In this document: one piece after another, positions 1-19,202 of the stretch
Position numbering within the stretch: position 1 is the first letter of the stretch
Layout of the letters: each line of letters begins with the position of its first letter
Virus record (IMG/VR): IMGVR_UViG_2526164689_000024
DNA length: 19,202 nt
Reading direction: 5' to 3' (one strand)
Source of the DNA: a virus
Taxonomy: Duplodnaviria; Heunggongvirae; Uroviricota; Caudoviricetes
Notes under the pieces: model-generated
The model's input: only the letters and a program-made list of their open reading frames with translations
Databases searched by the model: none
Told to the model about the DNA's origin: nothing
Made by a program: the position numbers and the translations under genes

Positions 1-468
1 ATGCCAGATCAAAAAGAAAGTGAGAACACCAAACTCACTTGTGAAGAACAAAAGGATAATGAACTGGTTTCTCGAGTAATCGAAAATCCAGAGGTCTTAA
101 ACAGGGTTTTGGATAGTCCGCAGGTGCGGGCTATTGTTTGCCAGCATTTTCAGGGGCCTGTTCCGCCACCTTCAATGCTTAAAAAGTATGATCAACTGGT
201 GCCTGGGCTTGCAAATCGACTTGTTGAGTTGACCGAAAAAGAGCAGGCTCATCGCCATAAAACAGTGGCTGATAGCATTGATATTGCCAGAGATGGTCAA
301 ACAAAGGCTTTTTGGTTGGCAATATTGATCATCTTAGCTGCCACTGTCTTTGGCGTCATGGGGGAGACAGTTCTTGCCGGAACTCTCGTTTCAATAGATC
401 TTGTTGCATTGGTTACGGCATTTATTGTTGGAAAACATTATTCTAAGCAGGAACCTGATCAAGATTAG
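1..468 (+). CDS. small membrane protein, DUF2335-like (soluble N-terminal part, two C-terminal hydrophobic helices)
   Basis: ORF track, 155 aa; hydrophobic C-terminus WLAILIILAATVFGVMGETVLAGTLVSIDLVALVTAFIVG; family name from memory, not searched; ATG is at window position 1 so the true 5' end may lie upstream. Confidence 0.45.
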   Translation: MPDQKESENTKLTCEEQKDNELVSRVIENPEVLNRVLDSPQVRAIVCQHFQGPVPPPSMLKKYDQLVPGLANRLVELTEKEQAHRHKTVADSIDIARDGQTKAFWLAILIILAATVFGVMGETVLAGTLVSIDLVALVTAFIVGKHYSKQEPDQD

Positions 469-474
469 TCTCCG

Positions 475-499
475 AACCCCGGTTGATGCCGGGGTTTTT
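475..499 (+). terminator. rho-independent terminator after the 155-aa gene
   Basis: AACCCCGG-ttgatg-CCGGGGTT 8-bp stem followed by a T-run, directly after the stop at 466-468. Confidence 0.7.
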
Positions 500-544
500 A
501 CACTAGCAAAGCAATATCAACATTTTTCAGCTGTATTTATTTCG

Positions 545-1663
545 TCAAACAACCAATTTAACCCATTCCTGACCACGAGTATCGTTATAACGATCGGTGG
601 TTGCCTGGACTTTATGTCCCAGTAATGTTTTTGTATCAATACCCTGCGCGCGGTACAGTCGTTCTGACAGGGAGCGTTGTTCATGAAATGTTGGCGGAGT
701 TTTTCCTGCTGGTGGAGTTATCCCAGCCAGATCCCGTGCTTTGGCAAAGTAGTCGCTCAGGTTGTCTTTACTCATCGGCTTTGGTTGTTTCTGGTGCCGA
801 CTATGGATTAGATATGGACTTAATATTCTGTCTCGGCACCCATCAATAACTTCTTTTAACGCTATCCCAATGGCATCACAGCGTAGTGTAAGCGGTAACG
901 CCAGACGCATTCCGGTTTTTCCCTGGGTGATATGCAAGTGTTCGTTCCACACATCTGAAAAACGCATGTGGCAAATGTCATCACGGCGCTGACCAGTAAC
1001 AATCGCAAGAAGCATTGCGTTACGGATAAAGTGTTTTTCAGGCGTTGCGTAGTAAATTTTTTGCCAGTCTTCCAGGGTGAGCCTGGCTCTGGTTACTTTA
1101 GGGATCGGTTTACGGGTAGCCTCCGGAGGATTCCATCCAGGAGGAACTTCCCCTGCATGCTGTGCTTCTTTATAAATATCAACCCATAATCCACGATTTA
1201 CTCTCGCTGTGCTGACCATGTCTTTATCCAGCCACTCATCCAGTATTAATGCAAAGTCTCTTACTTCCAGTTCTTTCAATGGGTGGTTTCCCAGACGGGA
1301 AACCAGGTATGCAGCCATTCGAGTTTTTTCTTTGTGAGTTGTAGCTGCAATATCTCCATTTTTCAGTCGCGTGTCCTGTATTTTCAGATATCGATCAACC
1401 CATGCCTTTAATCTGATACCCCGACGTTTTGTTGCTGACGGACTTTCATCAATTTTGCGCATGAAATATTCAGCTTCTGCTGCAGCTATTCGCTGATTGG
1501 CTGTGGAAGCGATTTTTTCTGCCTTACCTTTGTCTGTTCCGAGTCCGTGAAATTTTCCAGTCACAGGATTTTTATACTGGTAGTAAACTCTGCCAGTTCT
1601 GCGATCAAACTTTTCGTAAAGACCGGCTACGTCAGTGCTGTTTTTTCGTGGCCTCGGTGACAT
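545..1663 (-). CDS. int: lambda-family tyrosine integrase
   Basis: 372 aa; C-terminal catalytic region FHEQRSLSERLY and LLGHKVQATTDRYNDTRGQEW matches the His/Arg and His/Tyr boxes of lambda Int (HELRSLSARLY, LLGHK...QYRDDRG); 5' end overlaps xis by about 30 nt as in lambda. Confidence 0.9.
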   Translation of the reverse strand: MSPRPRKNSTDVAGLYEKFDRRTGRVYYQYKNPVTGKFHGLGTDKGKAEKIASTANQRIAAAEAEYFMRKIDESPSATKRRGIRLKAWVDRYLKIQDTRLKNGDIAATTHKEKTRMAAYLVSRLGNHPLKELEVRDFALILDEWLDKDMVSTARVNRGLWVDIYKEAQHAGEVPPGWNPPEATRKPIPKVTRARLTLEDWQKIYYATPEKHFIRNAMLLAIVTGQRRDDICHMRFSDVWNEHLHITQGKTGMRLALPLTLRCDAIGIALKEVIDGCRDRILSPYLIHSRHQKQPKPMSKDNLSDYFAKARDLAGITPPAGKTPPTFHEQRSLSERLYRAQGIDTKTLLGHKVQATTDRYNDTRGQEWVKLVV

Positions 1664-1901
1664 GAGTTAAAATCTCCTTCAGTGCATCATCATCGCCAGT
1701 ATGAATTTCCGGCGCAATTCCCGTTTCACCAGGCCCAACAAATACTGCTCGGCGATCTATCAGCCAACGCCCACGAATTTTTTGTGGTCTTGGAACGATG
1801 TATCCTAGTTTTCCGTATTTCACCAGGGTAGTGTTTGTTATTGGGAGACTGAACCGTTTTGGTTTCCACTCGTCGAGCGTTATCAGGTACTGTTCGCTCA
1901 T
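1632..1901 (-). CDS. xis: excisionase, lambda Xis family
   Basis: MSEQYLITLDEW...IVPRPQKIRGRWLIDRRAV aligns with lambda Xis MYLTLQEW...IFPPPVKDGREYLFHESAV; ATG at 1901 preferred, the track's GTG at 1910 is an alternative start; overlaps int start. Confidence 0.75.
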   Translation of the reverse strand: MSEQYLITLDEWKPKRFSLPITNTTLVKYGKLGYIVPRPQKIRGRWLIDRRAVFVGPGETGIAPEIHTGDDDALKEILTHVTEATKKQH

Positions 1902-1962
1902 GGCTATCACTCCGGAACGCGCCAGTTGCAGAATATCAACGACAACTGGCGACGGTTGAACA

Positions 1963-4506
1963 TTAAAAATCAGCCTGACTCGGGATCAGTTTTTGCCAGA
2001 TAACTGAAACGTATTTTGCCTGGTAACGGGCGTCATCAAGTGCATTATGGCGCTCACCTTCGAATGGAATAGCCGTTCTGGCATCGAAGTCTATGGCTTT
2101 CCCCAGCTCAACGATTGTGCGTACATCGCGATCGTTGTAGTAACGCCACGGGCAGGGGATCCCCTGCCGTTCGTATGAACGGCGCAAAATCGTGTTGTCG
2201 AAGTTGGCTCCATTTCCCCAGACCTGAACAAAAAATTCACCGGAGTTTTCGTCGATAAATTCCCGCAATTGTAACAGTGCATCATCTAACGGGATTTCAT
2301 CGGTCATAATGGCAGATTGCGCTTCGCGTGATTGCTTAAGCCACCATTTAATGGTGTCCCGATCAATGACTCCGCCAGCAGTTTCCAGATCGATAGTCTT
2401 ACTAAATTCCGGTCCCATATCTCCGGTTTGCGGATCGAAAAATATTGCACCTATTGAGATGATCGGGGCATCAGGATTTTTTCCCATGGTTTCAAGGTCG
2501 ATCATTAGATGGTCACACGTCCTGCTGGTGGATGTGATTTCACGATGACTGTTCACCTTAATTAAGAGATTTGCTGTCTCGCCTGTTTCATTATTGCCAT
2601 TGGCATGTTGATCGCCTTCGGTGCACTCCTTGTTCGGGAGTCCGGCACTTTCCATTTCCTCCGGATCTTTTTCCCGGGCTTCATCCTGGCTTTCTTCGTT
2701 GAATGTCTCCTGGTATGTTGCGTCGCCCATCACCGCGCCACAGTCAGGACAGTTGCCGCCGCCGGTCTGACCGCAGTCTGTGCAGACTTTTTCCGGTTCC
2801 TGTTGCGCTACTGGTTCAGGCTTTTTCGTTTCTGGCTCGTTTTGTTGCGCATTTGGACTGTGTTGTTCCGCTTTATGGCCTTTCTGTTCCGTTTCTTGCT
2901 GGTTATGGTTCACCGAATCGCGGGTTTCAATCCCCTTCACCCATTTTGGATCATTCGGGTCGCTAATCCCTTCAACAAATTCTCCGTGAGAAGCAGCCAG
3001 TAATTTATCTGCATCGACAGGATTTTTGGGTGGAATGTTTTTCCTGGCTTCATAGAGTTCTGCACGCAGTTTCTGATATTTCGCATCAACAGAATTTATC
3101 TGTGGCTGAGCATCCATCGACTGCGTGTCCTGATTATGTTCAGTTGTATCCGGTTCCACTGCTTCAGTCGTTGCCTGTTCATCTGCCATTGCGCCAGATG
3201 GCTGCGGTTTTTCTTCATCATCCTGTTTTCCTTCTTTTGTTACACGCTGCGGGATAGGGGCAGAGGAGCGACCGCAGGCAATATCCACGATTTCCGGATC
3301 AGGGTTGGCATGATCGGTTTCGGTCAGTACTTTGTTCAGATATTCGGTAACACGGTGGGGAGTAGCCTCGATACCAATTGGTGCTTCTTTCACGGACGCA
3401 ACTACTATCGCGCGGGAATAATCCAGGTGACCAGGCATGGCGATGAATTTGTCACGAAAAACAGAAAAGGGCGGCTTATTCTCTGAAACGATTTCTTCAA
3501 TGCGTTTGGCGTGTGCCGGATGTGGATTGTAAATATCGATGTCCATTGAACGGGCCAGAACGCCAGCGGCAACGTCACGTTCCACTGACGCATCATCGTG
3601 GACAAAACCTTCACCGCGATCGGTAAGAATTCCTCCGCCAGCATTAGCGCCGGACGGGGTGCGATTGATTTCAGATACGCAATTTCCCTTTGCCCACTCT
3701 TTTGTCAACAGCCCCTGATCAAGGTAGTCAGTCTTCATCCAGGTGGAAATGAACTTGTCGAATTCTGCCGGGCTGATACGGCGTGTTGTTGCGTGAGTGA
3801 ATGCCTTTTCCACCGAATGCGCCAGTCTTCCAAGATGATGGTTTGTCAGCTTATCCAGCTCAGGATGCGAACGTACTGCAGTAAGCAGGCTCTGTATGTT
3901 TCCATCTTCCATATCCATTTCGATGCGGATCACGTCCTTGCGTTGTTCTGGTGTGGCGTGATGTTTGTATTTCTCGTCGAACTCCTGACCAAAGAAGTAG
4001 AGGTGCAGGAAGCGATGGGTAAGACTCAGGGTGGAGACGGGGATTTCACATTCAGGGCAGTCATCGTTGCTGTCCGGGGATTCGCTTTTATCTGCGTTCT
4101 CTGTCTGAGAGTCACTTTGTTCATCGCAGTCACGGCTGACACCTGTAACAGCTTCGCCGCTGGTATTGTCAGTGCTGGCTGGTTTGTCCTGAACTGAGGG
4201 GGAAGGCGCTATAAATATCATTGTGATGCCATCTTCTCCGCCTTTTTCATAGCGGTTGCAGAATTCGGTATCAAACACACCTTCAGGCGGCAGGTCATTA
4301 ACAATGGGCAAATTCACGCGAACAGGTTTTTTGAAATCCTCTTCGTCAAATCCAGCATCGTCCATTGCGACAACACCCCGTGATATTGCAACCGATAATT
4401 TTTTTGCTGTGCGCCAGTAAAAACCGCCTTTAATCCCAAGGCGTTTTCTGACTTTGTCATTTTTGGCTTCGTAATACAGTGCAATTTCTTCTTTATCAGT
4501 GCTCAT
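1963..4506 (-). CDS. large early-left-operon protein with C-terminal DnaQ-like DEDDh 3'-5' exonuclease domain
   Basis: 847 aa; C-terminal motifs HLMIDLET (Exo I D-x-E), WGNGANFD (Exo II), H-x4-D in [11 protein letters not shown] (Exo III); internal [16 protein letters not shown] zinc-ribbon-like motif and long acidic/Gln-rich linkers; sits where lambdoid phages carry exo/recombination genes. Confidence 0.6.
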
Positions 4507-4598
4507 TGATAAACCTCATAACTATTTTAAGGTTGTACGAATCCCTGCCATTGCTGGCATACTTAATCAACGGGTATGGCGTTAATATGGCTGGCGGG

Positions 4599-4793
4599 TT
4601 ATCCAGCCGGTATTTCGTTATTCAGGTACAGCGATACTTTGTTTAACGGGAGACATTCACCGGAAATTTTTTGCTCGTCTCTTGCCTGATGGCAGGATTC
4701 TTTACTGGCATAAATTCCGGTAATCACATTCTGTGATTCACCCGTTATAAGAAAAACCGTCATCACCAGTGCAAATGCTGAAGTCATTGACAT
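4599..4793 (-). CDS. ydfD: YdfD-like small protein with N-terminal signal/TM segment (Qin-type lysis protein family)
   Basis: 64 aa; MSMTSAFALVMTVFLITGES...NNEIPAG resembles recalled E. coli YdfD; immediately downstream of the dicB-like gene as in Qin. Confidence 0.55.
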   Translation of the reverse strand: MSMTSAFALVMTVFLITGESQNVITGIYASKESCHQARDEQKISGECLPLNKVSLYLNNEIPAG

Positions 4794-4972
4794 TCTCCGA
4801 AAATACCAAGTTCAAGAAGGGCAATTCTGGAGAGTATGGAATTATCATTGAGAAGATAAGGCTCATATTTTCTCATCTTAATGGCATCTTCAGTAAACTC
4901 CCGGTTACTGAGCAGAATACCAATATCAAAACACCCTTCAGACGTATTAACGTTTGGTAGTGACGTTTCCAT
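4784..4972 (-). CDS. dicB: DicB-like cell division inhibitor
   Basis: 62 aa; METSLPNVNTSEGCFDIGILLSNREFTEDAIKMRK matches the recalled DicB N-terminus (..LPNVNTSEGCFEIG....FTEDAINKRK); same length as K-12 DicB. Confidence 0.7.
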   Translation of the reverse strand: METSLPNVNTSEGCFDIGILLSNREFTEDAIKMRKYEPYLLNDNSILSRIALLELGIFGECQ

Positions 4973-5155
4973 TATCGCGTCCTCAACAATGAATTTTGTT
5001 GATGCGGCGCCTGGTGCCTCCAGGTGACGTTAACCAGTTAACAATTAACGTCGGAATACAGAAGGATGCCCGTTGCGCCCCGTAAAATACCACTTTACGG
5101 TTTTAACTGTTCCGCGTGCGCATAGCCGCATTCACCGCATCACAAAATTCACTTT

Positions 5156-5212
5156 AAAAAGGGCGGACATCAGTCAGCAACAAACCGATGCCGCCAATGG
5201 GTACACCACGAG
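5156..5212 (-). ncRNA. dicF: DicF-like small RNA (boundaries approximate)
   Basis: minus-strand RNA AACCUCGUGGUGUACCCAUUGGCGGCAUCGGUUUGUUGCUGACUGAUGUCCGCCCUUUUU ends in a GC stem plus U5; shares blocks UUGGCGG / AUC.GUUU / UGACUG / CCGCCCUUUUU with the K-12 DicF sequence as recalled; lies between the ydfA-like and dicB-like genes. Confidence 0.5.
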
Positions 5213-5361
5213 GTTGCACTGGCTACACAACCGGAAGCGCACGGTCGAAGAAATTTAACGACAAGACTTATATGCAAAGAAACCTCTCCGTGCGCTTTCG
5301 TGTTATGCCATGACTTTTCAGGGTACATTAACCTGTGGAAACCTGTTTTTACTGGCGCTAA

Positions 5362-5514
5362 TCAGTTGGCGTTTCTGGCTAACCAGCGATGCGCGCCAGC
5401 TTCGGTTTTAAACGTTTTACTTTTGGTATACGTCATCGCGGTAAACGTGCCGTCCTGATTGGGGAAGACGCCGCACACCAGAGATTCGTTGTTGCCAAGA
5501 TCGATGGTATCCAT
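5362..5514 (-). CDS. ydfA: YdfA-like small protein (DUF1391)
   Basis: 50-aa ORF not in the track (below its length cut-off), hand-translated: MDTIDLGNNESLVCGVFPNQDGTFTAMTYTKSKTFKTEAGAHRWLARNAN; SD GAGG 6 nt upstream; first gene downstream of the repressor as in Qin dicA-ydfA. Confidence 0.6.
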   Translation of the reverse strand: MDTIDLGNNESLVCGVFPNQDGTFTAMTYTKSKTFKTEAGAHRWLARNAN

Positions 5515-5689
5515 GTTGACCTCATTTCCCCTTAACGCCGGGTCGCGGAACTAAAAACCTGCTGCGCTGTTATACAAAGTGTTCCCGCCGTCATGTTCAT
5601 ACGCCTCGGGCTGGCTACTTAACCCCTGACCACTGCCGGGTAACTCGAAGTATTGCCCTGCATTCTGTGAAGCGGGGTGGGTTGTAATG

Positions 5690-5742
5690 AATATAAGAAT
5701 ATTTAGTTTTTCCGTCAAGTTGAATATAAATATTTTTAAGAT
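5690..5742 (-). promoter_or_regulatory. PL-like leftward promoter with adjacent operator-like motif
   Basis: minus strand -35 TTGACG (plus 5713-5718), 17-nt spacer, -10 TATATT (plus 5690-5695); 23-bp AT-rich motif at 5720-5742 nearly identical to one at 6449-6470. Confidence 0.35.
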
Positions 5743-5787
5743 AAAAGGCCGACAAAGCCGACCTCTGATTACAGGGCAAAGCGGGAG

Positions 5788-6432
5788 CTAGAGGCTGAAC
5801 TGAACACCTTTTGCTACAGCAACGATGTTACATTCCGGTGTAAGTAAGGATGATTGATAGCGTGGGTTAAGGGGGGCTAAGTACACGAGCTTTCCATCAA
5901 TAACTAATTTTTTTATAGTCATGGATGGTTCGTTTGTGAGTGGATCTGGGACTATTACTGCGACGATGCTACCATTTTTATATTTTTCGCCAGGCCTCAT
6001 GATCACTGTGGCTCCAACTGGAATGCTTGGGGACCCTGATGGATTGTGCATAGTATCATCAGGCATTGAAACGGCAAAATCTCCCTCCTTGACATCAAAG
6101 AATGTGGTGATCCTGTCGACATTTCCCATAGTTTTCTCTCCTTTTAATATTAGGAAAGAAATCGCTTCTCCCCAAGAAAGGTATGGGATTTGGATACCTG
6201 GATTTTTCTGCACAAGGGATGATTCAGGTGATGATACTCCATACAGGAGATAGGACTCAGTAGTGCCTAGTGCTAGGGCTAATTTACTAAGAGCTTTGCT
6301 ACCTGGTTCGTTTAGATCTTTCTCCCAGTATCCTATTGTTACCCCAGTTACGCCAGAAAGCTTGCCAAGTTCAACTTGGGTCAGACCTTTGTCTTTTCTG
6401 AGTTTCTTAAGCCTAATGCCAAGGCTTTCCAT
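5788..6432 (-). CDS. cI: CI-type phage repressor (N-terminal HTH_XRE plus C-terminal S24 LexA-like autopeptidase)
   Basis: 214 aa; HTH LTQVELGKLSGVTGVTIGYWEKDLNEP; C-terminal FAVSMPDDTMHNP (Ser nucleophile context) and MTIKKLV (Lys), parallel to lambda CI GNSM / FTFKKL; divergent from the cro-like gene. Confidence 0.9.
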   Translation of the reverse strand: MESLGIRLKKLRKDKGLTQVELGKLSGVTGVTIGYWEKDLNEPGSKALSKLALALGTTESYLLYGVSSPESSLVQKNPGIQIPYLSWGEAISFLILKGEKTMGNVDRITTFFDVKEGDFAVSMPDDTMHNPSGSPSIPVGATVIMRPGEKYKNGSIVAVIVPDPLTNEPSMTIKKLVIDGKLVYLAPLNPRYQSSLLTPECNIVAVAKGVQFSL

Positions 6433-6530
6433 TATTTTCTCCCGCGAATTGAATATAAATTATTTTAGATTGTATTGACCTAAAAAAATTACCCTTTAAT
6501 CTAAAAATACTTAGTTTTAAGGAGGGCGAA
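6433..6530. promoter_or_regulatory. divergent immunity control region (OR-like) with PR-like promoter
   Basis: 98-bp AT-rich intergenic region between cI and cro starts; rightward -35 TTGACC (6475-6480), about 16-nt spacer, -10 TAATCT, SD AAGGAGGG before cro ATG 6531; operator-like motif 6449-6470. Confidence 0.45.
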
Positions 6531-6758
6531 ATGCGAGTTGATGAACTTGTCCAGTTTTTTGGTTCTGTCCAAAGAGTCGCTGATTTTTATGGGGTAACCC
6601 GAGAAGCTATATACATGTGGCGTAAGCGTCCCGGCGAAATAGTTCCCAAGGGGAGGGCTGCTGAAGCAGTTGCATACTCCAAGGGAAAATTATCGTTGAA
6701 CCCAGAACTTTACAAAAAGAAGGATAACACCTCGAACGAAAGGAAAAATGATTCATGA
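6531..6758 (+). CDS. cro: Cro/DicC-like small HTH regulator
   Basis: 75 aa; FFGSVQRVADFYGVTREAIYMWRKRPGEIVPKGRAAEA resembles lambda Cro and recalled DicC; strong SD; divergent from the repressor. Confidence 0.75.
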   Translation: MRVDELVQFFGSVQRVADFYGVTREAIYMWRKRPGEIVPKGRAAEAVAYSKGKLSLNPELYKKKDNTSNERKNDS

Positions 6759-7180
6759 AAATCAAGCATGAACACATCCGCATGGCGATGAATGCCTGGG
6801 CGCATCCGGACGGCGAAAAAGTACCGGCTGCGAAAATTACCAAAGCGTATTTCGAGCTGGGGATGACGTTCCCGGAACTGTACGACGACAGTCATCCGGA
6901 AGCCCTGGCCCGTAATACCCAGAAAATTTTCCGTTGGCTGGATAAAGACACCCCTGATGCTGTTGAAAAAATTCAGGCTCTGTTACCAGCGATCGAAAAG
7001 GCGATGCCGCCTTTGCTGGTGGCCCGTATGCGCAGCCACAGTTCTGAGTATTACCGTGAGATCGTCGAACGGCGGGATCGGCTGGTGAAAGATGTCGACG
7101 ATTTTGTTGCGTCAGCGGTTGTTTTGTATGACCAGATGAATCGCGGCGGCCCGGCAGGAAATGCCGTGGTGATGCACTAA
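6755..7180 (+). CDS. YdaT-like protein (proposed CII-type regulator / toxic when overexpressed in Rac)
   Basis: 141 aa; N-terminus MKIKHEHI and length match recalled Rac YdaT; start overlaps cro stop (ATGA), implying translational coupling. Confidence 0.45.
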   Translation: MKIKHEHIRMAMNAWAHPDGEKVPAAKITKAYFELGMTFPELYDDSHPEALARNTQKIFRWLDKDTPDAVEKIQALLPAIEKAMPPLLVARMRSHSSEYYREIVERRDRLVKDVDDFVASAVVLYDQMNRGGPAGNAVVMH

Positions 7181-7202
7181 CTGCACGGTGTTCGGGGGTT
7201 TT

Positions 7203-8171
7203 ATGAGCAGCAAGCTTCATGGTCTTGTCTGGGAAGGATGCGCCTTCACCGGCATGATCTTATCCCGGGTGGCAGTGATGGCCCGTCTTGCAGACTACAG
7301 CAATGACGAGGGCGTGTCATGGCCTGCTATTGAAACTATCCGGCGTCAGATCGGTGCAAGAAGTGAATCCACCGTGAAATCGGCTATTGCAGAACTGGCG
7401 AAAGAGGGCTGGCTGACGAAGGAAGAGCGTAAGGTCGGTGGGCGTAATGTAAGCAATATCTATCGGCTTAATGTGGAAAAACTCGAAGCAGCTGCGGCGG
7501 CGGCGCGTGAGTCATATAAACCGAAAAGAAAAATTAGCCCGGCAAAAAATGACCCGTTAATAGTTGACCCGTCAAATATTGACCCCTCAACGGTTGACCC
7601 GTCAAATTTTGATGGATCAACGGTTGATAAAAAACTGCCGATTAGGGGGGCGATGATTGACCCCGATCCGTCAGTATTAAAACCTGATCCGTCAGATAAA
7701 AGATCTTCTTGTCCGGACCTTTCACTGCCGGACGAAAAACAATCATCACCAGTTGAGCGATTTCTGGAGAAACACCCGGATGCGCATACCTGGAATGTAC
7801 CGAAGCGACAGTGGGGTACCCGTGAGGATGTCGCCTGTGCGCAGTGGATTTGGGGACGGGTTGTGGCGTTGTATGAACAGGCCGCCAGTGATGATGGTGA
7901 GGTGTCACGCCCCCGAGAACCTAACTGGACGACCTGGGCGAATGATGTGCGCATGATGCGTATGCTGGATGGACGTAGTCACCGGCAGATTTGTGAAATG
8001 TTTGGGCGTGTCCAGCGGGATTCGTTCTGGGTAAAAAACATCATGAGTCCGGCAAAACTCCGGGAAAAATGGGATGAACTGGTTATCCGCCTGGGGCGTT
8101 CGCCCGCGCAGCGTTGCGTGAATCACATTTCTGAACCGGACACTGAAATACCGCCTGGATTCAGGGGGTGA
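7203..8171 (+). CDS. replication initiator, lambda O-like (N-terminal wHTH, iteron-containing gene)
   Basis: ATG at 7203 (track gives an upstream GTG at 7188); N-terminal HTH-like region ...VSWPAIETIRRQIGARSESTVKSAIAELAKEGWL; gene contains an iteron array that encodes VDPSNIDPSTVDPSNFDGSTVD; followed by a DnaC-like gene. Confidence 0.7.
   Translation: MSSKLHGLVWEGCAFTGMILSRVAVMARLADYSNDEGVSWPAIETIRRQIGARSESTVKSAIAELAKEGWLTKEERKVGGRNVSNIYRLNVEKLEAAAAAARESYKPKRKISPAKNDPLIVDPSNIDPSTVDPSNFDGSTVDKKLPIRGAMIDPDPSVLKPDPSDKRSSCPDLSLPDEKQSSPVERFLEKHPDAHTWNVPKRQWGTREDVACAQWIWGRVVALYEQAASDDGEVSRPREPNWTTWANDVRMMRMLDGRSHRQICEMFGRVQRDSFWVKNIMSPAKLREKWDELVIRLGRSPAQRCVNHISEPDTEIPPGFRG
7564..7694 (+). repeat. 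replication origin-like iteron array inside the O-like gene
   Basis: TTGACCCGTCAA (7564), TTGACCCCTCAA (7579), TTGACCCGTCAA (7594), TTGATGGATCAA (7609), partial TTGATAAAAAAC (7624), all at 15-bp spacing; then an A-rich stretch and two GATCCGTCAG copies 21 bp apart (7664, 7685). Confidence 0.7.
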
Positions 8172-8177
8172 CGTGGC

Positions 8178-8924
8178 ATGAAAAACATTGCGGCAGCCGG
8201 GGTTCTTGAACGTATTCGCAGACTTGCACCACAGGGGGCGGTTCCACCGTACCGGACGGTGGAGGAGTGGCGGGAATGGCCGCTTGCTGAAGGACGAAAA
8301 CGCAGCGAGGAGATTAACCGCCAGAATCGCCAGTTGCGGGTGGAAAAAATCCTGAATCGTTCGGGCATCCAGCCTCTGCACAGCAAATGCTCGTTTGCGA
8401 ATTATCAGGTGCAGAACGACGGGCAAAAACACGCGCTGAGCCAGGCAAAATCCATCGCTGACGAACTGATGACCGGGTGCACGAATTTTGTGTTCAGCGG
8501 TAAAACCGGCACCGGGAAAAATCACCTTGCAGCGGCGATGGGCAACCGGCTGATGGCGAAGGGGAGCAGCGTGATTATCGTCACCGTGTCTGACGTCATG
8601 AGTGTGTTGCATGACAGCTACGACAACGGCCAGTCCGGGGAAAAATTTTTACAGGAGCTTTGCGGGGTTGATTTGCTGGTCCTGGATGAAATAGGCGTTC
8701 AGCGTGAGACGAAAAACGAGCAGGTGGTATTGCACCAGATAATTGATCGCCGGACAGCATCACTGTGCAGTGTCGGGATGTTAACAAACCTGAATCATGC
8801 CGCAATGAGTACGCTTCTCGGTGAGAGGATTATGGACCGCATGACCATGAACGGTGGTCGATGGGTGACGTTTAACTGGGATAGCTGGCGTCCAAATGTC
8901 AGCAATCAGAGGGTTGTGAAGTAA
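8178..8924 (+). CDS. DnaC-like helicase loader (IstB-like AAA+ ATPase)
   Basis: 248 aa; Walker A GKTGTGKNHLAAA, Walker B LLVLDEIG; directly downstream of the O-like gene. Confidence 0.8.
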   Translation: MKNIAAAGVLERIRRLAPQGAVPPYRTVEEWREWPLAEGRKRSEEINRQNRQLRVEKILNRSGIQPLHSKCSFANYQVQNDGQKHALSQAKSIADELMTGCTNFVFSGKTGTGKNHLAAAMGNRLMAKGSSVIIVTVSDVMSVLHDSYDNGQSGEKFLQELCGVDLLVLDEIGVQRETKNEQVVLHQIIDRRTASLCSVGMLTNLNHAAMSTLLGERIMDRMTMNGGRWVTFNWDSWRPNVSNQRVVK

Positions 8925-8945
8925 TTTTTGTCGGAGGACGTTTTA

Positions 8946-9671
8946 ATGGAAACCGTATTTGACGCACTGAAAGCACTGAAAAAAGCCTCTTCACAGGTAG
9001 TGGCATCGCGCCTTGGAATCAGCCGTGAAGAGGCGGTCAACGAACTGTGGAAACTGAAGCGCCGCGGTGAAGCGGATAACAAGGGGTCGATGTGGTGGCT
9101 GACTCAGGCTGGTGAAAGTGAATCGGTGTCACCGGTACCGAAAGTGACTGCGCAAATGCTGACAGAGGCGATTGAACAACATGGCCCACAAACGGCGGAT
9201 GAACTGGCACTGATGTTCGGAATTACCTCCCGCCGGGCGAATTCATCGCTGGCAATGGCAATCAGCAAAGGGCGTCTGATTCGCGTGAATCAGGGCGGTA
9301 AATTTCGTTACTGCATGCCGGGCGATAATTTACCAGCAGAGCCGGAAGCGGCATCCGCAGCGGAAACGGATGGTAAAGCCTTTCCTCAGCCAGCAGGAGT
9401 TGCGTTACCAGTCCAGGAAACGACGACACAGGAAGAAATGAAAACAGAAATCGAGGAAGACATTGTGAAATTACAGCCATCGGTCACCGAAACGAAAGCA
9501 GATGACCTGATTCTACCATCGCTGCATGTGGCTAACCGCGAACTGCGCCGGGCGAAAAGTGATGTCCAGAAGTGGGAACGAGTCTGTGCCGCGTTGCGGG
9601 AGTTGAACAAGCACCGGGATATTGTTCGGCAGATTGTCGATTCATCCGGTCGTATTGTGTCGGAAAAGTGA
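8946..9671 (+). CDS. hypothetical phage protein with two predicted winged-helix segments and a C-terminal coiled coil (DUF1627-like)
   Basis: ATG at 8946 with GGAGG 8 nt upstream (track start 8928 is TTG); 241 aa; family guess from memory. Confidence 0.5.
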
Positions 9672-9686
9672 TTGCCGGAGGCGCTT

Positions 9687-10082
9687 ATGGCGAAACCTTT
9701 TACACACGAACAGCGTGAAGAACTGAAGGCCCGAATTATCGGGTTGGTACGCAAAAATGAACGCATGACGATATCACAACTGGAGAGAGCGACGGGAGCA
9801 GGCTGGCATTCAGTCAGACGTTGCCTTGTGGATGTACTGGCTTGTGGCGATTTATACATGTCCGGTAAATACGGTGTTTTTGCATCTGAACAGGTGTATC
9901 GCGTATGGCGTAAGACACCGGAGAAAACAACTGACCAGACATTGATTCGAAAGTTACCAGACGGAGAAATACGCCGCTATGACAGGCATAAGAACATAAT
10001 TTGCTGTGAGTGCCGAAATAGCGAAGTCATGCAGCGTGTACTGGCGTTCTGTCAGGGTAATTTTCAGGAGGTGATGGAGTGA
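9687..10082 (+). CDS. hypothetical small protein, N-terminal wHTH-like
   Basis: ATG at 9687 with GGAGG upstream (track start 9672 is TTG); 131 aa; MTISQLERATGAGWHSVRRCL helix-turn-helix-like. Confidence 0.5.
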   Translation: MAKPFTHEQREELKARIIGLVRKNERMTISQLERATGAGWHSVRRCLVDVLACGDLYMSGKYGVFASEQVYRVWRKTPEKTTDQTLIRKLPDGEIRRYDRHKNIICCECRNSEVMQRVLAFCQGNFQEVME

Positions 10083-10381
10083 GGGTGAGAATTTATATCG
10101 CTGGTCCGATGACGGGATATGAAAATTTCAACCGTGATGCGTTTCACAAGGCGGAAGAAGCGCTGAAACGGGAAGGGCATACCGTTTTAAACCCGGCAGT
10201 ACTTCCGGACGGGCTGACTCAGCCACATTACATGGATATTTGCATGGCAATGATTCGTTGTGTGGATGCGGTTTACATGCTGAAAGGCTGGCAGCAGTCG
10301 GCAGGTGCAAGGGCTGAGCTGGCACTGGCGGAGAAACTGGGCCATGCGGTGATTTTTCAGGAGGTGGGCAGTGAATATTGA
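10079..10381 (+). CDS. DUF4406-like protein (nucleoside 2-deoxyribosyltransferase-like fold)
   Basis: 100 aa; IYIAGPMTG near the N-terminus and GW..S.G...E motif, typical of NDT-like Rossmann proteins; GTG start overlapping the upstream stop. Confidence 0.55.
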   Translation: MRVRIYIAGPMTGYENFNRDAFHKAEEALKREGHTVLNPAVLPDGLTQPHYMDICMAMIRCVDAVYMLKGWQQSAGARAELALAEKLGHAVIFQEVGSEY

Positions 10382-10688
10382 CCCGGCGATAACGATTGAT
10401 ATGGCCCTGAACACCGGCCTGGCGCTTCTTGGTTATTTCTACATCATGTTCTGCAGCGGACGATGGCTGTCACTGTTGTTCATGAAAAAATGGAATAAAC
10501 GCCGTAAGCAGGAGCAACGCCAGAAGGCAATGGATGCATTTTTCGAAGCCTTCGGGATTGACAGTATGGAACCAGGGGATCCAGCTCGCGCAATCAGCAG
10601 AGGGGGCGTAGTAATCCTTGTATATCGGAGTGAAGAGAAAAATGACGATCACAAGACAACGTGTAGAAGAAATCATATCCCGCATTGA
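10371..10688 (+). CDS. small membrane protein (one TM helix plus basic tail)
   Basis: GTG start with GGAGG 8 nt upstream; TM segment ALNTGLALLGYFYIMFCSGRWLSLLF; overlaps neighbours at both ends, so start and extent are uncertain. Confidence 0.35.
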   Translation: MNIDPAITIDMALNTGLALLGYFYIMFCSGRWLSLLFMKKWNKRRKQEQRQKAMDAFFEAFGIDSMEPGDPARAISRGGVVILVYRSEEKNDDHKTTCRRNHIPH

Positions 10689-10935
10689 AATGTATGGGCA
10701 TGGTGCAGGGTATACCGCAGACGAGGTTAATGATCTGGCTGTACTGGCGCTGAATTTATCAAATATCGCGAACCTGAAGCGATACGAGCTTGATATGGGA
10801 GGTTGCGACTCGTGTGGTCAGGATTGTGGCGCAGATATGACTGAAGATCCTGATGGTGATTATGTCCTGTTTGATGACGTGGTTAAGTTGTTTGAATTTG
10901 ATACAACCACTCAAAAGTTAGAAATCCCGGCATAA
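10642..10935 (+). CDS. hypothetical phage protein
   Basis: ATG at 10642 with GGAG upstream; 97 aa; acidic, contains GGCDSCGQDCG. Confidence 0.45.
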   Translation: MTITRQRVEEIISRIEMYGHGAGYTADEVNDLAVLALNLSNIANLKRYELDMGGCDSCGQDCGADMTEDPDGDYVLFDDVVKLFEFDTTTQKLEIPA

Positions 10936-10946
10936 GGAGGCTGCCA

Positions 10947-11552
10947 GTGAGCAAGATTGACTATCAGGTACTGCGTGAAAAGGCAGAAAAAGCAACGTGT
11001 GGTGAGTGGTCTCTCGAATATGGAGAGAGCCGATTTGATGGTGATGATGCACTAATTCATCGCGAGGCTGCTGGATATATTCCCATTTGCAGAATTGAAG
11101 GAGCGCATCCTGAAAGCGGTTTCGATGAAGATTTCCAAATGGAACAGCAGGCCAATGCTGAATTCATAGCAGAGGCCAATCCGGCTACTGTGCTGGTACT
11201 GCTGGATGAACTGGAAGCCGCAGAGAAGCGCAACGCAAAATTACAAAGCGAGAATGCATACATCCGCAACCGGTACAAAGAACTGGACCTATTAATCGGG
11301 AAAAACATTCTTGTCATGCAGGCTGCGATTATCGAATGGCAGGCAACTGGCGACGCTAAAAGCGGACTGGCATGGATTTATAGCACACTGTTTGGCCCAG
11401 GCGAGTTGCCGGACGAATCTGAGAAAGATGCTCAGGCCTACTTTAATCGCAAATATGCACCGATTGACGAAAAGCTTATGGCGCTTCACAAGTGGTTTTG
11501 GGAACAAAGTGAAGCCGAGCGCGCTGCTGGCATTCGCATCAAAGGAGAGTGA
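10947..11552 (+). CDS. Ead/Ea22-like family protein
   Basis: 201 aa; GTG start with AAGGAGG 6 nt upstream; NPATVLVLLDELEAAEKRNAKLQSEN coiled-coil block typical of Ead/Ea22-like prophage proteins (from memory). Confidence 0.5.
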   Translation: MSKIDYQVLREKAEKATCGEWSLEYGESRFDGDDALIHREAAGYIPICRIEGAHPESGFDEDFQMEQQANAEFIAEANPATVLVLLDELEAAEKRNAKLQSENAYIRNRYKELDLLIGKNILVMQAAIIEWQATGDAKSGLAWIYSTLFGPGELPDESEKDAQAYFNRKYAPIDEKLMALHKWFWEQSEAERAAGIRIKGE

Positions 11553-11553
11553 T

Positions 11554-11877
11554 ATGAGCGCTATTACCAAAGAGCGACTGCTGACAATCAGGCAGTGGCG
11601 CGAAACATACGTACCTGGTAGCAACGTTGTACTGCCAGCAGAAGAAGCGGAAGAACTGGCACGGATTGCTCTGGCATCGCTGGAAGCAGAACCGGTTGGT
11701 AAATTGCATGAATACAAACCAGTGGAGTATCAACGTTCGGTCTACGAGTTAACCATGCTGGTAAAGCAGTTAGCCAGGCATCTGAAGAAAGCGAAGTTGG
11801 ACTGCAAATTACCGGATAAGGCGATGGACTATCTGAAGCGAAATGGACTGATAAGTGTGGAGGATGTTTTACGATGA
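11554..11877 (+). CDS. hypothetical phage protein
   Basis: ATG at 11554 (in frame with track ORF 11311..11877) preceded by AAAGGAGAG; 107 aa. Confidence 0.45.
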   Translation: MSAITKERLLTIRQWRETYVPGSNVVLPAEEAEELARIALASLEAEPVGKLHEYKPVEYQRSVYELTMLVKQLARHLKKAKLDCKLPDKAMDYLKRNGLISVEDVLR

Positions 11878-11957
11878 ACTGGCCTGAAGCCTTTGCAATT
11901 ACAGGCGTTGCTATGGCTATCGCTTTTTTAGTATATGTTATTTGTCGGTGGGGGTAA
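11874..11957 (+). CDS. tiny hydrophobic peptide (27 aa)
   Basis: hand-translated MNWPEAFAITGVAMAIAFLVYVICRWG; ATG overlaps the upstream TGA (ATGA); GGAGG 10 nt upstream; below track length cut-off. Confidence 0.3.
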   Translation: MNWPEAFAITGVAMAIAFLVYVICRWG

Positions 11958-11992
11958 AAACGTTCGCCGGGATTAACACCAAAGGAGGGAAT

Positions 11993-12097
11993 ATGTCGGA
12001 TGATATATCACTGGCAATGGAAGGTGCGCTGGCTGTTGTTGCTGTTGTGGGCGTTTACTGCCTGGTTGTGTTTTTGATGGATCGACTAGGGAACTGA
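11993..12097 (+). CDS. tiny hydrophobic peptide (34 aa)
   Basis: hand-translated MSDDISLAMEGALAVVAVVGVYCLVVFLMDRLGN; strong SD AAAGGAGGG 4-5 nt upstream; one predicted TM helix. Confidence 0.35.
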   Translation: MSDDISLAMEGALAVVAVVGVYCLVVFLMDRLGN

Positions 12098-12105
12098 ATT
12101 CATTA

Positions 12106-12127
12106 CGATATGGGAATTCCCATATCG
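12106..12127. repeat. perfect 22-bp palindrome CGATATGGGAATTCCCATATCG
   Basis: read directly; 11-bp arms centred on GAATTC; 8 bp after the stop of the 34-aa ORF, no flanking T-run. Confidence 0.85.
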
Positions 12128-12343
12128 GGTAAAAACGGTTTGCGGTAAAGCGAGAGTTAAGTAGAATTGCTGCGGGTGCTTGAGGCTATCTGCCTCAGGC
12201 ATGAACACCAAAAGGCAGATAGAGAAAAGCCCCAGTTAACATTACGCGTCCTGCAAGACGCTTAACATTAATCTGAGGCCCAATCTATGTCTCACAAATG
12301 TAGGTTAGCCTCTTACGTGCCGAAAGGCAAGGAGAAGCAGGCT

Positions 12344-12499
12344 ATGAAGCAGCAAAAGGCGATGTTAATCGCCCTGATCGTCATCTGTTTAACCGTCATA
12401 GTGACGGCACTGGTAACGAGGAAAGACCTCTGCGAGGTACGAATCCGAACCGGCCAGACGGAGGTCGCTGTCTTCACAGCTTACGAACCTGAGGAGTAA
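12344..12499 (+). CDS. hokD: Hok/Gef-family type I toxin (HokD/RelF-like)
   Basis: 51 aa MKQQKAMLIALIVICLTVIVTALVTRKDLCEVRIRTGQTEVAVFTAYEPEE, matches recalled K-12 HokD; an in-frame upstream ATG at 12287 would give 70 aa; leader contains a 10-bp inverted repeat. Confidence 0.8.
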   Translation: MKQQKAMLIALIVICLTVIVTALVTRKDLCEVRIRTGQTEVAVFTAYEPEE

Positions 12500-12567
12500 G
12501 AGACCCGGCGGGGGAGAAATCCCTCGCCACCGCTGATGTGTCAGGCATCCTCAACGCACCCGCACTT

Positions 12568-12596
12568 AACCCGCTTCGGCGGGTTTTGTTTTTCTG
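12568..12596 (+). terminator. rho-independent terminator at hok mRNA 3' end
   Basis: AACCCGC-ttcg-GCGGGTT stem followed by TTGTTTTT. Confidence 0.7.
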
Positions 12597-12665
12597 GTCG
12601 TTCTGGTTTACAATCCATCCGTCAGCCTGAACAACTGGCACCTGCTGCGCCAGCAGAGAAAACAG

Positions 12666-12944
12666 ATGGCGCACGATACCAAATTTTACAATTCGGATAA
12701 CTCTGCCGCCCCTGCCAGCAGGCACGGGCGGCGTTCCCGCACTTTCAAATCTGACTGGTTCCAGCATCCCCCATGCACTGAAGAACAGGCCGAGTGGCTA
12801 ATTCAGTGCTACCGCAGACACGGATACGAGATTAAGAAAGCCCTCAGCCTCGATTATCGTCACTGGATAATCTCCGTCAGGCTTCCTTACTCCGAACGAC
12901 CACCGCGTCCGTCCCGCACATTCCAGCAACGCATCTGGAGGTAA
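12666..12944 (+). CDS. hypothetical small basic protein
   Basis: 92 aa from track; stop 1 nt before the GTG start of the next gene; no recognisable motif. Confidence 0.45.
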   Translation: MAHDTKFYNSDNSAAPASRHGRRSRTFKSDWFQHPPCTEEQAEWLIQCYRRHGYEIKKALSLDYRHWIISVRLPYSERPPRPSRTFQQRIWR

Positions 12945-12945
12945 C

Positions 12946-14001
12946 GTGCGGGTATTACTTCGACCTGTTCTGGTACCGGAACTCGGGCTGGTGATCGTTA
13001 AGCCGGGCCGTGAATCCATGCCGGTATTCCACAATACCCGGGTACTGGTGGAGCCGGAACCGAAAAGCATGCGTAATCTGCCGTCCGGGGTCGTTCCTGC
13101 CGTTCGCCAGCCGCTGGCGGAGGATAAATCATTACTGCCATTTTTCAGCGACGAACGAGTGATTCGTGCTGCTGGTGGCGCTGGCGCATTGTCTGACTGG
13201 TTACTGCGCCATGTTAAATCCTGCCAGTGGCCACACGGTGATTATCACCACAGTGAAACCGTCATTCACCGTTATGGTACCGGCGCAATGGTGTTGTGCT
13301 GGCACTGCGACAACCAGCTGCGCGACCAGACCTCCGAATCACTCGGGCAACTTGCTCACCAAAACCTGTCTGCATGGATGATTGACGTCATACGCCATGC
13401 AATGAATGGCTCGCAGGAACGGGAATTATCGCTGGCTGAATTATCCTGGTGGGCGGTCCGCAATCAGGTGGCGGACGCGCTACCGGAAGCGGTATTACGT
13501 CGTTCGCTGGGGTTGCGTGCGGAAAAAATCCGCTCAATGTACCGTGAAAGCGACATCGTACCGGGAGAGCAGACCGCCACCAGCATACTGAAGCAGCGCA
13601 CAAAAAATCTTGCGCCGCTGCCTCACGTCCACCAGCAAAACCCGCCACAGGAAAAGACGGTGGTCAGCATTGCCGTTGATCCGGAGTCACCGGCTCAGTA
13701 TCTCCAGCGCCAGAAACCACAACGGGAAGAGATGCCTGTATACACGCGCTGGGTAAAAACGCAGAAATGCATGACGTGCGGTAATCAGGCAGATGATCCG
13801 CATCACATCATTGGTCATGGACTGGGAGGGATGGGAACAAAGGCTGATGATTTGTTTGTTATTCCGCTGTGCCGTAAATGCCATAGCGAACTACACGCCG
13901 GGGTAAAAGATTTTGAAGAAAAACACGGCAGCCAGCTGTTGTTGCTGATTCGTTTTTTAATGCACGCGAGAAATTCGGGTGTTCTGAAGTGGAAAGCATA
14001 A
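12946..14001 (+). CDS. DUF968-like protein with C-terminal HNH-like zinc-finger motif (YdfU-like)
   Basis: 351 aa; GTG start with GGAGG 5 nt upstream; C-terminal CMTCGNQADDPHHIIGHGLGG...PLCRKCHSELH; size and position match recalled Qin YdfU. Confidence 0.6.
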   Translation: MRVLLRPVLVPELGLVIVKPGRESMPVFHNTRVLVEPEPKSMRNLPSGVVPAVRQPLAEDKSLLPFFSDERVIRAAGGAGALSDWLLRHVKSCQWPHGDYHHSETVIHRYGTGAMVLCWHCDNQLRDQTSESLGQLAHQNLSAWMIDVIRHAMNGSQERELSLAELSWWAVRNQVADALPEAVLRRSLGLRAEKIRSMYRESDIVPGEQTATSILKQRTKNLAPLPHVHQQNPPQEKTVVSIAVDPESPAQYLQRQKPQREEMPVYTRWVKTQKCMTCGNQADDPHHIIGHGLGGMGTKADDLFVIPLCRKCHSELHAGVKDFEEKHGSQLLLLIRFLMHARNSGVLKWKA

Positions 14002-14367
14002 ATGACTGAACGCATAGAATTTGTTTTGCCTTACCCGCCAACGGTGAACACTTACTGGCGTCGTCGTGGCAGCACATATTTTGTATCAAAAGCCGGGGAG
14101 CGTTATCGCCGGGCAGTGGCGCTTATTGTTCGCCAGCAGCGGCTGAAATTAAGCCTGTCCGGAAGGTTGGCAATAAAAATTATTGCAGAACCACCGGATA
14201 AGCGCCGCCGTGACCTGGACAATATCCTGAAAGCACCACTGGATGCGTTGACGCATGCCGGACTTCTCATAGACGACGAGCAGTTTGATGAAATCAATAT
14301 TGTGCGCGGTCAGCTCGTTCCTGGTGGGCGGCTGGGCGTGAAGATTTACAAAATTGAGAGTGAGTGA
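14002..14367 (+). CDS. rusA: RusA Holliday junction resolvase
   Basis: 121 aa; MTERIEFVLPYPPTVNTYW...RRRDLDNILKAPLDALTHAGLLIDDEQ is the RusA family signature; ATG abuts the upstream stop. Confidence 0.85.
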   Translation: MTERIEFVLPYPPTVNTYWRRRGSTYFVSKAGERYRRAVALIVRQQRLKLSLSGRLAIKIIAEPPDKRRRDLDNILKAPLDALTHAGLLIDDEQFDEINIVRGQLVPGGRLGVKIYKIESE

Positions 14368-14375
14368 TCGTAAAT

Positions 14376-14918
14376 ATGATATACCCGGAAATTACAGGCA
14401 AAAGCGGCGAGCATTTACGTCTAAAAACGCTGGAAGCCGTCTGGATCCAGGGGAAATTACGGATGTGGGGGCGTTGGTCGTATATAGGTGGTAGCAAAAC
14501 AGGAAATATGTTCAATCAGTTGCTGGCATCCAAAAAACTGACAAAAACCGCAATCAATGAAGCCCTGCGTAGAATCAGGGAGTCAGGGATTGATAAACCA
14601 GAGCTGGAAGCATTCTTGCGAGAGATGATCGCTGGCAGACAGAAGAGCTGGTTGTCTCACTGTACTGATGCAGAGGCGTTACGCATTGATGGGGTGATAA
14701 GTAAAGCGCTTGCACGTTATCCTGGATTGATTGATATCCTGCGGCAAAGATACGAAGGGCGGGGGATGAGTAAACGCAAAATGGCTGAATTGTTGAATGA
14801 GGTTCACCCTGAGTGGTGCTATGCAACATGCCGCAATCGTATAGATATGTGGCTGAGAATAGCTGAGTTTATTCTGTATCCACTGATGCGAGATGCATTT
14901 TCTTTTACTGACGCTTAG
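14376..14918 (+). CDS. putative late-gene antiterminator (Q-like)
   Basis: about 180 aa (ATG 14376; track GTG at 14364 overlaps rusA stop); directly after rusA and followed by a noncoding stretch ending in a strong terminator, the PR'-qut-tR' arrangement; no Q motif verified. Confidence 0.4.
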   Translation: MIYPEITGKSGEHLRLKTLEAVWIQGKLRMWGRWSYIGGSKTGNMFNQLLASKKLTKTAINEALRRIRESGIDKPELEAFLREMIAGRQKSWLSHCTDAEALRIDGVISKALARYPGLIDILRQRYEGRGMSKRKMAELLNEVHPEWCYATCRNRIDMWLRIAEFILYPLMRDAFSFTDA

Positions 14919-15083
14919 AATCTGGAGGGCGTTTGTTGTTGCACGAAGAGGATTTTTGGCTGGTAGTAAGGTTTGTGCAGTTTTAGAAAAAAAGCTTGTA
15001 TTTTTAGCCATAAACTGTTTCAATCCAGCTACGCTTCGCAAAGCTGTACCGCGAGGCGAATAGCAGACATGGACACCTGAAAG

Positions 15084-15107
15084 AACCCGCTTTATGCGGG
15101 TTTTTTT
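15084..15107 (+). terminator. rho-independent terminator (tR'-like) about 170 nt downstream of the Q-like gene
   Basis: AACCCGC-tttat-GCGGGTT stem followed by T7. Confidence 0.75.
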
Positions 15108-15230
15108 ATGCCTGAAAAACGGCACAGAACATTAAACGCGCTGGTAGTTGTGAATACTGGTCTTTCAGCTTGCTGGCTTTTTCGACAAGAGGTATTGGTA
15201 TGTCACGTTAACCAGAAAAGGGAAAAAGGC

Positions 15231-15428
15231 ATGCTAAAACAGCAGGATATGACCGAAACCGCCAGAGTGGTGTTTAATGAATTAAGCGTCACCGAACCGG
15301 CGACCGTCGGGGAAATTGCGCAGAATACTTACCTTTCACGCGAACGCTGCCAGTTAATACTGACTCAGCTTGTTATGGCGGGTCTGGCAGATTATCAGTT
15401 CGGTTGTTACAGACGCCTTCCGCAGTGA
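15231..15428 (+). CDS. small winged-helix-like protein
   Basis: 65 aa from internal ATG of track ORF 15108..15428; ATVGEIAQNTYLSRERCQLILTQLVMAGL resembles a wHTH recognition segment. Confidence 0.4.
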   Translation: MLKQQDMTETARVVFNELSVTEPATVGEIAQNTYLSRERCQLILTQLVMAGLADYQFGCYRRLPQ

Positions 15429-15578
15429 AGGCTTTTTAATTTGTGGTAATGGGCGGCTGGTGGGTGTTAGCGGCACCTGCCAGCCATCTGCTCATGCGTT
15501 GGGGTCACAAGCAAACCTCAGGCCCATCTGCTTTGCGCAAAAGCGGCATGAGCCTATCAGAGAAGTGCTTATTGATCT

Positions 15579-16628
15579 ATGATTAATACTGTAAAAATAT
15601 CCAGTTGTGAGTTAATCAACGCTGATTGCCTGGAATTTATCCAGACCTTACCGGAAAACTCTGTCGATCTGATAGTCACAGACCCGCCATACTTTAAAGT
15701 GAAGCCCGAGGGCTGGGATAACCAGTGGGAGGGCGACGATGATTACCTGAAATGGCTGGACCAGTGTCTGGCGCAGTTCTGGCGGGTACTGAAGCCTGCC
15801 GGAAGTCTTTACCTGTTCTGTGGTCATCGCCTGGCATCTGACACCGAAATCATGATGCGTGAGCGCTTTAATGTGCTGAACCACATTATCTGGGCGAAGC
15901 CGTCCGGACGCTGGAACGGGTGCAATAAGGAAAGTCTGCGGGCGTATTTTCCGGCAACAGAGCGCATTCTGTTTGCAGAACATTATCAGGGACCGTATCG
16001 CCCGAAAGATGATGGCTATGTGGAGCAGGGGCGCGAGCTAAAACAGCACGTCATGGCCCCGCTGATTTCTTACTTTCGTGATGCGCGTAAATCACTGGGA
16101 ATAACGTCAAAACAGATAGCGGAAGCCACCGGAAAGAAAAACATGGCTTCGCACTGGTTTGGTATCAGTCAGTGGCAGTTACCGAACGAGGGTGATTACA
16201 ACAAATTGCAGGCGTTGTTTGCGCGTGTTGCGGCAGAAAAACATCAGCGCGGGGAACTGGAAAAGCCACACCACCAGCTGGTCAGCACATACAGTGAGCT
16301 GAACCGGCAGTATACGGAACTGCTGAGTGAATATAAAAATTTGCGGCGGTATTTCGGTGTGACGGCGCAGGTTCCGTACACCGATGTCTGGACGCATAAA
16401 CCGGTGCAGTACTATCCAGGGAAACATCCGTGCGAAAAACCGGCAGAAATGCTGCAGCAGATAATCAACGCGAGCAGTCGTCCGGGAGACCTGGTTGCAG
16501 ATTTTTTTATGGGTTCAGGTTCAACGGTAAAAGCGGCGATGGCACTGGGGCGTTGTGCGATTGGTGTTGAGCTGGAGACCGGACGCTTTGAACAGACAGT
16601 CAGGGAAGTTCAGGATTTAATCGTTTGA
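15579..16628 (+). CDS. DNA methyltransferase, beta-class amino-MTase (N6-adenine or N4-cytosine), apparently orphan
   Basis: 349 aa; DPPY motif (LIVTDPPYF) near the N-terminus and AdoMet motif DFFMGSGST near the C-terminus (motif IV before motif I); no adjacent endonuclease ORF. Confidence 0.8.
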   Translation: MINTVKISSCELINADCLEFIQTLPENSVDLIVTDPPYFKVKPEGWDNQWEGDDDYLKWLDQCLAQFWRVLKPAGSLYLFCGHRLASDTEIMMRERFNVLNHIIWAKPSGRWNGCNKESLRAYFPATERILFAEHYQGPYRPKDDGYVEQGRELKQHVMAPLISYFRDARKSLGITSKQIAEATGKKNMASHWFGISQWQLPNEGDYNKLQALFARVAAEKHQRGELEKPHHQLVSTYSELNRQYTELLSEYKNLRRYFGVTAQVPYTDVWTHKPVQYYPGKHPCEKPAEMLQQIINASSRPGDLVADFFMGSGSTVKAAMALGRCAIGVELETGRFEQTVREVQDLIV

Positions 16629-16676
16629 AACGGATGAGATTGCAGAATTAATTACGCACCATTATTATTCTGCTCC

Positions 16677-16752
16677 CGGCCCTTTAGCTCAGTGGTGAGA
16701 GCGAGCGACTCATAATCGCCAGGTCGCTGGTTCAAATCCAGCAAGGGCCACC
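16677..16752 (+). tRNA. tRNA-Ile2-like (anticodon CAT, probably lysidine-modified; Met cannot be excluded)
   Basis: cloverleaf parsed by hand: acceptor GGCCCTT/AAGGGCC, D-arm GCTC-AGTGGTGA-GAGC, anticodon loop CTCATAA, T-arm GCTGG-TTCAAAT-CCAGC, CCA encoded; very similar to recalled E. coli ileX. Confidence 0.8.
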
Positions 16753-16853
16753 ATCACAAACCGCCATTAGCTTATCAGGAAGAGCAGACGACACCATAAC
16801 AGGGTTGTTGGTGCGGGGGCGGGTCCCCGATGGCGGTCCATTATCGGTATTCT

Positions 16854-16930
16854 GCGTTGTTAGCTCAGCCGGACAGAGCAATTGCCTTCTAAGCAATCGG
16901 TCAGTGGTTCGACTCCACTACAACGCGCCA
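16854..16930 (+). tRNA. tRNA-Arg (anticodon TCT, reads AGA/AGG)
   Basis: cloverleaf parsed by hand: acceptor GCGTTGT/ACAACGC, D-arm GCTC...GAGC, anticodon stem ATTGC/GCAAT with loop CTTCTAA, T-arm AGTGG-TTCGACT-CCACT, CCA encoded. Confidence 0.8.
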
Positions 16931-16943
16931 CACTTATTTTCCA

Positions 16944-16967
16944 GGCTCGCTTCGGCGGGCCTTTTTT
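16944..16967 (+). terminator. rho-independent terminator after the tRNA pair
   Basis: GGCTCGC-ttcg-GCGGGCC (7-bp stem, one G-U pair) followed by TTTTTTG. Confidence 0.65.
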
Positions 16968-17099
16968 GTATCTGCGCCACGCCCGGCGCATATCAACCAC
17001 AGAGCCTTTCGGGGGTGAGCTTACGGAGTGGTCAGTGTGACTTTCTCTGTGGGCAGATCGCTCCCGGGCGTTGGCTCACCCACCCAAAGGAACGTCACG

Positions 17100-17531
17100 A
17101 TGTTTGGAATCTTCAAAAAGAAAACCCGCAGAGCGGCAGCGGAAATTAAAAAGTTTGAGAAACGCGATCTGGCACAGGCGGTGATTAACGCTGCATACCT
17201 GGTGGCCTATGCAGATGGTGAATGCGAGGCATCCGAGAAAGCGAAGATCGAACAGGTCTTACGTAATCAGCCTGCGTTGTCTGCGTTTACCTCGGAAATT
17301 AATGCGATTAGCGCAACTATTATCGGTCAGCTAGATACCAATTTTAAAATTGGTCGTCGTGCCGCGTTACGCGAGATTGAGGATGTGAAACACGATACGC
17401 GTGAAGCGGAAGATGTGCTGGATGTGGCGGTGGCCATTGCGGAGGCAGACGGCGAAATTGAGCCGGAAGAGCGCAAGGTGCTGGAAGAGATTGCCGGTGT
17501 TCTGGGTCTTCGTCTGGAGAATCACCTGTGA
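17100..17531 (+). CDS. TerB-like protein (tellurite-resistance TerB fold)
   Basis: 143 aa from ATG 17100 (AAGGA 8 nt upstream; track ORF begins at an upstream GTG 17028); two ADGE-type motifs AYADGECEASEKAKIEQVL and AEADGEIEPEERKVLEEIAGVLGL and N-terminal MFGIFKKK, parallel to plasmid TerB (MSFFDKVK..., ..SDG..E.., ..SDG...DDEK...IA..LG) as recalled. Confidence 0.65.
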   Translation: MFGIFKKKTRRAAAEIKKFEKRDLAQAVINAAYLVAYADGECEASEKAKIEQVLRNQPALSAFTSEINAISATIIGQLDTNFKIGRRAALREIEDVKHDTREAEDVLDVAVAIAEADGEIEPEERKVLEEIAGVLGLRLENHL

Positions 17532-17695
17532 CGGTAAAACTGCGCCTGGCTGTGGCTGCACTCCTGCTGTTTCTGGTGGTGATGGTGGATTTCACCAGCA
17601 GAATCATGTCGGTGCTGGCGGATGGGGTGCTGGTCTGCGGCATTGTGGTATTGCTGTGGCCGGTGATAAAAAGAAACAGCCTGCATAATGCTTGA
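17528..17695 (+). CDS. small two-helix membrane protein, translationally coupled to the TerB-like gene
   Basis: hand-translated 55 aa VTVKLRLAVAALLLFLVVMVDFTSRIMSVLADGVLVCGIVVLLWPVIKRNSLHNA; GTG overlaps the TerB-like TGA (GTGA); not in track in this frame. Confidence 0.35.
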   Translation: MTVKLRLAVAALLLFLVVMVDFTSRIMSVLADGVLVCGIVVLLWPVIKRNSLHNA

Positions 17696-17862
17696 TTTTT
17701 TTGTTTGCTGTTTATTAAAAACACTTCTGCATGGTGAATCCCCCTGTGCGGAGGGGCGATCAGCAACCAGGTATATGGGATAATCGCGGATTTAGGTGCT
17801 GATACTGAATTCACCGGGAGGCACCCGGCACCATACAAGAAAAAGAATGTGCATGCAAACAT

Positions 17863-17886
17863 GCCCCTCTCCGGAGGGGCTTTTTT
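17863..17886 (+). terminator. strong rho-independent terminator
   Basis: GCCCCTC-tccg-GAGGGGC 7-bp GC-rich stem followed by T6. Confidence 0.8.
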
Positions 17887-17979
17887 ATGGGTAAAAAATG
17901 CCCGAATGGGTTCGGGCAATAGCATGAGATACTGATATTGTTGTGTTGTTATCGTGTGGATTTTAACCAGGGTTTATCA

Positions 17980-18006
17980 GGCTGCGCAACTGCGTGGCCT
18001 TTTTTC
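17980..18006 (+). terminator. probable rho-independent terminator
   Basis: GGCTGCGC-aact-GCGTGGCC 8-bp stem (two G-U pairs) followed by T6. Confidence 0.5.
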
Positions 18007-18013
18007 ATTTCTT

Positions 18014-18058
18014 GGGCTGTAGTCCCCGTGTGTCATTCAGGCTTCCGGACTACAGCCC
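18014..18058. repeat. 12-bp perfect inverted repeat with 21-nt spacer upstream of nanS-p
   Basis: GGGCTGTAGTCC (18014-18025) and GGACTACAGCCC (18047-18058) are exact reverse complements; about 45 bp before the nanS-p start. Confidence 0.85.
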
Positions 18059-18101
18059 ACTCCATATCTGATTTAATACACTATCCCGGCCGGGAGGAAT
18101 A

Positions 18102-19202
18102 ATGACATTTAAACATTATGATGTTGTCAGGGCGGCGTCGCCGTCAGACCTTGCGGAAAAGCTGACACACAAACTGAAAGAGGGCTGGCAGCCGTTTGGT
18201 AGTCCGGTGGCCATAACCCCTTATACCCTGATGCAGGCGATTACAGCAGAAGGTGATGTGGTGGTCAGTGGTGCAACTGAGCCGGATTGGTACTACGTCA
18301 TCGTACTGGCCGGGCAGTCCAATGCCATGGCTTACGGTGAAGGGCTTCCGCTGCCGGATTCATACGATGCTCCGGATCCGCGCATTAAACAGCTGGCGCG
18401 CCGCAGTACAGTGACGCCGGGTGGGGCTGCCTGCAGATATAACGATATTATTCCGGCCGACCACTGCCTGCATGATGTGCAGGATATGAGTACGCTGAAT
18501 CATCCGAAGGCAGACCTGAGCAAAGGGCAGTACGGCTGTGTCGGCCAGGGCTTACATATTGCCAAAAAACTGCTCCCGTATATCCCGAATAACGCGGGGA
18601 TCCTGCTGGTACCATGCTGTCGTGGTGGTTCGGCATTCACCCAGGGCGCGGAGGGGACATTCAGTGCGGACACGGGGGCCAGCCAGGATTCGGCACGCTG
18701 GGGTGTGGGTAAACCGTTATATCAGGACCTGATTGCGCGCACTAAAGCTGCATTACAGAAGAACCCGAAAAATGTGTTGCTGGCGGTGTGCTGGATGCAG
18801 GGAGAGTTTGACATGAGCGCCGCCACCCACGCACAGCAACCTGCGCTGTTTACAGCCATGCTGACACAGTTTCGTGCTGACCTCTCCGTGTTTAACGCGC
18901 AGTGCCATGGTGGCAGTGCTGCAGATGTGCCGTGGATTTGTGGTGACACGACGTATTACTGGAAAAATACATACGCTACCCAGTACGACACCGTGTACGG
19001 CGGGTATAAAAACAGGGAGAGTGAGGGCGTTTATTTTGTGCCCTTCATGACAGACGGTAACGGTGTCAATACCGCCACTAACGCGCCGGCAGAAGATCCG
19101 GATATTCCGGCATCAGGATATTACGGTGCGGCATCGAGAACGAATGGAAACCAGGTATCATCAAACCGCCCGACACATTTCAGTTCATGGGCGCGCAGGA
19201 GC
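18102..19202 (+). CDS. nanS-p: NanS-p-type 9-O-acetyl sialate esterase (DUF1737 N-terminal domain plus SASA/SGNH esterase), 3' end beyond window
   Basis: open frame from ATG 18102 (GGGAGG SD) to the window end, 367 codons without stop, hand-translated: MTFKHYDVVRAASPSDLAEKL...VIVLAGQSNAMAYGEGLP (GQSN esterase motif); matches the family found downstream of stx in Stx phages; absent from track because no stop lies in the window. Confidence 0.7.
   Translation, partial: MTFKHYDVVRAASPSDLAEKLTHKLKEGWQPFGSPVAITPYTLMQAITAEGDVVVSGATEPDWYYVIVLAGQSNAMAYGEGLPLPDSYDAPDPRIKQLARRSTVTPGGAACRYNDIIPADHCLHDVQDMSTLNHPKADLSKGQYGCVGQGLHIAKKLLPYIPNNAGILLVPCCRGGSAFTQGAEGTFSADTGASQDSARWGVGKPLYQDLIARTKAALQKNPKNVLLAVCWMQGEFDMSAATHAQQPALFTAMLTQFRADLSVFNAQCHGGSAADVPWICGDTTYYWKNTYATQYDTVYGGYKNRESEGVYFVPFMTDGNGVNTATNAPAEDPDIPASGYYGAASRTNGNQVSSNRPTHFSSWARRS

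Follow-up and report, generated by a model that had tools for sequence, protein, structure and literature searches.

The window (the whole stretch of DNA analysed, 19,202 nucleotides) contains near its start a set of genes carried by the minus strand, all in the same orientation from the repressor gene down to int:

545-1663, minus strand: integrase gene (int), downstream of the exonuclease gene and co-oriented
1632-1901, minus strand: excisionase gene (xis, 92 aa), downstream and co-oriented
1963-4506, minus strand: whole CDS of the exonuclease gene, 847 aa plus stop, ATG start, with a GAGG Shine-Dalgarno sequence 7 nt upstream
4599-4787, minus strand: ydfD-like DUF1482 gene, upstream and co-oriented
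4784-4972, minus strand: dicB, upstream and co-oriented
5788-6432, minus strand: repressor gene

The order dicB, ydfD, exonuclease, xis, int is that of Qin. The 847-aa ORF proposed at 1963-4506 by a sequence-only reading of the DNA was recovered from ATG to stop, and is here assigned to the minus strand, which that reading had not given. The same CDS is entered in RefSeq as WP_000102185.1, under the name “exonuclease” (E. coli O111:H11 strain 8D). The gene is listed in databases but unstudied. It represents a variant form of a known protein and not a novel type of system. A literature search returned nothing relevant on Rv2179c-like exonucleases in prophages or on ydfE as an exonuclease. From dicB to xis the minus strand has one terminator-like site, at 4443-4425, within the exonuclease ORF, and an Rfam search revealed no RNA element inside the gene.

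In the recombination systems RecE/RecT and lambda Exo/Bet the exonuclease is accompanied by an adjacent single-strand annealing protein (SSAP), unlike the window gene. A tblastn search with RecT gives no match anywhere in the window and the PGAP annotation names no Bet, RecT or Erf, in agreement with the earlier remark that no SSAP gene is present. Between int and the repressor gene the other minus-strand ORFs do not exceed the 92 aa of the excisionase, the next one (79 aa) lying inside the exonuclease ORF. The gene has the operon position of recE of the Rac prophage, beside xis/int in a lambdoid prophage, but neither recT, ralR nor rcbA follows it and no recT is found between it and xis/int. 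No SSAP was detected near the exonuclease gene at the four DEDDh-type loci inspected (the window, L005, L006 and L007). Within the leftward early operon the gene takes up the recombination slot, with dicB/ydfD on one side and xis/int on the other.

The protein was divided into segments on the basis of AlphaFold2 (AF2) confidence, composition and alignments. From the N-terminus to the C-terminus they are:

4198-4506, minus strand: D1, aa 1-103, alpha/beta domain (AF2 pLDDT 79-98; Pfam Exonuc_VIII)
4057-4197, minus strand: linker 1, aa 104-150, disordered and rich in Asp/Glu/Ser (pLDDT 40-50; composition)
3232-4056, minus strand: D2, aa 151-425, all-alpha domain (AF2 pLDDT mostly >90)
3097-3231, minus strand: linker 2, aa 426-470, acidic and disordered (composition; pLDDT<50 over aa 428-471)
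2932-3096, minus strand: helical hairpin, aa 471-525 (AF2 helices 473-489 and 499-506)
2740-2784, minus strand: zinc ribbon, C575xxC578-x7-C586xxC589, two CxxC knuckles
2530-2736, minus strand: linker 3, aa 591-659, acidic and disordered, holding the end point of the RecE homology (pLDDT<50 over aa 591-660; BLASTP)
1966-2529, minus strand: DEDDh 3'-5' exonuclease head of the DexA/Rv2179c-like family, aa 660-847 (Pfam PF16473; alignments)
2561-3737, minus strand: stretch with DNA-level homology to K-12 Rac recE (79.7%), with a DNA breakpoint at nt ~2561 (aa ~649)

Several features announced by the sequence-only reading are found again here: the C-terminal DnaQ-like exonuclease, the CxxC...CxxC ribbon (at exactly nt 2740-2784), the acidic linkers, and at least two globular N-terminal segments, which correspond to aa 1-103 and 151-425 with pLDDT mostly >90. 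In windows of 30 residues the Asp+Glu fraction is 0.27-0.37 across aa 121-165, 421-465 and 586-645, and pLDDT is also <50 over aa 526-572. All four putative zinc-ribbon cysteines are conserved in RecE and in a Qin-type sibling described below, AF2 confidence being 53-62 in this region. The hairpin, which ends in a conserved 11-residue motif, is common to RecE and the YdfE-type sibling. D2 contains the conserved motifs DRG..EW, T.SG..AGGG..TDR, MDFDIY, RAKEI, PGiLDYSRA and LTE.DH. D1 and D2 are both confidently modelled, and the search for structural relatives of either returned none.

The C-terminal head matches Pfam PF16473 (Rv2179c-like) over aa 666-837 (E=3e-67; 226.2 bits, the cutoff being 27; profile covered from position 2 to 177 of 177). 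The DEDDh motifs are present, with D670/E672 (MIDLET) for Exo I D-x-E, D770 (NFD) for Exo II and H820/D825 (HNALDD) for Exo III H-x4-D, and these five residues align with D7/E9/D119/H186/D191 of T4 DexA. With this complete catalytic pentad the head would be metal-dependent. In a single-sequence search the head matched PDB 8KEL (E=1.5e-6), which was identified as T4 DexA through its match to T4 dexA. The score of 8e-64 obtained against DexA by profile search is circular because the alignment includes T4 DexA itself. PDB sequence searches recovered no Rv2179c chain, DexA being the sole solved relative found by sequence; the relationship to Rv2179c is therefore distant. A defence-library assignment was considered and rejected, the PADLOC match being just to a generic CRISPR-associated DEDDh model. 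DEDDh enzymes are 3'-5' exonucleases. As judged from the motifs, the polarity of the head is thus expected to be opposite to the 5'-3' resection, producing 3' tails, performed by RecE.

The sequence-only reading had considered only the last ~190 residues to be recognisable and had left the N-terminal 650 unassigned. This does not hold. BLASTP aligns aa 58-649 with residues 50-591 of RecE (exonuclease VIII) from the K-12 Rac prophage, a homology that amounts to 56% identity overall and ~85-90% from aa 264 onward. Pfam PF06630 (Exonuc_VIII) matches aa 56-196 (E=1.3e-12), and NCBIfam PRK09709 (exodeoxyribonuclease VIII) matches aa 1-649 over profile positions 1-602 of 877, with a score of 870 bits that is under the equivalog cutoff of 1269. 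The N-terminal region thus belongs to a well-characterised recombination family, which assigns its family and not its function. The first ~650 residues form a RecE-family scaffold in which D1, D2, the hairpin and the zinc ribbon, as in the N-terminal ~590 residues of RecE, are separated by disordered acidic linkers. The homology ends just ahead of the PD-(D/E)XK domain of RecE (residues ~600-866), a 5'-3' dsDNA exonuclease that is absent from the window protein; the DexA/Rv2179c-type DEDDh exonuclease occupies its place.

The protein had also been suggested to be the intact form of one truncated in laboratory-strain prophages, with ydfE of the K-12 Qin prophage as the fragment to compare. This is half right: ydfE is a truncated DEDDh-exonuclease sibling, but not a truncated copy of the window allele. 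BLASTP shows no direct similarity between K-12 YdfE and the window protein. The first 256 residues of YdfE nevertheless match, at 98% identity, an intact “3'-5' exonuclease” of 823 aa (WP_000048286.1) encoded at the rspB-adjacent Qin site of another strain. This Qin-type sibling is ~90% or more identical to the window protein from aa ~497 to 847, with the same hairpin end and zinc ribbon, and it occupies the same slot. The two DEDDh heads share 186/188 residues, and their 188 codons show 2 amino-acid and 0 synonymous differences. By contrast, the first ~470 residues of the sibling are similar at the profile level only (remotely homologous to the RecE-type scaffold; hhalign 99.5%, E=7e-23, 16% identity) and have no AGGG..TDR motif. 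It is thus the match to the intact Qin-site allele together with the profile comparison, and not direct similarity, that makes ydfE a truncated sibling allele. The annotation of K-12 becomes clearer in this way, ydfE being what an IS2 element has left of the 5' part of such an exonuclease gene, with 256 residues kept ahead of the element.

We then considered what else the scaffold carries. Among 226 distant scaffold relatives the C-terminal heads comprise DEDDh, the RecE nuclease, a probable Rad52-like annealase, RecT (the fusion P0124) and one unnamed head. Heads were assigned from per-domain phmmer maps of 150 representatives; these maps replaced a BLAST single-linkage clustering of the unassigned C-terminal tails, which merged everything. 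The fusion of scaffold and DEDDh head is also found in relatives down to 30% scaffold identity. Standalone phage homologues (Providencia PSTCR9, Pseudomonas LKO4) are surrounded by genes that all encode hypothetical proteins.

The head segment is present in 4066 of 5426 complete E. coli genomes, and the DEDDh version reaches nine copies per genome in EHEC strains. The intact protein of 814-847 aa falls into hundreds of sequence clusters, including one seen on 989 contigs. The dN/dS ratio is well under 1 in all folded segments (0.12-0.38 in D1, D2 and the hairpin-zinc region; 0.12 for D1 relative to L007). These data bear on the possibility that the gene is an accidental recE::exonuclease fusion drifting without function in defective prophages. 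Lambdoid prophages are indeed highly mosaic, the segments of the gene diverge unequally (dS from ~0 to ~2), and truncated copies exist (ydfE, several short PHROG families). But its spread, the constraint on its folded segments, its intact catalytic pentad and the recurrence of the same fusion in distant relatives all argue against drift. This explanation is already disfavoured and we regard it as very improbable.

T4 DexA (PDB 8KEL/8KEN) shares with the head the DEDDh fold family, the five catalytic residues and a WW.QS helix motif, at 26-32% identity. It differs from the window protein in being a standalone enzyme of 227 aa with extra loops, whereas the latter has a 650-aa scaffold. M. tuberculosis Rv2179c, a standalone bacterial exoribonuclease, is the founder of PF16473, the Pfam family to which the head also belongs. 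The head could act on RNA like Rv2179c or oligoribonuclease, trimming RNA 3' ends or short oligonucleotides, with possible roles in the turnover of host or phage transcripts or sRNAs, or in the removal of linear oligonucleotide signals. The name of the best Pfam model (“3'-5' exoribonuclease Rv2179c-like”) is in line with this, as is the name “3'-5' exoribonuclease” often given by RefSeq to close homologues; moreover the DexA dimer has been overlaid on human REXO2 (PMC12153337). But the exoribonuclease name derives from one characterised family member, the sole solved relative found by sequence is a DNase (DexA), and the other heads fused to the scaffold are DNA nucleases and annealases. An RNA substrate therefore seems quite unlikely to us, for either set of roles.

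A further relative is EcD, or “HREX” (HAK9828821.1), a DexA-family DEDDh exonuclease encoded by E. coli. This standalone homologue is reported to cleave DNA containing 5hmC and to confer protection from T4 (PMC12153337). By analogy, the window protein could be a prophage defence or superinfection-exclusion nuclease whose head degrades incoming phage DNA, e.g. the cytosine-modified DNA of T-even phages. The extreme spread of the head in E. coli prophages is compatible with such a role, and so is the weak PADLOC match (E=1.6e-5). The residues proposed to recognise 5hmC in DexA, W152 and D169 (PMC12153337), are however not kept: W152 corresponds to Y789, at a position that varies Y/W/H/V/R among relatives, and D169 lies in a loop deleted from the window protein. 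Conversely D90 of DexA, a tetramer residue that has given way to Ala in EcD (PMC12153337), is retained as D742. EcD, compared here by its description and its primer-encoded ends (MIDTET...TIPETY), is short and standalone and not a scaffold fusion. From the annotation, the gene appears to lie in the repressed early-left operon and not in a moron position, and the same scaffold bears recombination heads. We consider defence a rather unlikely function.

The interpretation that we prefer, and to which we give an even chance of being correct, is that the gene encodes an early protein of lambdoid prophages, built as beads on a string, in which the RecE-type scaffold tethers a DEDDh exonuclease that trims 3' DNA ends. 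Its most likely function would be 3'-end trimming at DNA ends in phage recombination or replication. The scaffold would direct its head to a shared location, be it DNA ends or a partner of host or phage origin. There the head would remove nucleotides from 3' ends (overhangs, flaps or blunt ends), possibly during phage recombination, the processing of replication intermediates or gap widening. The involvement of DexA in double-strand-break repair in T4 may offer a parallel for this removal. Given its polarity opposite to RecE and the lack of an annealase partner, the protein does not seem to be a functional equivalent of RecE/RecT single-strand annealing. A 3'-5' head is also an odd fit for classical annealing recombination because ExoI, a 3'-5' ssDNA exonuclease, reduces recombination by RecET and by Red 65-70 fold (PMC13048471). 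Two further observations count against our interpretation: PF16473 is named after an exoribonuclease, and none of the four loci has an SSAP nearby.

The same polarity could serve the opposite purpose, the head attacking host or competing DNA by destroying its single-stranded 3' tails or its nascent 3' ends. The outcome might be a blunting of RecA loading, of the SOS response or of rival recombination, or else a DexA-like scavenging of nucleotides. A 3'-5' exonuclease activity does deprive annealing recombination of its substrates (PMC13048471), in T4 DexA contributes to the scavenging of host DNA, and from their composition one may speculate that the acidic linkers mimic DNA. Against this, the scaffold is common to pro-recombination heads. 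Also, no temperate lambdoid phage is known to degrade host DNA. An anti-host or anti-recombination function appears improbable, whichever of these outcomes is considered.

A broader proposal concerns the scaffold itself. The presence of the same scaffold on at least four different DNA-end heads argues for a role of the scaffold at DNA ends that is independent of the head. The RecE-type N-terminus might then be an autonomous module, a universal platform of lambdoid phages for interchangeable DNA-end enzymes (5'-3' nuclease, 3'-5' nuclease, Rad52-like or RecT annealase), the DEDDh version providing an annealase-free route of 3'-end processing. With D2 and its invariant-looking Gly-rich/TDR loop, the platform might serve to tether DNA ends or to bind a host factor, and might even have catalytic activity. 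We put forward this generalisation as a doubtful but possible one.

RecE/RecT is the workhorse of recombineering, and two thirds of RecE improve linear-linear recombination while having no assigned function; end-to-end recombination is higher with full-length RecE than with its nuclease domain alone (PMC11611040). The natural head swaps are ready-made chimeras for testing the role of the scaffold; if it is indeed a platform, they would open a direct experimental way into the long-standing question of the part played by the first 600 residues of RecE. Few prophage genes of E. coli are as common as the DEDDh version (about three quarters of the complete genomes), so that even a modest role, possibly in prophage recombination and mosaicism, in induction or in phage-phage conflict, would be widely relevant.

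The window is a lambdoid prophage beside potC/potD in E. coli O111:H11 strain 8D (100% identity match), and PGAP labels the coding sequence discussed here "exonuclease" (WP_000102185.1):

1963-4506, minus strand: exonuclease open reading frame, 847 codons, ATG start

For the C-terminal domain (the head) the Pfam match is PF16473, the Rv2179c-like 3'-5' exonuclease (aa 666-837, E=3e-67), and the catalytic pentad is intact (D670, E672, D770, H820 and D825), bearing out the DEDDh exonuclease proposed by the sequence-only reading. The same reading left the N-terminus (the scaffold) unassigned, which does not hold: its family is assigned by Exonuc_VIII (PF06630, aa 56-196), by PRK09709 (NCBIfam, exodeoxyribonuclease VIII), whose positions 1-602 of 877 cover aa 1-649 with a score of 870 bits, below the equivalog cutoff of 1269, and by BLASTP, which aligns aa 58-649 with residues 50-591 of the K-12 Rac RecE at 56% identity overall. 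From aa 264 on the identity to RecE is ~85-90%, including the helical hairpin and all four cysteines of the zinc ribbon. At the DNA level the homology to recE (79.7%) extends from 3737 to 2561 and ends at aa ~649, just ahead of the catalytic PD-(D/E)XK domain of RecE. Thus the architecture is established as the N-terminal region of RecE followed by a DEDDh head, in the place where RecE carries its C-terminal PD-(D/E)XK nuclease.

We modelled aa 1-660 with AlphaFold2 from an alignment of 100 sequences. The two globular segments that had been expected are recovered in the model with pLDDT mostly >90, i.e. aa 1-103 (D1), predicted as alpha/beta, and aa 151-425 (D2), predicted as all-alpha; a helical hairpin follows at 473-506. 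Stretches 104-150, 428-471, 526-572 and 591-660 are predicted to be disordered and most are Asp/Glu-rich by composition, in agreement with the acidic linkers noted earlier. The ribbon, CxxC-x7-CxxC, lies exactly where it had been placed (C575-C589, nt 2740-2784). D2 (window 3232-4056) displays strongly conserved polar motifs, DRG..EW, T.SG..AGGG..TDR and MDFDIY, and further RAKEI, PGiLDYSRA and LTE.DH; a search for structural relatives of D2 found none.

It had also been suggested that the protein may be the intact form of one truncated in laboratory-strain prophages, with K-12 ydfE named for comparison. For ydfE this is right as to the truncation, not as to the allele: YdfE and the window protein share no direct similarity. 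Both genes come after dicB and ydfD, with 50 conserved nt upstream. At the same rspB-adjacent prophage site as Qin, strain 28A18CPO003A encodes an intact 823-aa "3'-5' exonuclease", to whose first 256 residues YdfE is 98% identical; these account for 256 of the 306 annotated residues of ydfE (7079-7999 of the Qin locus), and the remainder of the annotated frame enters an IS2E element starting at 7844. Thus ydfE is a truncated sibling allele. The 823-aa exonuclease is about 90% or more identical to aa ~497-847 of the window protein, its head sharing 186 of 188 residues, and differs over its first ~470 residues. As judged by hhalign (probability 99.5%, E=7e-23, 16% identity), this N-terminus is nevertheless remotely homologous to the RecE-type scaffold; the Gly-rich/TDR loop of D2 is missing from the YdfE-type allele. 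In the window, 5150-5200 (minus strand) matches K-12 Qin at 83% identity over a stretch that takes in the 3' 40 nt of dicF and continues through dicB, with a terminator-like hairpin at 5192-5166; no Rfam match to DicF reaches the gathering threshold in the window.

Searching aa 1-660 against 1.84 billion representative proteins (full HMMER scan) returned only 226 clusters, so the scaffold family is narrow. Domains were mapped on the best 150 of the 226. Among these, D1-D2, with or without hairpin and ribbon, is a common scaffold joined to differing heads: DEDDh in at least 16 representatives and a RecE-type nuclease in at least 20. One representative, P0124 (703 aa), is a direct fusion of the scaffold to RecT (Pfam E=1e-42), the arrangement that deleting the RecE nuclease domain would leave. 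A third head, with the motif DGEA.KKSLTDA.KKALS.LGF.AD...GLYD, is found in seven representatives (P0126, P0145, P0185, P0196, P0203, P0214 and P0246). It is called "exonuclease" in PHROGs 2489 and 7838, by name transfer only; from its motif and a match to Pfam Rad52_Rad22 that is below threshold (E=0.0026) we consider it, with moderate confidence, a putative Rad52-type annealase. Its gene is found at the equivalent place in the prophage, with the immunity region on one side and int on the other, and is followed by a Sipho_Gp157 gene at two loci (L008 and L009, 5001-7445). A fourth head of ~250 aa (P0173, P0198, P0212, P0240 and P0250) has no Pfam match and carries the motifs SP.FSD.EIH.VATTILD.WSD and LTY.QQLT.AA.QGLCANP. 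Since one scaffold bears nucleases or annealases, we tie it to DNA-end processing.

The stretch with head, linker and ribbon (1963-2760) is present at coverage >=80% in 4066 of 5426 complete E. coli genomes, in a median of 2 and a maximum of 9 copies; K-12-type strains have only a short recE match to it. The N-terminal allele of the window (3016-4506) reaches this coverage in only 107 genomes. Purifying selection is established by dN/dS: 0.12 for D1 and 0.38 for D2 relative to another DEDDh-type locus (L007), 0.14 for the conserved half of D2 relative to recE and 0.15-0.22 for the hairpin-ribbon region; most linker comparisons give higher values (0.29-1.35). Over the 564 nt coding for the DEDDh domain (window 1966-2529), only 0-1 synonymous differences in 188 codons separate the window from L007 and a further DEDDh-type locus, L006, whose homology to the window is confined to 1919-3015. 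Near-identical head segments sit in prophages with different int/xis and different scaffolds. As the dS of the adjoining linker and hairpin-ribbon segments is 0.5-0.96, recent events have spread the head or, through recombination, made it uniform; segment 1966-2529 has the look of a mosaic "linker" that was swept or gene-converted not long ago.

By sequence the only solved relatives of the head are 8KEL and 8KEN, 227-aa exodeoxyribonucleases that we take to be T4 DexA (E=1.5e-6 with a single-sequence query; 8e-64 with a profile that itself contains DexA). By tblastn the head query falls on dexA in T4-type phage genomes. The domain is present in 1614 of the 50,697 phage records searched and is usually encoded on its own; only ~24 records have the close lambdoid form. 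Head and DexA are 26-32% identical with every catalytic residue aligned. A 2025 paper reports DNA activities of DexA and proposes its standalone E. coli homologue, EcD, as a 5hmC-reading anti-T4 nuclease, "HREX" (PMC12153337). Defence against modified phages is among the rivals that jointly share what DNA-end processing leaves. Against a 5hmC-reading role, the residues implicated in that paper are not conserved in the window head when aligned with DexA: W152 is Y789, at a position variable among relatives, and D169 sits in a missing loop. D90, lost in EcD, is kept as D742. Besides, dicB, ydfD, the exonuclease gene, xis and int share one orientation, and the one terminator-like site on this strand from dicB to xis (4443-4425) lies within the exonuclease frame. 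The gene is probably expressed on induction only, which mildly disfavours constitutive defence.

Elsewhere the prophage carries:

12174-12500: hok/sok type I toxin-antitoxin module (sok 12174-12349, Rfam; hokD 12345-12500, annotated)
16678-16750 and 16854-16927: two prophage tRNA genes (Ile and Arg by PGAP), both downstream of a DNA methyltransferase gene
17700-17892, plus strand: sRNA STnc100 (Rfam)
17893-17954, minus strand: anti-GcvB sRNA AgvB (Rfam), directly abutting STnc100

We give DNA-end processing about an even chance of being the function of the protein. The head would trim 3' ends, once the scaffold has positioned it either at DNA ends or on some partner. Like DexA when T4 repairs breaks, it might plausibly trim flaps or overhangs and widen gaps. 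RNA trimming by the head and anti-host degradation of DNA ends share the other half with defence. The nuclease domain of RecE can replace the whole protein, but full-length RecE outperforms it in linear-linear recombination (PMC11611040). The polarity of RecE is opposite to that of the 3'-5' head, no annealase gene is present at the four DEDDh-type loci examined, as first noticed for the window, and the host 3'-5' ssDNA exonuclease ExoI cuts RecET and Red recombination 65-70 fold (PMC13048471). Thus the protein is not a RecE equivalent.

The PF06630+PF16473 pairing was already precomputed for 120 of the 120 closest protein clusters among the matches listed, and RefSeq names the listed homologues "exonuclease", "3'-5' exoribonuclease" or "exodeoxyribonuclease VIII"; our literature search found no paper discussing the scaffold-DEDDh protein. 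It belongs to the RecE family but has another nuclease as its head; it is not a new system, and matters for its head-swapping pattern, its high prevalence and the leverage it offers on the unexplained N-terminus of RecE.

Follow-up and report, generated by a model that had tools for sequence, protein, structure and literature searches.

Introduction

Among prophage sRNAs, DicF is one of a small number whose effects on the host are established; these concern division and metabolism and, in EHEC, virulence. Its hairpin and U-tail form a 3′ end of the Hfq-binding type, and an RNase E site trims K-12 DicF to 53 nt. In 1994, Faubladier and Bouche reportedly found dicF-related sequences in several prophage-like regions. 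The 190-nt precursor of K-12 DicF is a product of RNase III (bioRxiv 10.1101/2023.04.14.536235). Nucleotides 4-15 of K-12 DicF pair with xylR and nucleotides 31-54 with ftsZ and manX, and the DicF9 mutation, which disrupts the pairing of the DicF 3′ region with the ftsZ RBS, abolishes regulation (PMC5069750).

Several near-canonical copies of dicF are known in EHEC (PMC5069750; PMC7873438), and DicF_1-4 are listed for strain EDL933 (PMC5331693). A published figure of dicF conservation drew on sequences more than 99% identical (PMC5069750), and divergent alleles therefore fall outside it. Seed-swapped alleles were not described in the literature covered by our full-text search on DicF-like RNAs, a search whose scope stopped short of the 1994 report.

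Here we analyze the DicF position of a 19,202-nt stretch of viral DNA (IMG/VR record IMGVR_UViG_2526164689_000024), which we call the window. Our preferred reading, to which we assign a probability of about 0.6, is that it carries a DicF homologue, a rare allele of a mosaic family, which would serve both as the attenuating terminator of its operon and as an sRNA with altered targets.

Results

The dicB operon of the window and its prophage setting

The window is 100% identical to a prophage adjoining potC in E. coli O111:H11 strain 8D. A gathering-threshold Rfam scan also found sok/hokD, two tRNAs, STnc100 (17700-17892, 140.3 bits), and AgvB, which together are usual content of STEC prophages. 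The repressor gene lies upstream of the operon, and the coding and control features are as follows:

5788..6432, minus strand: CI/LexA-type repressor, 214 aa (Pfam HTH_3, 45.4 bits; Peptidase_S24, 41.6 bits)
5718..5690, minus strand: PL-like candidate promoter, TTGACG-17-TATATT (promoter scan, 10 of 12 sigma-70 matches)
5690..5738, minus strand: operator-like repeats over the PL-like promoter, recurring in the repressor-cro intergenic region (6432-6520)
5362..5514, minus strand: ydfA-like gene, DUF1391, 50 aa, first gene of the operon (Pfam, 102.7 bits; gathering score 27.3)
4784..4972, minus strand: dicB homologue, 62 aa (Pfam DicB PF05358, 118.3 bits versus 27, residues 1-62)
4599..4787, minus strand: ydfD-like gene, DUF1482, 62 aa from the RefSeq start (Pfam, 55.9 bits; gathering score 25)

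Read along the minus strand, the repressor is followed by the YdfA-like gene, a gap, the DicF-like element, a 183-nt spacer, DicB, and the YdfD-like gene. This is the order given in a preliminary description of the locus, and every part of it was found where that description had placed it. Its estimate of a gap of about 150 nt was also right in size (5361..5213, 149 nt), but the gap is not empty, as it contains a conserved hairpin at 5308..5226.

The YdfA-like protein is identical to K-12 YdfA at 44 of 51 residues, and the DNA, with about 38 nt of the 5′ UTR included, shows 88% identity to K-12 (BLASTN). DicB shares 36 of 62 residues with its K-12 counterpart, the N-terminal half being kept and the C-terminal half diverged, and the YdfD-like protein shares 29 of 63 with K-12 YdfD. 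RefSeq places the start of ydfD at 4787, not at 4793, which gives a 4-nt overlap with the dicB stop as in K-12. By analogy with the K-12 homologues, the RNA, DicB, and YdfD would be toxic upon derepression. A 52-aa ORF at 5170-5328 (minus strand) that overlaps the RNA was rejected as a gene: it has no Pfam match, and its K-12 counterpart is non-coding and hairpin-forming.

Neither BLASTN against K-12 Qin nor tblastn returned a match to ydfB or ydfC in the window, so that their reported absence holds. An operon without these two genes is ordinary and common. Among loci with canonical DicF, 29 carry ydfA-B-C and at least nine carry ydfA alone, and because the shorter arrangement is thus also common alongside canonical DicF, the label ‘reduced Qin-type’ used in the preliminary description is overstated. 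The label is too strong for other reasons as well: 3′ of the YdfD-like gene come, in order, the gene for an 847-aa RecE-like exonuclease, xis, and int, and the repressor is of the S24 CI/LexA type and not DicA. The dicB region is the leftward early operon of a lambdoid prophage and not a Qin-like remnant, and the left arm of this prophage is apparently complete, with a full-length RecE-like exonuclease, xis, and int.

The repressor, which RefSeq names LexA family protein, has a P22-Cro-like gene as its divergent neighbour. The intergenic stretch bearing the PL-like promoter is AT-rich and shares two direct repeats with the repressor-cro intergenic region, D1 (5703-5738 versus 6432-6467, 78%) and D2 (5690-5710 versus 6498-6518, 86%). 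Judged by these matches, the PL-like site and the repeats may function as promoter and operators, respectively.

The element upstream of dicB is homologous to DicF

The DicF-like element consists of two parts:

5196..5225, minus strand: 5′ tail UAGCCAGUGCAACCUCGUGGUGUACCCAUU, module D, standing in for the K-12 spacer, RNase E site, and xylR-pairing seed
5156..5195, minus strand: terminator hairpin GGCGGCAUCGGUU-loop-GACUGAUGUCCGCC, then C and U5 (Rfam DicF, covariance model R1, terminator scan)

DicF was absent from the gathering-threshold Rfam scan of the window (gathering score 48). A permissive scan with the Rfam DicF model (RF00039) aligned 5209..5161 to the full model (1-52) with 29.0 bits (E = 6.8e-4 in a 1.5-kb search); the DicF assignment made earlier thus obtains a full-length match, but one that stays under the curated gathering score. 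We also used a broader covariance model, R1, built from 15 alleles with the K-12-type and window sequences left out. In the window, R1 found 5156-5210 (minus strand) with 62.8 bits and E = 3e-16 as its sole match below E = 1, and on K-12 it found dicF at the exact annotated coordinates (2883-2940, 36.2 bits, E = 2e-8), all E-values of this model being rough owing to a shortened calibration. BLASTN against K-12 Qin gave 83% identity from DicF nucleotide 14 (TTGGCGG) through the spacer into dicB, and the flanks of the element are 82-88% identical to K-12 Qin on both sides. Because synteny, flank homology, and the broader model agree, we consider the homology of the element at 5156-5225 (minus strand) to DicF secure on sequence grounds despite the missed Rfam threshold. 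The place upstream of dicB, the homologous flanks, the terminator with its U-run, and the upstream hairpin are all features of DicF that the element has; those it misses are the Rfam score, the RNase E motif, the complementarity to the ftsZ RBS, and the xylR seed together with the manX and pykA sites.

Hairpin base (GGCGG/CCGCCC) and U5 run match those of K-12 DicF exactly, and the divergence is in the 13 nt at the 5′ end and in the loop; the loop of the window bears UUGCUG, which we designate module III. The earlier observation that the terminator and some sequence blocks are kept next to divergent pairing regions is therefore correct. The terminator scan placed the hairpin with its tail CGCCCTTTTT at 5192..5166. 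With 13 bp followed by U5, the hairpin has an MFE of −22.0 kcal/mol, versus −15.9 kcal/mol for K-12.

A conserved upstream hairpin and the loss of the RNase E motif

Two further structured stretches flank the element:

5226..5308, minus strand: long conserved hairpin in the gap (MFE fold of the window and of K-12)
4995..5149, minus strand: structured dicF-dicB spacer (STnc100 RF02076, 29.8 bits, model 22-154, gathering score 47)

The gap hairpin is 82% identical to positions 2658-2757 of the K-12 locus (L001), a 100-nt block that lies 3′ of ydfC there (BLASTN). A comparison of 18 diverse loci yields 18 consensus pairs for it, and compensatory double changes occur in three of these. In the K-12 copy, the 3′ arm of the hairpin is 177-183 nt before the DicF 3′ end, and we take this hairpin as the RNase III site because the distance fits the 190-nt product. 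By analogy, RNase III would cleave the gap hairpin in the window prophage as well.

The distance from the hairpin motif (...GCTTCCGG) to CCGCCC is 64 nt in the window versus 177 nt in K-12, and the roughly 110 nt missing from the stretch that leads from the RNase III hairpin to the sRNA include the RNase E site. An RN|WUU motif is located exactly at the annotated 5′ end of K-12 DicF, and a motif search detected none in the window tail. The window RNA, if made, would thus be expected from its sequence to reach a mature length of about 70-85 nt through RNase III, with no 53-nt trimmed form. The same short architecture is present in alleles L004 (63 nt), L121 (68 nt), and L049 (76 nt).

The dicF-dicB spacer is about 85-90% identical to that of K-12 (BLASTN). 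A sub-threshold STnc100 match (24-40 bits) just 3′ of the DicF position was found at 10 of 11 other loci, K-12-type loci included; the spacer and the true STnc100 of the window have only short motifs in common.

Alleles at the DicF position form a mosaic family

IMG/VR was scanned with a conserved 29-mer that starts in the 3′ side of the hairpin. The scan identified at least 120 loci with at least 32 distinct sequences at the DicF position, at least 28 of them full-length. Among the alleles listed, the hairpin base, the U-run, and the flanks are constant, and the variable parts fall into about five classes of 5′ tail (A-E) and about six classes of loop (I-VI). The combinations seen among these alleles are A+I, which is K-12, A+V, which is an EDL933 copy, and D+III, which is the window, besides B+II, B+III, B+IV, C+III, C+IV, and E+III. 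Loop module III is common to the window and four other alleles. Tail D was seen in combination with loop III alone, in six IMG/VR contigs whose alleles, tail included, are identical. The hairpin of allele L017 is down to a minimal 6 bp. Pair counts were not taken from the 28-allele MAFFT alignment, in which the 3′ stems of K-12-type alleles are one column out of register.

K-12-type alleles scored 68.6-76.7 bits with the Rfam DicF model, whereas all nine non-K-12-type alleles scanned were below the gathering score of 48: eight scored 28.6-43.5 bits, and allele L112 had no Rfam DicF match. Missing RefSeq annotation was dropped as a sign of divergence, since canonical dicF is also unannotated among the records listed.

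Of 5,426 complete E. coli genomes, 11 carry the window allele (86 nt, at least 99% identity) and 3,974 carry K-12-type DicF, the latter with up to seven copies per genome. Isolates with the window allele come from Cuba, Russia, and the USA. All copies of the window allele are identical; as it is also rare, selection on its seeds cannot be judged. Strain UTAK-6 has an allele and upstream hairpin 100% identical to those of the window and a repressor/operator region that differs by 16-18%, a comparison which indicates that the module moves between immunity types and resides in at least two backgrounds. The block shared without change by UTAK-6 resembles a recombination segment, and we do not count it as evidence of purifying selection. 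With no match of the window 5′ tail in the GTDB species-representative genomes, the allele appears to be confined to E. coli prophages outside the representative genome.

The rarity of the allele might suggest a decaying remnant, that is, a once-canonical dicF that had its RNase E site and 5′ seed deleted and is heading for loss. The tail can indeed be read as the K-12 sequence with an internal deletion, in which GCAAC..CUC..UGGUG..UUGGCGG is kept. Decay of this kind would nevertheless have spared the hairpin, the U-run, the RNase III hairpin, the spacer, and dicB, all of which are intact, and it would have to account for a short architecture shared with L004, L121, and L049 and for a loop module present in four other alleles. 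It also fits poorly with the occurrence of the allele in more than one immunity background and in isolates from three countries, and we regard it as very improbable.

The predicted pairing with the K-12 DicF targets is lost

Pairing scores were computed from sliding duplexes of 22 nt, with opening energies added to account for accessibility, and 37 unrelated leaders served as background; full-length duplex prediction was set aside because it gave unrealistically long duplexes with large loops. The K-12 sites were recovered, namely xylR +11..+20 with DicF nt 4-15, manX +35..+53 with nt 35-54, and ftsZ −28..−7 with nt 31-52. K-12 DicF reached −11.8 to −13.8 kcal/mol on xylR, manX, and pykA, and none of the 37 background leaders was as good. 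The window RNA reached −6.7 to −7.5 kcal/mol on the same three leaders, and its score for any of the four targets (ftsZ, xylR, manX, and pykA) was matched by 6-12 of the 37 background leaders. The preliminary description had suggested that the divergence affects target pairing and may alter the target set. Both parts of this suggestion agree with our data: the 5′ seed for xylR and the loop/3′ region for ftsZ and manX are both replaced, and the window RNA is at background for all four leaders.

The scoring is crude in that the validated K-12 DicF-ftsZ pairing is itself within background (7 of 37), and the loss of ftsZ pairing is therefore argued mainly from two observations. The anti-SD loop motif ACUCCG is replaced by UUGUUGCUG in the window, and the hybridization energy with ftsZ drops from −21.9 kcal/mol for K-12 DicF to −13.9 kcal/mol for the window RNA. 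The duplex behind the latter value is formed by the loop region GUUUGUUGCUG with about −28..−19 of ftsZ (10 pairs, four of them G-U). Because K-12 DicF touches the same stretch, and because the operon still encodes the division inhibitor DicB, one could argue that the RNA remains a DicF in function, repressing ftsZ and blocking division through this alternative pairing with the sequence change being neutral. The duplex lies upstream of the Shine-Dalgarno sequence, however, and misses both it and the start codon, and its energy is −3.3 to −4.5 kcal/mol once corrected for accessibility, within background. Moreover, ACUCCG belongs to the DicF 3′ region that pairs with ftsZ, and disruption of that pairing in DicF9 abolishes regulation (PMC5069750). 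Continued control of ftsZ by the window RNA is hence improbable.

The 85-nt RNA was also compared with both strands of the 19.2-kb window. About 800-880 matches per strand were below −13 kcal/mol, and no phage or cis target stood out but the self-antisense match. From its sequence, the window RNA would probably act on host genes other than the K-12 DicF targets.

The lack of a target above background, in the four leaders and in the 19.2-kb window, is also what one would see if the element worked in cis only, as a terminator or attenuator with an RNase III site that restrains PL-driven expression of dicB, ydfD, and the recombination genes and leaves tail and loop unconstrained. Several observations are in line with this explanation. 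What is invariant across the alleles listed is confined to hairpin base, U-run, and flanks, allele L017 has shrunk to its minimal hairpin, and the window hairpin is stronger than that of K-12. In K-12, read-through transcripts into dicB were undetected, which makes termination a real function (bioRxiv 10.1101/2023.04.14.536235). The parts conserved across alleles are just those that a terminator and processing site needs, and the variable parts could be unconstrained, which speaks against our preferred reading. On the other hand, discrete modules recur nearly unchanged, tail B being joined to loop II, III, or IV and loop III to tail B, C, D, or E, and such recurrence in differing combinations makes free drift unlikely. 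Canonical DicF, which has the same architecture, is a trans-acting Hfq-dependent sRNA (PMC5069750), and the Hfq-type 3′ end is intact in the window. On balance, a role in cis alone appears doubtful to us, and we favor an attenuating terminator that also yields an sRNA.

Discussion

The preferred reading, a DicF homologue that is both attenuating terminator and sRNA, predicts the following course of events. Inactivation of the CI/LexA-type repressor would allow transcription from the PL-like promoter near 5690 through ydfA, and RNase III would cut the conserved hairpin at 5308-5226. Most transcripts would end at the strong intrinsic terminator at 5195-5156, and termination would release an RNA of about 70-85 nt with the DicF hairpin and U-tail, a 3′ end of the type that binds Hfq. 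Transcripts that read through would express dicB, ydfD, and the recombination genes. The released RNA would be without K-12-style repression of xylR, ftsZ, and manX and would have a different set of mRNAs as targets, as expected from the replacement of both known pairing regions.

More tentatively, the dicF position may be a two-module seed cassette, in which 5′ tail and loop are swapped by recombination at UUGGCGG, CCGCCCUUUUU, and the conserved flanks, so that each prophage, upon induction, would bring in its own set of host mRNA targets. K-12 DicF would then be the commonest allele of the cassette, and the window allele D+III would be a form processed by RNase III only, with all four DicF targets exchanged.

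Statements of the type ‘four copies in EHEC’ count near-canonical sequences only. As the Rfam threshold catches the K-12-type allele only, counts of DicF-type regulators in pathogenic E. coli come out too low. Should the exchanged tails and loops act as functional seeds, prophages residing in the same cell would each signal differently to the host upon induction, at the post-transcriptional level. If they are non-functional, most phages would have conserved ‘DicF’ for termination and processing before dicB.

Compared with DicF of K-12 Qin, the window element occupies the same place in an operon under repressor control, with the ydfA side before it and dicB after it, and it has the same GGCGG/CCGCCC base, U5, downstream spacer, and RNase III-type hairpin. 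It differs in the absence of about 110 nt with the RNase E site, in the replaced 5′ seed and loop/3′ region, in its longer and more stable hairpin, and in a repressor of the CI/LexA type in place of DicA. As for the operon, the order ydfA, dicF position, dicB, and ydfD and the 4-nt overlap are those of the Qin dicBF operon (ydfABC-dicF-dicB-ydfDE), but ydfB and ydfC are absent and the operon continues into the full-length RecE-like exonuclease gene, xis, and int.

The sub-threshold DicF-like alleles of other prophages have the 3′ side of the hairpin, CUGAUGUCCGCCC, in common with the window, whose tail module D is found among them in the D+III combination only. An additional DicF-like copy of EDL933 (O157:H7; NZ_CP008957.1, 1847260-1847308) is likewise below the Rfam threshold; this EDL933 allele still has the 5′ seed of K-12 and a predicted pairing with xylR (−11.9 kcal/mol), whereas the window allele has neither. 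A similar pattern is known from PasA/PasC and PasD/STnc100, prophage sRNAs of pathogenic E. coli in which related variants have different seeds, although these are other RNAs at other loci and DicF is not covered in that work (bioRxiv 10.64898/2026.05.13.724894).

The dicF-dicB spacer and its neighbours

Ahead of dicB, the spacer matches the STnc100 family (RF02076) at a score below the gathering score of 47 bits:

4995-5149, minus strand, STnc100-like dicF-dicB spacer (29.8 bits)

Likewise sub-threshold matches of 24-40 bits were found in other loci from the IMG/VR scan (L006, L105, L009, L113, L101, L025, L065, L042, L004 and L112), and in every matching locus, K-12-type loci included, the match lies directly 3' of the DicF position. 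Between the window and K-12, one-sided changes keep the base pairing of the closing helix. It may be that a structured RNA, a distant relative of STnc100/PasD, is conserved in front of dicB.

Two prophages without dicB and ydfD, carrying the B+II and C+III alleles, place other RNAs after this pair:

L025, 5482-5964, DicF-like element and STnc100-like spacer, then isrK and C4 antisense RNA
L042, 4732-5215, the same arrangement

Here isrK scores 59.6-62.7 bits and the C4 antisense RNA 73-77 bits. Their position after the DicF-like element indicates that a DicF-type module also heads a predicted P1/P7-style C4/antirepressor-type operon.

Further DicF-like alleles

E. coli O157:H7 EDL933 carries a chimeric allele upstream of a dicB copy:

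NZ_CP008957.1, 1847260-1847308, chimeric DicF-like allele (locus L123)

Its 5' seed is of the K-12 type (UUUCUGGUGACGUUUGGCGG) and the predicted xylR pairing is retained (-11.9 kcal/mol), while the loop differs from K-12 and reads CAUCUGUUUGCCCAUGAACUGAUG. An identical allele, present in L009, scores 43.5 bits with the Rfam DicF model, which is below threshold. The EDL933 allele may represent a fifth, so far uncounted, DicF-type RNA of EHEC. One allele among the matches listed (L017, IMGVR_UViG_2541047124_000012) lacks the entire ftsZ-pairing loop, its K-12-like 5' tail (UUUUCUGGUGAUUC) being joined straight to a minimal 6-bp terminator (GGCGGAAAUGGAUAUCCGCC). Among the listed matches in complete E. 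coli genomes, 5 of 5 perfect canonical dicF copies have no RefSeq feature; those annotations are therefore no guide to how many dicF copies a genome has.

Other features of the window

1963-4506, minus strand, 847-aa exonuclease
12174-12349, plus strand, sok antitoxin RNA (121.7 bits)
16678-16750 and 16854-16927, two tRNA genes
17700-17892, plus strand, full-length STnc100 (140.3 bits)
17893-17954, minus strand, AgvB, an anti-GcvB sRNA (96.5 bits)

In the exonuclease, the N-terminal part matches Exonuc_VIII (RecE), and the C-terminal part gives a strong match (226 bits) to an Rv2179c-like 3'-5' exoribonuclease domain. Alongside the sok match, the RefSeq record identical to the window has an annotated hokD toxin gene. 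STnc100 and AgvB adjoin end to end (17700-17954), ~0.8 kb downstream of the tRNA genes.

The immunity region

5690-5738 and 6432-6520, operator-like repeats in the left and right intergenic regions
5788-6432, minus strand, repressor with S24-type Ser (VSMPD) and Lys (IKKL) motifs
6755-7180, plus strand, YdaT-family 'toxin' gene

Both intergenic regions share the repeats TTGAATATAAAT(A/T)TTTTTA and AATATAAGAATATTTAGTTTT / AATCTAAAAATACTTAGTTTT, and the left set overlaps a PL-like promoter. Where an Ala-Gly self-cleavage site is expected, the repressor by eye reads LSWGEA, so that its RecA-dependent cleavage is not certain. The YdaT-family gene follows a P22-Cro-like gene, an arrangement known from Rac-type immunity regions.

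Follow-up and report, generated by a model that had tools for sequence, protein, structure and literature searches.

Two near-identical AT-rich motifs flank the cI-like repressor gene in this stretch of phage DNA, and their sequence makes them likely operator sites of a P22-immC-type switch, two of five 18-bp sites for the repressor and Cro. Initial annotation had offered the two copies as candidate OL and OR operators; they are best read as cI-like repressor sites at the leftward and rightward promoters, with the 22-bp direct motif giving way as the unit to an 18-bp dyad that also occurs at 5691–5708 and 6499–6516, over the −10 regions. The window (the whole stretch of DNA analysed, 19,202 nucleotides) carries a module formed by an HTH_3+S24 repressor, a P22_Cro-family protein and YdaT; the genes and motifs at issue are:

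5720–5742, no strand assigned: left motif, holding the OL2-like candidate operator (5724–5741)
5788–6432, minus strand: cI-like repressor, 214 aa, with an HTH_3 amino-terminal domain (Pfam, 8e-12) and a Peptidase_S24 carboxy-terminal domain (1.2e-10)
6449–6470, no strand assigned: right motif, holding the OR3-like candidate operator (6453–6470)
6531–6758, plus strand: cro-like gene, 75 aa, P22_Cro (PF14549, E 2.6e-9)

A repeated motif flanks the repressor gene

On the plus strand the left motif reads TTGAATATAAATATTTTTAAGAT and the right motif TTGAATATAAATTATTTTAGAT, with a start-to-start distance of 729 bp. The coordinates and letters first given for the pair are exact, as are the 20 identities (gapped alignment, over 22–23 positions) and the placement upstream of the −35 elements: the left copy starts 1 nt from the −35 of the PL-like promoter, and the right copy ends 4 nt before the TTGACC of the PR-like promoter. 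Without gaps, the similarity spans 36 nt (78%). Only two places in the 19.2-kb window, 5720 and 6449, carry the 12-nt core TTGAATATAAAT; with at most one mismatch allowed, 0.07 occurrences are expected, and two matches were reached in 0 of 200 shuffles. A stricter local test, in which dinucleotide-preserving shuffles were confined to the pair of AT-rich intergenic segments (66% and 73% A+T), gave a common 12-mer, direct or inverted, in 4 of 1,000 trials (p ~0.004). The repeat exceeds chance, though not overwhelmingly given local composition, and the same 66–73% A+T inflates the number of A/T-rich pattern matches in the region.

A probable 18-bp operator pattern at five sites

Both motif copies hold an 18-bp pseudo-palindrome, AT(C/A)TAAR-N4-YTTA(G/T)AT, of 7+4+7 build. 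The same pattern is found at OL and OR (5691, 5724, 6453 and 6499, with a weak version at 6478), where it overlaps the PL and PR hexamers; all five sites are given without strand, and mismatches are counted to ATMTAAR-N4-YTTAKAT:

5691–5708: OL1-like candidate operator, ATATAAG-AATA-TTTAGTT, 1 mismatch
5724–5741: OL2-like candidate operator, ATATAAA-TATT-TTTAAGA, 3 mismatches
6453–6470: OR3-like candidate operator, ATATAAA-TTAT-TTTAGAT, 0 mismatches
6478–6495: weak OR2-like candidate site, ACCTAAA-AAAA-TTACCCT, 9/14, one good half-site
6499–6516: OR1-like candidate operator, ATCTAAA-AATA-CTTAGTT, 1 mismatch

Matches with at most one mismatch fall at 5691, 6453 and 6499 only (0.03 expected in 19.2 kb; three matches reached in 0 of 200 shuffles), figures that are somewhat circular, the consensus having been built partly from the sites scored, and for which the sites of relatives provide independent support. 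After these, the closest match in the window is the left motif, at three mismatches. Of 11 perfect half-sites across the window, 7 fall within 5691–6505. The OL1-like site spans most of the PL −10 plus the spacer. The OL2-like site, whose core lies 5 nt upstream of the PL-like −35, is good in its promoter-proximal half but degenerate in the distal one. On the right, the OR2-like site overlies the PR −35 and spacer, and the OR1-like site overlies the PR −10 and predicted transcription start. OR counts two strong sites and, where P22 has OR2, a weak one; OL counts two. A search for a further OL site found none to the left of OL1, where the DNA is GC-rich, or in the 15-bp gap between OL1 and OL2; between OL2 and the terminator there is neither room nor a match for one. 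A 20-bp register, AATCTAA-N6-TTAGATT, describes the same content and was dropped for the 18-bp 7+4+7 form, which fits P22.

Promoters and the cI terminator

The transcription signals of the region are:

5690–5718, minus strand: PL-like leftward promoter, −35 TTGACG (5718–5713), 17-nt spacer, −10 TATATT (5695–5690)
5744–5766, minus strand: cI intrinsic terminator, hairpin GAGGUCGGC-UUU-GUCGGCCUU, RNA fold −13.7 kcal/mol
6444–6439, minus strand: cI Shine–Dalgarno sequence, GGGAGA
6452–6467, minus strand: candidate PRM −10 elements, TAAAAT (6467–6462, preferred) or TATATT (6457–6452)
6475–6502, plus strand: PR-like rightward promoter, −35 TTGACC (6475–6480), 16-nt spacer, −10 TAATCT (6497–6502)

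The PL-like promoter is strong, scoring 10/12 in a promoter scan, has an invariant GTCAAG in relatives and drives a predicted ydfA(DUF1391)/dicB-type operon, whose untranslated leader is common to K-12 prophage DNA. This 173-nt leader folds no better than its shuffles (z = +1.1), and an Rfam scan in and near the region returned no known RNA, DicF included. The PR-like promoter went unflagged by the consensus scan because its −10 matches at just 3 of 6 positions. Its −35, TTGACC, is conserved in four genera, and the arrangement TTGAYC-N17-TA(A/G/T)(T/A)(C/A)T is kept across genera, with a perfect TATAAT in Phlomobacter; the spacer is 16 nt here versus 17 in most relatives.

Overlap between the right copy and the cI maintenance promoter is very probable, as the sequence of the site and of its relatives suggests. 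The initial annotation had suggested, as one of two options, a PRM −10, TATATT, within the motif: the overlap stands for the right copy, and TATATT is possible there, but TAAAAT is preferred, as it is present in all four genera and occupies operator positions 10–15, matching the annotated P22 PRM −10. Other candidate signals in the region were set aside. TTGAAT within the motif, taken as a plus-strand −35, has no −10 at 16–18 nt in either copy; the leftward TTTATA-N17-AATAAT (6459–6431) from the scan has a −10 that overlaps the cI start codon; TATATT in the left copy (5729–5724, minus strand), taken as a −10, would use as its −35 TCGGCC inside the terminator; and a plus-strand terminator-like site at 6409–6427 lies within cI on the wrong strand. 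The U-rich tail of the cI terminator itself continues into the OL2-like site, and the terminator variants of relatives still pair on minus-strand RNA, through G–U or compensated pairs.

Relative to its own promoter, each motif copy falls within the −40 to −60 interval, a placement that would also suit UP elements, A/T-rich DNA bound by the alpha C-terminal domain of RNA polymerase, which would boost PL and PR instead of, or besides, binding repressor. On its own promoter's strand, each copy matches the UP consensus AAAWWTWTTTT (PMC11661796) at 10 of 11 positions and ends 8 nt from the −35, and the 11-mer AAATTATTTTA is common to the right motif and the rrnB P1 UP element AGAAAATTATTTTAAATTTCCTC (PMC3035448). 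Such matches are, however, not enriched in the window (7 versus 5.6 expected), and the motif sits 2 bp nearer the −35 than in rrnB P1. The conserved positions are those of operator half-sites and include C and G (ATCTAAA, ATCTAGA and TTTAGAT), bases not needed in an UP element, and a hetero-immune relative has a G/C-containing palindrome at this place with no A/T tract. UP elements are weak as the sole explanation and compatible with operators as a second role; we consider this reading unlikely.

Conservation of the sites and immunity specificity

The reading of the motifs as repressor operators draws on comparison with related loci. Aligning related immunity regions, which the initial annotation had named as a check, reveals a right motif invariant among E. 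coli loci and a left motif of which only the promoter-proximal half-site is kept. The OR3-like site is invariant in 49 E. coli-type loci (26 distinct OR sequences, cI 91–100% identical). The recognition helix is conserved in Arsenophonus and Phlomobacter (~53% cI identity) and in Xenorhabdus (~46%), and these three keep the OR3 half-site and its position, with sites at equal offsets from TTGAYC. The OR2-like site scores higher in relatives at the identical position (10–12/14; ACCTAAT-TAAA-CTTATTT in Phlomobacter), and most of the related E. coli loci have the OR1-like half-sites as a complete inverted repeat, ATCTAAA-AATA-CTTAGAT. Across 18 OL variants, the right half and key left-half positions of the OL1-like site are invariant.

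At the OL2-like site, A5724, T5725, T5727, A5728 and A5730 of the left half are invariant in the OL alignment, and the other half of the left motif is the cI terminator U-tract. The 3–4 nt between the PL −35 and OL2, among them the flanking TTG of the left copy, are hypervariable, and this TTG falls in the alignment's most variable columns, whereas the half-site positions are invariant. Loci whose cI is 100% identical still differ in the distal half (AAGAT, AAAAT, AAAAC and AAGGT), and OL2 alone may be weak or non-functional.

This variation bears on whether OR3 might be the only functional site of the pair, the left copy being a decaying or accidental look-alike in the terminator tail that owes its identity to chance or recent gene conversion. 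In favour of this, the left site has a distal half that is free of constraint and runs into the terminator U-tract, its 20/23 direct match to OR3 is peculiar to one lineage, and the local shuffle value (p ~0.004) is not vanishingly small. Yet the proximal half-site is kept in all E. coli lineages, Arsenophonus and Phlomobacter beside hypervariable flanks, P22 has a bona fide OL2 at the same position, and the centre-to-centre distance of OL1 and OL2, 33 bp or ~3 helical turns, suits cooperative filling of a weak site. We regard a functional role for OR3 alone as quite unlikely.

The shared plus-strand orientation of the two copies, which the initial annotation had called unusual for an operator pair, is not conserved among relatives: for three further E. 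coli lineages, an inverted comparison of left with right sites does no worse (16–18 of 23 positions) than a direct one (13–16 of 23). By the sequences compared, the same-orientation identity is confined to this lineage, in which both OL sites have changed to an ATATAA half-site variant. It arises because the sites are imperfect palindromes that happen to share, or have come to share, in this one lineage, their left half, spacer composition and a 4-nt flank. Just one copy, the left one in this lineage, has the sub-palindrome AATAT-N2-ATATT, suggested earlier as the internal binding unit; at the right copy the letters are AATAT-AA-ATTAT, and in other lineages AATCT-AA-ATTAA. A directional, non-palindromic element, for instance one with this core, a P2 C-type direct-repeat operator or a site for some other oriented factor, would account for a direct identity (20/23) that exceeds the inverted one (15/23) in the window, and phage repressors that bind direct repeats exist, P2 C being one (PMC2995052). 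The core is, however, absent from the right copy and from the left copies of other lineages, the direct bias is gone in lineages with an identical recognition helix, the copies are 729 bp apart and not adjacent, and the repressor is of the P22 C2/lambda cI type and not P2 C-like; such an element is exceedingly improbable.

The operator reading is also in keeping with the limits of the immunity segment. Homology to hetero-immune E. coli prophages ends at ~5685 and restarts at ~6700, and all five sites therefore fall within the repressor-specific segment. The hetero-immune relative L092 carries different palindromes, of GTAAC/GTTAC type, at the equivalent OL and OR positions. Of 5,426 complete E. 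coli genomes, 474 have the immunity region across 80% or more of its length, and this immunity type includes prophages of O111 and O157 strains.

The repressor and the spacing of its candidate sites resemble P22

The best solved relatives of the repressor are the P22 C2 amino-terminal domain (E 9e-7) and the lambda cI carboxy-terminal domain, and identity to P22 C2 is ~31% over 95% of the length (tblastn). The cro-like gene is divergent from cI, 98 bp from the cI start, and a YdaT-type inverted repeat stands at its end (6748–6765). The operators of P22 C2 are 18 bp long with the consensus ATTTAAGATATCTTAAAT, and their half-sites contain TTAA, lie on either side of 4 uncontacted bp and are read by Val33 (PMC5175364). 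Val33 is kept here (GVTGVTIGYW versus P22 GVSNVAISQW), with the recognition-region changes N32G, S36G and Q37Y. A candidate operator sequence for a dimer of the repressor amino-terminal domain is ATCTAAAAATACTTAGAT.

Alignment to P22 C2 turns GDSM into DDTM (Ser to Thr) and SAG into EAI (no Ala-Gly), with the Lys kept. The repressor and all of its E. coli and Arsenophonus-type relatives lack the self-cleavage signature of an Ala-Gly site plus a Ser-Lys dyad, and from its sequence the protein appears unable to self-cleave.

Distances from site centre to −35 edge, here versus in P22, are 13.5 versus 13.5 bp for OR3, 11.5 versus 11.5 for OR2, 32.5 versus 34.5 for OR1, 18.5 versus 18.5 for OL1 and 14.5 versus 16.5 for OL2. 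By analogy, the left motif most likely corresponds to OL2 and the right motif to OR3, because the DNA-binding domain is C2-like, the operators are 7+4+7 and the distances are those of P22 immC within 0–2 bp.

A proposed switch

In the switch that we infer, along with its binding, cooperativity, promoter start sites and order of site occupancy, a cI-like repressor dimer and the divergent P22-Cro-family protein would both recognize AT(C/A)TAAR-N4-YTTA(G/T)AT. OL1 (5691–5708) and OL2 (5724–5741) would bracket the PL −35, and OR3 (6453–6470), the weak OR2 (6478–6495) and OR1 (6499–6516) would span the divergent PRM/PR region. Repressor on OR1/OR2 and OL1/OL2 would turn PR and PL off, and repressor on OR2 would probably help a weak PRM. 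Once OR3 is filled, by excess repressor or by Cro, PRM would be turned off, its putative −10 lying inside OR3.

The direct identity of OL2 and OR3 (12 nt exact, including non-operator flank) is very unlikely to be functional in itself, whether as a recent OR3-to-OL2 conversion that retuned OL or through asymmetric recognition by Cro or another oriented factor; if it were, this would be a switch with an apparently non-self-cleaving repressor, inactivated by some other route. The proposed arrangement is most likely a textbook switch with an uncharacterised specificity and no new regulatory principle. It offers a concrete operator map, five sites with the half-site AT(C/A)TAAR, for a widespread, uncharacterised lambdoid prophage immunity type of E. 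coli, usable for predicting cross-immunity between co-resident prophages and for designing reporter and induction experiments. It also presents a natural specificity variant of the P22 C2–operator interface, in which Val33 is retained amid the three substitutions given above.

Comparison with known systems

Within the searchable literature, a full-text search for these operator sequences returned no phage paper, and a preprint on Stx-phage regulatory regions held no operator data for this immunity type. The likeness to P22 immC covers a homologous repressor (HTH_3 amino-terminal and S24 carboxy-terminal domains), a P22_Cro-family Cro, 18-bp 7+4+7 operators with a TAA core and A/T-rich centres, a PRM −10 (a candidate here) overlapped by OR3 and a repressor-gene terminator just before OL. 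The differences are a protein identity of only ~31%, with the helix TGVTIGY in place of P22 SNVAISQ; the half-site AT(C/A)TAAR in place of ATTTAAG; the lack of an OL3 (P22 has three OL sites), with OL2 adjoining the terminator; a cI leader of ~20 nt with a Shine–Dalgarno sequence, whereas P22 is near-leaderless; YdaT as the cII-type partner in place of C1; and a repressor without the Ala-Gly site and catalytic Ser.

Lambda likewise has divergent PRM/PR promoters with three tandem operators (one of them weak here) and a second cluster at PL beyond cI, a related repressor carboxy-terminal domain and an immunity-specific segment running from OL through cro. Its operators are, in contrast, 17 bp long and of other sequence, its HTH subfamily differs, and the OL–OR distance is ~0.73 kb here, without rexAB in between. 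The dicA–dicC locus of Qin and the racR–ydaS locus of Rac, in E. coli K-12, have been described as P22-immC-like, and the leftward operon here (ydfA/DUF1391 ... dicB) is of the dicB type. DicA and RacR differ in being short HTH proteins that lack an S24 domain and have operators of other sequence.

The PaaR2/YdaS/YdaT switch of CP-933P in E. coli O157:H7 (Jurenas et al. 2021, PMC8630535; Prolic-Kalinsek et al. 2023, PMC9986795) shares a lambdoid backbone in which a Cro-like protein is followed by YdaT, repeats that recur both in the PR/PRM region and in a PL region lying upstream of its repressor operon, and the YdaT-type inverted repeat at the cro end; its authors, too, noted direct repeats mixed with inverted ones. 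It differs in its repressor, PaaR2, in the half-site, GTTTAGTAA, and in the toxin–antitoxin pair carried in its repressor operon.

A repeated motif flanks the repressor gene

The initial annotation had paired two AT-rich motifs across the cI-like repressor gene, TTGAATATAAATATTTTTAAGAT at 5720-5742 and TTGAATATAAATTATTTTAGAT at 6449-6470. Both are placed correctly on the plus strand, 729 bp apart, and their near-identity holds (20 identities in a gapped alignment; 78% over 36 nt ungapped). The 12-nt core, TTGAATATAAAT, occurs nowhere else in the window, where 0.07 matches with at most one mismatch are expected and two were reached in 0 of 200 shuffles. Because both intergenic segments are A+T-rich (66% and 73%), a local null confined the shuffle to them; 4 of 1000 such shuffles produced a shared 12-mer, in either orientation. 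The repeat is real and not random, and the whole-window statistic overstates how extreme it is.

Genes around the motifs
5788-6432, minus strand: repressor gene between the two motifs (214 aa; HTH_3 N-terminal domain, Peptidase_S24 C-terminal domain)
6531-6758, divergent from the repressor gene, on its right: P22_Cro-family gene (75 aa)
6755-7180, right of the P22_Cro-family gene: YdaT gene
Left of the repressor gene: DUF1391 (ydfA-type) gene, then dicB

The window is 99.9% identical to an E. coli O111:H11 prophage adjoining potC. Its immunity region recurs at 86% identity in O157:H7 and phage vB_EcoS-689R5 and, with 80% or more of its length covered, in 474 of 5426 complete E. coli genomes. 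Contig JAIHTM010000357.1 (1797 nt), binned as a Collinsella sp. MAG, has this E. coli prophage immunity region with a 93% identical cI and is almost certainly a binning contaminant. Elsewhere in the prophage, Rfam matches comprise sok antitoxin RNA (adjoining hokD), two tRNA genes, sRNA STnc100 and the anti-GcvB sRNA AgvB (as one list, 12174-12349, 16678-16750, 16854-16927, 17700-17892 and 17893-17954).

An 18-bp pseudo-palindrome as candidate operator

Repeat finding identified 6498-6520 as an inverted-repeat partner of both motif copies, and 5690-5710 as 86% alike to 6498-6518. At the cro promoter most related E. coli loci carry ATCTAAA-AATA-CTTAGAT, whose half-sites ATCTAAA and ATCTAAG make a full 7+4+7 inverted repeat, which points to an 18-bp pseudo-palindrome, AT(C/A)TAAR-N4-YTTA(G/T)AT, as the operator unit.

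Candidate operators, with mismatches to the 18-bp pattern
5691-5708: L1 (OL1), ATATAAG-AATA-TTTAGTT, 1 mismatch
5724-5741: L2 (OL2), core of the left motif, ATATAAA-TATT-TTTAAGA, 3 mismatches
6453-6470: R2 (OR3), core of the right motif, ATATAAA-TTAT-TTTAGAT, 0 mismatches
6478-6495: weak middle OR site (OR2 equivalent), 9/14
6499-6516: R1 (OR1), ATCTAAA-AATA-CTTAGTT, 1 mismatch

With at most one mismatch the pattern matches only L1, R2 and R1 in 19.2 kb (0.03 expected), a test that is somewhat circular because the consensus was partly derived from the same sites; 7 of the window's 11 perfect half-sites fall in 5691-6505. Independent support for the pattern comes from the sites of relatives.

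Aligning related immunity regions, the check proposed in the initial annotation, did recover conserved half-sites. The right motif, R2 included, is unchanged in all 49 E. coli-type loci compared (repressor 91-100% identical; 26 distinct OR sequences). Among distant relatives, Arsenophonus and Phlomobacter (repressor about 53%) and Xenorhabdus (about 46%) retain the recognition helix GV(T/S)GVT(I/V)GYWEKDLNEP and, at matching distances from a conserved -35 (TTGAYC), sites built on the same half-site (for example, Phlomobacter ATATAAA-TAAA-CTTATAT and Xenorhabdus ATCTAAG-TTTG-TTTAGAT). One of their OR sites ends 4-5 nt upstream of TTGAYC (9 nt in Phlomobacter), another begins at its fourth base and another lies after the -10; these same-offset sites argue for three sites in OR, the middle one weak in the window because the spacer A-tract is one A shorter. 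This tract (6482-6488, in the PR spacer and the weak OR2-like site) is A7 in the window and usually A8 in related loci (A9 in two of them); the PR spacer accordingly measures 16, 17 or 18 nt, and the right half of OR2 is displaced. The difference could be real length variation or homopolymer sequencing error.

Across 18 OL variants, L1 and the -35 (GTCAAG) show almost no variation and the following 3-4 nt, including the TTG of the initially annotated motif, are hypervariable. The proximal half-site of L2 is conserved (A5724, T5725, T5727, A5728 and A5730 invariant); the distal half, which forms the cI terminator's U-tract, differs even between loci with identical repressors. We consider it improbable that the left copy is a weak or vestigial site.

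L2 and R2 match better directly (20/23) than inverted (15/23) in this lineage; three other E. coli lineages, whose recognition helix is identical, give 13-16 direct and 16-18 inverted. Since the direct bias is confined to this lineage, the shared orientation, remarked on initially as unusual, is probably an accident or conversion event rather than a feature of the system, and an operator of directional or direct-repeat type is highly improbable. The proposed AATAT-N2-ATATT binding site also falls away, being found solely in the left copy of this lineage.

The candidate operators lie within the immunity module

In thousands of E. coli prophages the window's flanks are present and the centre differs. 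Homology with hetero-immune prophages ends about 5685, a few bases outside L1, and resumes about 6700, at the 3' end of cro (last ~19 codons); both points are abrupt mosaic junctions that bound the immunity module. One hetero-immune E. coli prophage of the same gene order, with a cI-cro intergenic region of only 49 bp, has its own G/C-containing palindromes where OL and OR would correspond (480-545 and 1305-1330 of that prophage locus), AAGGTAAC-AAGA-GCTACCTT and GTAAC-TATT-GTTAC, as would be expected of operators, unlike generic promoter elements. The motifs might instead be UP elements: their position agrees, both match AAAWWTWTTTT at 10/11 and the 11-mer AAATTATTTTA is common to the right motif and the rrnB P1 UP element. 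However, the window has no excess of UP-like matches, conservation falls on the operator positions and the hetero-immune relative lacks the A/T tract at that place, so that a UP role would be secondary at most.

Across the cro stop and ydaT start, ATGATTCATGAAAATCAA (6748-6765) differs at a single position from the YdaT operator, TTGATT-N6-AATCAA; CP-933P YdaT has a footprinted OM site at the same location (PMC9986795). The surrounding part of cro is common to hetero-immune prophages.

A proposed switch

Repressor dimers on OL1 and OL2, 33 bp (about three helical turns) apart, would block PL (TTGACG-N17-TATATT), and dimers on OR1 and OR2 would block PR (TTGACC-N16-TAATCT). Measured from the predicted PRM start, repressor on OR2 would be about 31-42 bp upstream (the figure varies with the choice of -10), a position suited to activating a promoter with a poor -35; excess repressor or Cro on OR3 would turn PRM off. 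Looping may occur, because only 0.73 kb separates OL and OR.

The S24 domain reads DDTM in place of G-D/M-S-M (P22 C2, lambda cI, LexA-type), with Thr for the catalytic Ser, and E-A-I-S where P22 has S-A-G, without the Ala-Gly cleavage site; the Lys is retained. The pattern is identical in every relative of E. coli type or from Arsenophonus/Phlomobacter, and the Xenorhabdus repressor has the Ser and lacks Ala-Gly. With these residues, the repressor may be resistant to RecA-dependent cleavage. In the part of the near-identical RefSeq prophage that was retrieved, the annotation lists no antirepressor gene.

The cI terminator hairpin (5744-5766, minus strand, -13.7 kcal/mol) varies among lineages (plus strand GGTCGGC/GCCGACC, GGCCGAC/GCCGACC, GGTCGAC/GCCGACC); these changes preserve pairing, as G-U or compensated pairs, only in the minus-strand RNA, and this confirms the terminator's strand. 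The untranslated leader from PL to the DUF1391 gene (5515-5685, minus strand, roughly 170 nt) is 87-96% conserved in thousands of E. coli genomes, including unannotated K-12 prophage DNA; its predicted folding is no more stable than that of shuffled sequence (z = +1.1), and Rfam gave no match.

Comparison with P22

The closest solved structure to the repressor N-terminal domain is that of the P22 C2 N-terminal domain (E 9e-7; about 31% identity over full-length proteins). C2 operators are 18 bp (consensus ATTTAAGATATCTTAAAT), with four uncontacted bp between half-sites, and are read mainly by Val33 packing on TTAA methyl groups (PMC5175364). Val33 is kept here, whereas Asn32, Ser36 and Gln37 become Gly, Gly and Tyr, which fits a half-site retaining TAA and differing at position 3.

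Operator centre to -35 edge in the window and in P22 (annotated immC region)
OR3: window 13.5 bp, P22 13.5 bp
OR2: window 11.5 bp, P22 11.5 bp
OR1: window 32.5 bp, P22 34.5 bp
OL1: window 18.5 bp, P22 18.5 bp
OL2: window 14.5 bp, P22 16.5 bp

The likeness of these distances marks the right motif as the probable OR3 equivalent and the left as that of OL2. The annotated P22 PRM -10 occupies OR3 positions 10-15, which here read TAAAAT (6467-6462), conserved in all four genera; the TATATT first proposed as PRM -10 (6457-6452) is kept as the alternative. An OL3 is present in P22, whereas here the terminator directly follows OL2. The CP-933P switch is related but has another repressor and another half-site. 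P22-like geometry, conserved half-sites and the hetero-immune relative's own palindromes together argue for the two motifs as OL/OR operators, as initially suggested. None of the papers in the library searched prints these candidate operator sequences, and they represent a new specificity in a thoroughly known kind of system.

Follow-up and report, generated by a model that had tools for sequence, protein, structure and literature searches.

Small accessory genes of the DUF4406 and DUF4752 families in a Rac/lambdoid E. coli prophage: a probable minimal member of the nucleoside 2-deoxyribosyltransferase superfamily beside a putative membrane protein

The window, i.e. the whole 19,202-nucleotide stretch of DNA analysed here, contains two short genes that an earlier sequence-only reading had placed in a nin-type region. 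Both ORFs are present where that reading put them (Table 1), and the regional assignment is right by position: O-like and DnaC-like replication genes lie on one side, and RusA and DUF1133 on the other. The second ORF, which had been described as overlapping both neighbours, indeed shares 11 nt with the DUF4406 gene and 47 nt with the next ORF. Such short gene overlaps are the rule throughout the operon. The TGA stop of the DUF977 gene and the GTG start of the DUF4406 gene share the GTGA at 10079-10082. An AGGAGG lies 7 nt 5' of the DUF4406 start, and another lies 6 nt 5' of the DUF4752 GTG. Each is part of the 12-mer TTTCAGGAGGTG, which has exactly two copies in the window where 0.10 would be expected; the copy upstream of DUF4406 is also found in Rac-SA53 and in one further locus (L009). 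The two genes follow one another head to tail and are probably translationally coupled, like the neighbouring genes. Promoter and terminator scans of positions 6000-13000 gave results at or below chance level, and Rfam had zero matches within 10079-10688.

Table 1. Genes and repeated motifs around the DUF4406 and DUF4752 genes (positions in the window).
Feature	Position	Strand	Description
DUF977 gene (LygF; PHROGs name 'Ren-like exclusion protein')	9672..10082	+	Pfam DUF977 3.8e-66; phrog_142
12-mer TTTCAGGAGGTG, copy 1	10062..10073	+	Contains Shine-Dalgarno AGGAGG 10066-10071; encodes '..FQEV', DUF977 C-terminus
DUF4406 gene	10079..10381	+	GTG start, 100 aa; Pfam DUF4406
12-mer TTTCAGGAGGTG, copy 2	10355..10366	+	Contains Shine-Dalgarno AGGAGG 10359-10364; encodes '..FQEV' near DUF4406 C-terminus
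DUF4752 gene	10371..10688	+	GTG start, 105 aa; Pfam PF15944; phrog_667
Downstream ORF, phrog_3126	10642..10935	+	ATG start; phrog_3126 5.9e-63, profile positions 1-97 of 105

The two genes carry the DUF4406 and DUF4752 annotations in an identical prophage of E. coli O111:H11, where the downstream phrog_3126 ORF carries the NCBI PGAP label 'frameshifted'. The annotation of this identical genome gives no sign of a modified-base pathway in the prophage. There is nothing new in this window: the two genes had already been assigned to their families, and finding them side by side is just one mosaic arrangement among many. Both are under purifying selection, with dN/dS values, relative to diverged phage copies, of 0.10-0.20 for DUF4406 and 0.20 for DUF4752.

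The 100-aa protein belongs to the DUF4406 family (PF14359), with an HMM score of 126.1 bits (E 7.2e-37; cut-off 22) over residues 4-93, aligned with profile positions 2-91 of 91. The identical RefSeq protein (WP_001428060.1) is named 'DUF4406 domain-containing protein'. The signature motifs noticed in the sequence-only reading are borne out as IYIAGPMTG (residues 5-13) and GWQQSAGARAE (residues 70-80). Only DUF4406, DUF1937, and Nuc_deoxyrib_tr were matched in Pfam with E ≤ 0.1; the score for Nuc_deoxyrib_tr (PF05014) was 15.4 bits (E 0.021), below its gathering cut-off of 28.8. In PHROGs the protein matched phrog_355, 'nucleoside 2-deoxyribosyltransferase' (1e-47), and all of the PHROG matches were NDT-like or fusion families. 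A PDB sequence search, with the single protein and with a 44-sequence profile, gave no meaningful match. The NDT-like fold that had been proposed was recovered by structure search: the AlphaFold monomer model (pLDDT 90) had only NDT-type N-glycosidases as its top matches, namely the DUF1937 structure 1T1J, MilB, NDTs, and DNPH1/Rcl, whereas TIR domains scored lower. The model shows a flavodoxin-like alpha/beta fold of the NDT type, with four strands in about 95 residues, which ends after strand 4. DUF4406 is best read as a minimal protein of the nucleoside 2-deoxyribosyltransferase (NDT) superfamily.

DUF4406 is a large but already catalogued family. It comprises 12,310 clusters at 50% identity from many phyla, and was found in 623 phage genome records and in 1195 of 5426 complete E. 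coli genomes (about 22%). In prophages of many phyla its members sit among genes for replication and DNA metabolism. The view that no function can be assigned from the sequence agrees with full-text literature searches, in which DUF4406 came up only in passing and DUF4752 not at all. When this literature was searched by family name or by fold, no biochemical study or assay of DUF4406 was found.

The overlapping ORF encodes a DUF4752 protein (PF15944; 135.4 bits, E 7.2e-40, cut-off 27), with residues 7-90 aligned with all 84 profile positions (1-84), and the RefSeq annotation agrees. The sequence-only reading had called one transmembrane segment and advised a check of conservation. The ORF is conserved, with 57 homologue clusters and the dN/dS value given above. 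The single transmembrane segment is a plausible but tentative call: the putative helix at about residues 11-37 (nt 10401-10481) is only moderately hydrophobic, with a highest Kyte-Doolittle 19-residue window of 1.41, and contains an Arg. It is flanked by acidic residues on its N-terminal side and by a basic cluster (KKWNKRRKQ) on its C-terminal side. AlphaFold predicted one long helix over residues 5-61, in a model of too low confidence (pLDDT 70.6, pTM 0.32) to support a fold search, and past the basic cluster a cytoplasmic helix and then a beta-hairpin (residues 72-85) are predicted. By its sequence the protein probably spans the membrane once; the N-terminus would be outside and the C-terminus inside, and its function would be separate from that of DUF4406. 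The C-terminal tail of 14-17 residues (89-105) is disordered in the prediction and is encoded in an alternative frame of the next gene. Most DUF4752 homologues stop at ..VYRSEEKNERD, at about 91-96 aa (alignment A2), and the tail is present only where this particular downstream gene follows. The long C-terminus was therefore rejected as a functional extension.

The sequence-only reading implied a link between the two genes, which proved to be weak: they are separate mosaic modules and lie apart in many phages. A single functional unit of two genes, for example a toxin and its partner or an enzyme that is anchored or controlled at the membrane, would account for the 11-nt overlap and for the adjacency in 419 of the 5426 complete E. 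coli genomes. Phage D6 and prophages of Rouxiella and Edwardsiella also carry both genes within one accessory block, although the spacing there is 0.6-1.7 kb. We consider such a unit extremely improbable. Short overlaps are normal in this operon, and among the 1195 E. coli genomes with DUF4406 only the same 419 have DUF4752 next to it. The ead gene directly follows DUF4406 in Rac-SA53, and VT2-Sakai carries DUF4752 without an adjoining DUF4406. The distributions also differ: DUF4406 is found in many phyla, whereas DUF4752 is restricted to enterobacterial prophages and accompanies DUF4406 in only 2 of the 80 loci taken from other species. In phages Rac-SA53 and vB_EcoS-689R5, DUF4406 and the C-terminal third of DUF977 move as a single mosaic unit. 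DUF4406 and DUF4752 are thus not an obligate pair, and the best explanation of the locus is that both are independent accessory genes of a Rac/lambdoid E. coli prophage, within its long early-right operon.

Residues of a candidate active site were compared with those of DNPH1 by hhalign, using a profile of 148 DUF4406 representatives against a profile of 87 DNPH1 sequences. The alignment was collinear over 86-92 columns but weak (E 0.004, probability 8%). It paired Tyr6 with Tyr24, Met11 with Ile29, Tyr51 with Ile76, Cys55 with Asp80, Ser74 with Ser98, Gly76 with Gly100, and Glu80 with Glu104 (DUF4406 and DNPH1 numbering, respectively). Since the similarity to DNPH1 and the NDTs is weak, these equivalences rest on a collinear low-scoring alignment and on the fold matches rather than on superposition. 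When the narrow DUF4406 alignment A1 was compared with one DNPH1 sequence, only the N-terminus could be aligned, and the profile-profile run superseded this comparison. In DNPH1, Y24, D80, and E104 form the catalytic triad, S98 and S128' hold the phosphate, and I29 and I76 hold the base (PMC10603095). The proposed active-site residues of DUF4406 are Tyr6, Met11, Asn18-Arg19, Tyr51, Cys55, Ser74, Gly76, and Glu80. Ser74 is kept in all 139 representatives and Glu80 in 137 of 139; the latter stands at the start of helix 3, which is the place of the nucleophile Glu in the NDT superfamily. In the Tyr6 column, after strand 1, 126 of 143 sequences carry Tyr and 16 carry Phe. The general-acid Asp of helix 2 (DNPH1 Asp80) is not present; the corresponding column contains Cys (99), Asp (20), or Ala (8) among 146 sequences. 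In DmtZ and TbPDT an Asn occupies the general-acid place, and both are nevertheless active (PMC12884076), so the missing Asp does not rule out catalysis by DUF4406. The equivalent of DNPH1 Ser128', a second phosphate ligand from the helical extension of the partner subunit, is absent from the 100-aa protein. In the NDT superfamily the active sites are completed between the subunits of a dimer, or of a trimer of dimers; DUF4406 has no such interface-crossing element because it ends after strand 4.

Fusion proteins link the family to nucleotide metabolism. Gp166 of Mycobacterium phage NihilNomen is a fusion of DUF4406 with an NTP pyrophosphohydrolase of the MazG/PRA-PH type, as identified by Pfam and by PHROGs (phrog_12019 over the full length, 1.8e-158; phrog_671, 3e-34). 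Of the candidate fusions it alone was genuine. Two others that their names had suggested, gp55 of Arthrobacter phage Cote ('deoxycytidylate deaminase') and gp4 of Dinoroseobacter phage R7L ('MazG-like pyrophosphatase'), were rejected; each has 122 aa, consists of DUF4406 only, and bears a transferred name. Some BFVD matches of DUF4406 also bear the name 'dATP/dGTP diphosphohydrolase N-terminal domain'. Among the closest DUF4406 representatives, 17 long proteins (194-358 aa) have no second domain by Pfam; their extensions are regions of no known family or mis-called starts, and give no functional clue. No conserved partner gene that could define a pathway was found: none recurred in more than 10% of the 80 DUF4406 loci from different species. 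DNA methylases recur among these loci (7 C5 and 5 Dam). This was not read as a functional link, because methylases are common in prophage early regions and the counts have no control set.

Several functions may be considered for DUF4406. A role as an enzyme of nucleotide metabolism is indicated both by the near-invariance of Glu80 and Ser74 and by the NTP pyrophosphatase fusion. We give about an even chance to the reading that DUF4406 is a minimal enzyme which cleaves the base from nucleoside 5'-monophosphates, rather than a passive sponge. The sequence-only reading had favoured a sponge for defence second messengers, and this idea found no support. A non-catalytic protein that binds nucleotide-derived defence signals (cyclic oligonucleotides or cADPR isomers, for instance) and so serves as their sponge or decoy seems quite unlikely: the columns aligned to the nucleophile Glu and the phosphate-binding Ser of DNPH1 are nearly invariant, the best fold matches are enzymes, and the fusion partners are nucleotide pyrophosphatases and no anti-defence modules. 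Neither DUF4406 nor DUF4752 matched a PADLOC model, and none of the Pfam, PHROG, and PADLOC matches indicated membership in a described sponge or signal-degrading anti-defence family. No paper tying NDT-like phage proteins to sponging or anti-defence was found in the literature. A true nucleoside 2-deoxyribosyltransferase, which swaps bases between free deoxynucleosides, is also unlikely. Such a name is used by phrog_355 and by many GenBank phage records, and NDTs are among the top fold matches, but the names were transferred by similarity and the PF05014 score falls well short of its cut-off. Nucleoside-specific NDTs, such as that of L. leichmannii, have an Asp six residues before the nucleophile. 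DUF4406 has an invariant Ser at this distance, like the phosphate-binding DNPH1, and the Ser in place of an acidic residue suggests a phosphorylated substrate. The fused NTP pyrophosphatases would also yield monophosphates rather than nucleosides.

DUF4406 might instead cut a glycosidic bond of the nicotinamide or ADP-ribose type, in NMN, NAD+, or a derived signal. Such a leaving group does not need protonation, so the loss of the general-acid Asp, replaced here by Cys, would be harmless. TIR NADases and ThsB are clear but lower fold matches, and the NDT-like effector of retron Eco1/Ec86 reportedly hydrolyses NAD+. In one Ec86 paper, activation of the system led to depletion of adenine, adenosine, and deoxyadenosine, and the authors give the effector mechanism as not known. 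We judge this activity to be very unlikely for DUF4406, as it is pure inference; no NAD metabolism genes were linked by context in the neighbourhoods examined, and NDT-type enzymes ranked above TIR domains in both fold searches. It is quite improbable as well that DUF4406 serves as a widespread phage counter-defence factor, either as a minimal N-glycosidase that destroys a nucleotide-derived immune signal or a toxic nucleotide analogue of host origin, or as a catalytically tuned decoy that poisons NDT-like or TIR-like host effectors by pairing with them, since these need to dimerise for their action. The change from Asp to Cys would then be an adaptation to an unusual substrate. No finding points specifically to counter-defence by DUF4406.

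For the nucleotide N-glycosidase reading, a mechanism can be proposed by homology to DNPH1, MilB, and DmtZ, from which the substrate class, chemistry, and oligomeric state are inferred. DUF4406 would form dimers and act as a retaining N-glycosidase (hydrolase or sugar-phosphate transferase), with a nucleoside 5'-monophosphate as its substrate. Ser74 would grip the 5'-phosphate together with Asn18 and Arg19, and the base would be clamped between Met11 and Tyr51. Glu80, oriented by Tyr6, would attack C1', and departure of the base would leave a covalent (deoxy)ribose-5-phosphate-enzyme intermediate. The sugar-phosphate might then be handed to water or to another base. More speculatively, the enzyme may edit or clean the nucleotide pool during phage replication. 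The need of a temperate phage with canonical DNA for such an enzyme is not obvious. To our knowledge, such enzymes have so far been described in two settings only: DmtZ in phages with 2-aminoadenine DNA, and DNPH1 in eukaryotes, where it sanitises the nucleotide pool. If DUF4406 is a nucleotide N-glycosidase, it would be a cheap and portable pool-editing module of 95 residues for temperate phages with ordinary DNA. With Cys at the general-acid place and the trans-acting C-terminal elements lost, it would represent the smallest working version of the catalytic fold.

DUF4406 can be compared with several known systems. The NDTs (PF05014), from L. leichmannii, Chroococcidiopsis, Trypanosoma, and Leishmania, have the fold and the position of the nucleophile Glu in common with it. 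In the NDTs, C-terminal residues complete the active site of the neighbouring subunit in the oligomer; these are absent from DUF4406, which also lies below the PF05014 gathering threshold. DUF1937 (PF09152; PDB 1T1J, structural-genomics target APC5043) is a separate Pfam family, whose profile matches only residues 50-93 of DUF4406, and the likeness yields no functional information. MilB and BcmB, the CMP and hydroxymethyl-CMP N-glycosidases of antibiotic biosynthesis, are larger and have 16-20% identity to DUF4406; they were compared above the residue level. DNPH1/Rcl (PDB 8QHQ, 8QHR, 2KHZ) is a 2'-deoxynucleoside 5'-phosphate N-hydrolase of 130-170 aa, compared with about 95 aa in DUF4406. 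The phage- and prophage-encoded DUF4406 lacks both strand 5 and the helical extension from which the partner subunit receives Ser128', the general acid Asp80 corresponds to Cys55, and the similarity is detectable profile to profile only. DmtZ is a phage NDT-like dAMP N-glycosidase and deoxyribose-5-phosphate transferase, which in phage Wayne forms a fusion with a dUTPase-like dNTP pyrophosphatase; its authors reported no similarity in sequence databases and no Pfam model (PMC12884076). It has about 145 aa and five strands, occurs in phages with 2-aminoadenine DNA, and is likened to DUF4406 here by its published description. Like DUF4406, it is a phage-encoded member of the NDT superfamily with a middle triad residue other than Asp (Tyr6-Asn77-Glu103). 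DmtZ acts on a dNMP, and its fusion to a Dut-like dNTP pyrophosphatase follows the same logic as the fusion of DUF4406 with MazG.

The window is an E. coli prophage of the Rac/lambdoid type. Its DUF4406 and DUF4752 genes (10079-10688, 610 bases) match a prophage of E. coli O111:H11 strain 8D with 100% identity. The gene order in the strain 8D record is integrase, excisionase, exonuclease, dicB, LexA-like repressor, cro, YdaT, O-like HTH protein, DnaC-like ATPase, DUF1627, DUF977, DUF4406, DUF4752, frameshifted ORF, Ea22-like, hokD, DUF968, RusA, DUF1133, DNA methyltransferase, tRNAs, and lysis genes. The two genes thus sit between the replication genes and RusA, which is the position of the nin region in lambda. 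The sequence-only reading had described both ORFs and had placed them in a nin-type region; both exist as described, and the strain 8D order bears out the placement. AGGAGG stands 6-7 nt ahead of each start codon. The DUF4406 start overlaps the DUF977 stop (GTGA); DUF4752 shares 11 nt with DUF4406 and 47 nt with the next ORF (ATG at 10642). Shuffled sequence contained promoter-like and terminator-like sites at least as often as positions 6000-13000 did. Given this spacing, the overlaps and the lack of a local excess of such sites, both genes seem to lie inside a long early operon, with their translation coupled. An Rfam scan of the DUF4406-DUF4752 region gave no match.

Features of the window at and around the DUF4406 and DUF4752 genes
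Feature	Position	Strand	Remarks
12-mer TTTCAGGAGGTG, first copy	10062-10073		immediately before the DUF4406 start
DUF4406 gene	10079-10381	+	GTG start, 100 aa
12-mer TTTCAGGAGGTG, second copy	10355-10366		immediately before the DUF4752 start
DUF4752 gene	10371-10688	+	GTG start, 105 aa
phrog_3126 ORF (function unknown)	10642-10935	+	profile positions 1-97 of 105
Ea22-like gene	10947-11552	+	N-terminal part matches Pfam Ead_Ea22
ORF after Ea22	11551-11877	+	C-terminus LPDKAMDYLKRNGLISVEDVL
sok antitoxin RNA (hok/sok type I toxin-antitoxin)	12174-12349	+	Rfam, 121.7 bits
Terminator-like hairpin, good	12568-12585		after sok
Prophage tRNA genes, two	16678-16750, 16854-16927	+	annotated tRNA-Ile, tRNA-Arg in the identical genome
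sRNA STnc100	17700-17892	+	Rfam, 140 bits
AgvB, anti-GcvB sRNA	17893-17954	-	Rfam, 96.5 bits; abuts STnc100 on the opposite strand

Several neighbouring elements were also observed. In the identical E. coli genome, PGAP labels the phrog_3126 ORF (10642-10960) 'frameshifted'; the first 47 nt of this ORF are the DUF4752 tail in another frame. The C-terminal half of the Ea22-like protein (residues 90-188) matches a PADLOC model named DpdH (2.8e-36). The DUF4406 protein of phage D6 (203 aa) has a C-terminal extension ending in the motif LP.EAMNYLK..VVSEDGVL, which resembles the C-terminus of the ORF after Ea22 weakly (E 0.005; window 11551-11877 and L008 3280-3597). This motif may be a short C-terminal module common to accessory proteins here. 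In the identical genome hokD is annotated beside sok, and the two tRNA genes lie downstream of the DNA methyltransferase gene.

Both proteins were assigned to Pfam families, DUF4406 with 126 bits (cut-off 22) and DUF4752 with 135 bits (cut-off 27). The DUF4406 protein also has a partial match to DUF1937; its match to Nuc_deoxyrib_tr (15.4 bits) is below the threshold of 28.8. In PHROGs, it belongs to phrog_355 'nucleoside 2-deoxyribosyltransferase', and the DUF4752 protein belongs to phrog_667, of unknown function. Both genes are under purifying selection: comparison with phages Rac-SA53 and D6 gives DUF4406 dN/dS values of 0.10 and 0.20, respectively; DUF4752 has 0.20 against VT2-Sakai, with synonymous sites saturated against D6. 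Full-text searches turned up DUF4406 in three places, each time in passing, whereas DUF4752 and PF14359 did not come up.

Homologues of DUF4752 form 57 clusters, which with few exceptions come from E. coli and Shigella; weaker relatives occur in Rouxiella and Edwardsiella prophages and phage D6. The alignment showed a conserved hydrophobic segment (residues 11-37), the basic cluster KKWNKRRKQ, and a conserved C-terminal part ending in ..VVILVYRSEEK, so the proposed membrane ORF is indeed conserved. The protein is moderately hydropathic, and its charge distribution puts the predicted N-terminus out and the C-terminus in. The AlphaFold model, of medium-low confidence, has a single long helix (5-61), a hairpin (72-85), and a disordered end (89-105). 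Most homologues have 91-96 aa; the form in the window has 105 aa because the next in-frame stop falls 47 nt inside this particular downstream gene.

DUF4406 and DUF4752 are not a pair. Of 5426 complete E. coli genomes, 1195 contain DUF4406 and 419 the adjacent pair; DUF4752 was counted in 523 genomes. The order in Rac-SA53 is DUF977-DUF4406-ead; in VT2-Sakai, DUF4752 adjoins other small genes. In phage D6 and two other genera, the two genes are 0.6-1.7 kb apart in one accessory block with Ea22-like genes. Position is the sole link between them, and a joint function is very improbable. The window has exactly two copies of the 12-mer in the table, where 0.10 would be expected, and these bracket the DUF4406 gene. 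The 12-mer provides both Shine-Dalgarno sequences and the '..FQEV' C-terminus common to DUF977 and DUF4406, and is also found ahead of DUF4406 in Rac-SA53 (L002) and locus L009. Modules may have been exchanged with the 12-mer as junction; the pattern is consistent with exchange at short junctions containing a ribosome-binding site.

The DUF4406 family is very large: clustering at 50% identity gives 12,310 clusters (E up to 0.001). It was found in 623 phage records, with hosts including Arthrobacter, Vibrio, Gordonia, Mycobacterium, and Pseudomonas. No neighbour recurred in more than 10% of 80 loci from different species. The neighbours included replication O (8), lysozyme (8), C5 methylase (7; L044, L054, L055, L065-L067, L069), DnaC-like (6), Dam (5; L043, L051, L053, L054, L056), Ea22 (4), RdgC (4), DUF977 (3), and DUF4752 (2). 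DUF4406 stands alone as a module in the early and DNA-metabolism regions of prophages. A DNA methyltransferase gene adjoins it in actinophages Nadeem and Brujita and lies within 4 kb in 11 of the 80 loci (L054 has both kinds), a count made without a control set; this proximity may be just the usual content of prophage early regions. The sole informative architecture is Mycobacterium phage NihilNomen gp166, in which DUF4406 is joined to a MazG/PRA-PH-type NTP pyrophosphohydrolase and which has its own PHROG (phrog_12019). Two other annotated proteins, the 'deoxycytidylate deaminase' of Arthrobacter phage Cote (gp55 and relatives; L004 2477-2845) and the 'MazG-like pyrophosphatase' of Dinoroseobacter phage R7L (gp4; L006 1672-2040), have 122 aa and a DUF4406 domain only, so these GenBank names were probably transferred from fusion families.

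The AlphaFold2 model of DUF4406, built from 44 homologues, is confident (pLDDT 90.4, pTM 0.84), with the layout b1(4-8)-a1(19-31)-b2(35-37)-a2(48-59)-b3(64-67)-a3(75-87)-b4(90-93). Its top Foldseek matches in the PDB were nucleoside 2-deoxyribosyltransferases (NDTs), MilB, and human DNPH1 (query TM-scores 0.7-0.77). The best viral predicted-structure matches were phage proteins named deoxyribosyltransferase, and several were longer proteins named 'dATP/dGTP diphosphohydrolase N-terminal domain-containing'. The sequence-only reading of an NDT-like fold and of the family is thus confirmed, and that observation as a whole was right.

Since DUF4406 has no sequence-level match in the PDB, two profiles were built for alignment with DNPH1, from 148 DUF4406 representatives taken from an exhaustive search and 87 DNPH1 sequences. 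The DNPH1 reference sequence matches database entries at 99-100% identity. hhalign scored the two profiles low (E 0.004, probability 8%), with a collinear alignment over 86-92 columns that is consistent with secondary structure. This low-scoring alignment pairs Tyr6 with Tyr24, Met11 with Ile29, Tyr51 with Ile76, Cys55 with Asp80, Ser74 with Ser98, Gly76 with Gly100, and Glu80 with Glu104 of DNPH1. The DNPH1 catalytic triad is Tyr24, Asp80, and Glu104, with a covalent intermediate on Glu104; the phosphate is held by Ser98 and Ser128' of the partner subunit, and the base by Ile29 and Ile76 (PMC10603095). Among the representatives, Ser74 is conserved in 139/139, Glu80 in 137/139, and Tyr6 in 126/143 (Phe in 16). 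The Asp80-equivalent column contains Cys (99), Asp (20), and Ala (8), and Asp as the second commonest residue supports the alignment. Other family-specific invariants are Asn18-Arg19, Phe22, Asn38-Pro39, Pro43, Gly45, and Trp71. DUF4406 stops after strand 4 and so lacks the extension that bears Ser128' in DNPH1. Both the Cys in place of the acid and the absent C-terminal elements are real departures.

The most likely reading, with about an even chance, draws on homology: DUF4406, here in a phage with ordinary DNA, would be a minimal enzyme, either a retaining N-glycosidase or a sugar-phosphate transferase, with a nucleoside 5'-monophosphate as its substrate. The nucleophile would be Glu80 with Tyr6 as its helper, Ser74, perhaps with Asn18/Arg19, would form the phosphate site, and Met11 and Tyr51 would clamp the base. 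A true nucleoside transferase, in keeping with the phrog_355 name and the NDTs among the structural matches, is unlikely; the Nuc_deoxyrib_tr score is sub-threshold, and Ser74 aligns with a phosphate-holding residue. A non-catalytic sponge, suggested earlier for defence second messengers, is slightly less probable; the residues aligned with Glu104 and Ser98 of DNPH1 are almost invariant, and the idea is unsupported and somewhat disfavoured. An NMN/NAD-type glycohydrolase is more doubtful again, with NDTs, MilB, and DNPH1 as the nearest structures.

Both proteins are already catalogued and annotated, and the region is therefore an ordinary part of a mosaic prophage. What remains of interest is the great abundance of DUF4406, an untested, minimal form of a catalytic fold whose phage functions have only just begun to be described. 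DmtZ, an NDT-like enzyme of phages with 2-aminoadenine DNA, was characterised in 2026; it cleaves dAMP by hydrolysis and passes deoxyribose 5-phosphate on to the Z base, uses a Tyr6-Asn77-Glu103 triad, and is fused to a dUTPase-like dNTP pyrophosphatase in one phage (PMC12884076). DmtZ is unrelated in sequence to DUF4406, but its fusion parallels the DUF4406-MazG fusion. This parallel supports a common two-step logic, in which a pyrophosphatase would produce the monophosphate and the NDT-like domain would then take off or swap the base.

Follow-up and report, generated by a model that had tools for sequence, protein, structure and literature searches.

The window analysed here, a 19,202-nt stretch of DNA from the IMG/VR record IMGVR_UViG_2526164689_000024, comes from a lambdoid E. 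coli prophage, of which it represents the immunity and early region. Its gene order, which agrees with the annotation of the O111:H11 strain 8D record, runs from int, xis, exo and dicB through the genes for a LexA-type repressor, cro, ydaT and the replication genes to DUF1627, DUF977, DUF4406, DUF4752 and an Ea22-like gene, continues with the region of two small ORFs (ORF1 and ORF2) considered in this work, and ends, on their 3' side, with hokD, DUF968, rusA, DUF1133, a methyltransferase gene, two tRNAs, terB and an esterase gene. Every gene from cro on, ORF1 and ORF2 included, is encoded on the plus strand. Around both ORFs, a stretch of 1,101 nt matches the chromosome of strain 8D with 99.9% identity, and the accessory block that holds them comprises the Ea22-like gene, a DUF551/PHROG-660 gene, ORF1, ORF2 and hok/sok.

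ORF1 is preceded by an ORF of 107 aa (11554–11877, plus strand), the C-terminal half of which matches PHROG 660 and of which PGAP marks just a fragment, as a pseudogene. As the earlier note on this DNA had pointed out, the start of ORF1 (11874–11957, plus strand; ATG at 11874, TAA at 11955–11957), which encodes the 27-aa peptide MNWPEAFAITGVAMAIAFLVYVICRWG, overlaps the TGA stop codon of this preceding ORF (11875–11877) in a shared ATGA. ORF2 (11993–12097, plus strand; ATG at 11993, TGA at 12095–12097) encodes the 34-aa peptide MSDDISLAMEGALAVVAVVGVYCLVVFLMDRLGN, represents the clade termed ORF2a below, and indeed follows a near-consensus Shine-Dalgarno (SD) sequence, AAAGGAGGG, located at 11981–11989 on the same strand, 3 nt before the ATG. 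An 11-bp direct repeat, GGGTAAAAACG, occurs on both sides of ORF2, with the left copy (11952–11962) spanning the stop codon of ORF1 and the right copy (12127–12137) adjoining a perfect 22-bp palindrome, CGATATGGGAA/TTCCCATATCG (12106–12127). Further downstream on the plus strand lie a hok promoter predicted by homology (12140–12167; -35 TTGCGG, 16-nt spacer, -10 TAGAAT), the equivalent of which (TTGGCG-17-TAGAAT) was called by the promoter scan in phage mEp460_ev081, the 5' part of the hok mRNA with the sok antisense region (12174–12349; Rfam RF01794, 121.7 bits), a mok-type overlapping frame of 70 aa (12287–12499), which contains the hok CDS (12344–12499; Pfam HOK_GEF, PF01848, E = 1.2e-23), and a terminator-like hairpin with a T-tract (12568–12585) at the end of the hok transcript. 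Since the hok/sok locus starts at about 12174 according to Rfam, ORF1 and ORF2 are both located outside it.

The two tandem, tiny, hydrophobic ORFs described in the earlier note upstream of hok were thus found with the same coordinates and features, including a single predicted hydrophobic helix in each peptide (best 17-residue Kyte-Doolittle means: ORF1: 2.48, ORF2: 2.94; for comparison, Hok: 3.22). The window contains 94 ATG-initiated ORFs of 25–60 aa in the six frames, and an open frame of such length is by itself not beyond chance. A helix-like hydrophobic stretch is present in just 3 of these 94 ORFs; two of the three are the adjacent and co-oriented ORF1 and ORF2, while the remaining one lies within the annotated DUF3927 gene.

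ORF1 is a member (clade A) of a family characterized by the pattern 'xWPEAF...CRWG', which tblastn searches identified in 93 phage records, including that of 933W. Scans of IMG/VR with degenerate DNA patterns revealed 56 alleles, which group into at least four clades. A clade with about 70% DNA identity to that of the window (e.g. MTWPEAFTTVGIAMAVALVVYSICRWG) shares with it the ATGA, the length of 27 codons and the stop, and in general the frame, the length, the ATGA overlap and the position of the stop codon are conserved between clades that differ at 24–29 of the 84 nt (about 65–71% identity). The differences at codon positions 1/2/3 amount to 7/4/14 between clades A and B and to 8/4/17 between clades A and C, which corresponds to a significant excess at third positions (p = 0.0046 and p = 0.0004, respectively). 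The Nei-Gojobori dN/dS between clade A and the others is about 0.07–0.16, to be read with the fact that the pattern scans demanded some conserved residues and thereby lowered dN in those codons, while pN does not fall appreciably below pS in either of the two control frames. The codons of the helix taken separately exhibit an uncorrected pN/pS of 0.4–1.1, i.e. a weaker constraint, which is what a membrane helix would lead one to expect. An in-frame deletion of 6 nt occurs in one variant. A scan anchored solely on the C-terminus of the upstream gene found ORF1 intact in ~85 of ~91 ORF1-bearing loci (about 93%). Within clade A, to which the ORF1 of the window belongs, the constraint looks weak: the O157 allele carries the A17D substitution in the helix, and ~10% of the alleles are damaged by W26* (9 loci), W3* or a frameshift (one case), so that this clade shows signs of decay.

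The genomic neighborhood of ORF1 varies on both sides. In most E. coli genomes the homology to the window starts exactly at the ATG of ORF1, and the gene that precedes it there is a DUF551 gene, whose stop codon forms the same ATGA. The overlap is present behind differing upstream genes in the window, in L004–L007, in ArgO145 and in 933W. Downstream, hok follows ORF1 directly in L004, L005 and 933W, and in ArgO145 another toxin-antitoxin pair occupies this place. The retention of the ATGA behind varied genes, together with the presence of sequences other than hok on the 3' side in some phages, indicates that ORF1 goes with the upstream gene and not strictly with hok. An exact-sequence cluster that appeared to group ORF1 of clade B with DUF551 proteins of 121 aa turned out to be an artefact of clustering, as these proteins do not contain the peptide. 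In 933W, the 27-aa ORF1 belongs to the leftward arm, where it immediately precedes sokW/hokW, overlaps ST933Wp77 via ATGA, and has no annotation; ORF1 is likewise unannotated in the RefSeq records of O111 and Sakai. The suggestion that such ORFs are routinely missed by annotation therefore holds for ORF1 but not for ORF2, whose exact frame has been annotated by PGAP in a near-identical O111 genome (WP_001278454.1) and whose close alleles are annotated in other genomes.

In the Sakai strain, ORF2 corresponds to ECs_5710 of prophage Sp6, which differs by a single substitution, V16I. Its allele has been reported as a novel translated gene, XECs145, in the Ribo-seq study of Hücker et al. 2017 (PMC5597208), with an RNA RPKM of 79.1, a footprint RPKM of 346.1, a ribosomal coverage value (RCV) of 4.35 and a coverage of 0.99 in LB, an RCV of 1.14 in BHI, and an RCV of 0.01 under cold and osmotic stress. 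These values refer to the V16I allele of a locus that is present in multiple copies in O157, and reads of ORF1 and ORF2 are not separable at the junction; moreover, ORF1, with its 27 aa, falls below the 30-aa cut-off of that study (PMC5597208). XECs145/ECs_5710 is ORF2 itself; it occupies the same place between a DUF551 gene and the mok/hok locus, and it was predicted to be an inner-membrane protein (PMC5597208). However, the published frame is 54 aa long and starts within ORF1, i.e. it is 57 nt longer than ORF2 as called here, whereas the SD-led frame of 34 aa is the one called by PGAP and kept in the sister clade ORF2b; the paper assigns the gene no function, family or linkage to hok (PMC5597208). 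Literature searches with the peptide sequences, the WP accession and ECs5710 yielded no paper, and the supplements of the EDL933 Ribo-seq, EDL933 TSS and K-12 small-ORF papers contained no match. The SD region of ORF2 has no significant RNA structure (z = -0.98), the promoter scan found no plus-strand promoter-like site in front of the gene, and the peptide carries a net charge of -3.

The translation of ORF2 bears directly on one of the functions proposed in the earlier note, according to which one or both ORFs could be type I toxins, i.e. lethal membrane peptides silenced by antisense RNA. The small size and the single hydrophobic helix fit this idea, as do the prophage location next to a known type I system and two weak minus-strand promoter-like sites (12017–11990 and 11958–11930), which could in principle drive an antisense RNA. 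These sites are at chance level, however (2 found, 1.2 +/- 1.1 expected), so that the search for antisense promoters recommended in the earlier note gave no support to its proposal; neither of them is conserved in clade b, and the former depends on an ATG context absent from that clade. The only match to Rfam is sok, outside both ORFs. Known type I toxins are kept in a silenced state in growing cells. ORF2 departs from this behavior: its SD is strong and unstructured, and its Sakai allele is heavily occupied by ribosomes in exponentially growing cells (PMC5597208). This efficient translation in growing lysogens suggests that ORF2 would not arrest growth at its native level. The net charge of ORF2a also differs from the basic flanks usual in such toxins, and ORF1 appears to be coupled to an ordinary upstream gene. 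Finally, neither peptide yielded a match that rose above the noise in Pfam, PHROGs, NCBIfam, PADLOC or PDB, and none to any toxin family; the matches to PTR2/POT and Cmr5 were sub-threshold and rejected as hydrophobic noise. The HOK_GEF profile (PF01848) matched neither ORF1 nor any member of the ORF2 family, and the profile-profile comparison with hhalign gave probabilities of just 1% for ORF2 being a diverged fragment of Hok and 5% for ORF2 being a duplicate of ORF1. Both ORFs resemble Hok/Gef, Ldr, TisB, Ibs and ShoB in their size, the single hydrophobic helix, the context of a mobile element and the adjacency to a genuine hok/sok, but they exhibit no sequence relationship to these toxins, no signal of an antisense RNA beyond chance and no sequestered SD, and ORF2 is in addition, judging from its Sakai allele, strongly translated in growing cells and flanked by acidic rather than basic residues. 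We consider it very improbable that either of them is a type I toxin, and the absence of toxicity forms part of the interpretation towards which we lean below.

ORF2a was identified in 673 of 5,426 complete E. coli genomes (at least 80% of the 276-nt query covered), but neither among 50,697 phage records nor, like the rest of the family, among 72,556 plasmids. Its alleles differ by ~10 synonymous and 8 non-synonymous changes (p = 0.007), with dN/dS of 0.07–0.26 within the clade; variants in which ATG is replaced by GTG or TGA by TAA retain both the start and the stop. The sister clade, ORF2b (M-LVLKC(A/T)LAIxAVMAIYCLxxVLMD(H/R)LSD), comprises peptides of 29 aa whose GTG start lies 5 nt downstream of a strong SD (AGGAGG or GGGAGG); it came to light through inspection of the DNA between ORF1 of clade B and hok at other loci. 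The two clades share the core ALAxxAVxxxYCLxxxLMDxL and exhibit a dN/dS of 0.15–0.39, with an excess of differences at the third codon position (e.g. 8/4/13 at positions 1/2/3; p about 0.01–0.015). ORF2b is present in 1,895 of the 5,426 E. coli genomes, BL21 and REL606 among them, as well as in phages Tritos, Evi, mEp460_ev081 and HannyBb. It is unannotated in 25 of 25 RefSeq entries among the matches listed, while it is listed as 'membrane protein' or 'conserved hypothetical protein' in the original GenBank records of REL606 and BL21(DE3). A third clade, ORF2c, was seen once, in strain S30, where a SIR2 gene precedes it. In a set of 185,579 species-representative genomes, the pattern of the ORF2 family was found only in E. 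albertii, in E. ruysiae and on three short MAG contigs, which carry the same ORF2b-hok DNA, and among 1.84 billion protein representatives the relatives of ORF2 are limited to 7 near-identical cluster representatives. The ORF2 family (a, b, c) is thus restricted to Escherichia.

Conservation of the reading frames across homologous regions, which the earlier note had named as the check on its proposal, was therefore found for both ORFs: frame, start and stop are kept in diverged homologs together with an excess of synonymous changes, and the control frames lack such a pattern. These results have to be weighed against the possibility that the ORFs are translated but functionless, their frames being preserved by chance and through hitch-hiking with the 3' end of the upstream gene and the promoter region of hok. 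Both ORFs are short, damaged and non-conservative alleles exist in clade A of ORF1, and the ORF2 family, with its confinement to Escherichia and its few near-identical representatives, is easily lost, leaving 3' remnants alone at some loci. On the other hand, the excess of third-position differences and the dN/dS well under 1 appear in both families and in the correct frame only, the start, stop, SD and length are conserved over clades that differ at about one third of their nucleotides, the great majority of ORF1 copies are intact in the unbiased sample (~93%), and the junctions of the mosaic coincide with the boundaries of the ORFs. Absence of function is hence an unlikely explanation. Very probably, ORF1 and ORF2 are genuine genes that encode small membrane proteins of E. 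coli prophages; taken one by one, ORF2 can be called a real gene with high confidence, and the same status is quite probable for ORF1.

Comparison of the window with the loci in which ORF1 leads directly into hok revealed that the window has 175 extra bp, bounded by the direct repeat GGGTAAAAACG and containing the SD, ORF2a and the palindrome. A target duplication generated by a transposon was considered as the source of the repeat and rejected, as inspection of the sequence by eye found no terminal inverted repeats, which makes recombination at a microhomology the likelier origin. Phage morons, a concept of Juhala and Hendrix, are additional genes that sit between conserved genes of lambdoid phages and that the prophage expresses. 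ORF2a resembles them as a cassette that occupies the site between ORF1 and hok in some related phages but not in others, is bounded by direct repeats and ends with a hairpin, and in being expressed in cultures of lysogens. It differs from them in that neither a sigma-70 promoter of its own nor a U-tract terminator was found, and in its GC content (0.46), which is close to that of the surroundings (0.48–0.53).

The perfect palindrome near hok, to which the earlier note had drawn attention, was confirmed as a 22-mer, with 0.005 occurrences expected by chance in the window. As RNA it would form a stable hairpin (-21.6 kcal/mol, z = -4.2), which is not followed by a U-tract. In some alleles the palindrome is imperfect; it is missing from clades b and c, and it also precedes hok in PPompW phages, which lack both ORFs. 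One could imagine that the peptide is irrelevant, and that the translation of ORF2 together with the hairpin acts in cis to insulate the hok promoter and the folding of the hok mRNA from read-through of the early operon. The stop codon of ORF2 precedes the -35 element of hok by 8 nt in clade b and 42 nt in clade a (8–43 nt over all clades), and in clade a the stable hairpin lies between the two, which would fit such a role. However, the purifying selection acts on the amino-acid sequence of ORF2 and not merely on its openness, and the hairpin, apart from being devoid of the U-tract, has no counterpart in the other two clades. We regard a role purely in cis as very unlikely.

The significance attached by the earlier note to the proximity of the ORFs to hok and the palindrome is retained in part. 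The palindrome travels with hok and not with the ORFs, while for ORF2 the sequences point to a genuine genetic linkage. The hok/sok locus follows every copy of ORF2a, b or c for which enough downstream DNA is available, while the upstream context varies (ORF1 of clade A, ORF1 of clade B, a reverse-strand gene, a SIR2 gene or a DUF977 gene). As all copies of ORF2 with sufficient flanking DNA are located before the promoter of a prophage hok, regardless of what lies upstream, the inherited unit appears to be ORF2 plus hok/sok. The converse does not hold: among 85 new loci identified with hok as the anchor, 17 have ORF2, 13 have ORF1, 19 have ORF3, a 59-aa ORF with two helices in the slot before hok, and 36 have none of these. 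Remnants that consist of just the final codons of ORF2b, or of the end of ORF2a together with the palindrome, persist at some hok loci.

Such a distribution invites the speculation that ORF2 is a dedicated third component of some prophage hok/sok loci, whose product binds, counteracts or potentiates Hok, for instance by protecting the lysogen from leaky Hok or by tuning Hok-assisted lysis. It agrees with the invariable (100%) position of ORF2 immediately 5' of hok, which spans the three clades, five or more upstream contexts and three species of Escherichia, with the reported translation of ORF2 in lysogens, with the conserved intramembrane motif YCL...LMD, and with the occupation of the slot before hok by other small membrane ORFs (ORF1, ORF3). 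Yet the 36 of 85 loci without any small membrane ORF upstream, the hokW locus of 933W, from which ORF2 is missing, and the absence of ORF2 from all 72,556 plasmids testify that most hok loci do without it, which means that Hok does not need ORF2. The identical Hok protein, WP_000813254.1, pairs with ORF2a, b, c or no ORF2, hence there is no co-variation between ORF2 and Hok; hhalign detected no relationship between the two proteins; and the hok promoter is so near that physical linkage alone could explain the adjacency. A partnership with Hok therefore seems rather unlikely. In its most far-reaching form, it would make a considerable subset of the prophage hok/sok loci of Escherichia, with ORF2a/b/c present in about 45% of the complete E. 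coli genomes on the assumption that the counts of a and b barely overlap, three-part modules with a constitutively translated peptide of 29–35 aa that modulates or neutralises Hok at the membrane, and it would make the slot before hok a hotspot for Hok-associated small membrane proteins (ORF1, ORF2, ORF3); we offer this as a tentative and doubtful suggestion.

The interpretation towards which we lean, with somewhat more confidence than doubt, is that ORF1 and ORF2 encode genuine single-pass inner-membrane microproteins of an accessory block of lambdoid prophages, which act as non-lethal modulators and not as type I toxins. It builds on the anatomy, the conservation, the pattern of selection and the linkage analysed here and on the translation of the Sakai ORF2 known from the literature, from which we infer the membrane location, the coupling, the lack of toxicity and the role. 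A ribosome that ends the 107-aa ORF at UGA would restart on the overlapping AUG (AUGA), so that ORF1 would be produced by termination-reinitiation, while ORF2 would be translated independently, from its exposed and strong SD site. Both peptides would then insert into the inner membrane as non-lethal accessory modulators. For ORF2, the likeliest field of action may be the process in which Hok takes part, i.e. membrane integrity or the timing of lysis, or else a moron-type function that benefits the lysogen. MgtS, AcrZ, MgrB and PmrR are small inner-membrane regulatory proteins of E. coli, and the two peptides are similar to them in being 27–34 aa long, having a single helix and being encoded by short ORFs, either SD-led or coupled, of a kind often missed by annotation. 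They differ from these proteins in the lack of sequence similarity, in being prophage-borne and confined to Escherichia, and in having no known partner protein.

That ORF2 is a hypothetical, translated gene is already on record. We did not find described, in the literature searched, the ORF2a/b/c family, its exclusive place before hok, or the ORF1 family including the unannotated copy of 933W; no description of a translated small membrane peptide fixed beside a hok promoter was found there, and the hokW-sokW paper does not mention the upstream ORFs. ORF1 and ORF2 extend prophage-encoded small membrane proteins, a known class.

Among type I toxin-antitoxin systems, hok/sok is the textbook case, and it is thought to be controlled by RNA alone. 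Recently, its prophage copies have been linked to the release of phage (PMC8621323). The finding reaches a considerable set of complete E. coli genomes (673 with ORF2a and 1,895 with ORF2b out of the 5,426), including BL21, REL606 and EHEC strains. If ORF2 does not act with Hok, these prophages would contribute two more conserved microproteins, one of which, ORF1, is still absent from the reference annotations, that of 933W included. If it is true that ORF2 acts with Hok, a layer of regulation at the level of protein would be added to a system controlled by RNA.

The 107-aa ORF located directly upstream of ORF1 (window 11554-11877), where the PGAP annotation is limited to a pseudogene fragment of 78 nt inside the ORF, looks like a hybrid, with residues 1–57 similar to the N-terminal parts of PHROG 60/3323 and residues 58–107 to the C-terminus of PHROG 660. 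ORF1 itself, the 27-aa single-helix ORF, has a homologue in phage 933W (27 aa, MTWPEAFANVGTVMAVVLVVYSICRWR; 1501-1584 in locus L430, i.e. 58826-58909 in the phage record), which is absent from the annotation, shares the ATGA with ST933Wp77 and is followed immediately by sokW/hokW. The block from ORF1 to hok lies in the leftward arm of 933W, whereas in the window it lies in the rightward arm. The common O157 allele of ORF1 (O157:H7, loci L007 and L247) carries A17D, a substitution that puts Asp halfway along the helix, and W26* occurs in 9 IMG/VR loci. Both alleles are consistent with relaxed selection on ORF1 within the clade of the window. Besides ORF1 and ORF2, the only helix-like small ATG-initiated ORF in the window (17582-17695) is an internal start in the annotated gene of a DUF3927 small membrane protein (17529-17696).

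The ORF2a cassette, the 175-bp segment that includes the 34-aa ORF2 of the window, is flanked on both sides by copies of an 11-bp perfect direct repeat, GGGTAAAAACG (11952-11962 and 12127-12137, 175 bp apart). In loci devoid of ORF2, the repeat occurs only once, where ORF1 and hok adjoin. Two copies with the cassette versus one without ORF2 suggest that the cassette has been gained or lost by insertion or deletion via microhomology. Between ORF2a and the hok promoter there is a perfect 22-bp palindrome (12106-12127) with an internal EcoRI site, which as RNA folds into a stable hairpin lacking a U-tract. It is imperfect in certain alleles (L006, L055 and A30) and also occurs upstream of hok in PPompW phages devoid of both ORF1 and ORF2; it may be an operator, a stabiliser of an RNA 3'-end or a recombination scar. 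At the other side of hok, a sub-threshold Rfam match to isrK (12508-12589; 27.2 bits versus the gathering score of 50) covers the hok transcript's 3' end, terminator included, and is probably just the terminator hairpin.

ORF2b, a 29-aa sister of ORF2 with a GTG start, is found immediately upstream of the hok promoter (L336 2498-2587; L428 1524-1613, from BL21, where a called DUF977 gene overlaps it with its 3' end; L143, L222, L227, L324 and others). Among 5,426 E. coli genomes, 1,895 carry it; in all 25 RefSeq rows among the matches listed, it lacks annotation. The further diverged ORF2c (35 aa, MLALTCVLAIVAVLVIYCLVVAFMERFSDWRGRGS; L429 1229-1336, strain S30) is flanked by a SIR2-family gene and hok, and its frame nearly reaches the hok -10, ending just upstream of it. 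In L330, L332 and ~30 other loci, ORF1 is replaced by ORF3, a 59-aa membrane ORF with two helices (MKNALQFLFVAFWLFASCMPIIF...FLGVFMAVMCIEYWR) and its own SD, widely annotated as 'membrane protein', which ends 80 nt upstream of the hok -10; the gene family upstream is common to both arrangements. The slot upstream of prophage hok seems to accumulate small membrane genes.

Follow-up and report, generated by a model that had tools for sequence, protein, structure and literature searches.

The hokW-sokW locus of Sakai prophage 5 (Sp5), from an Stx2 phage of the Sp5/933W type in Escherichia coli O157:H7, is the closest relative of the locus described here and is a functional type I toxin–antitoxin (TA) system (PMC8621323). 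When exactly the -10 hexamer of sokW is replaced by means of the mutagenic primers YO-421/422, the resulting 'pro-less' construct turns toxic; a sokW fragment corresponding to positions 12192-12347 of the sequence analysed below relieves this toxicity (PMC8621323, Takada et al.). On Sp5 induction, sokW RNA is removed in a RecA-dependent manner, HokW appears and phage release is increased approximately two-fold; the Northern probe used for sokW, YO-592, is homologous to positions 12266-12295 of our sequence (PMC8621323). In E. coli K-12, hokD is co-transcribed with relB-relE (PMC3598666), and prophage hok genes in general have already been surveyed at scale (bioRxiv 10.1101/2025.08.07.668861).

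The DNA analysed here (hereafter 'the window') is a stretch of 19,202 nt from a member of the Caudoviricetes, IMG/VR virus record IMGVR_UViG_2526164689_000024. It matches E. coli O111:H11 strain 8D (NZ_CP077469.1, positions 3167143-3186346, minus strand) over its full length with three mismatches and two single-base gaps, that is 99.97% identity over the whole window; within 12100-12620 the sole difference from strain 8D is one T fewer at 12589, in the T-run of the terminator. The RefSeq gene order over the matching stretch of NZ_CP077469.1 begins with integrase, excisionase, exonuclease, dicB, a cI/Cro pair, replication genes and an ea22-like gene; continues with two tiny ORFs, hokD, a 92-aa ORF, DUF968 and RusA; and ends with a DUF1133 (Q-like) gene, a methyltransferase, tRNAs and lysis genes. 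The hok locus is positioned between the early region and the nin-like region, in the orientation of the early-right operon.

Positions 12139-12593 of the window very probably constitute a complete, canonical hok/mok/sok type I TA module of the HokD/HokW type (Table 1), and we are just as confident that an E. coli lambdoid prophage carries this locus at the start of its nin-like region. Such a module was known before, and RefSeq already annotates the toxin gene, naming the same CDS HokD (WP_000813254.1) in the matching genome; the Sok RNA and mok are without annotation in that record. The core of the original prediction is upheld: the hok/sok-type module is intact, has a coupled start of the Mok type, a leader that is structured and a terminator, and is not preceded by relBE.

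Table 1. Coordinates of the hok/mok/sok locus in the window; ends of the hok and sok transcripts are predicted by homology.
Feature	Position	Strand	Details and basis
Putative hok promoter	12139-12167	+	-10 TAGAAT 12162-12167; weak -35 TTTGCG/TTGCGG ~12139-12145; position predicted by homology
Full-length hok mRNA	12174-12593 (~419 nt)	+	5' end from R100/R1, hokB and hokC alignment and Rfam model start; 3' end from terminator
tac element GGGUGCUUGAGG	12174-12185	+	Pairs with 12549-12561 in full-length minimum free energy (MFE) structure
tac stem-loop	12175-12233	+	Inverted repeat and RF01794 consensus structure
ucb/anti-SD AAGCCCC	12227-12233	+	Within tac stem-loop
Hairpin from two TTAACATTA copies around GCGTC..GACGC	12236-12270	+	Rfam structure
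mok SD GAGG	12275-12278	+	Paired with dcb, giving Sok-target hairpin; Rfam consensus structure
mok ORF	12287-12499	+	70 aa, in frame with hok (N-terminally extended Hok); ORF list
Sok antisense RNA	12295->12219 (~77 nt)	-	Complementary to mok SD, start codon and leader
dcb GCCUC	12308-12312	+	Partner of mok SD GAGG
sok promoter	12330->12302	-	-35 TTGCCT 12330->12325; 17-nt spacer; -10 TAACCT 12307->12302
hok toxin CDS	12344-12499	+	51 aa; SD GGAG at 12331-12334
3' hairpin GGCGGGGGA-GAAA-UCCCUCGCC	12507-12528	+	9-bp GC-rich stem in MFE structure
fbi element CCUCAACGCACCC	12549-12561	+	Pairs with tac 12174-12185 in MFE structure
Intrinsic terminator of hok mRNA	12568-12593	+	Terminator scan: 7-bp stem 12568-12585, 5 GC pairs, then T-run

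The window was aligned with R100, K-12 hokB and hokC, an Sp5-type Stx2 phage and a Rac-like phage in two alignments (A1 and A2), of which A1 also covers K-12 relBE-hokD. The hok CDS of R100 is taken by us to be identical to the R1 hok sequence.

The 51-aa Hok-like toxin that had been predicted is intact. It matches Pfam HOK_GEF (PF01848) with 82.9 bits (E 1.2e-23; cut-off 22) and PHROG 251, 'MokW-like host killing', with 114.7 bits; it is identical to K-12 HokD at 51 of 51 residues and to Sp5-type HokW at 47 of 51, and has 42% identity with R1/R100 Hok. The identical HokD peptide has been reported to be toxic (bioRxiv 10.1101/2025.08.07.668861). The codon for Tyr47 of hok, TAC, lies inside a TACG (context TTACGAA, 12482-12485), which is the TadA A-to-I editing motif; in the K-12 hokD mRNA the equivalent Tyr codon is reported to be edited to Cys (PMC5630033).

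The in-frame upstream ATG, at 12287, does open a Mok-type ORF as had been proposed, and it aligns with the mok ATG of R1. It is preceded at 8 nt by a GAGG and lies within the Sok target region, so that the overlapping mok frame of the hok family is present; the mok SD of R1 is likewise GAGG (PMC9841398). The offset between mok and hok is 57 nt, and the two are in frame, in the window, the Sp5-type locus (ORF-33c) and K-12 mokC/hokC; it is 58 nt, and out of frame, in R100/R1, K-12 mokB and the Rac 442/2 copy, the difference in the last being one extra T at the position of window 12327.

The leader of the predicted hok mRNA matches the hok family model of Rfam (RF01794) over 12174-12349 on the plus strand with 121.7 bits (gathering score 59; E 9.4e-28), covering the full model from 1 to 157 and thus including the structured leader that marks this family, a tac stem with ucb followed by the mok SD/dcb hairpin. 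The 419-nt transcript folds with an MFE of -170 kcal/mol (z = -7.84), as good a fold being found in 0 of 100 shuffles; this fold and the RF01794 match together exclude chance. The putative -10 of the hok promoter is aligned with that of the R1/R100 hok promoter (TATGAT), 6 nt ahead of a conserved GG(G/C)..GCTTGAGG at the mRNA start. Within the leader, the 10-bp inverted repeat described originally (CTATCTGCCT at 12186 and AGGCAGATAG at 12213; 12186-12195/12213-12222) is present inside the tac stem-loop, where it forms the core of a longer 21-nt repeat (12175-12195/12213-12233). RF01794 pairs GGG-GCUU with AAGCCCC in addition to the inner arms, and flags no non-standard pairs in the tac stem. 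As for the direct repeat TTAACATTA, the copy at 12262 stands as given but the one placed at 12237 truly starts at 12236, one base off.

In the full-length MFE structure tac and fbi form 12 pairs with one bulge, which is the long-range fold-back of the hok family as seen in silico. A repeat finder independently returned a perfect 9-nt inverted repeat at 12171-12179/12556-12564, 376 nt apart, and the R100 control RNA showed the same tac/fbi pairing in its fold. Deleting fbi or the 3' end in silico caused the 5' end of the mRNA to refold locally; the MFE of the truncated RNA takes a local hairpin between tac and sequence downstream (the 'metastable' form), not the tac/ucb stem. The tac/ucb stem and the mok SD/dcb hairpin belong to the processed hok mRNA (PMC9841398), and the predicted active fold of the window RNA rests on the Rfam covariance model, not on energy prediction; the Rfam consensus structure, comprising this stem and hairpin, is satisfied throughout by the window leader. 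RNA folding for fbi, tac and ucb, put forward as a check on the original prediction, gave tac–fbi pairing in the MFE structure and a tac/ucb helix satisfied in the RF01794 model. The GC-rich hairpin that follows hok would be the stem-loop expected to protect the 3' end of the mRNA once processed (truncated), its position matching that of the last stem-loop in truncated R1 hok mRNA (PMC9841398). The proposed 3' terminator was recovered by the terminator scan as a stem and T-run.

A Sok-like RNA had not been identified from the sequence at first reading; it can now be located, together with its promoter, on the minus strand. The annotated K-12 sokC and sokB RNAs, when carried through A2, both land exactly on 12295->12219. 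The 77-nt Sok folds (-32.2 kcal/mol, z = -6.25) with its 5' tail left free, followed by a long hairpin and then a U-rich tail; positions 12236-12270 read on the minus strand are the Sok stem-loop/terminator, the long hairpin in the fold being followed by CUUUUCUCU. Alignment, which had been suggested as the way to look for an antisense promoter whose absence would count against the module, places the sok promoter within a segment (12300-12346) that is identical to Sp5 hokW-sokW in A1 and A2, including the sok -35, spacer and -10 and the hok SD region, and collinear with the R1 sok promoter (TTGCGC-17-TATCCT, as read from sequence). In these alignments the sok -35 and -10, the mok ATG and the SD sequences of mok and hok also fall in line with those of R100, hokB, hokC and Sp5. 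The window is thus predicted to carry a cis-encoded antisense Sok with its own promoter and terminator.

Both the hok and the sok promoter are weak matches to the sigma-70 consensus, and a sigma-70 consensus scan over 11900-12800 flagged neither of them: the hok promoter because its -35 is poor, and the sok promoter because its -10 matches consensus at only 3 of 6 positions. We rejected this miss as evidence that there is no sok promoter, and put it down to a limitation of the scan; the same hexamers work in Sp5 and line up with those of R1. Two further Rfam matches were set aside. A minus-strand match to RF01794 at 12101-12233 (19.4 bits, E 0.065) was judged to be an echo of the palindromic stems. 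A match to isrK, a Salmonella Gifsy-1 prophage sRNA, at 12508-12589 on the plus strand scored 27.2 bits against a gathering score of 50 and was not accepted as membership; it consists mostly of two hairpins and a U-tail, and may be due to chance or to a distant relationship between isrK and the hok 3' end.

The claim that no RelB/RelE-like ORFs precede the toxin was confirmed by tblastn with the K-12 RelB and RelE proteins against the whole 19.2-kb window, which found no homologue (best E 0.18 and 3.6, chance level). The relBEF arrangement of K-12 Qin, with relB and relE directly upstream of hokD, is likewise absent from the window, where the sequence upstream of 12330 is hok leader and not relE. 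The idea that RelBE is the partner to be expected beside hokD did not hold, however: it is the K-12 relBE copy that is the truncated one, and the absence of RelBE is not unusual. According to A1, K-12 hokD shares window sequence only from approximately 12330, just upstream of the hok SD, before which it has relE and relB. Of the module, K-12 hokD thus has fbi and the terminator, but neither the hok promoter with tac and ucb, nor sok with its promoter, nor the start of mok. Because the parts lost from K-12 are common to the window, R100, hokB and hokC, it is the window architecture that is ancestral and the K-12 one that is rearranged. This agrees with Pedersen & Gerdes (1999), who reportedly put the inactivation of hokD down to a major rearrangement.

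A match covering at least 80% of 12100-12620, which we counted as the full-length locus, was present in 66 phage records and in 3820 of 5426 complete E. coli genomes, where the median number of hok-like places per genome was two; the relE-hokD junction was found in 1166 of the same 5426 genomes. A distant blastn search for plasmids returned mostly P1-like or phage-plasmid copies of hokD, with short leader matches in IncF and Klebsiella plasmids, and left the interpretation as it was. The genome counts bear on the reading that takes the locus for an atypical hokD derivative deprived of RelBE, with its toxin left without normal control. Its Hok peptide is indeed that of K-12 HokD and there is no RelB/RelE gene in the window; but the normal control of a hok gene is Sok, which the window has, the full-length form is about three times commoner than the relE-hokD junction, and K-12 has relE in place of the leader found alike in the window, R100, hokB and hokC. 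We therefore regard loss of RelBE as extremely improbable by comparison with an intact hok/mok/sok module.

The mechanism by which this module would operate is that known for plasmid R1 (PMC9841398), and expression, mRNA processing and killing at the window locus are predicted on that analogy and on homology with Sp5 (PMC8621323). The weak promoter would give a stable hok mRNA of approximately 419 nt in which tac, locked to fbi, buries the mok ribosome-binding site and bars Sok binding. Slow 3' trimming would take off fbi and allow the 5' end to refold, forming the tac/ucb stem together with the mok SD/dcb hairpin; the refolded mRNA would be translatable as well as a target for Sok, with translation of Mok being required for translation of Hok, the 51-aa membrane toxin. 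Sok, an unstable antisense RNA of approximately 77 nt whose own promoter lies inside the mok region, would cover the mok SD and start codon and lead to decay of the duplex by RNase III. Should Sok synthesis stop, whether by loss of the element, a block in transcription or prophage induction, the unstable Sok would decay, Hok would be made and the inner membrane damaged.

What the prophage gains is the least certain step of this explanation. The most likely pay-off would be help with lysis and phage release on induction, by analogy with the near-identical Sp5 hokW-sokW; prophage stabilisation is possibly a further one. The tested chromosomal loci hokA, hokB and hokC do not give post-segregational killing (as cited in bioRxiv 10.1101/2025.08.07.668861), and therefore intact structure is no proof of killing on loss of the element. 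Given this silence, reported for several chromosomal hok loci, and hok and sok promoters that are weak by comparison with the consensus, the locus might be a structurally intact but physiologically silent passenger cassette, with no killing on loss or induction. We think this unlikely, since every regulatory element has been kept with no disabling change, the full-length form is maintained in so many E. coli genomes (3820 of 5426) and in many phages, and the Sp5 locus, with approximately 93.5% DNA identity, is demonstrably active (PMC8621323).

The module could instead act mainly as an anti-phage abortive-infection device that guards the lysogen, rather than as a lysis helper or stabiliser, a role in keeping with the finding that R1 hok/sok on a high-copy plasmid cut T4 plating and plaque size (cited in PMC8621323) and with the frequent carriage of defence genes by prophages (bioRxiv 10.1101/2025.08.07.668861). 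However, the same bioRxiv survey saw no enrichment of hok near defence systems, and the only experiment on a near-identical prophage locus favours release of the phage itself (PMC8621323); we consequently rate a defensive function as distinctly improbable, and retain help with lysis and phage release as the preferred role.

The genome setting suggests how such a role could be coupled to induction. hok points the same way as the early-right operon, whose genes from cro to the Q-like gene are all plus-strand (approximately 6500-15000), and therefore the sok promoter (12302-12330, minus strand) fires head-on into operon transcription. Antiterminated read-through on induction may silence sok through transcriptional interference, and may also yield 5'-extended hok transcripts that are unable to form the tac/fbi lock; sok silencing and lock-free transcripts together would turn on Hok, which would serve as an early lysis helper. 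Induction coupling of this kind, if true, would account for the rapid RecA-dependent loss of sokW RNA in Sp5 after mitomycin C.

In a comparison of three prophage-type hok loci (window, Sp5-type and Rac 442/2), positions 12280-12299 contained 11 variable positions in 20 nt, by comparison with 0-4 per 20-nt bin over the rest of the mRNA to 12559. This segment takes in the start of mok, the loop targeted by Sok and the 5' tail of Sok, and as judged from sequence its substitutions could keep co-resident prophage copies from cross-neutralising one another. We offer tentatively, as rather unlikely, a reading in which the locus is wired to induction by its orientation, with silencing of sok and 5'-extended hok RNA making Hok an early lysis helper, and, as a separate suggestion, one in which changes in the Sok 5' tail limit cross-neutralisation.

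Several features in the neighbourhood of the locus are recorded here in their own right. Two tiny hydrophobic ORFs closely precede hok in the same orientation, at 11874-11957 (27 aa) and 11993-12097 (34 aa). The 34-aa ORF has a good SD and corresponds to the RefSeq hypothetical protein WP_001278454.1; in the Sp5-type phage, hokW has a homologue of the 27-aa ORF immediately beside it. Neither ORF gave a convincing family in Pfam or PHROG. A perfect 22-bp palindrome, CGATATGGGAATTCCCATATCG (12106-12127), with an EcoRI site at its centre, lies past the stop codon of the 34-aa ORF and ahead of the hok promoter; it could serve to bind a protein or to form a hairpin in RNA. Further copies and half-sites were sought in the window: the palindrome is unique there, its half-site is not enriched and it has no flanking T-run. 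Further downstream, two prophage tRNA genes on the plus strand (16678-16750 and 16854-16927) are tRNA-Ile and tRNA-Arg in the matching RefSeq record. Beyond the Q-like and methyltransferase region, matches to two Rfam sRNAs, both above the gathering score, are placed back to back: STnc100 at 17700-17892 on the plus strand (140.3 bits) and AgvB, an anti-GcvB sRNA, at 17893-17954 on the minus strand (96.5 bits).

The significance of these findings goes little beyond correct annotation. What is added here are coordinates for Sok, mok and the mRNA elements, and the clarification that absence of RelBE is the normal state; behind the name 'HokD' it goes unnoticed that in E. coli most copies are complete hok/mok/sok modules and that the K-12 reference copy is 5'-truncated and fused to relBE. 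The locus is also a possible second test case, being closely related to hokW-sokW, which alone among prophage hok systems has been shown to act in phage release.

By comparison with known systems, Sp5 hokW-sokW resembles the window locus in being carried by a lambdoid prophage in the same orientation, in its DNA sequence (approximately 93.5% identity over 12130-12571), in its 70-aa in-frame Mok and in having a small hydrophobic ORF upstream. It differs in four C-terminal residues of HokW and in substitutions that cluster at 12280-12299 (mok start/Sok 5' tail); the Sp5 copy also diverges past approximately 12565 and is without the terminator hairpin of the window, whereas the window has the extra 34-aa ORF and the 22-bp palindrome between the small ORF and the hok promoter. 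K-12 hokD (relF), in the relBEF operon of cryptic prophage Qin, encodes an identical 51-aa toxin, has a nearly identical hok SD, 3' UTR with fbi and terminator, and is followed in Qin, as in the window, by a DUF968 gene and then a Q-like gene; however, relB-relE take the place of everything upstream of approximately 12330.

The hok/sok (parB) locus of R1/R100 corresponds to the window element for element, in tac, the tac stem, ucb, the mok SD and ATG and dcb, and equally in the position of the sok promoter, the hok SD, the 3' hairpin, fbi, the terminator and the full-length fold-back. R1 is unlike the window in its toxin (42% identity), in its mok, which is out of frame (58 nt versus 57 nt), and in being a plasmid rather than a prophage; the window Sok hairpin has a longer stem, with a 16-nt insertion relative to the Rfam consensus. 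K-12 hokC/mokC/sokC (gef) and hokB/mokB/sokB have an alignable leader and Sok RNAs that map to those of the window, and mokC is in frame with hokC as in the window, but these two loci are chromosomal and outside prophages, with shorter Sok hairpins and, in the case of hokC, an adjoining IS186.

Follow-up and report, generated by a model that had tools for sequence, protein, structure and literature searches.

Described systems related to the locus

The closest described relative of the gene pair analysed here is the tci locus of phage P1, in which a TerB-type gene (tciA) is followed on the same strand by an abutting or overlapping gene for a DUF3927 protein of approximately 54 amino acids (tciB) and then by tciC; the names come from the P1 annotation (Lobocka et al. 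2004). In P1, tRNA genes adjoin the pair, a DNA methyltransferase gene lies upstream, and tciABC is located downstream of the C1-operator-controlled Pban, with no plus-strand promoter annotated between them in the record. About half of the P1 subgroup-1 elements have lost tciABC, and all three tci genes were found to be non-essential by CRISPRi in P1. A search of the literature on tciA/tciB, on DUF3927, and on TerB in prophages or anti-defence turned up no functional study.

Several other systems share the TerB domain. In the ter (terZABCDEF) operons, which are known for tellurite resistance, phage inhibition and colicin resistance, TerB has the multi-pass protein TerC as partner; it has been described as an amphitropic peripheral membrane protein, and its solved structure is 2JXU. 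TerB-like domains thought to act at the membrane are also present in SngA of Shango, BnzA of Bunzi and DinB of Dionysus, which reside in defence islands together with a helicase/ATPase, or with a pore-forming toxin and a MAEBL protein (for Dionysus, the gene content follows a preprint). Finally, in the host proteins DjlA and YebE (DUF533), a TerB-like domain is tethered to the inner membrane.

With respect to genomic position, the comparison is with the Stx-converting phages. Moron coding sequences with convergent small RNAs (sRNAs) downstream of PR' have been described by Tree et al. 2014 (PMC4104026), and the sRNA gene STnc100 has been reported downstream of stx2B in Stx2 phages (PMC12370729).

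Identity and coupling of the gene pair

The window, i.e. the whole stretch of 19,202 nucleotides analysed here, contains two overlapping genes on the plus strand, as the original prediction had it. The first, at 17100-17531, has an ATG start and a TGA stop, is preceded by the Shine-Dalgarno sequence AAGGAA 7 nucleotides 5' of the ATG, and encodes a 143-aa protein of the TerB family. The second, at 17528-17695, starts with GTG, ends with TGA and encodes a 55-aa DUF3927 protein; its start overlaps the stop of the first gene as GTGA, and a GGAG motif lies 7 nucleotides 5' of it. The larger protein matches PHROG 632 from end to end (E-value 1.7e-69, residues 1-143 on profile positions 1-143) and the smaller one matches PHROG 1470 over its full length (E-value 4e-30). 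Judging by these profile matches, the two genes are almost certainly tciA and tciB of phage P1, and we consider both the identity and the anatomy of the locus, as described below, to be near certain. Whether this pairing had been described was left open originally; it is not new, given that the same pair is annotated in the records of P1, D6, JLK-2012 and Pollock, and its annotation in RefSeq is routine. Nor is the pair a moron for which some other function has been worked out, the case named in the original prediction, as no characterised function was found.

The locus nevertheless differs from its P1 counterpart in several respects. TciA of P1 is only 42% identical to TciA encoded here, and the P1 pair lies downstream of Pban, whereas the pair in the window is part of the late operon, probably dependent on Q, of a lambdoid prophage. 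Furthermore, P1 and D6 have the third gene, tciC, for a single-helix protein of 35 aa; in both, a hydrophobic open reading frame of 36-37 aa is located 164 nucleotides past the end of the tciA match. No tciC homolog is present in the window, where STnc100 occupies that position, or in most of the other carriers, so tciC is not needed for membership in the module. A 31-aa open reading frame at 17688-17783, which overlaps the tciB stop, was considered as an equivalent of tciC and rejected, being contained within STnc100 and showing no resemblance to TciC of P1.

TciA and TciB proteins

TciA is a soluble, cytoplasmic protein of the TerB family with a predicted all-helical structure. The Pfam TerB profile (PF05099) matches residues 26-138 with 60.2 bits (cut-off 24.4, E-value 2.9e-16), covering profile positions 2-109 of 118, and a profile built from TciA and its homologs matches the Klebsiella pneumoniae TerB structure 2JXU over residues 13-137 (E-value 6.3e-17); the TerB assignment made from the sequence alone is thereby borne out. 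TciA contains two ADGE-type motifs, D39-G40-x5-E46 and D117-G118-x5-E124, all six residues of which are invariant in 23 homologs with 51-92% identity. The AF2 model (pLDDT 88.6, pTM 0.83) consists of helices only, and the best folds in a Foldseek search are the TerB-like 2h5n and 2ou3 (TM-scores 0.45-0.55, E-values 0.015-0.6), with 2JXU absent among the 50 best matches listed. TciA resembles TerB of the ter operons in its size, near-full-length homology, predicted all-helical structure and possession of two D-G-x5-E motifs; however, tciA is phage-borne, no other ter gene is located near it, and in place of the multi-pass TerC its partner is a 55-aa hairpin. No transmembrane segment was found in TciA, but its N-terminus has a net charge of +6 and is conserved as a hydrophobic stretch followed by a polybasic one (MFGxFKKK..R). 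Weak matches to DjlA (E-value 1e-6) and DUF533/YebE (23.9 bits) both fall under the family cut-offs.

TciB is a hydrophobic two-helix hairpin that carries positive charges at either end. Its match to DUF3927 (PF13064) scores 62.3 bits (cut-off 25), and hydropathy analysis places the hydrophobic segments at approximately residues 5-22 and 26-47, with K4/R6 and K48/R49 on their flanks. Two acidic residues, D21 and D32, are conserved, and the motifs D-F-T/A-S and A-D-G are kept even in distant homologs. These features, together with the co-occurrence of the two genes detailed below, agree with the initial description of the 55-aa product as a conserved, coupled membrane peptide.

Comparison of alleles indicates strong purifying selection on tciA (pN/pS of 0.033 among 37 alleles), with a pN/pS of 0.395 for tciB (10 alleles); on these values, the features of the two genes do not reflect chance. 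Several apparent TerB-DUF3927 fusions were dismissed as evidence of natural fusion: P0124 and P0186 are near-identical Escherichia coli sequences with a frameshift at the overlap, and P0250, P0265 and P0292 are seemingly chimeric or frameshifted calls.

A cargo cassette in the stxAB slot

The organization of the late region, which was recognized at the outset as that of Stx-converting phages, is corroborated by Pfam matches, by the sequence itself and by the annotation of a matching prophage (L001). All the elements up to the pair are on the plus strand. The Q-like late antiterminator gene at 14364-14918 (DUF1133, E-value 4.7e-101; Phage_antitermQ, 28.6 bits), which L001 annotates as a DUF1133 family protein, is followed at 15086-15107 by a tR'-like terminator (AACCCGC-TTTAT-GCGGGTT, then a T run) that was read by eye from the sequence and was missed by the automatic terminator scan. 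An N6/N4 DNA methyltransferase gene at 15579-16628 (Pfam N6_N4_Mtase, E-value 2.6e-44), whose DNA is 88% identical in the Stx2a phage L004, precedes two tRNA genes detected by ARAGORN: an ileZ-like tRNA-Ile2 gene with the anticodon CAT at 16678-16753 (Rfam tRNA, 72.5 bits) and an argO-like tRNA-Arg gene with the anticodon TCT at 16854-16930 (67.3 bits). ARAGORN names the former tRNA-Met, whereas in RefSeq the identical gene of L001 is tRNA-Ile. An intrinsic terminator detected by the scan at 16943-16970, with its hairpin at 16943-16962 (8 pairs, 6 of them GC, and a T run), is the last element on the left side that is common with Stx phages.

On the right side, the STnc100 sRNA gene occupies 17700-17892 on the plus strand (Rfam RF02076, full model, 140.3 bits with a gathering score of 47) and ends in a terminator at 17863-17880; the same element is found 3' of stx2B in Stx2 phages. 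Convergent with it, the gene for the anti-GcvB sRNA AgvB lies on the minus strand at 17893-17954 (RF02702, full model, 96.5 bits with a gathering score of 56) and has a minus-strand terminator at 17918-17899; the reverse complement of this segment includes ACACAACA, which has been reported as the GcvB-target consensus (PMC4104026). Both sRNA genes, identified here through Rfam, had been overlooked in the original prediction. Their convergent arrangement between the cargo and nanS-p is the one described in PMC4104026. The 5' part of nanS-p, on the plus strand from 18102 until it runs off the window at 19202, encodes a SASA-family carbohydrate esterase, as annotated at the corresponding position of L001, and is 72% identical to the open reading frame that follows stx2B in L004. 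Upstream of the pair, no Rfam match to a riboswitch or leader RNA was obtained in 16979-17099.

The boundaries of the exchanged segment were located by blastn against L004. Homology covers 15096-16978, breaks there and restarts at 17711, which confirms that the pair sits in the stxAB slot. The plus-strand cassette of 732 bp at 16979-17710 (leader, tciA and tciB) has as its counterpart positions 5340-6708 of L004, a segment of 1369 bp that holds stx2A and stx2B. The left flank (methylase, ileZ and arg tRNAs, terminator) and the right flank (STnc100, then an anti-sRNA from the AgvB/AsxR group in convergent orientation, then nanS-p) are the same for both cargoes, whereas stxAB is unrelated to tciAB in sequence and in function. 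Of the 223 flank-sharing records named Stx-converting, none is found among the 130 TciA-encoding phage records. Thus, in this lambdoid prophage, tciA-tciB is cargo of the PR' moron slot, alternative to stxAB, and for the biology of Stx phages the boundaries at 16978 and 17711 show an exchange of cargo between fixed tRNA and sRNA flanks.

Expression

A simple consensus scan found no sigma-70-like promoter on the plus strand of 16963-17100, and a terminator lies directly upstream of the cassette. The scan may overlook weak or non-sigma-70 promoters, so that the pair might also be expressed in lysogens. The nearest terminator 3' of tciB, 168 nucleotides past the stop, is that of STnc100; of the two terminators said to bracket the pair, both hairpins are present, but the downstream one belongs to STnc100 and not to tciB. 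Given this layout, tciAB would be transcribed only when Q permits read-through of tR' and of the post-tRNA terminator, and would be made in the course of lytic development, as is stx2. Expression of the pair in the lytic phase therefore appears likely, and the position of the P1 copy downstream of Pban, together with the surroundings of the pair and of TerB homologs in other phages (Pollock, Asesino, PMBT3, Cygsa01 and a Klebsiella lambdoid phage, see below), points the same way.

Distribution across phages and bacterial genomes

To annotators of EHEC prophages or P1-like elements, the pair is an ordinary object. Of 5426 complete E. coli genomes, 1145 carry it, at a median of 4 places each; a pair under strong purifying selection is thus found in about one-fifth of these genomes, often in at least four copies. 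Searches of viral contigs with a profile of the TciA alignment retrieved only E. coli prophage fragments with 97-100% identity, and the profile search of genome contigs yielded only 9 enterobacterial loci. Because these searches gave little variety, the diversity of TciA was drawn from the annotated phage collection.

Among the fetched loci, TciB is encoded beside TciA, at -30 to 0 nucleotides, in 177 of the 184 instances. Gene order and coupling are kept in lambdoid, P1-like, N4-like and jumbo phages, with TciA identity down to 28-42%, and in divergent phages a small hydrophobic open reading frame directly 3' of the TerB gene is retained. It follows that tciA and tciB are translationally coupled and move together across unrelated phages. 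The surroundings vary: the pair is sited past the RNAP2 gene in the virulent N4-like phage Pollock and at the start of the genome in the jumbo Erwinia phage Asesino, and the order in a Klebsiella lambdoid phage is Q, tciA, endolysin. Proximity of TciA-type genes to tRNA genes showed a provisional 12-fold local enrichment. In the Pseudomonas phages PMBT3 and Cygsa01, TerB homologs are found among genes for replication and nucleotide metabolism, and a recognisable TciB is missing beside several TerB genes of Pseudomonas and Vibrio phages. Conversely, phages 434 and 2B8 encode TciB without a TciA match (TciB of 434 comes after an unrelated membrane protein of 247 aa), which indicates that TciB does not strictly depend on TciA.

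Possible functions of the pair

Taking all these data together, we somewhat favor the explanation that tciAB, as cargo of the PR' slot, is a TerB module tethered to the membrane and active in lytic growth. TciB would be inserted in the inner membrane, both of its ends facing the cytoplasm, and would hold TciA at the membrane, a tethering to which the polybasic N-terminus of the otherwise transmembrane-free TciA, its weak similarity to DjlA and DUF533/YebE and the amphitropic nature ascribed to TerB lend support. The pair could then be viewed as a two-gene version of the membrane-tethered DjlA/YebE, or of TerB plus TerC, except that, unlike in DjlA and YebE, a gene of its own would supply the tether and no J domain is present here. 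At the membrane, the pair would most likely sense or buffer a perturbation of cations or of the envelope and might thereby keep the membrane of the infected cell intact until programmed lysis; candidate threats include superinfecting phages, pore-forming colicins and membrane-acting abortive-infection effectors. We propose this protective role as a hypothesis, and any benefit in the lytic cycle would be conditional because the tci genes are non-essential by CRISPRi in P1.

The principal rival, which we consider possible but distinctly less probable, is that TciA and TciB are made in the lysogen and block or abort infection by other phages, as the TerB-bearing systems Shango, Bunzi and Dionysus would do, or in the way that ter operons inhibit phages. 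Validated defence systems contain TerB domains, which have been proposed to form a membrane-surveillance module there; the R478 ter cluster inhibits phages and gives resistance to colicins (cited in PMC6799933); and the pair occupies a classic moron slot and is kept in many copies in EHEC genomes (median of 4 places). However, the best PADLOC match of TciA, in a library (PADLOC-DB) that predates Dionysus, is PDC-S48, an unrelated candidate, with an E-value of 0.0035 over 35 residues, and TciB has none. In contrast to the defence-island systems, no helicase, ATPase, pore-forming or MAEBL partner gene adjoins tciAB, either in the window or in L001. Moreover, the pair has no promoter of its own that we could find and follows a terminator, its P1 copy is downstream of the C1-repressed Pban, and N4-like and jumbo phages that are strictly virulent, never forming lysogens, also carry it. 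An exclusion or abortive-infection role, as put forward in the original prediction, is therefore not the best fit, and the virulent carriers, the repressor-controlled P1 copy and the lack of an own promoter are the reasons why we prefer a module of lytic growth to lysogen defence.

A bolder reading, to which we would give slightly less credence than to lysogen defence, is that temperate and virulent phages share tciAB as a module for counter-defence or for protection of the infection in the lytic cycle. Here, the tethered TerB sensor would neutralise membrane-targeting abortive-infection effectors, pore-forming colicins or superinfecting phages, and the repeated siting of the pair in phage tRNA clusters would mark an island that keeps the infected cell working and would not be a coincidence.

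A role in the timing of lysis, with TciB as a holin modulator or antiholin-like factor and TciA as its cytoplasmic regulator, seems rather improbable. It would be compatible with the position of the lambdoid pair between Q and the lysis genes, just upstream of holin-endolysin, with which it would be co-transcribed, with the conserved, membrane-embedded acidic residues of TciB, and with a size and topology like those of small phage membrane proteins. Yet the pair is not located beside lysis genes in P1, D6, N4-like or jumbo phages, and Pfam and PHROG searches revealed no sequence match to holin or antiholin families.

Marginally less probable still is that the pair is a near-neutral passenger spread by recombination anchors such as the tRNA genes and the sRNA/nanS-p sequences. 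The non-essentiality of the pair in P1, the loss of tciABC from about half of the subgroup-1 elements and the mosaic flanks would all be expected of a passenger; the strong purifying selection on tciA (pN/pS 0.033) and the retention of order and coupling across lambdoid, P1-like, N4-like and jumbo phages would not. Tellurite or metal resistance of the lysogen, at which the database name hints, is very unlikely: TciA is homologous to TerB of the ter operon and its acidic motifs would be compatible with metal binding, but terC, terD, terE and terZ are absent from the window and from the matching prophage, published accounts of P1-like and D6-like elements term the operon incomplete, and the promoter scan gave no sign of expression in lysogens. 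Since TerB domains are now appearing in validated defence systems, this minimal, two-protein phage version could be a handy model for what the TerB domain senses at the membrane.

Results and discussion

The 143-aa and 55-aa proteins encoded by tciA (17100-17531, + strand) and tciB (17528-17695, + strand) lie in a late region that contains all the features listed in the original prediction. Upstream of tciA are genes for a Q-like late antiterminator (DUF1133 and Phage_antitermQ) and an N6/N4 DNA methylase (Pfam match), and two + strand tRNA genes detected by ARAGORN, one with the anticodon CAT (16678-16753; RefSeq calls the identical gene tRNA-Ile) and a tRNA-Arg (TCT; 16854-16930), followed by a terminator-like hairpin (16943-16962, + strand) found in the terminator scan. 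Downstream of tciB, the SASA-family esterase gene nanS-p starts at 18102 according to the annotation of the matching prophage. A tR'-like hairpin 3' of the Q gene (approximately 15086-15107; AACCCGC TTTAT GCGGGTT, then T7) was missed by the automatic terminator scan, and Rfam hits to isrK and AgrB over 15004-15109 are weak and below threshold.

Alignment with the Stx2a phage Stx2a_1447, used as the reference (gene order: methylase, ileZ, argN, argO, stx2A, stx2B, nanS-p homologue), showed homology over 15096-16978, resuming at 17711. Therefore, the cassette at 16979-17710 (732 bp: a 121-nt leader, tciA and tciB) stands in for the 1369 bp that hold stx2AB, as anticipated from the gene order. 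There is no overlap between the 223 flank-sharing records named Stx-converting and the 130 phage records encoding TciA; thus, the two cargos look like alternatives. Farther from the slot, a sok antitoxin RNA (12174-12349; Rfam, 121.7 bits) adjoins the hokD-type toxin gene of the matching prophage, whose annotated early region also includes dicB and a YdaT-family gene.

The assignment of TciA to the TerB family holds: the protein matches Pfam TerB with 60.2 bits (cut-off 24.4), PHROG 632 over its full length (E = 1.7e-69) and, with residues 13-137 of its profile, the solved structure of Klebsiella pneumoniae TerB (2JXU; E = 6.3e-17). The motifs D39-G40-x5-E46 and D117-G118-x5-E124 are conserved without exception in 23 homologues (51-92% identity), as are G3 and K7 of the N-terminus, MFGIFKKKTRRAAAEIKK, which has a net charge of +6. 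The confident AF2 model (pLDDT 88.6, pTM 0.83) is all-helical, and its top PDB folds are TerB-like (2h5n, 2ou3), yet with TM-scores of only 0.45-0.55. Hydropathy analysis found no hydrophobic segment in TciA (maximum KD19, 1.0). The ATG start is preceded by AAGGAA at 7 nt.

The coupled membrane peptide was likewise recovered. TciB, translated from a GTG start with GGAG 7 nt upstream and overlapping the tciA stop as GTGA, matches Pfam DUF3927 (62.3 bits; cut-off 25) and the 'TciB-like' PHROG 1470 (E = 4e-30). Its two hydrophobic stretches (approximately 5-22 and 26-47) have D-F-T-S-R between them and K4/R6 and K48/R49 at the outer ends, a pattern that fits an in-out-in hairpin. This small family counts 62 representatives at E <=0.001 among 1.84 billion, and its distant members retain D-F-(T/A)-S, A-D-G and W-P-x-(I/L)-K. 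Two E. coli database proteins, P0124 (197 aa; representing 5 member sequences and named 'zinc-finger family protein') and P0186 (170 aa), join TciA and TciB in one frame via a frameshift at the GTGA overlap; these fusions are probably sequencing or mutational artefacts. A 193-aa ORF on the opposite strand (17344-17925), spanning tciA, tciB and the sRNA gene STnc100, lacks support and is in all likelihood spurious.

A TciB gene lies at -30 to 0 nt from the TciA gene in 177 of 184 cases, a count from 182 highly redundant sequences. Even in loci missed by the TciB model, the TciA gene is directly followed by a short hydrophobic ORF: 60 aa with WPVIK retained in the jumbo Erwinia phage Asesino, 49 aa in Ca. 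Pantoea communis, and 73 aa with one helix in Pseudomonas phage AF. In Ca. Pantoea communis (L096, 8861-12082), four TerB-like ORFs follow one another on a single strand (8861-9247, 10001-10429, 11236-11598 and 11714-12082), the top-scoring one directly preceding the 49-aa ORF. TerB occurs without TciB in Vibrio K481, PMBT3 and Cygsa01. Conversely, phages 434 and 2B8 have a TciB match and are absent among the TciA matches listed; in phage 434 (L182, 1612-2844), TciB occupies the Q-to-nanS-p slot with no TerB gene, preceded by an unrelated 247-aa membrane protein (no Pfam family) and followed by another membrane protein, of 62 aa. TciA of E. coli lambdoid prophages is 68-76% identical to its homologues in Asesino, ChrisDB and pSal-SNUABM-04, jumbo phages of Erwinia and Salmonella, and only 42% identical to P1 TciA. 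A P1-type allele, sharing 84-87% identity with P1, is also found behind ileZ-argN-argO in lambdoid contexts. These identities imply that phages of very different types have recently exchanged the module.

The possible novelty of the pairing did not survive. Both genes bear the names tciA and tciB in the records of JLK-2012, P1, D6, Pollock and other phages, a 100% identical locus adjoins potC in an E. coli O111:H11 prophage, and the slot itself has been published (PMC4104026). The sequence is present in 1145 of the 5426 complete E. coli genomes, typically at 4 (median) and at most at 10 places per carrier. Papers on P1-like and D6-like elements treat the tci genes as putative morons of untested function, a CRISPRi screen found P1 tciA, tciB and the third gene, tciC, all non-essential, and our literature search for tciA/tciB function found no functional study. 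The pair is already named, catalogued and common.

A promoter scan of the window found no sigma-70-like + strand site in the interval from the post-tRNA terminator to tciA. We therefore infer that transcription of tciAB needs Q-modified polymerase reading through tR' and the post-tRNA terminator, as for stx2. In P1, tciABC has Pban with its C1 operator upstream, and no + strand promoter is annotated in between. Among virulent phages, the pair follows the RNAP2 gene in N4-like Pollock and in its relatives from Salmonella and Shigella; Asesino carries it too, and related jumbo phages of Erwinia and Salmonella encode a TciA homologue (68-76% identical to that of the window) at the same early genome position. 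TerB homologues of Pseudomonas phages sit amid replication and nucleotide-metabolism genes, and the order in a Klebsiella lambdoid phage is Q, tciA(B), endolysin. These observations point to lytic development rather than the lysogen as the time of tciAB expression.

We propose that TciB would form an inner-membrane hairpin holding TciA on the cytoplasmic face, and that the complex, active in lytic growth, might sense or buffer cation or envelope perturbation and so keep the infected cell intact up to programmed lysis. The tether is suggested by the translational coupling and the conserved polybasic N-terminus of TciA, by its weak similarity to the membrane-tethered TerB-like DjlA and DUF533/YebE, and by published accounts that describe TerB as an amphitropic peripheral membrane protein. 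The protective role, the weakest step of the model, draws on the phage inhibition and colicin resistance conferred by ter operons, as cited in PMC6799933. Rival roles are lysis timing and tellurite resistance (RefSeq names the O111:H11 genes 'tellurite resistance TerB family protein' and 'DUF3927 family protein'). Carriage as a neutral passenger is another; purifying selection acts on both genes (pN/pS 0.033 for 37 tciA alleles and 0.395 for 10 tciB alleles). Lysogen defence, originally predicted as an exclusion, abortive-infection or envelope-stress module, is possible but not favoured, given the phyletic and regulatory context, a PADLOC search that gave nothing for the pair, and the absence of partner effector genes.

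The terminators thought to bracket the pair both correspond to terminator-like + strand hairpins (16943-16962 and 17863-17880), but the second belongs to STnc100, a full-length sRNA gene (17700-17892, + strand; Rfam, 140 bits) that begins 5 nt past the tciB stop. It converges with a full-length gene for the anti-GcvB sRNA AgvB (17893-17954, - strand; 96.5 bits; terminator hairpin 17918-17899); both had been overlooked. The hexamer CATAAT at 17684-17689, within the 3' end of tciB, would fit an STnc100 promoter with a start near 17700, and STnc100 could here be either an independent transcript or a tciAB 3'UTR product. Exactly this layout, with moron genes 3' of the Q-antiterminated PR', then convergent sRNAs, then a conserved ORF, was described for the Sakai prophages Sp3, 4, 5, 9, 10, 11, 15 and 17 (Tree et al. 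2014; PMC4104026). An STnc100 copy also lies 75 nt 3' of stx2B (PMC12370729).

Finally, tciA(B) is repeatedly found among same-strand tRNA genes of varying identity in unrelated phages (window 16678-16930; loci L002, L005, L008, L090, L183, L185 and L187): Ile2 and Arg in the window, Asn/Thr/Gly in JLK-2012, Asn/Thr upstream and Ile2 downstream in P1 and D6, Trp/Cys plus five more in Asesino, and Thr in the Klebsiella lambdoid phage. Over 20 representative, not fully independent loci, tRNA genes occur at a density of 0.28 per kb up to 1.5 kb from tciA and of 0.023 per kb beyond that distance, a proximity that could stem from a shared accessory region, from tRNA genes acting as recombination anchors, or from a functional link.
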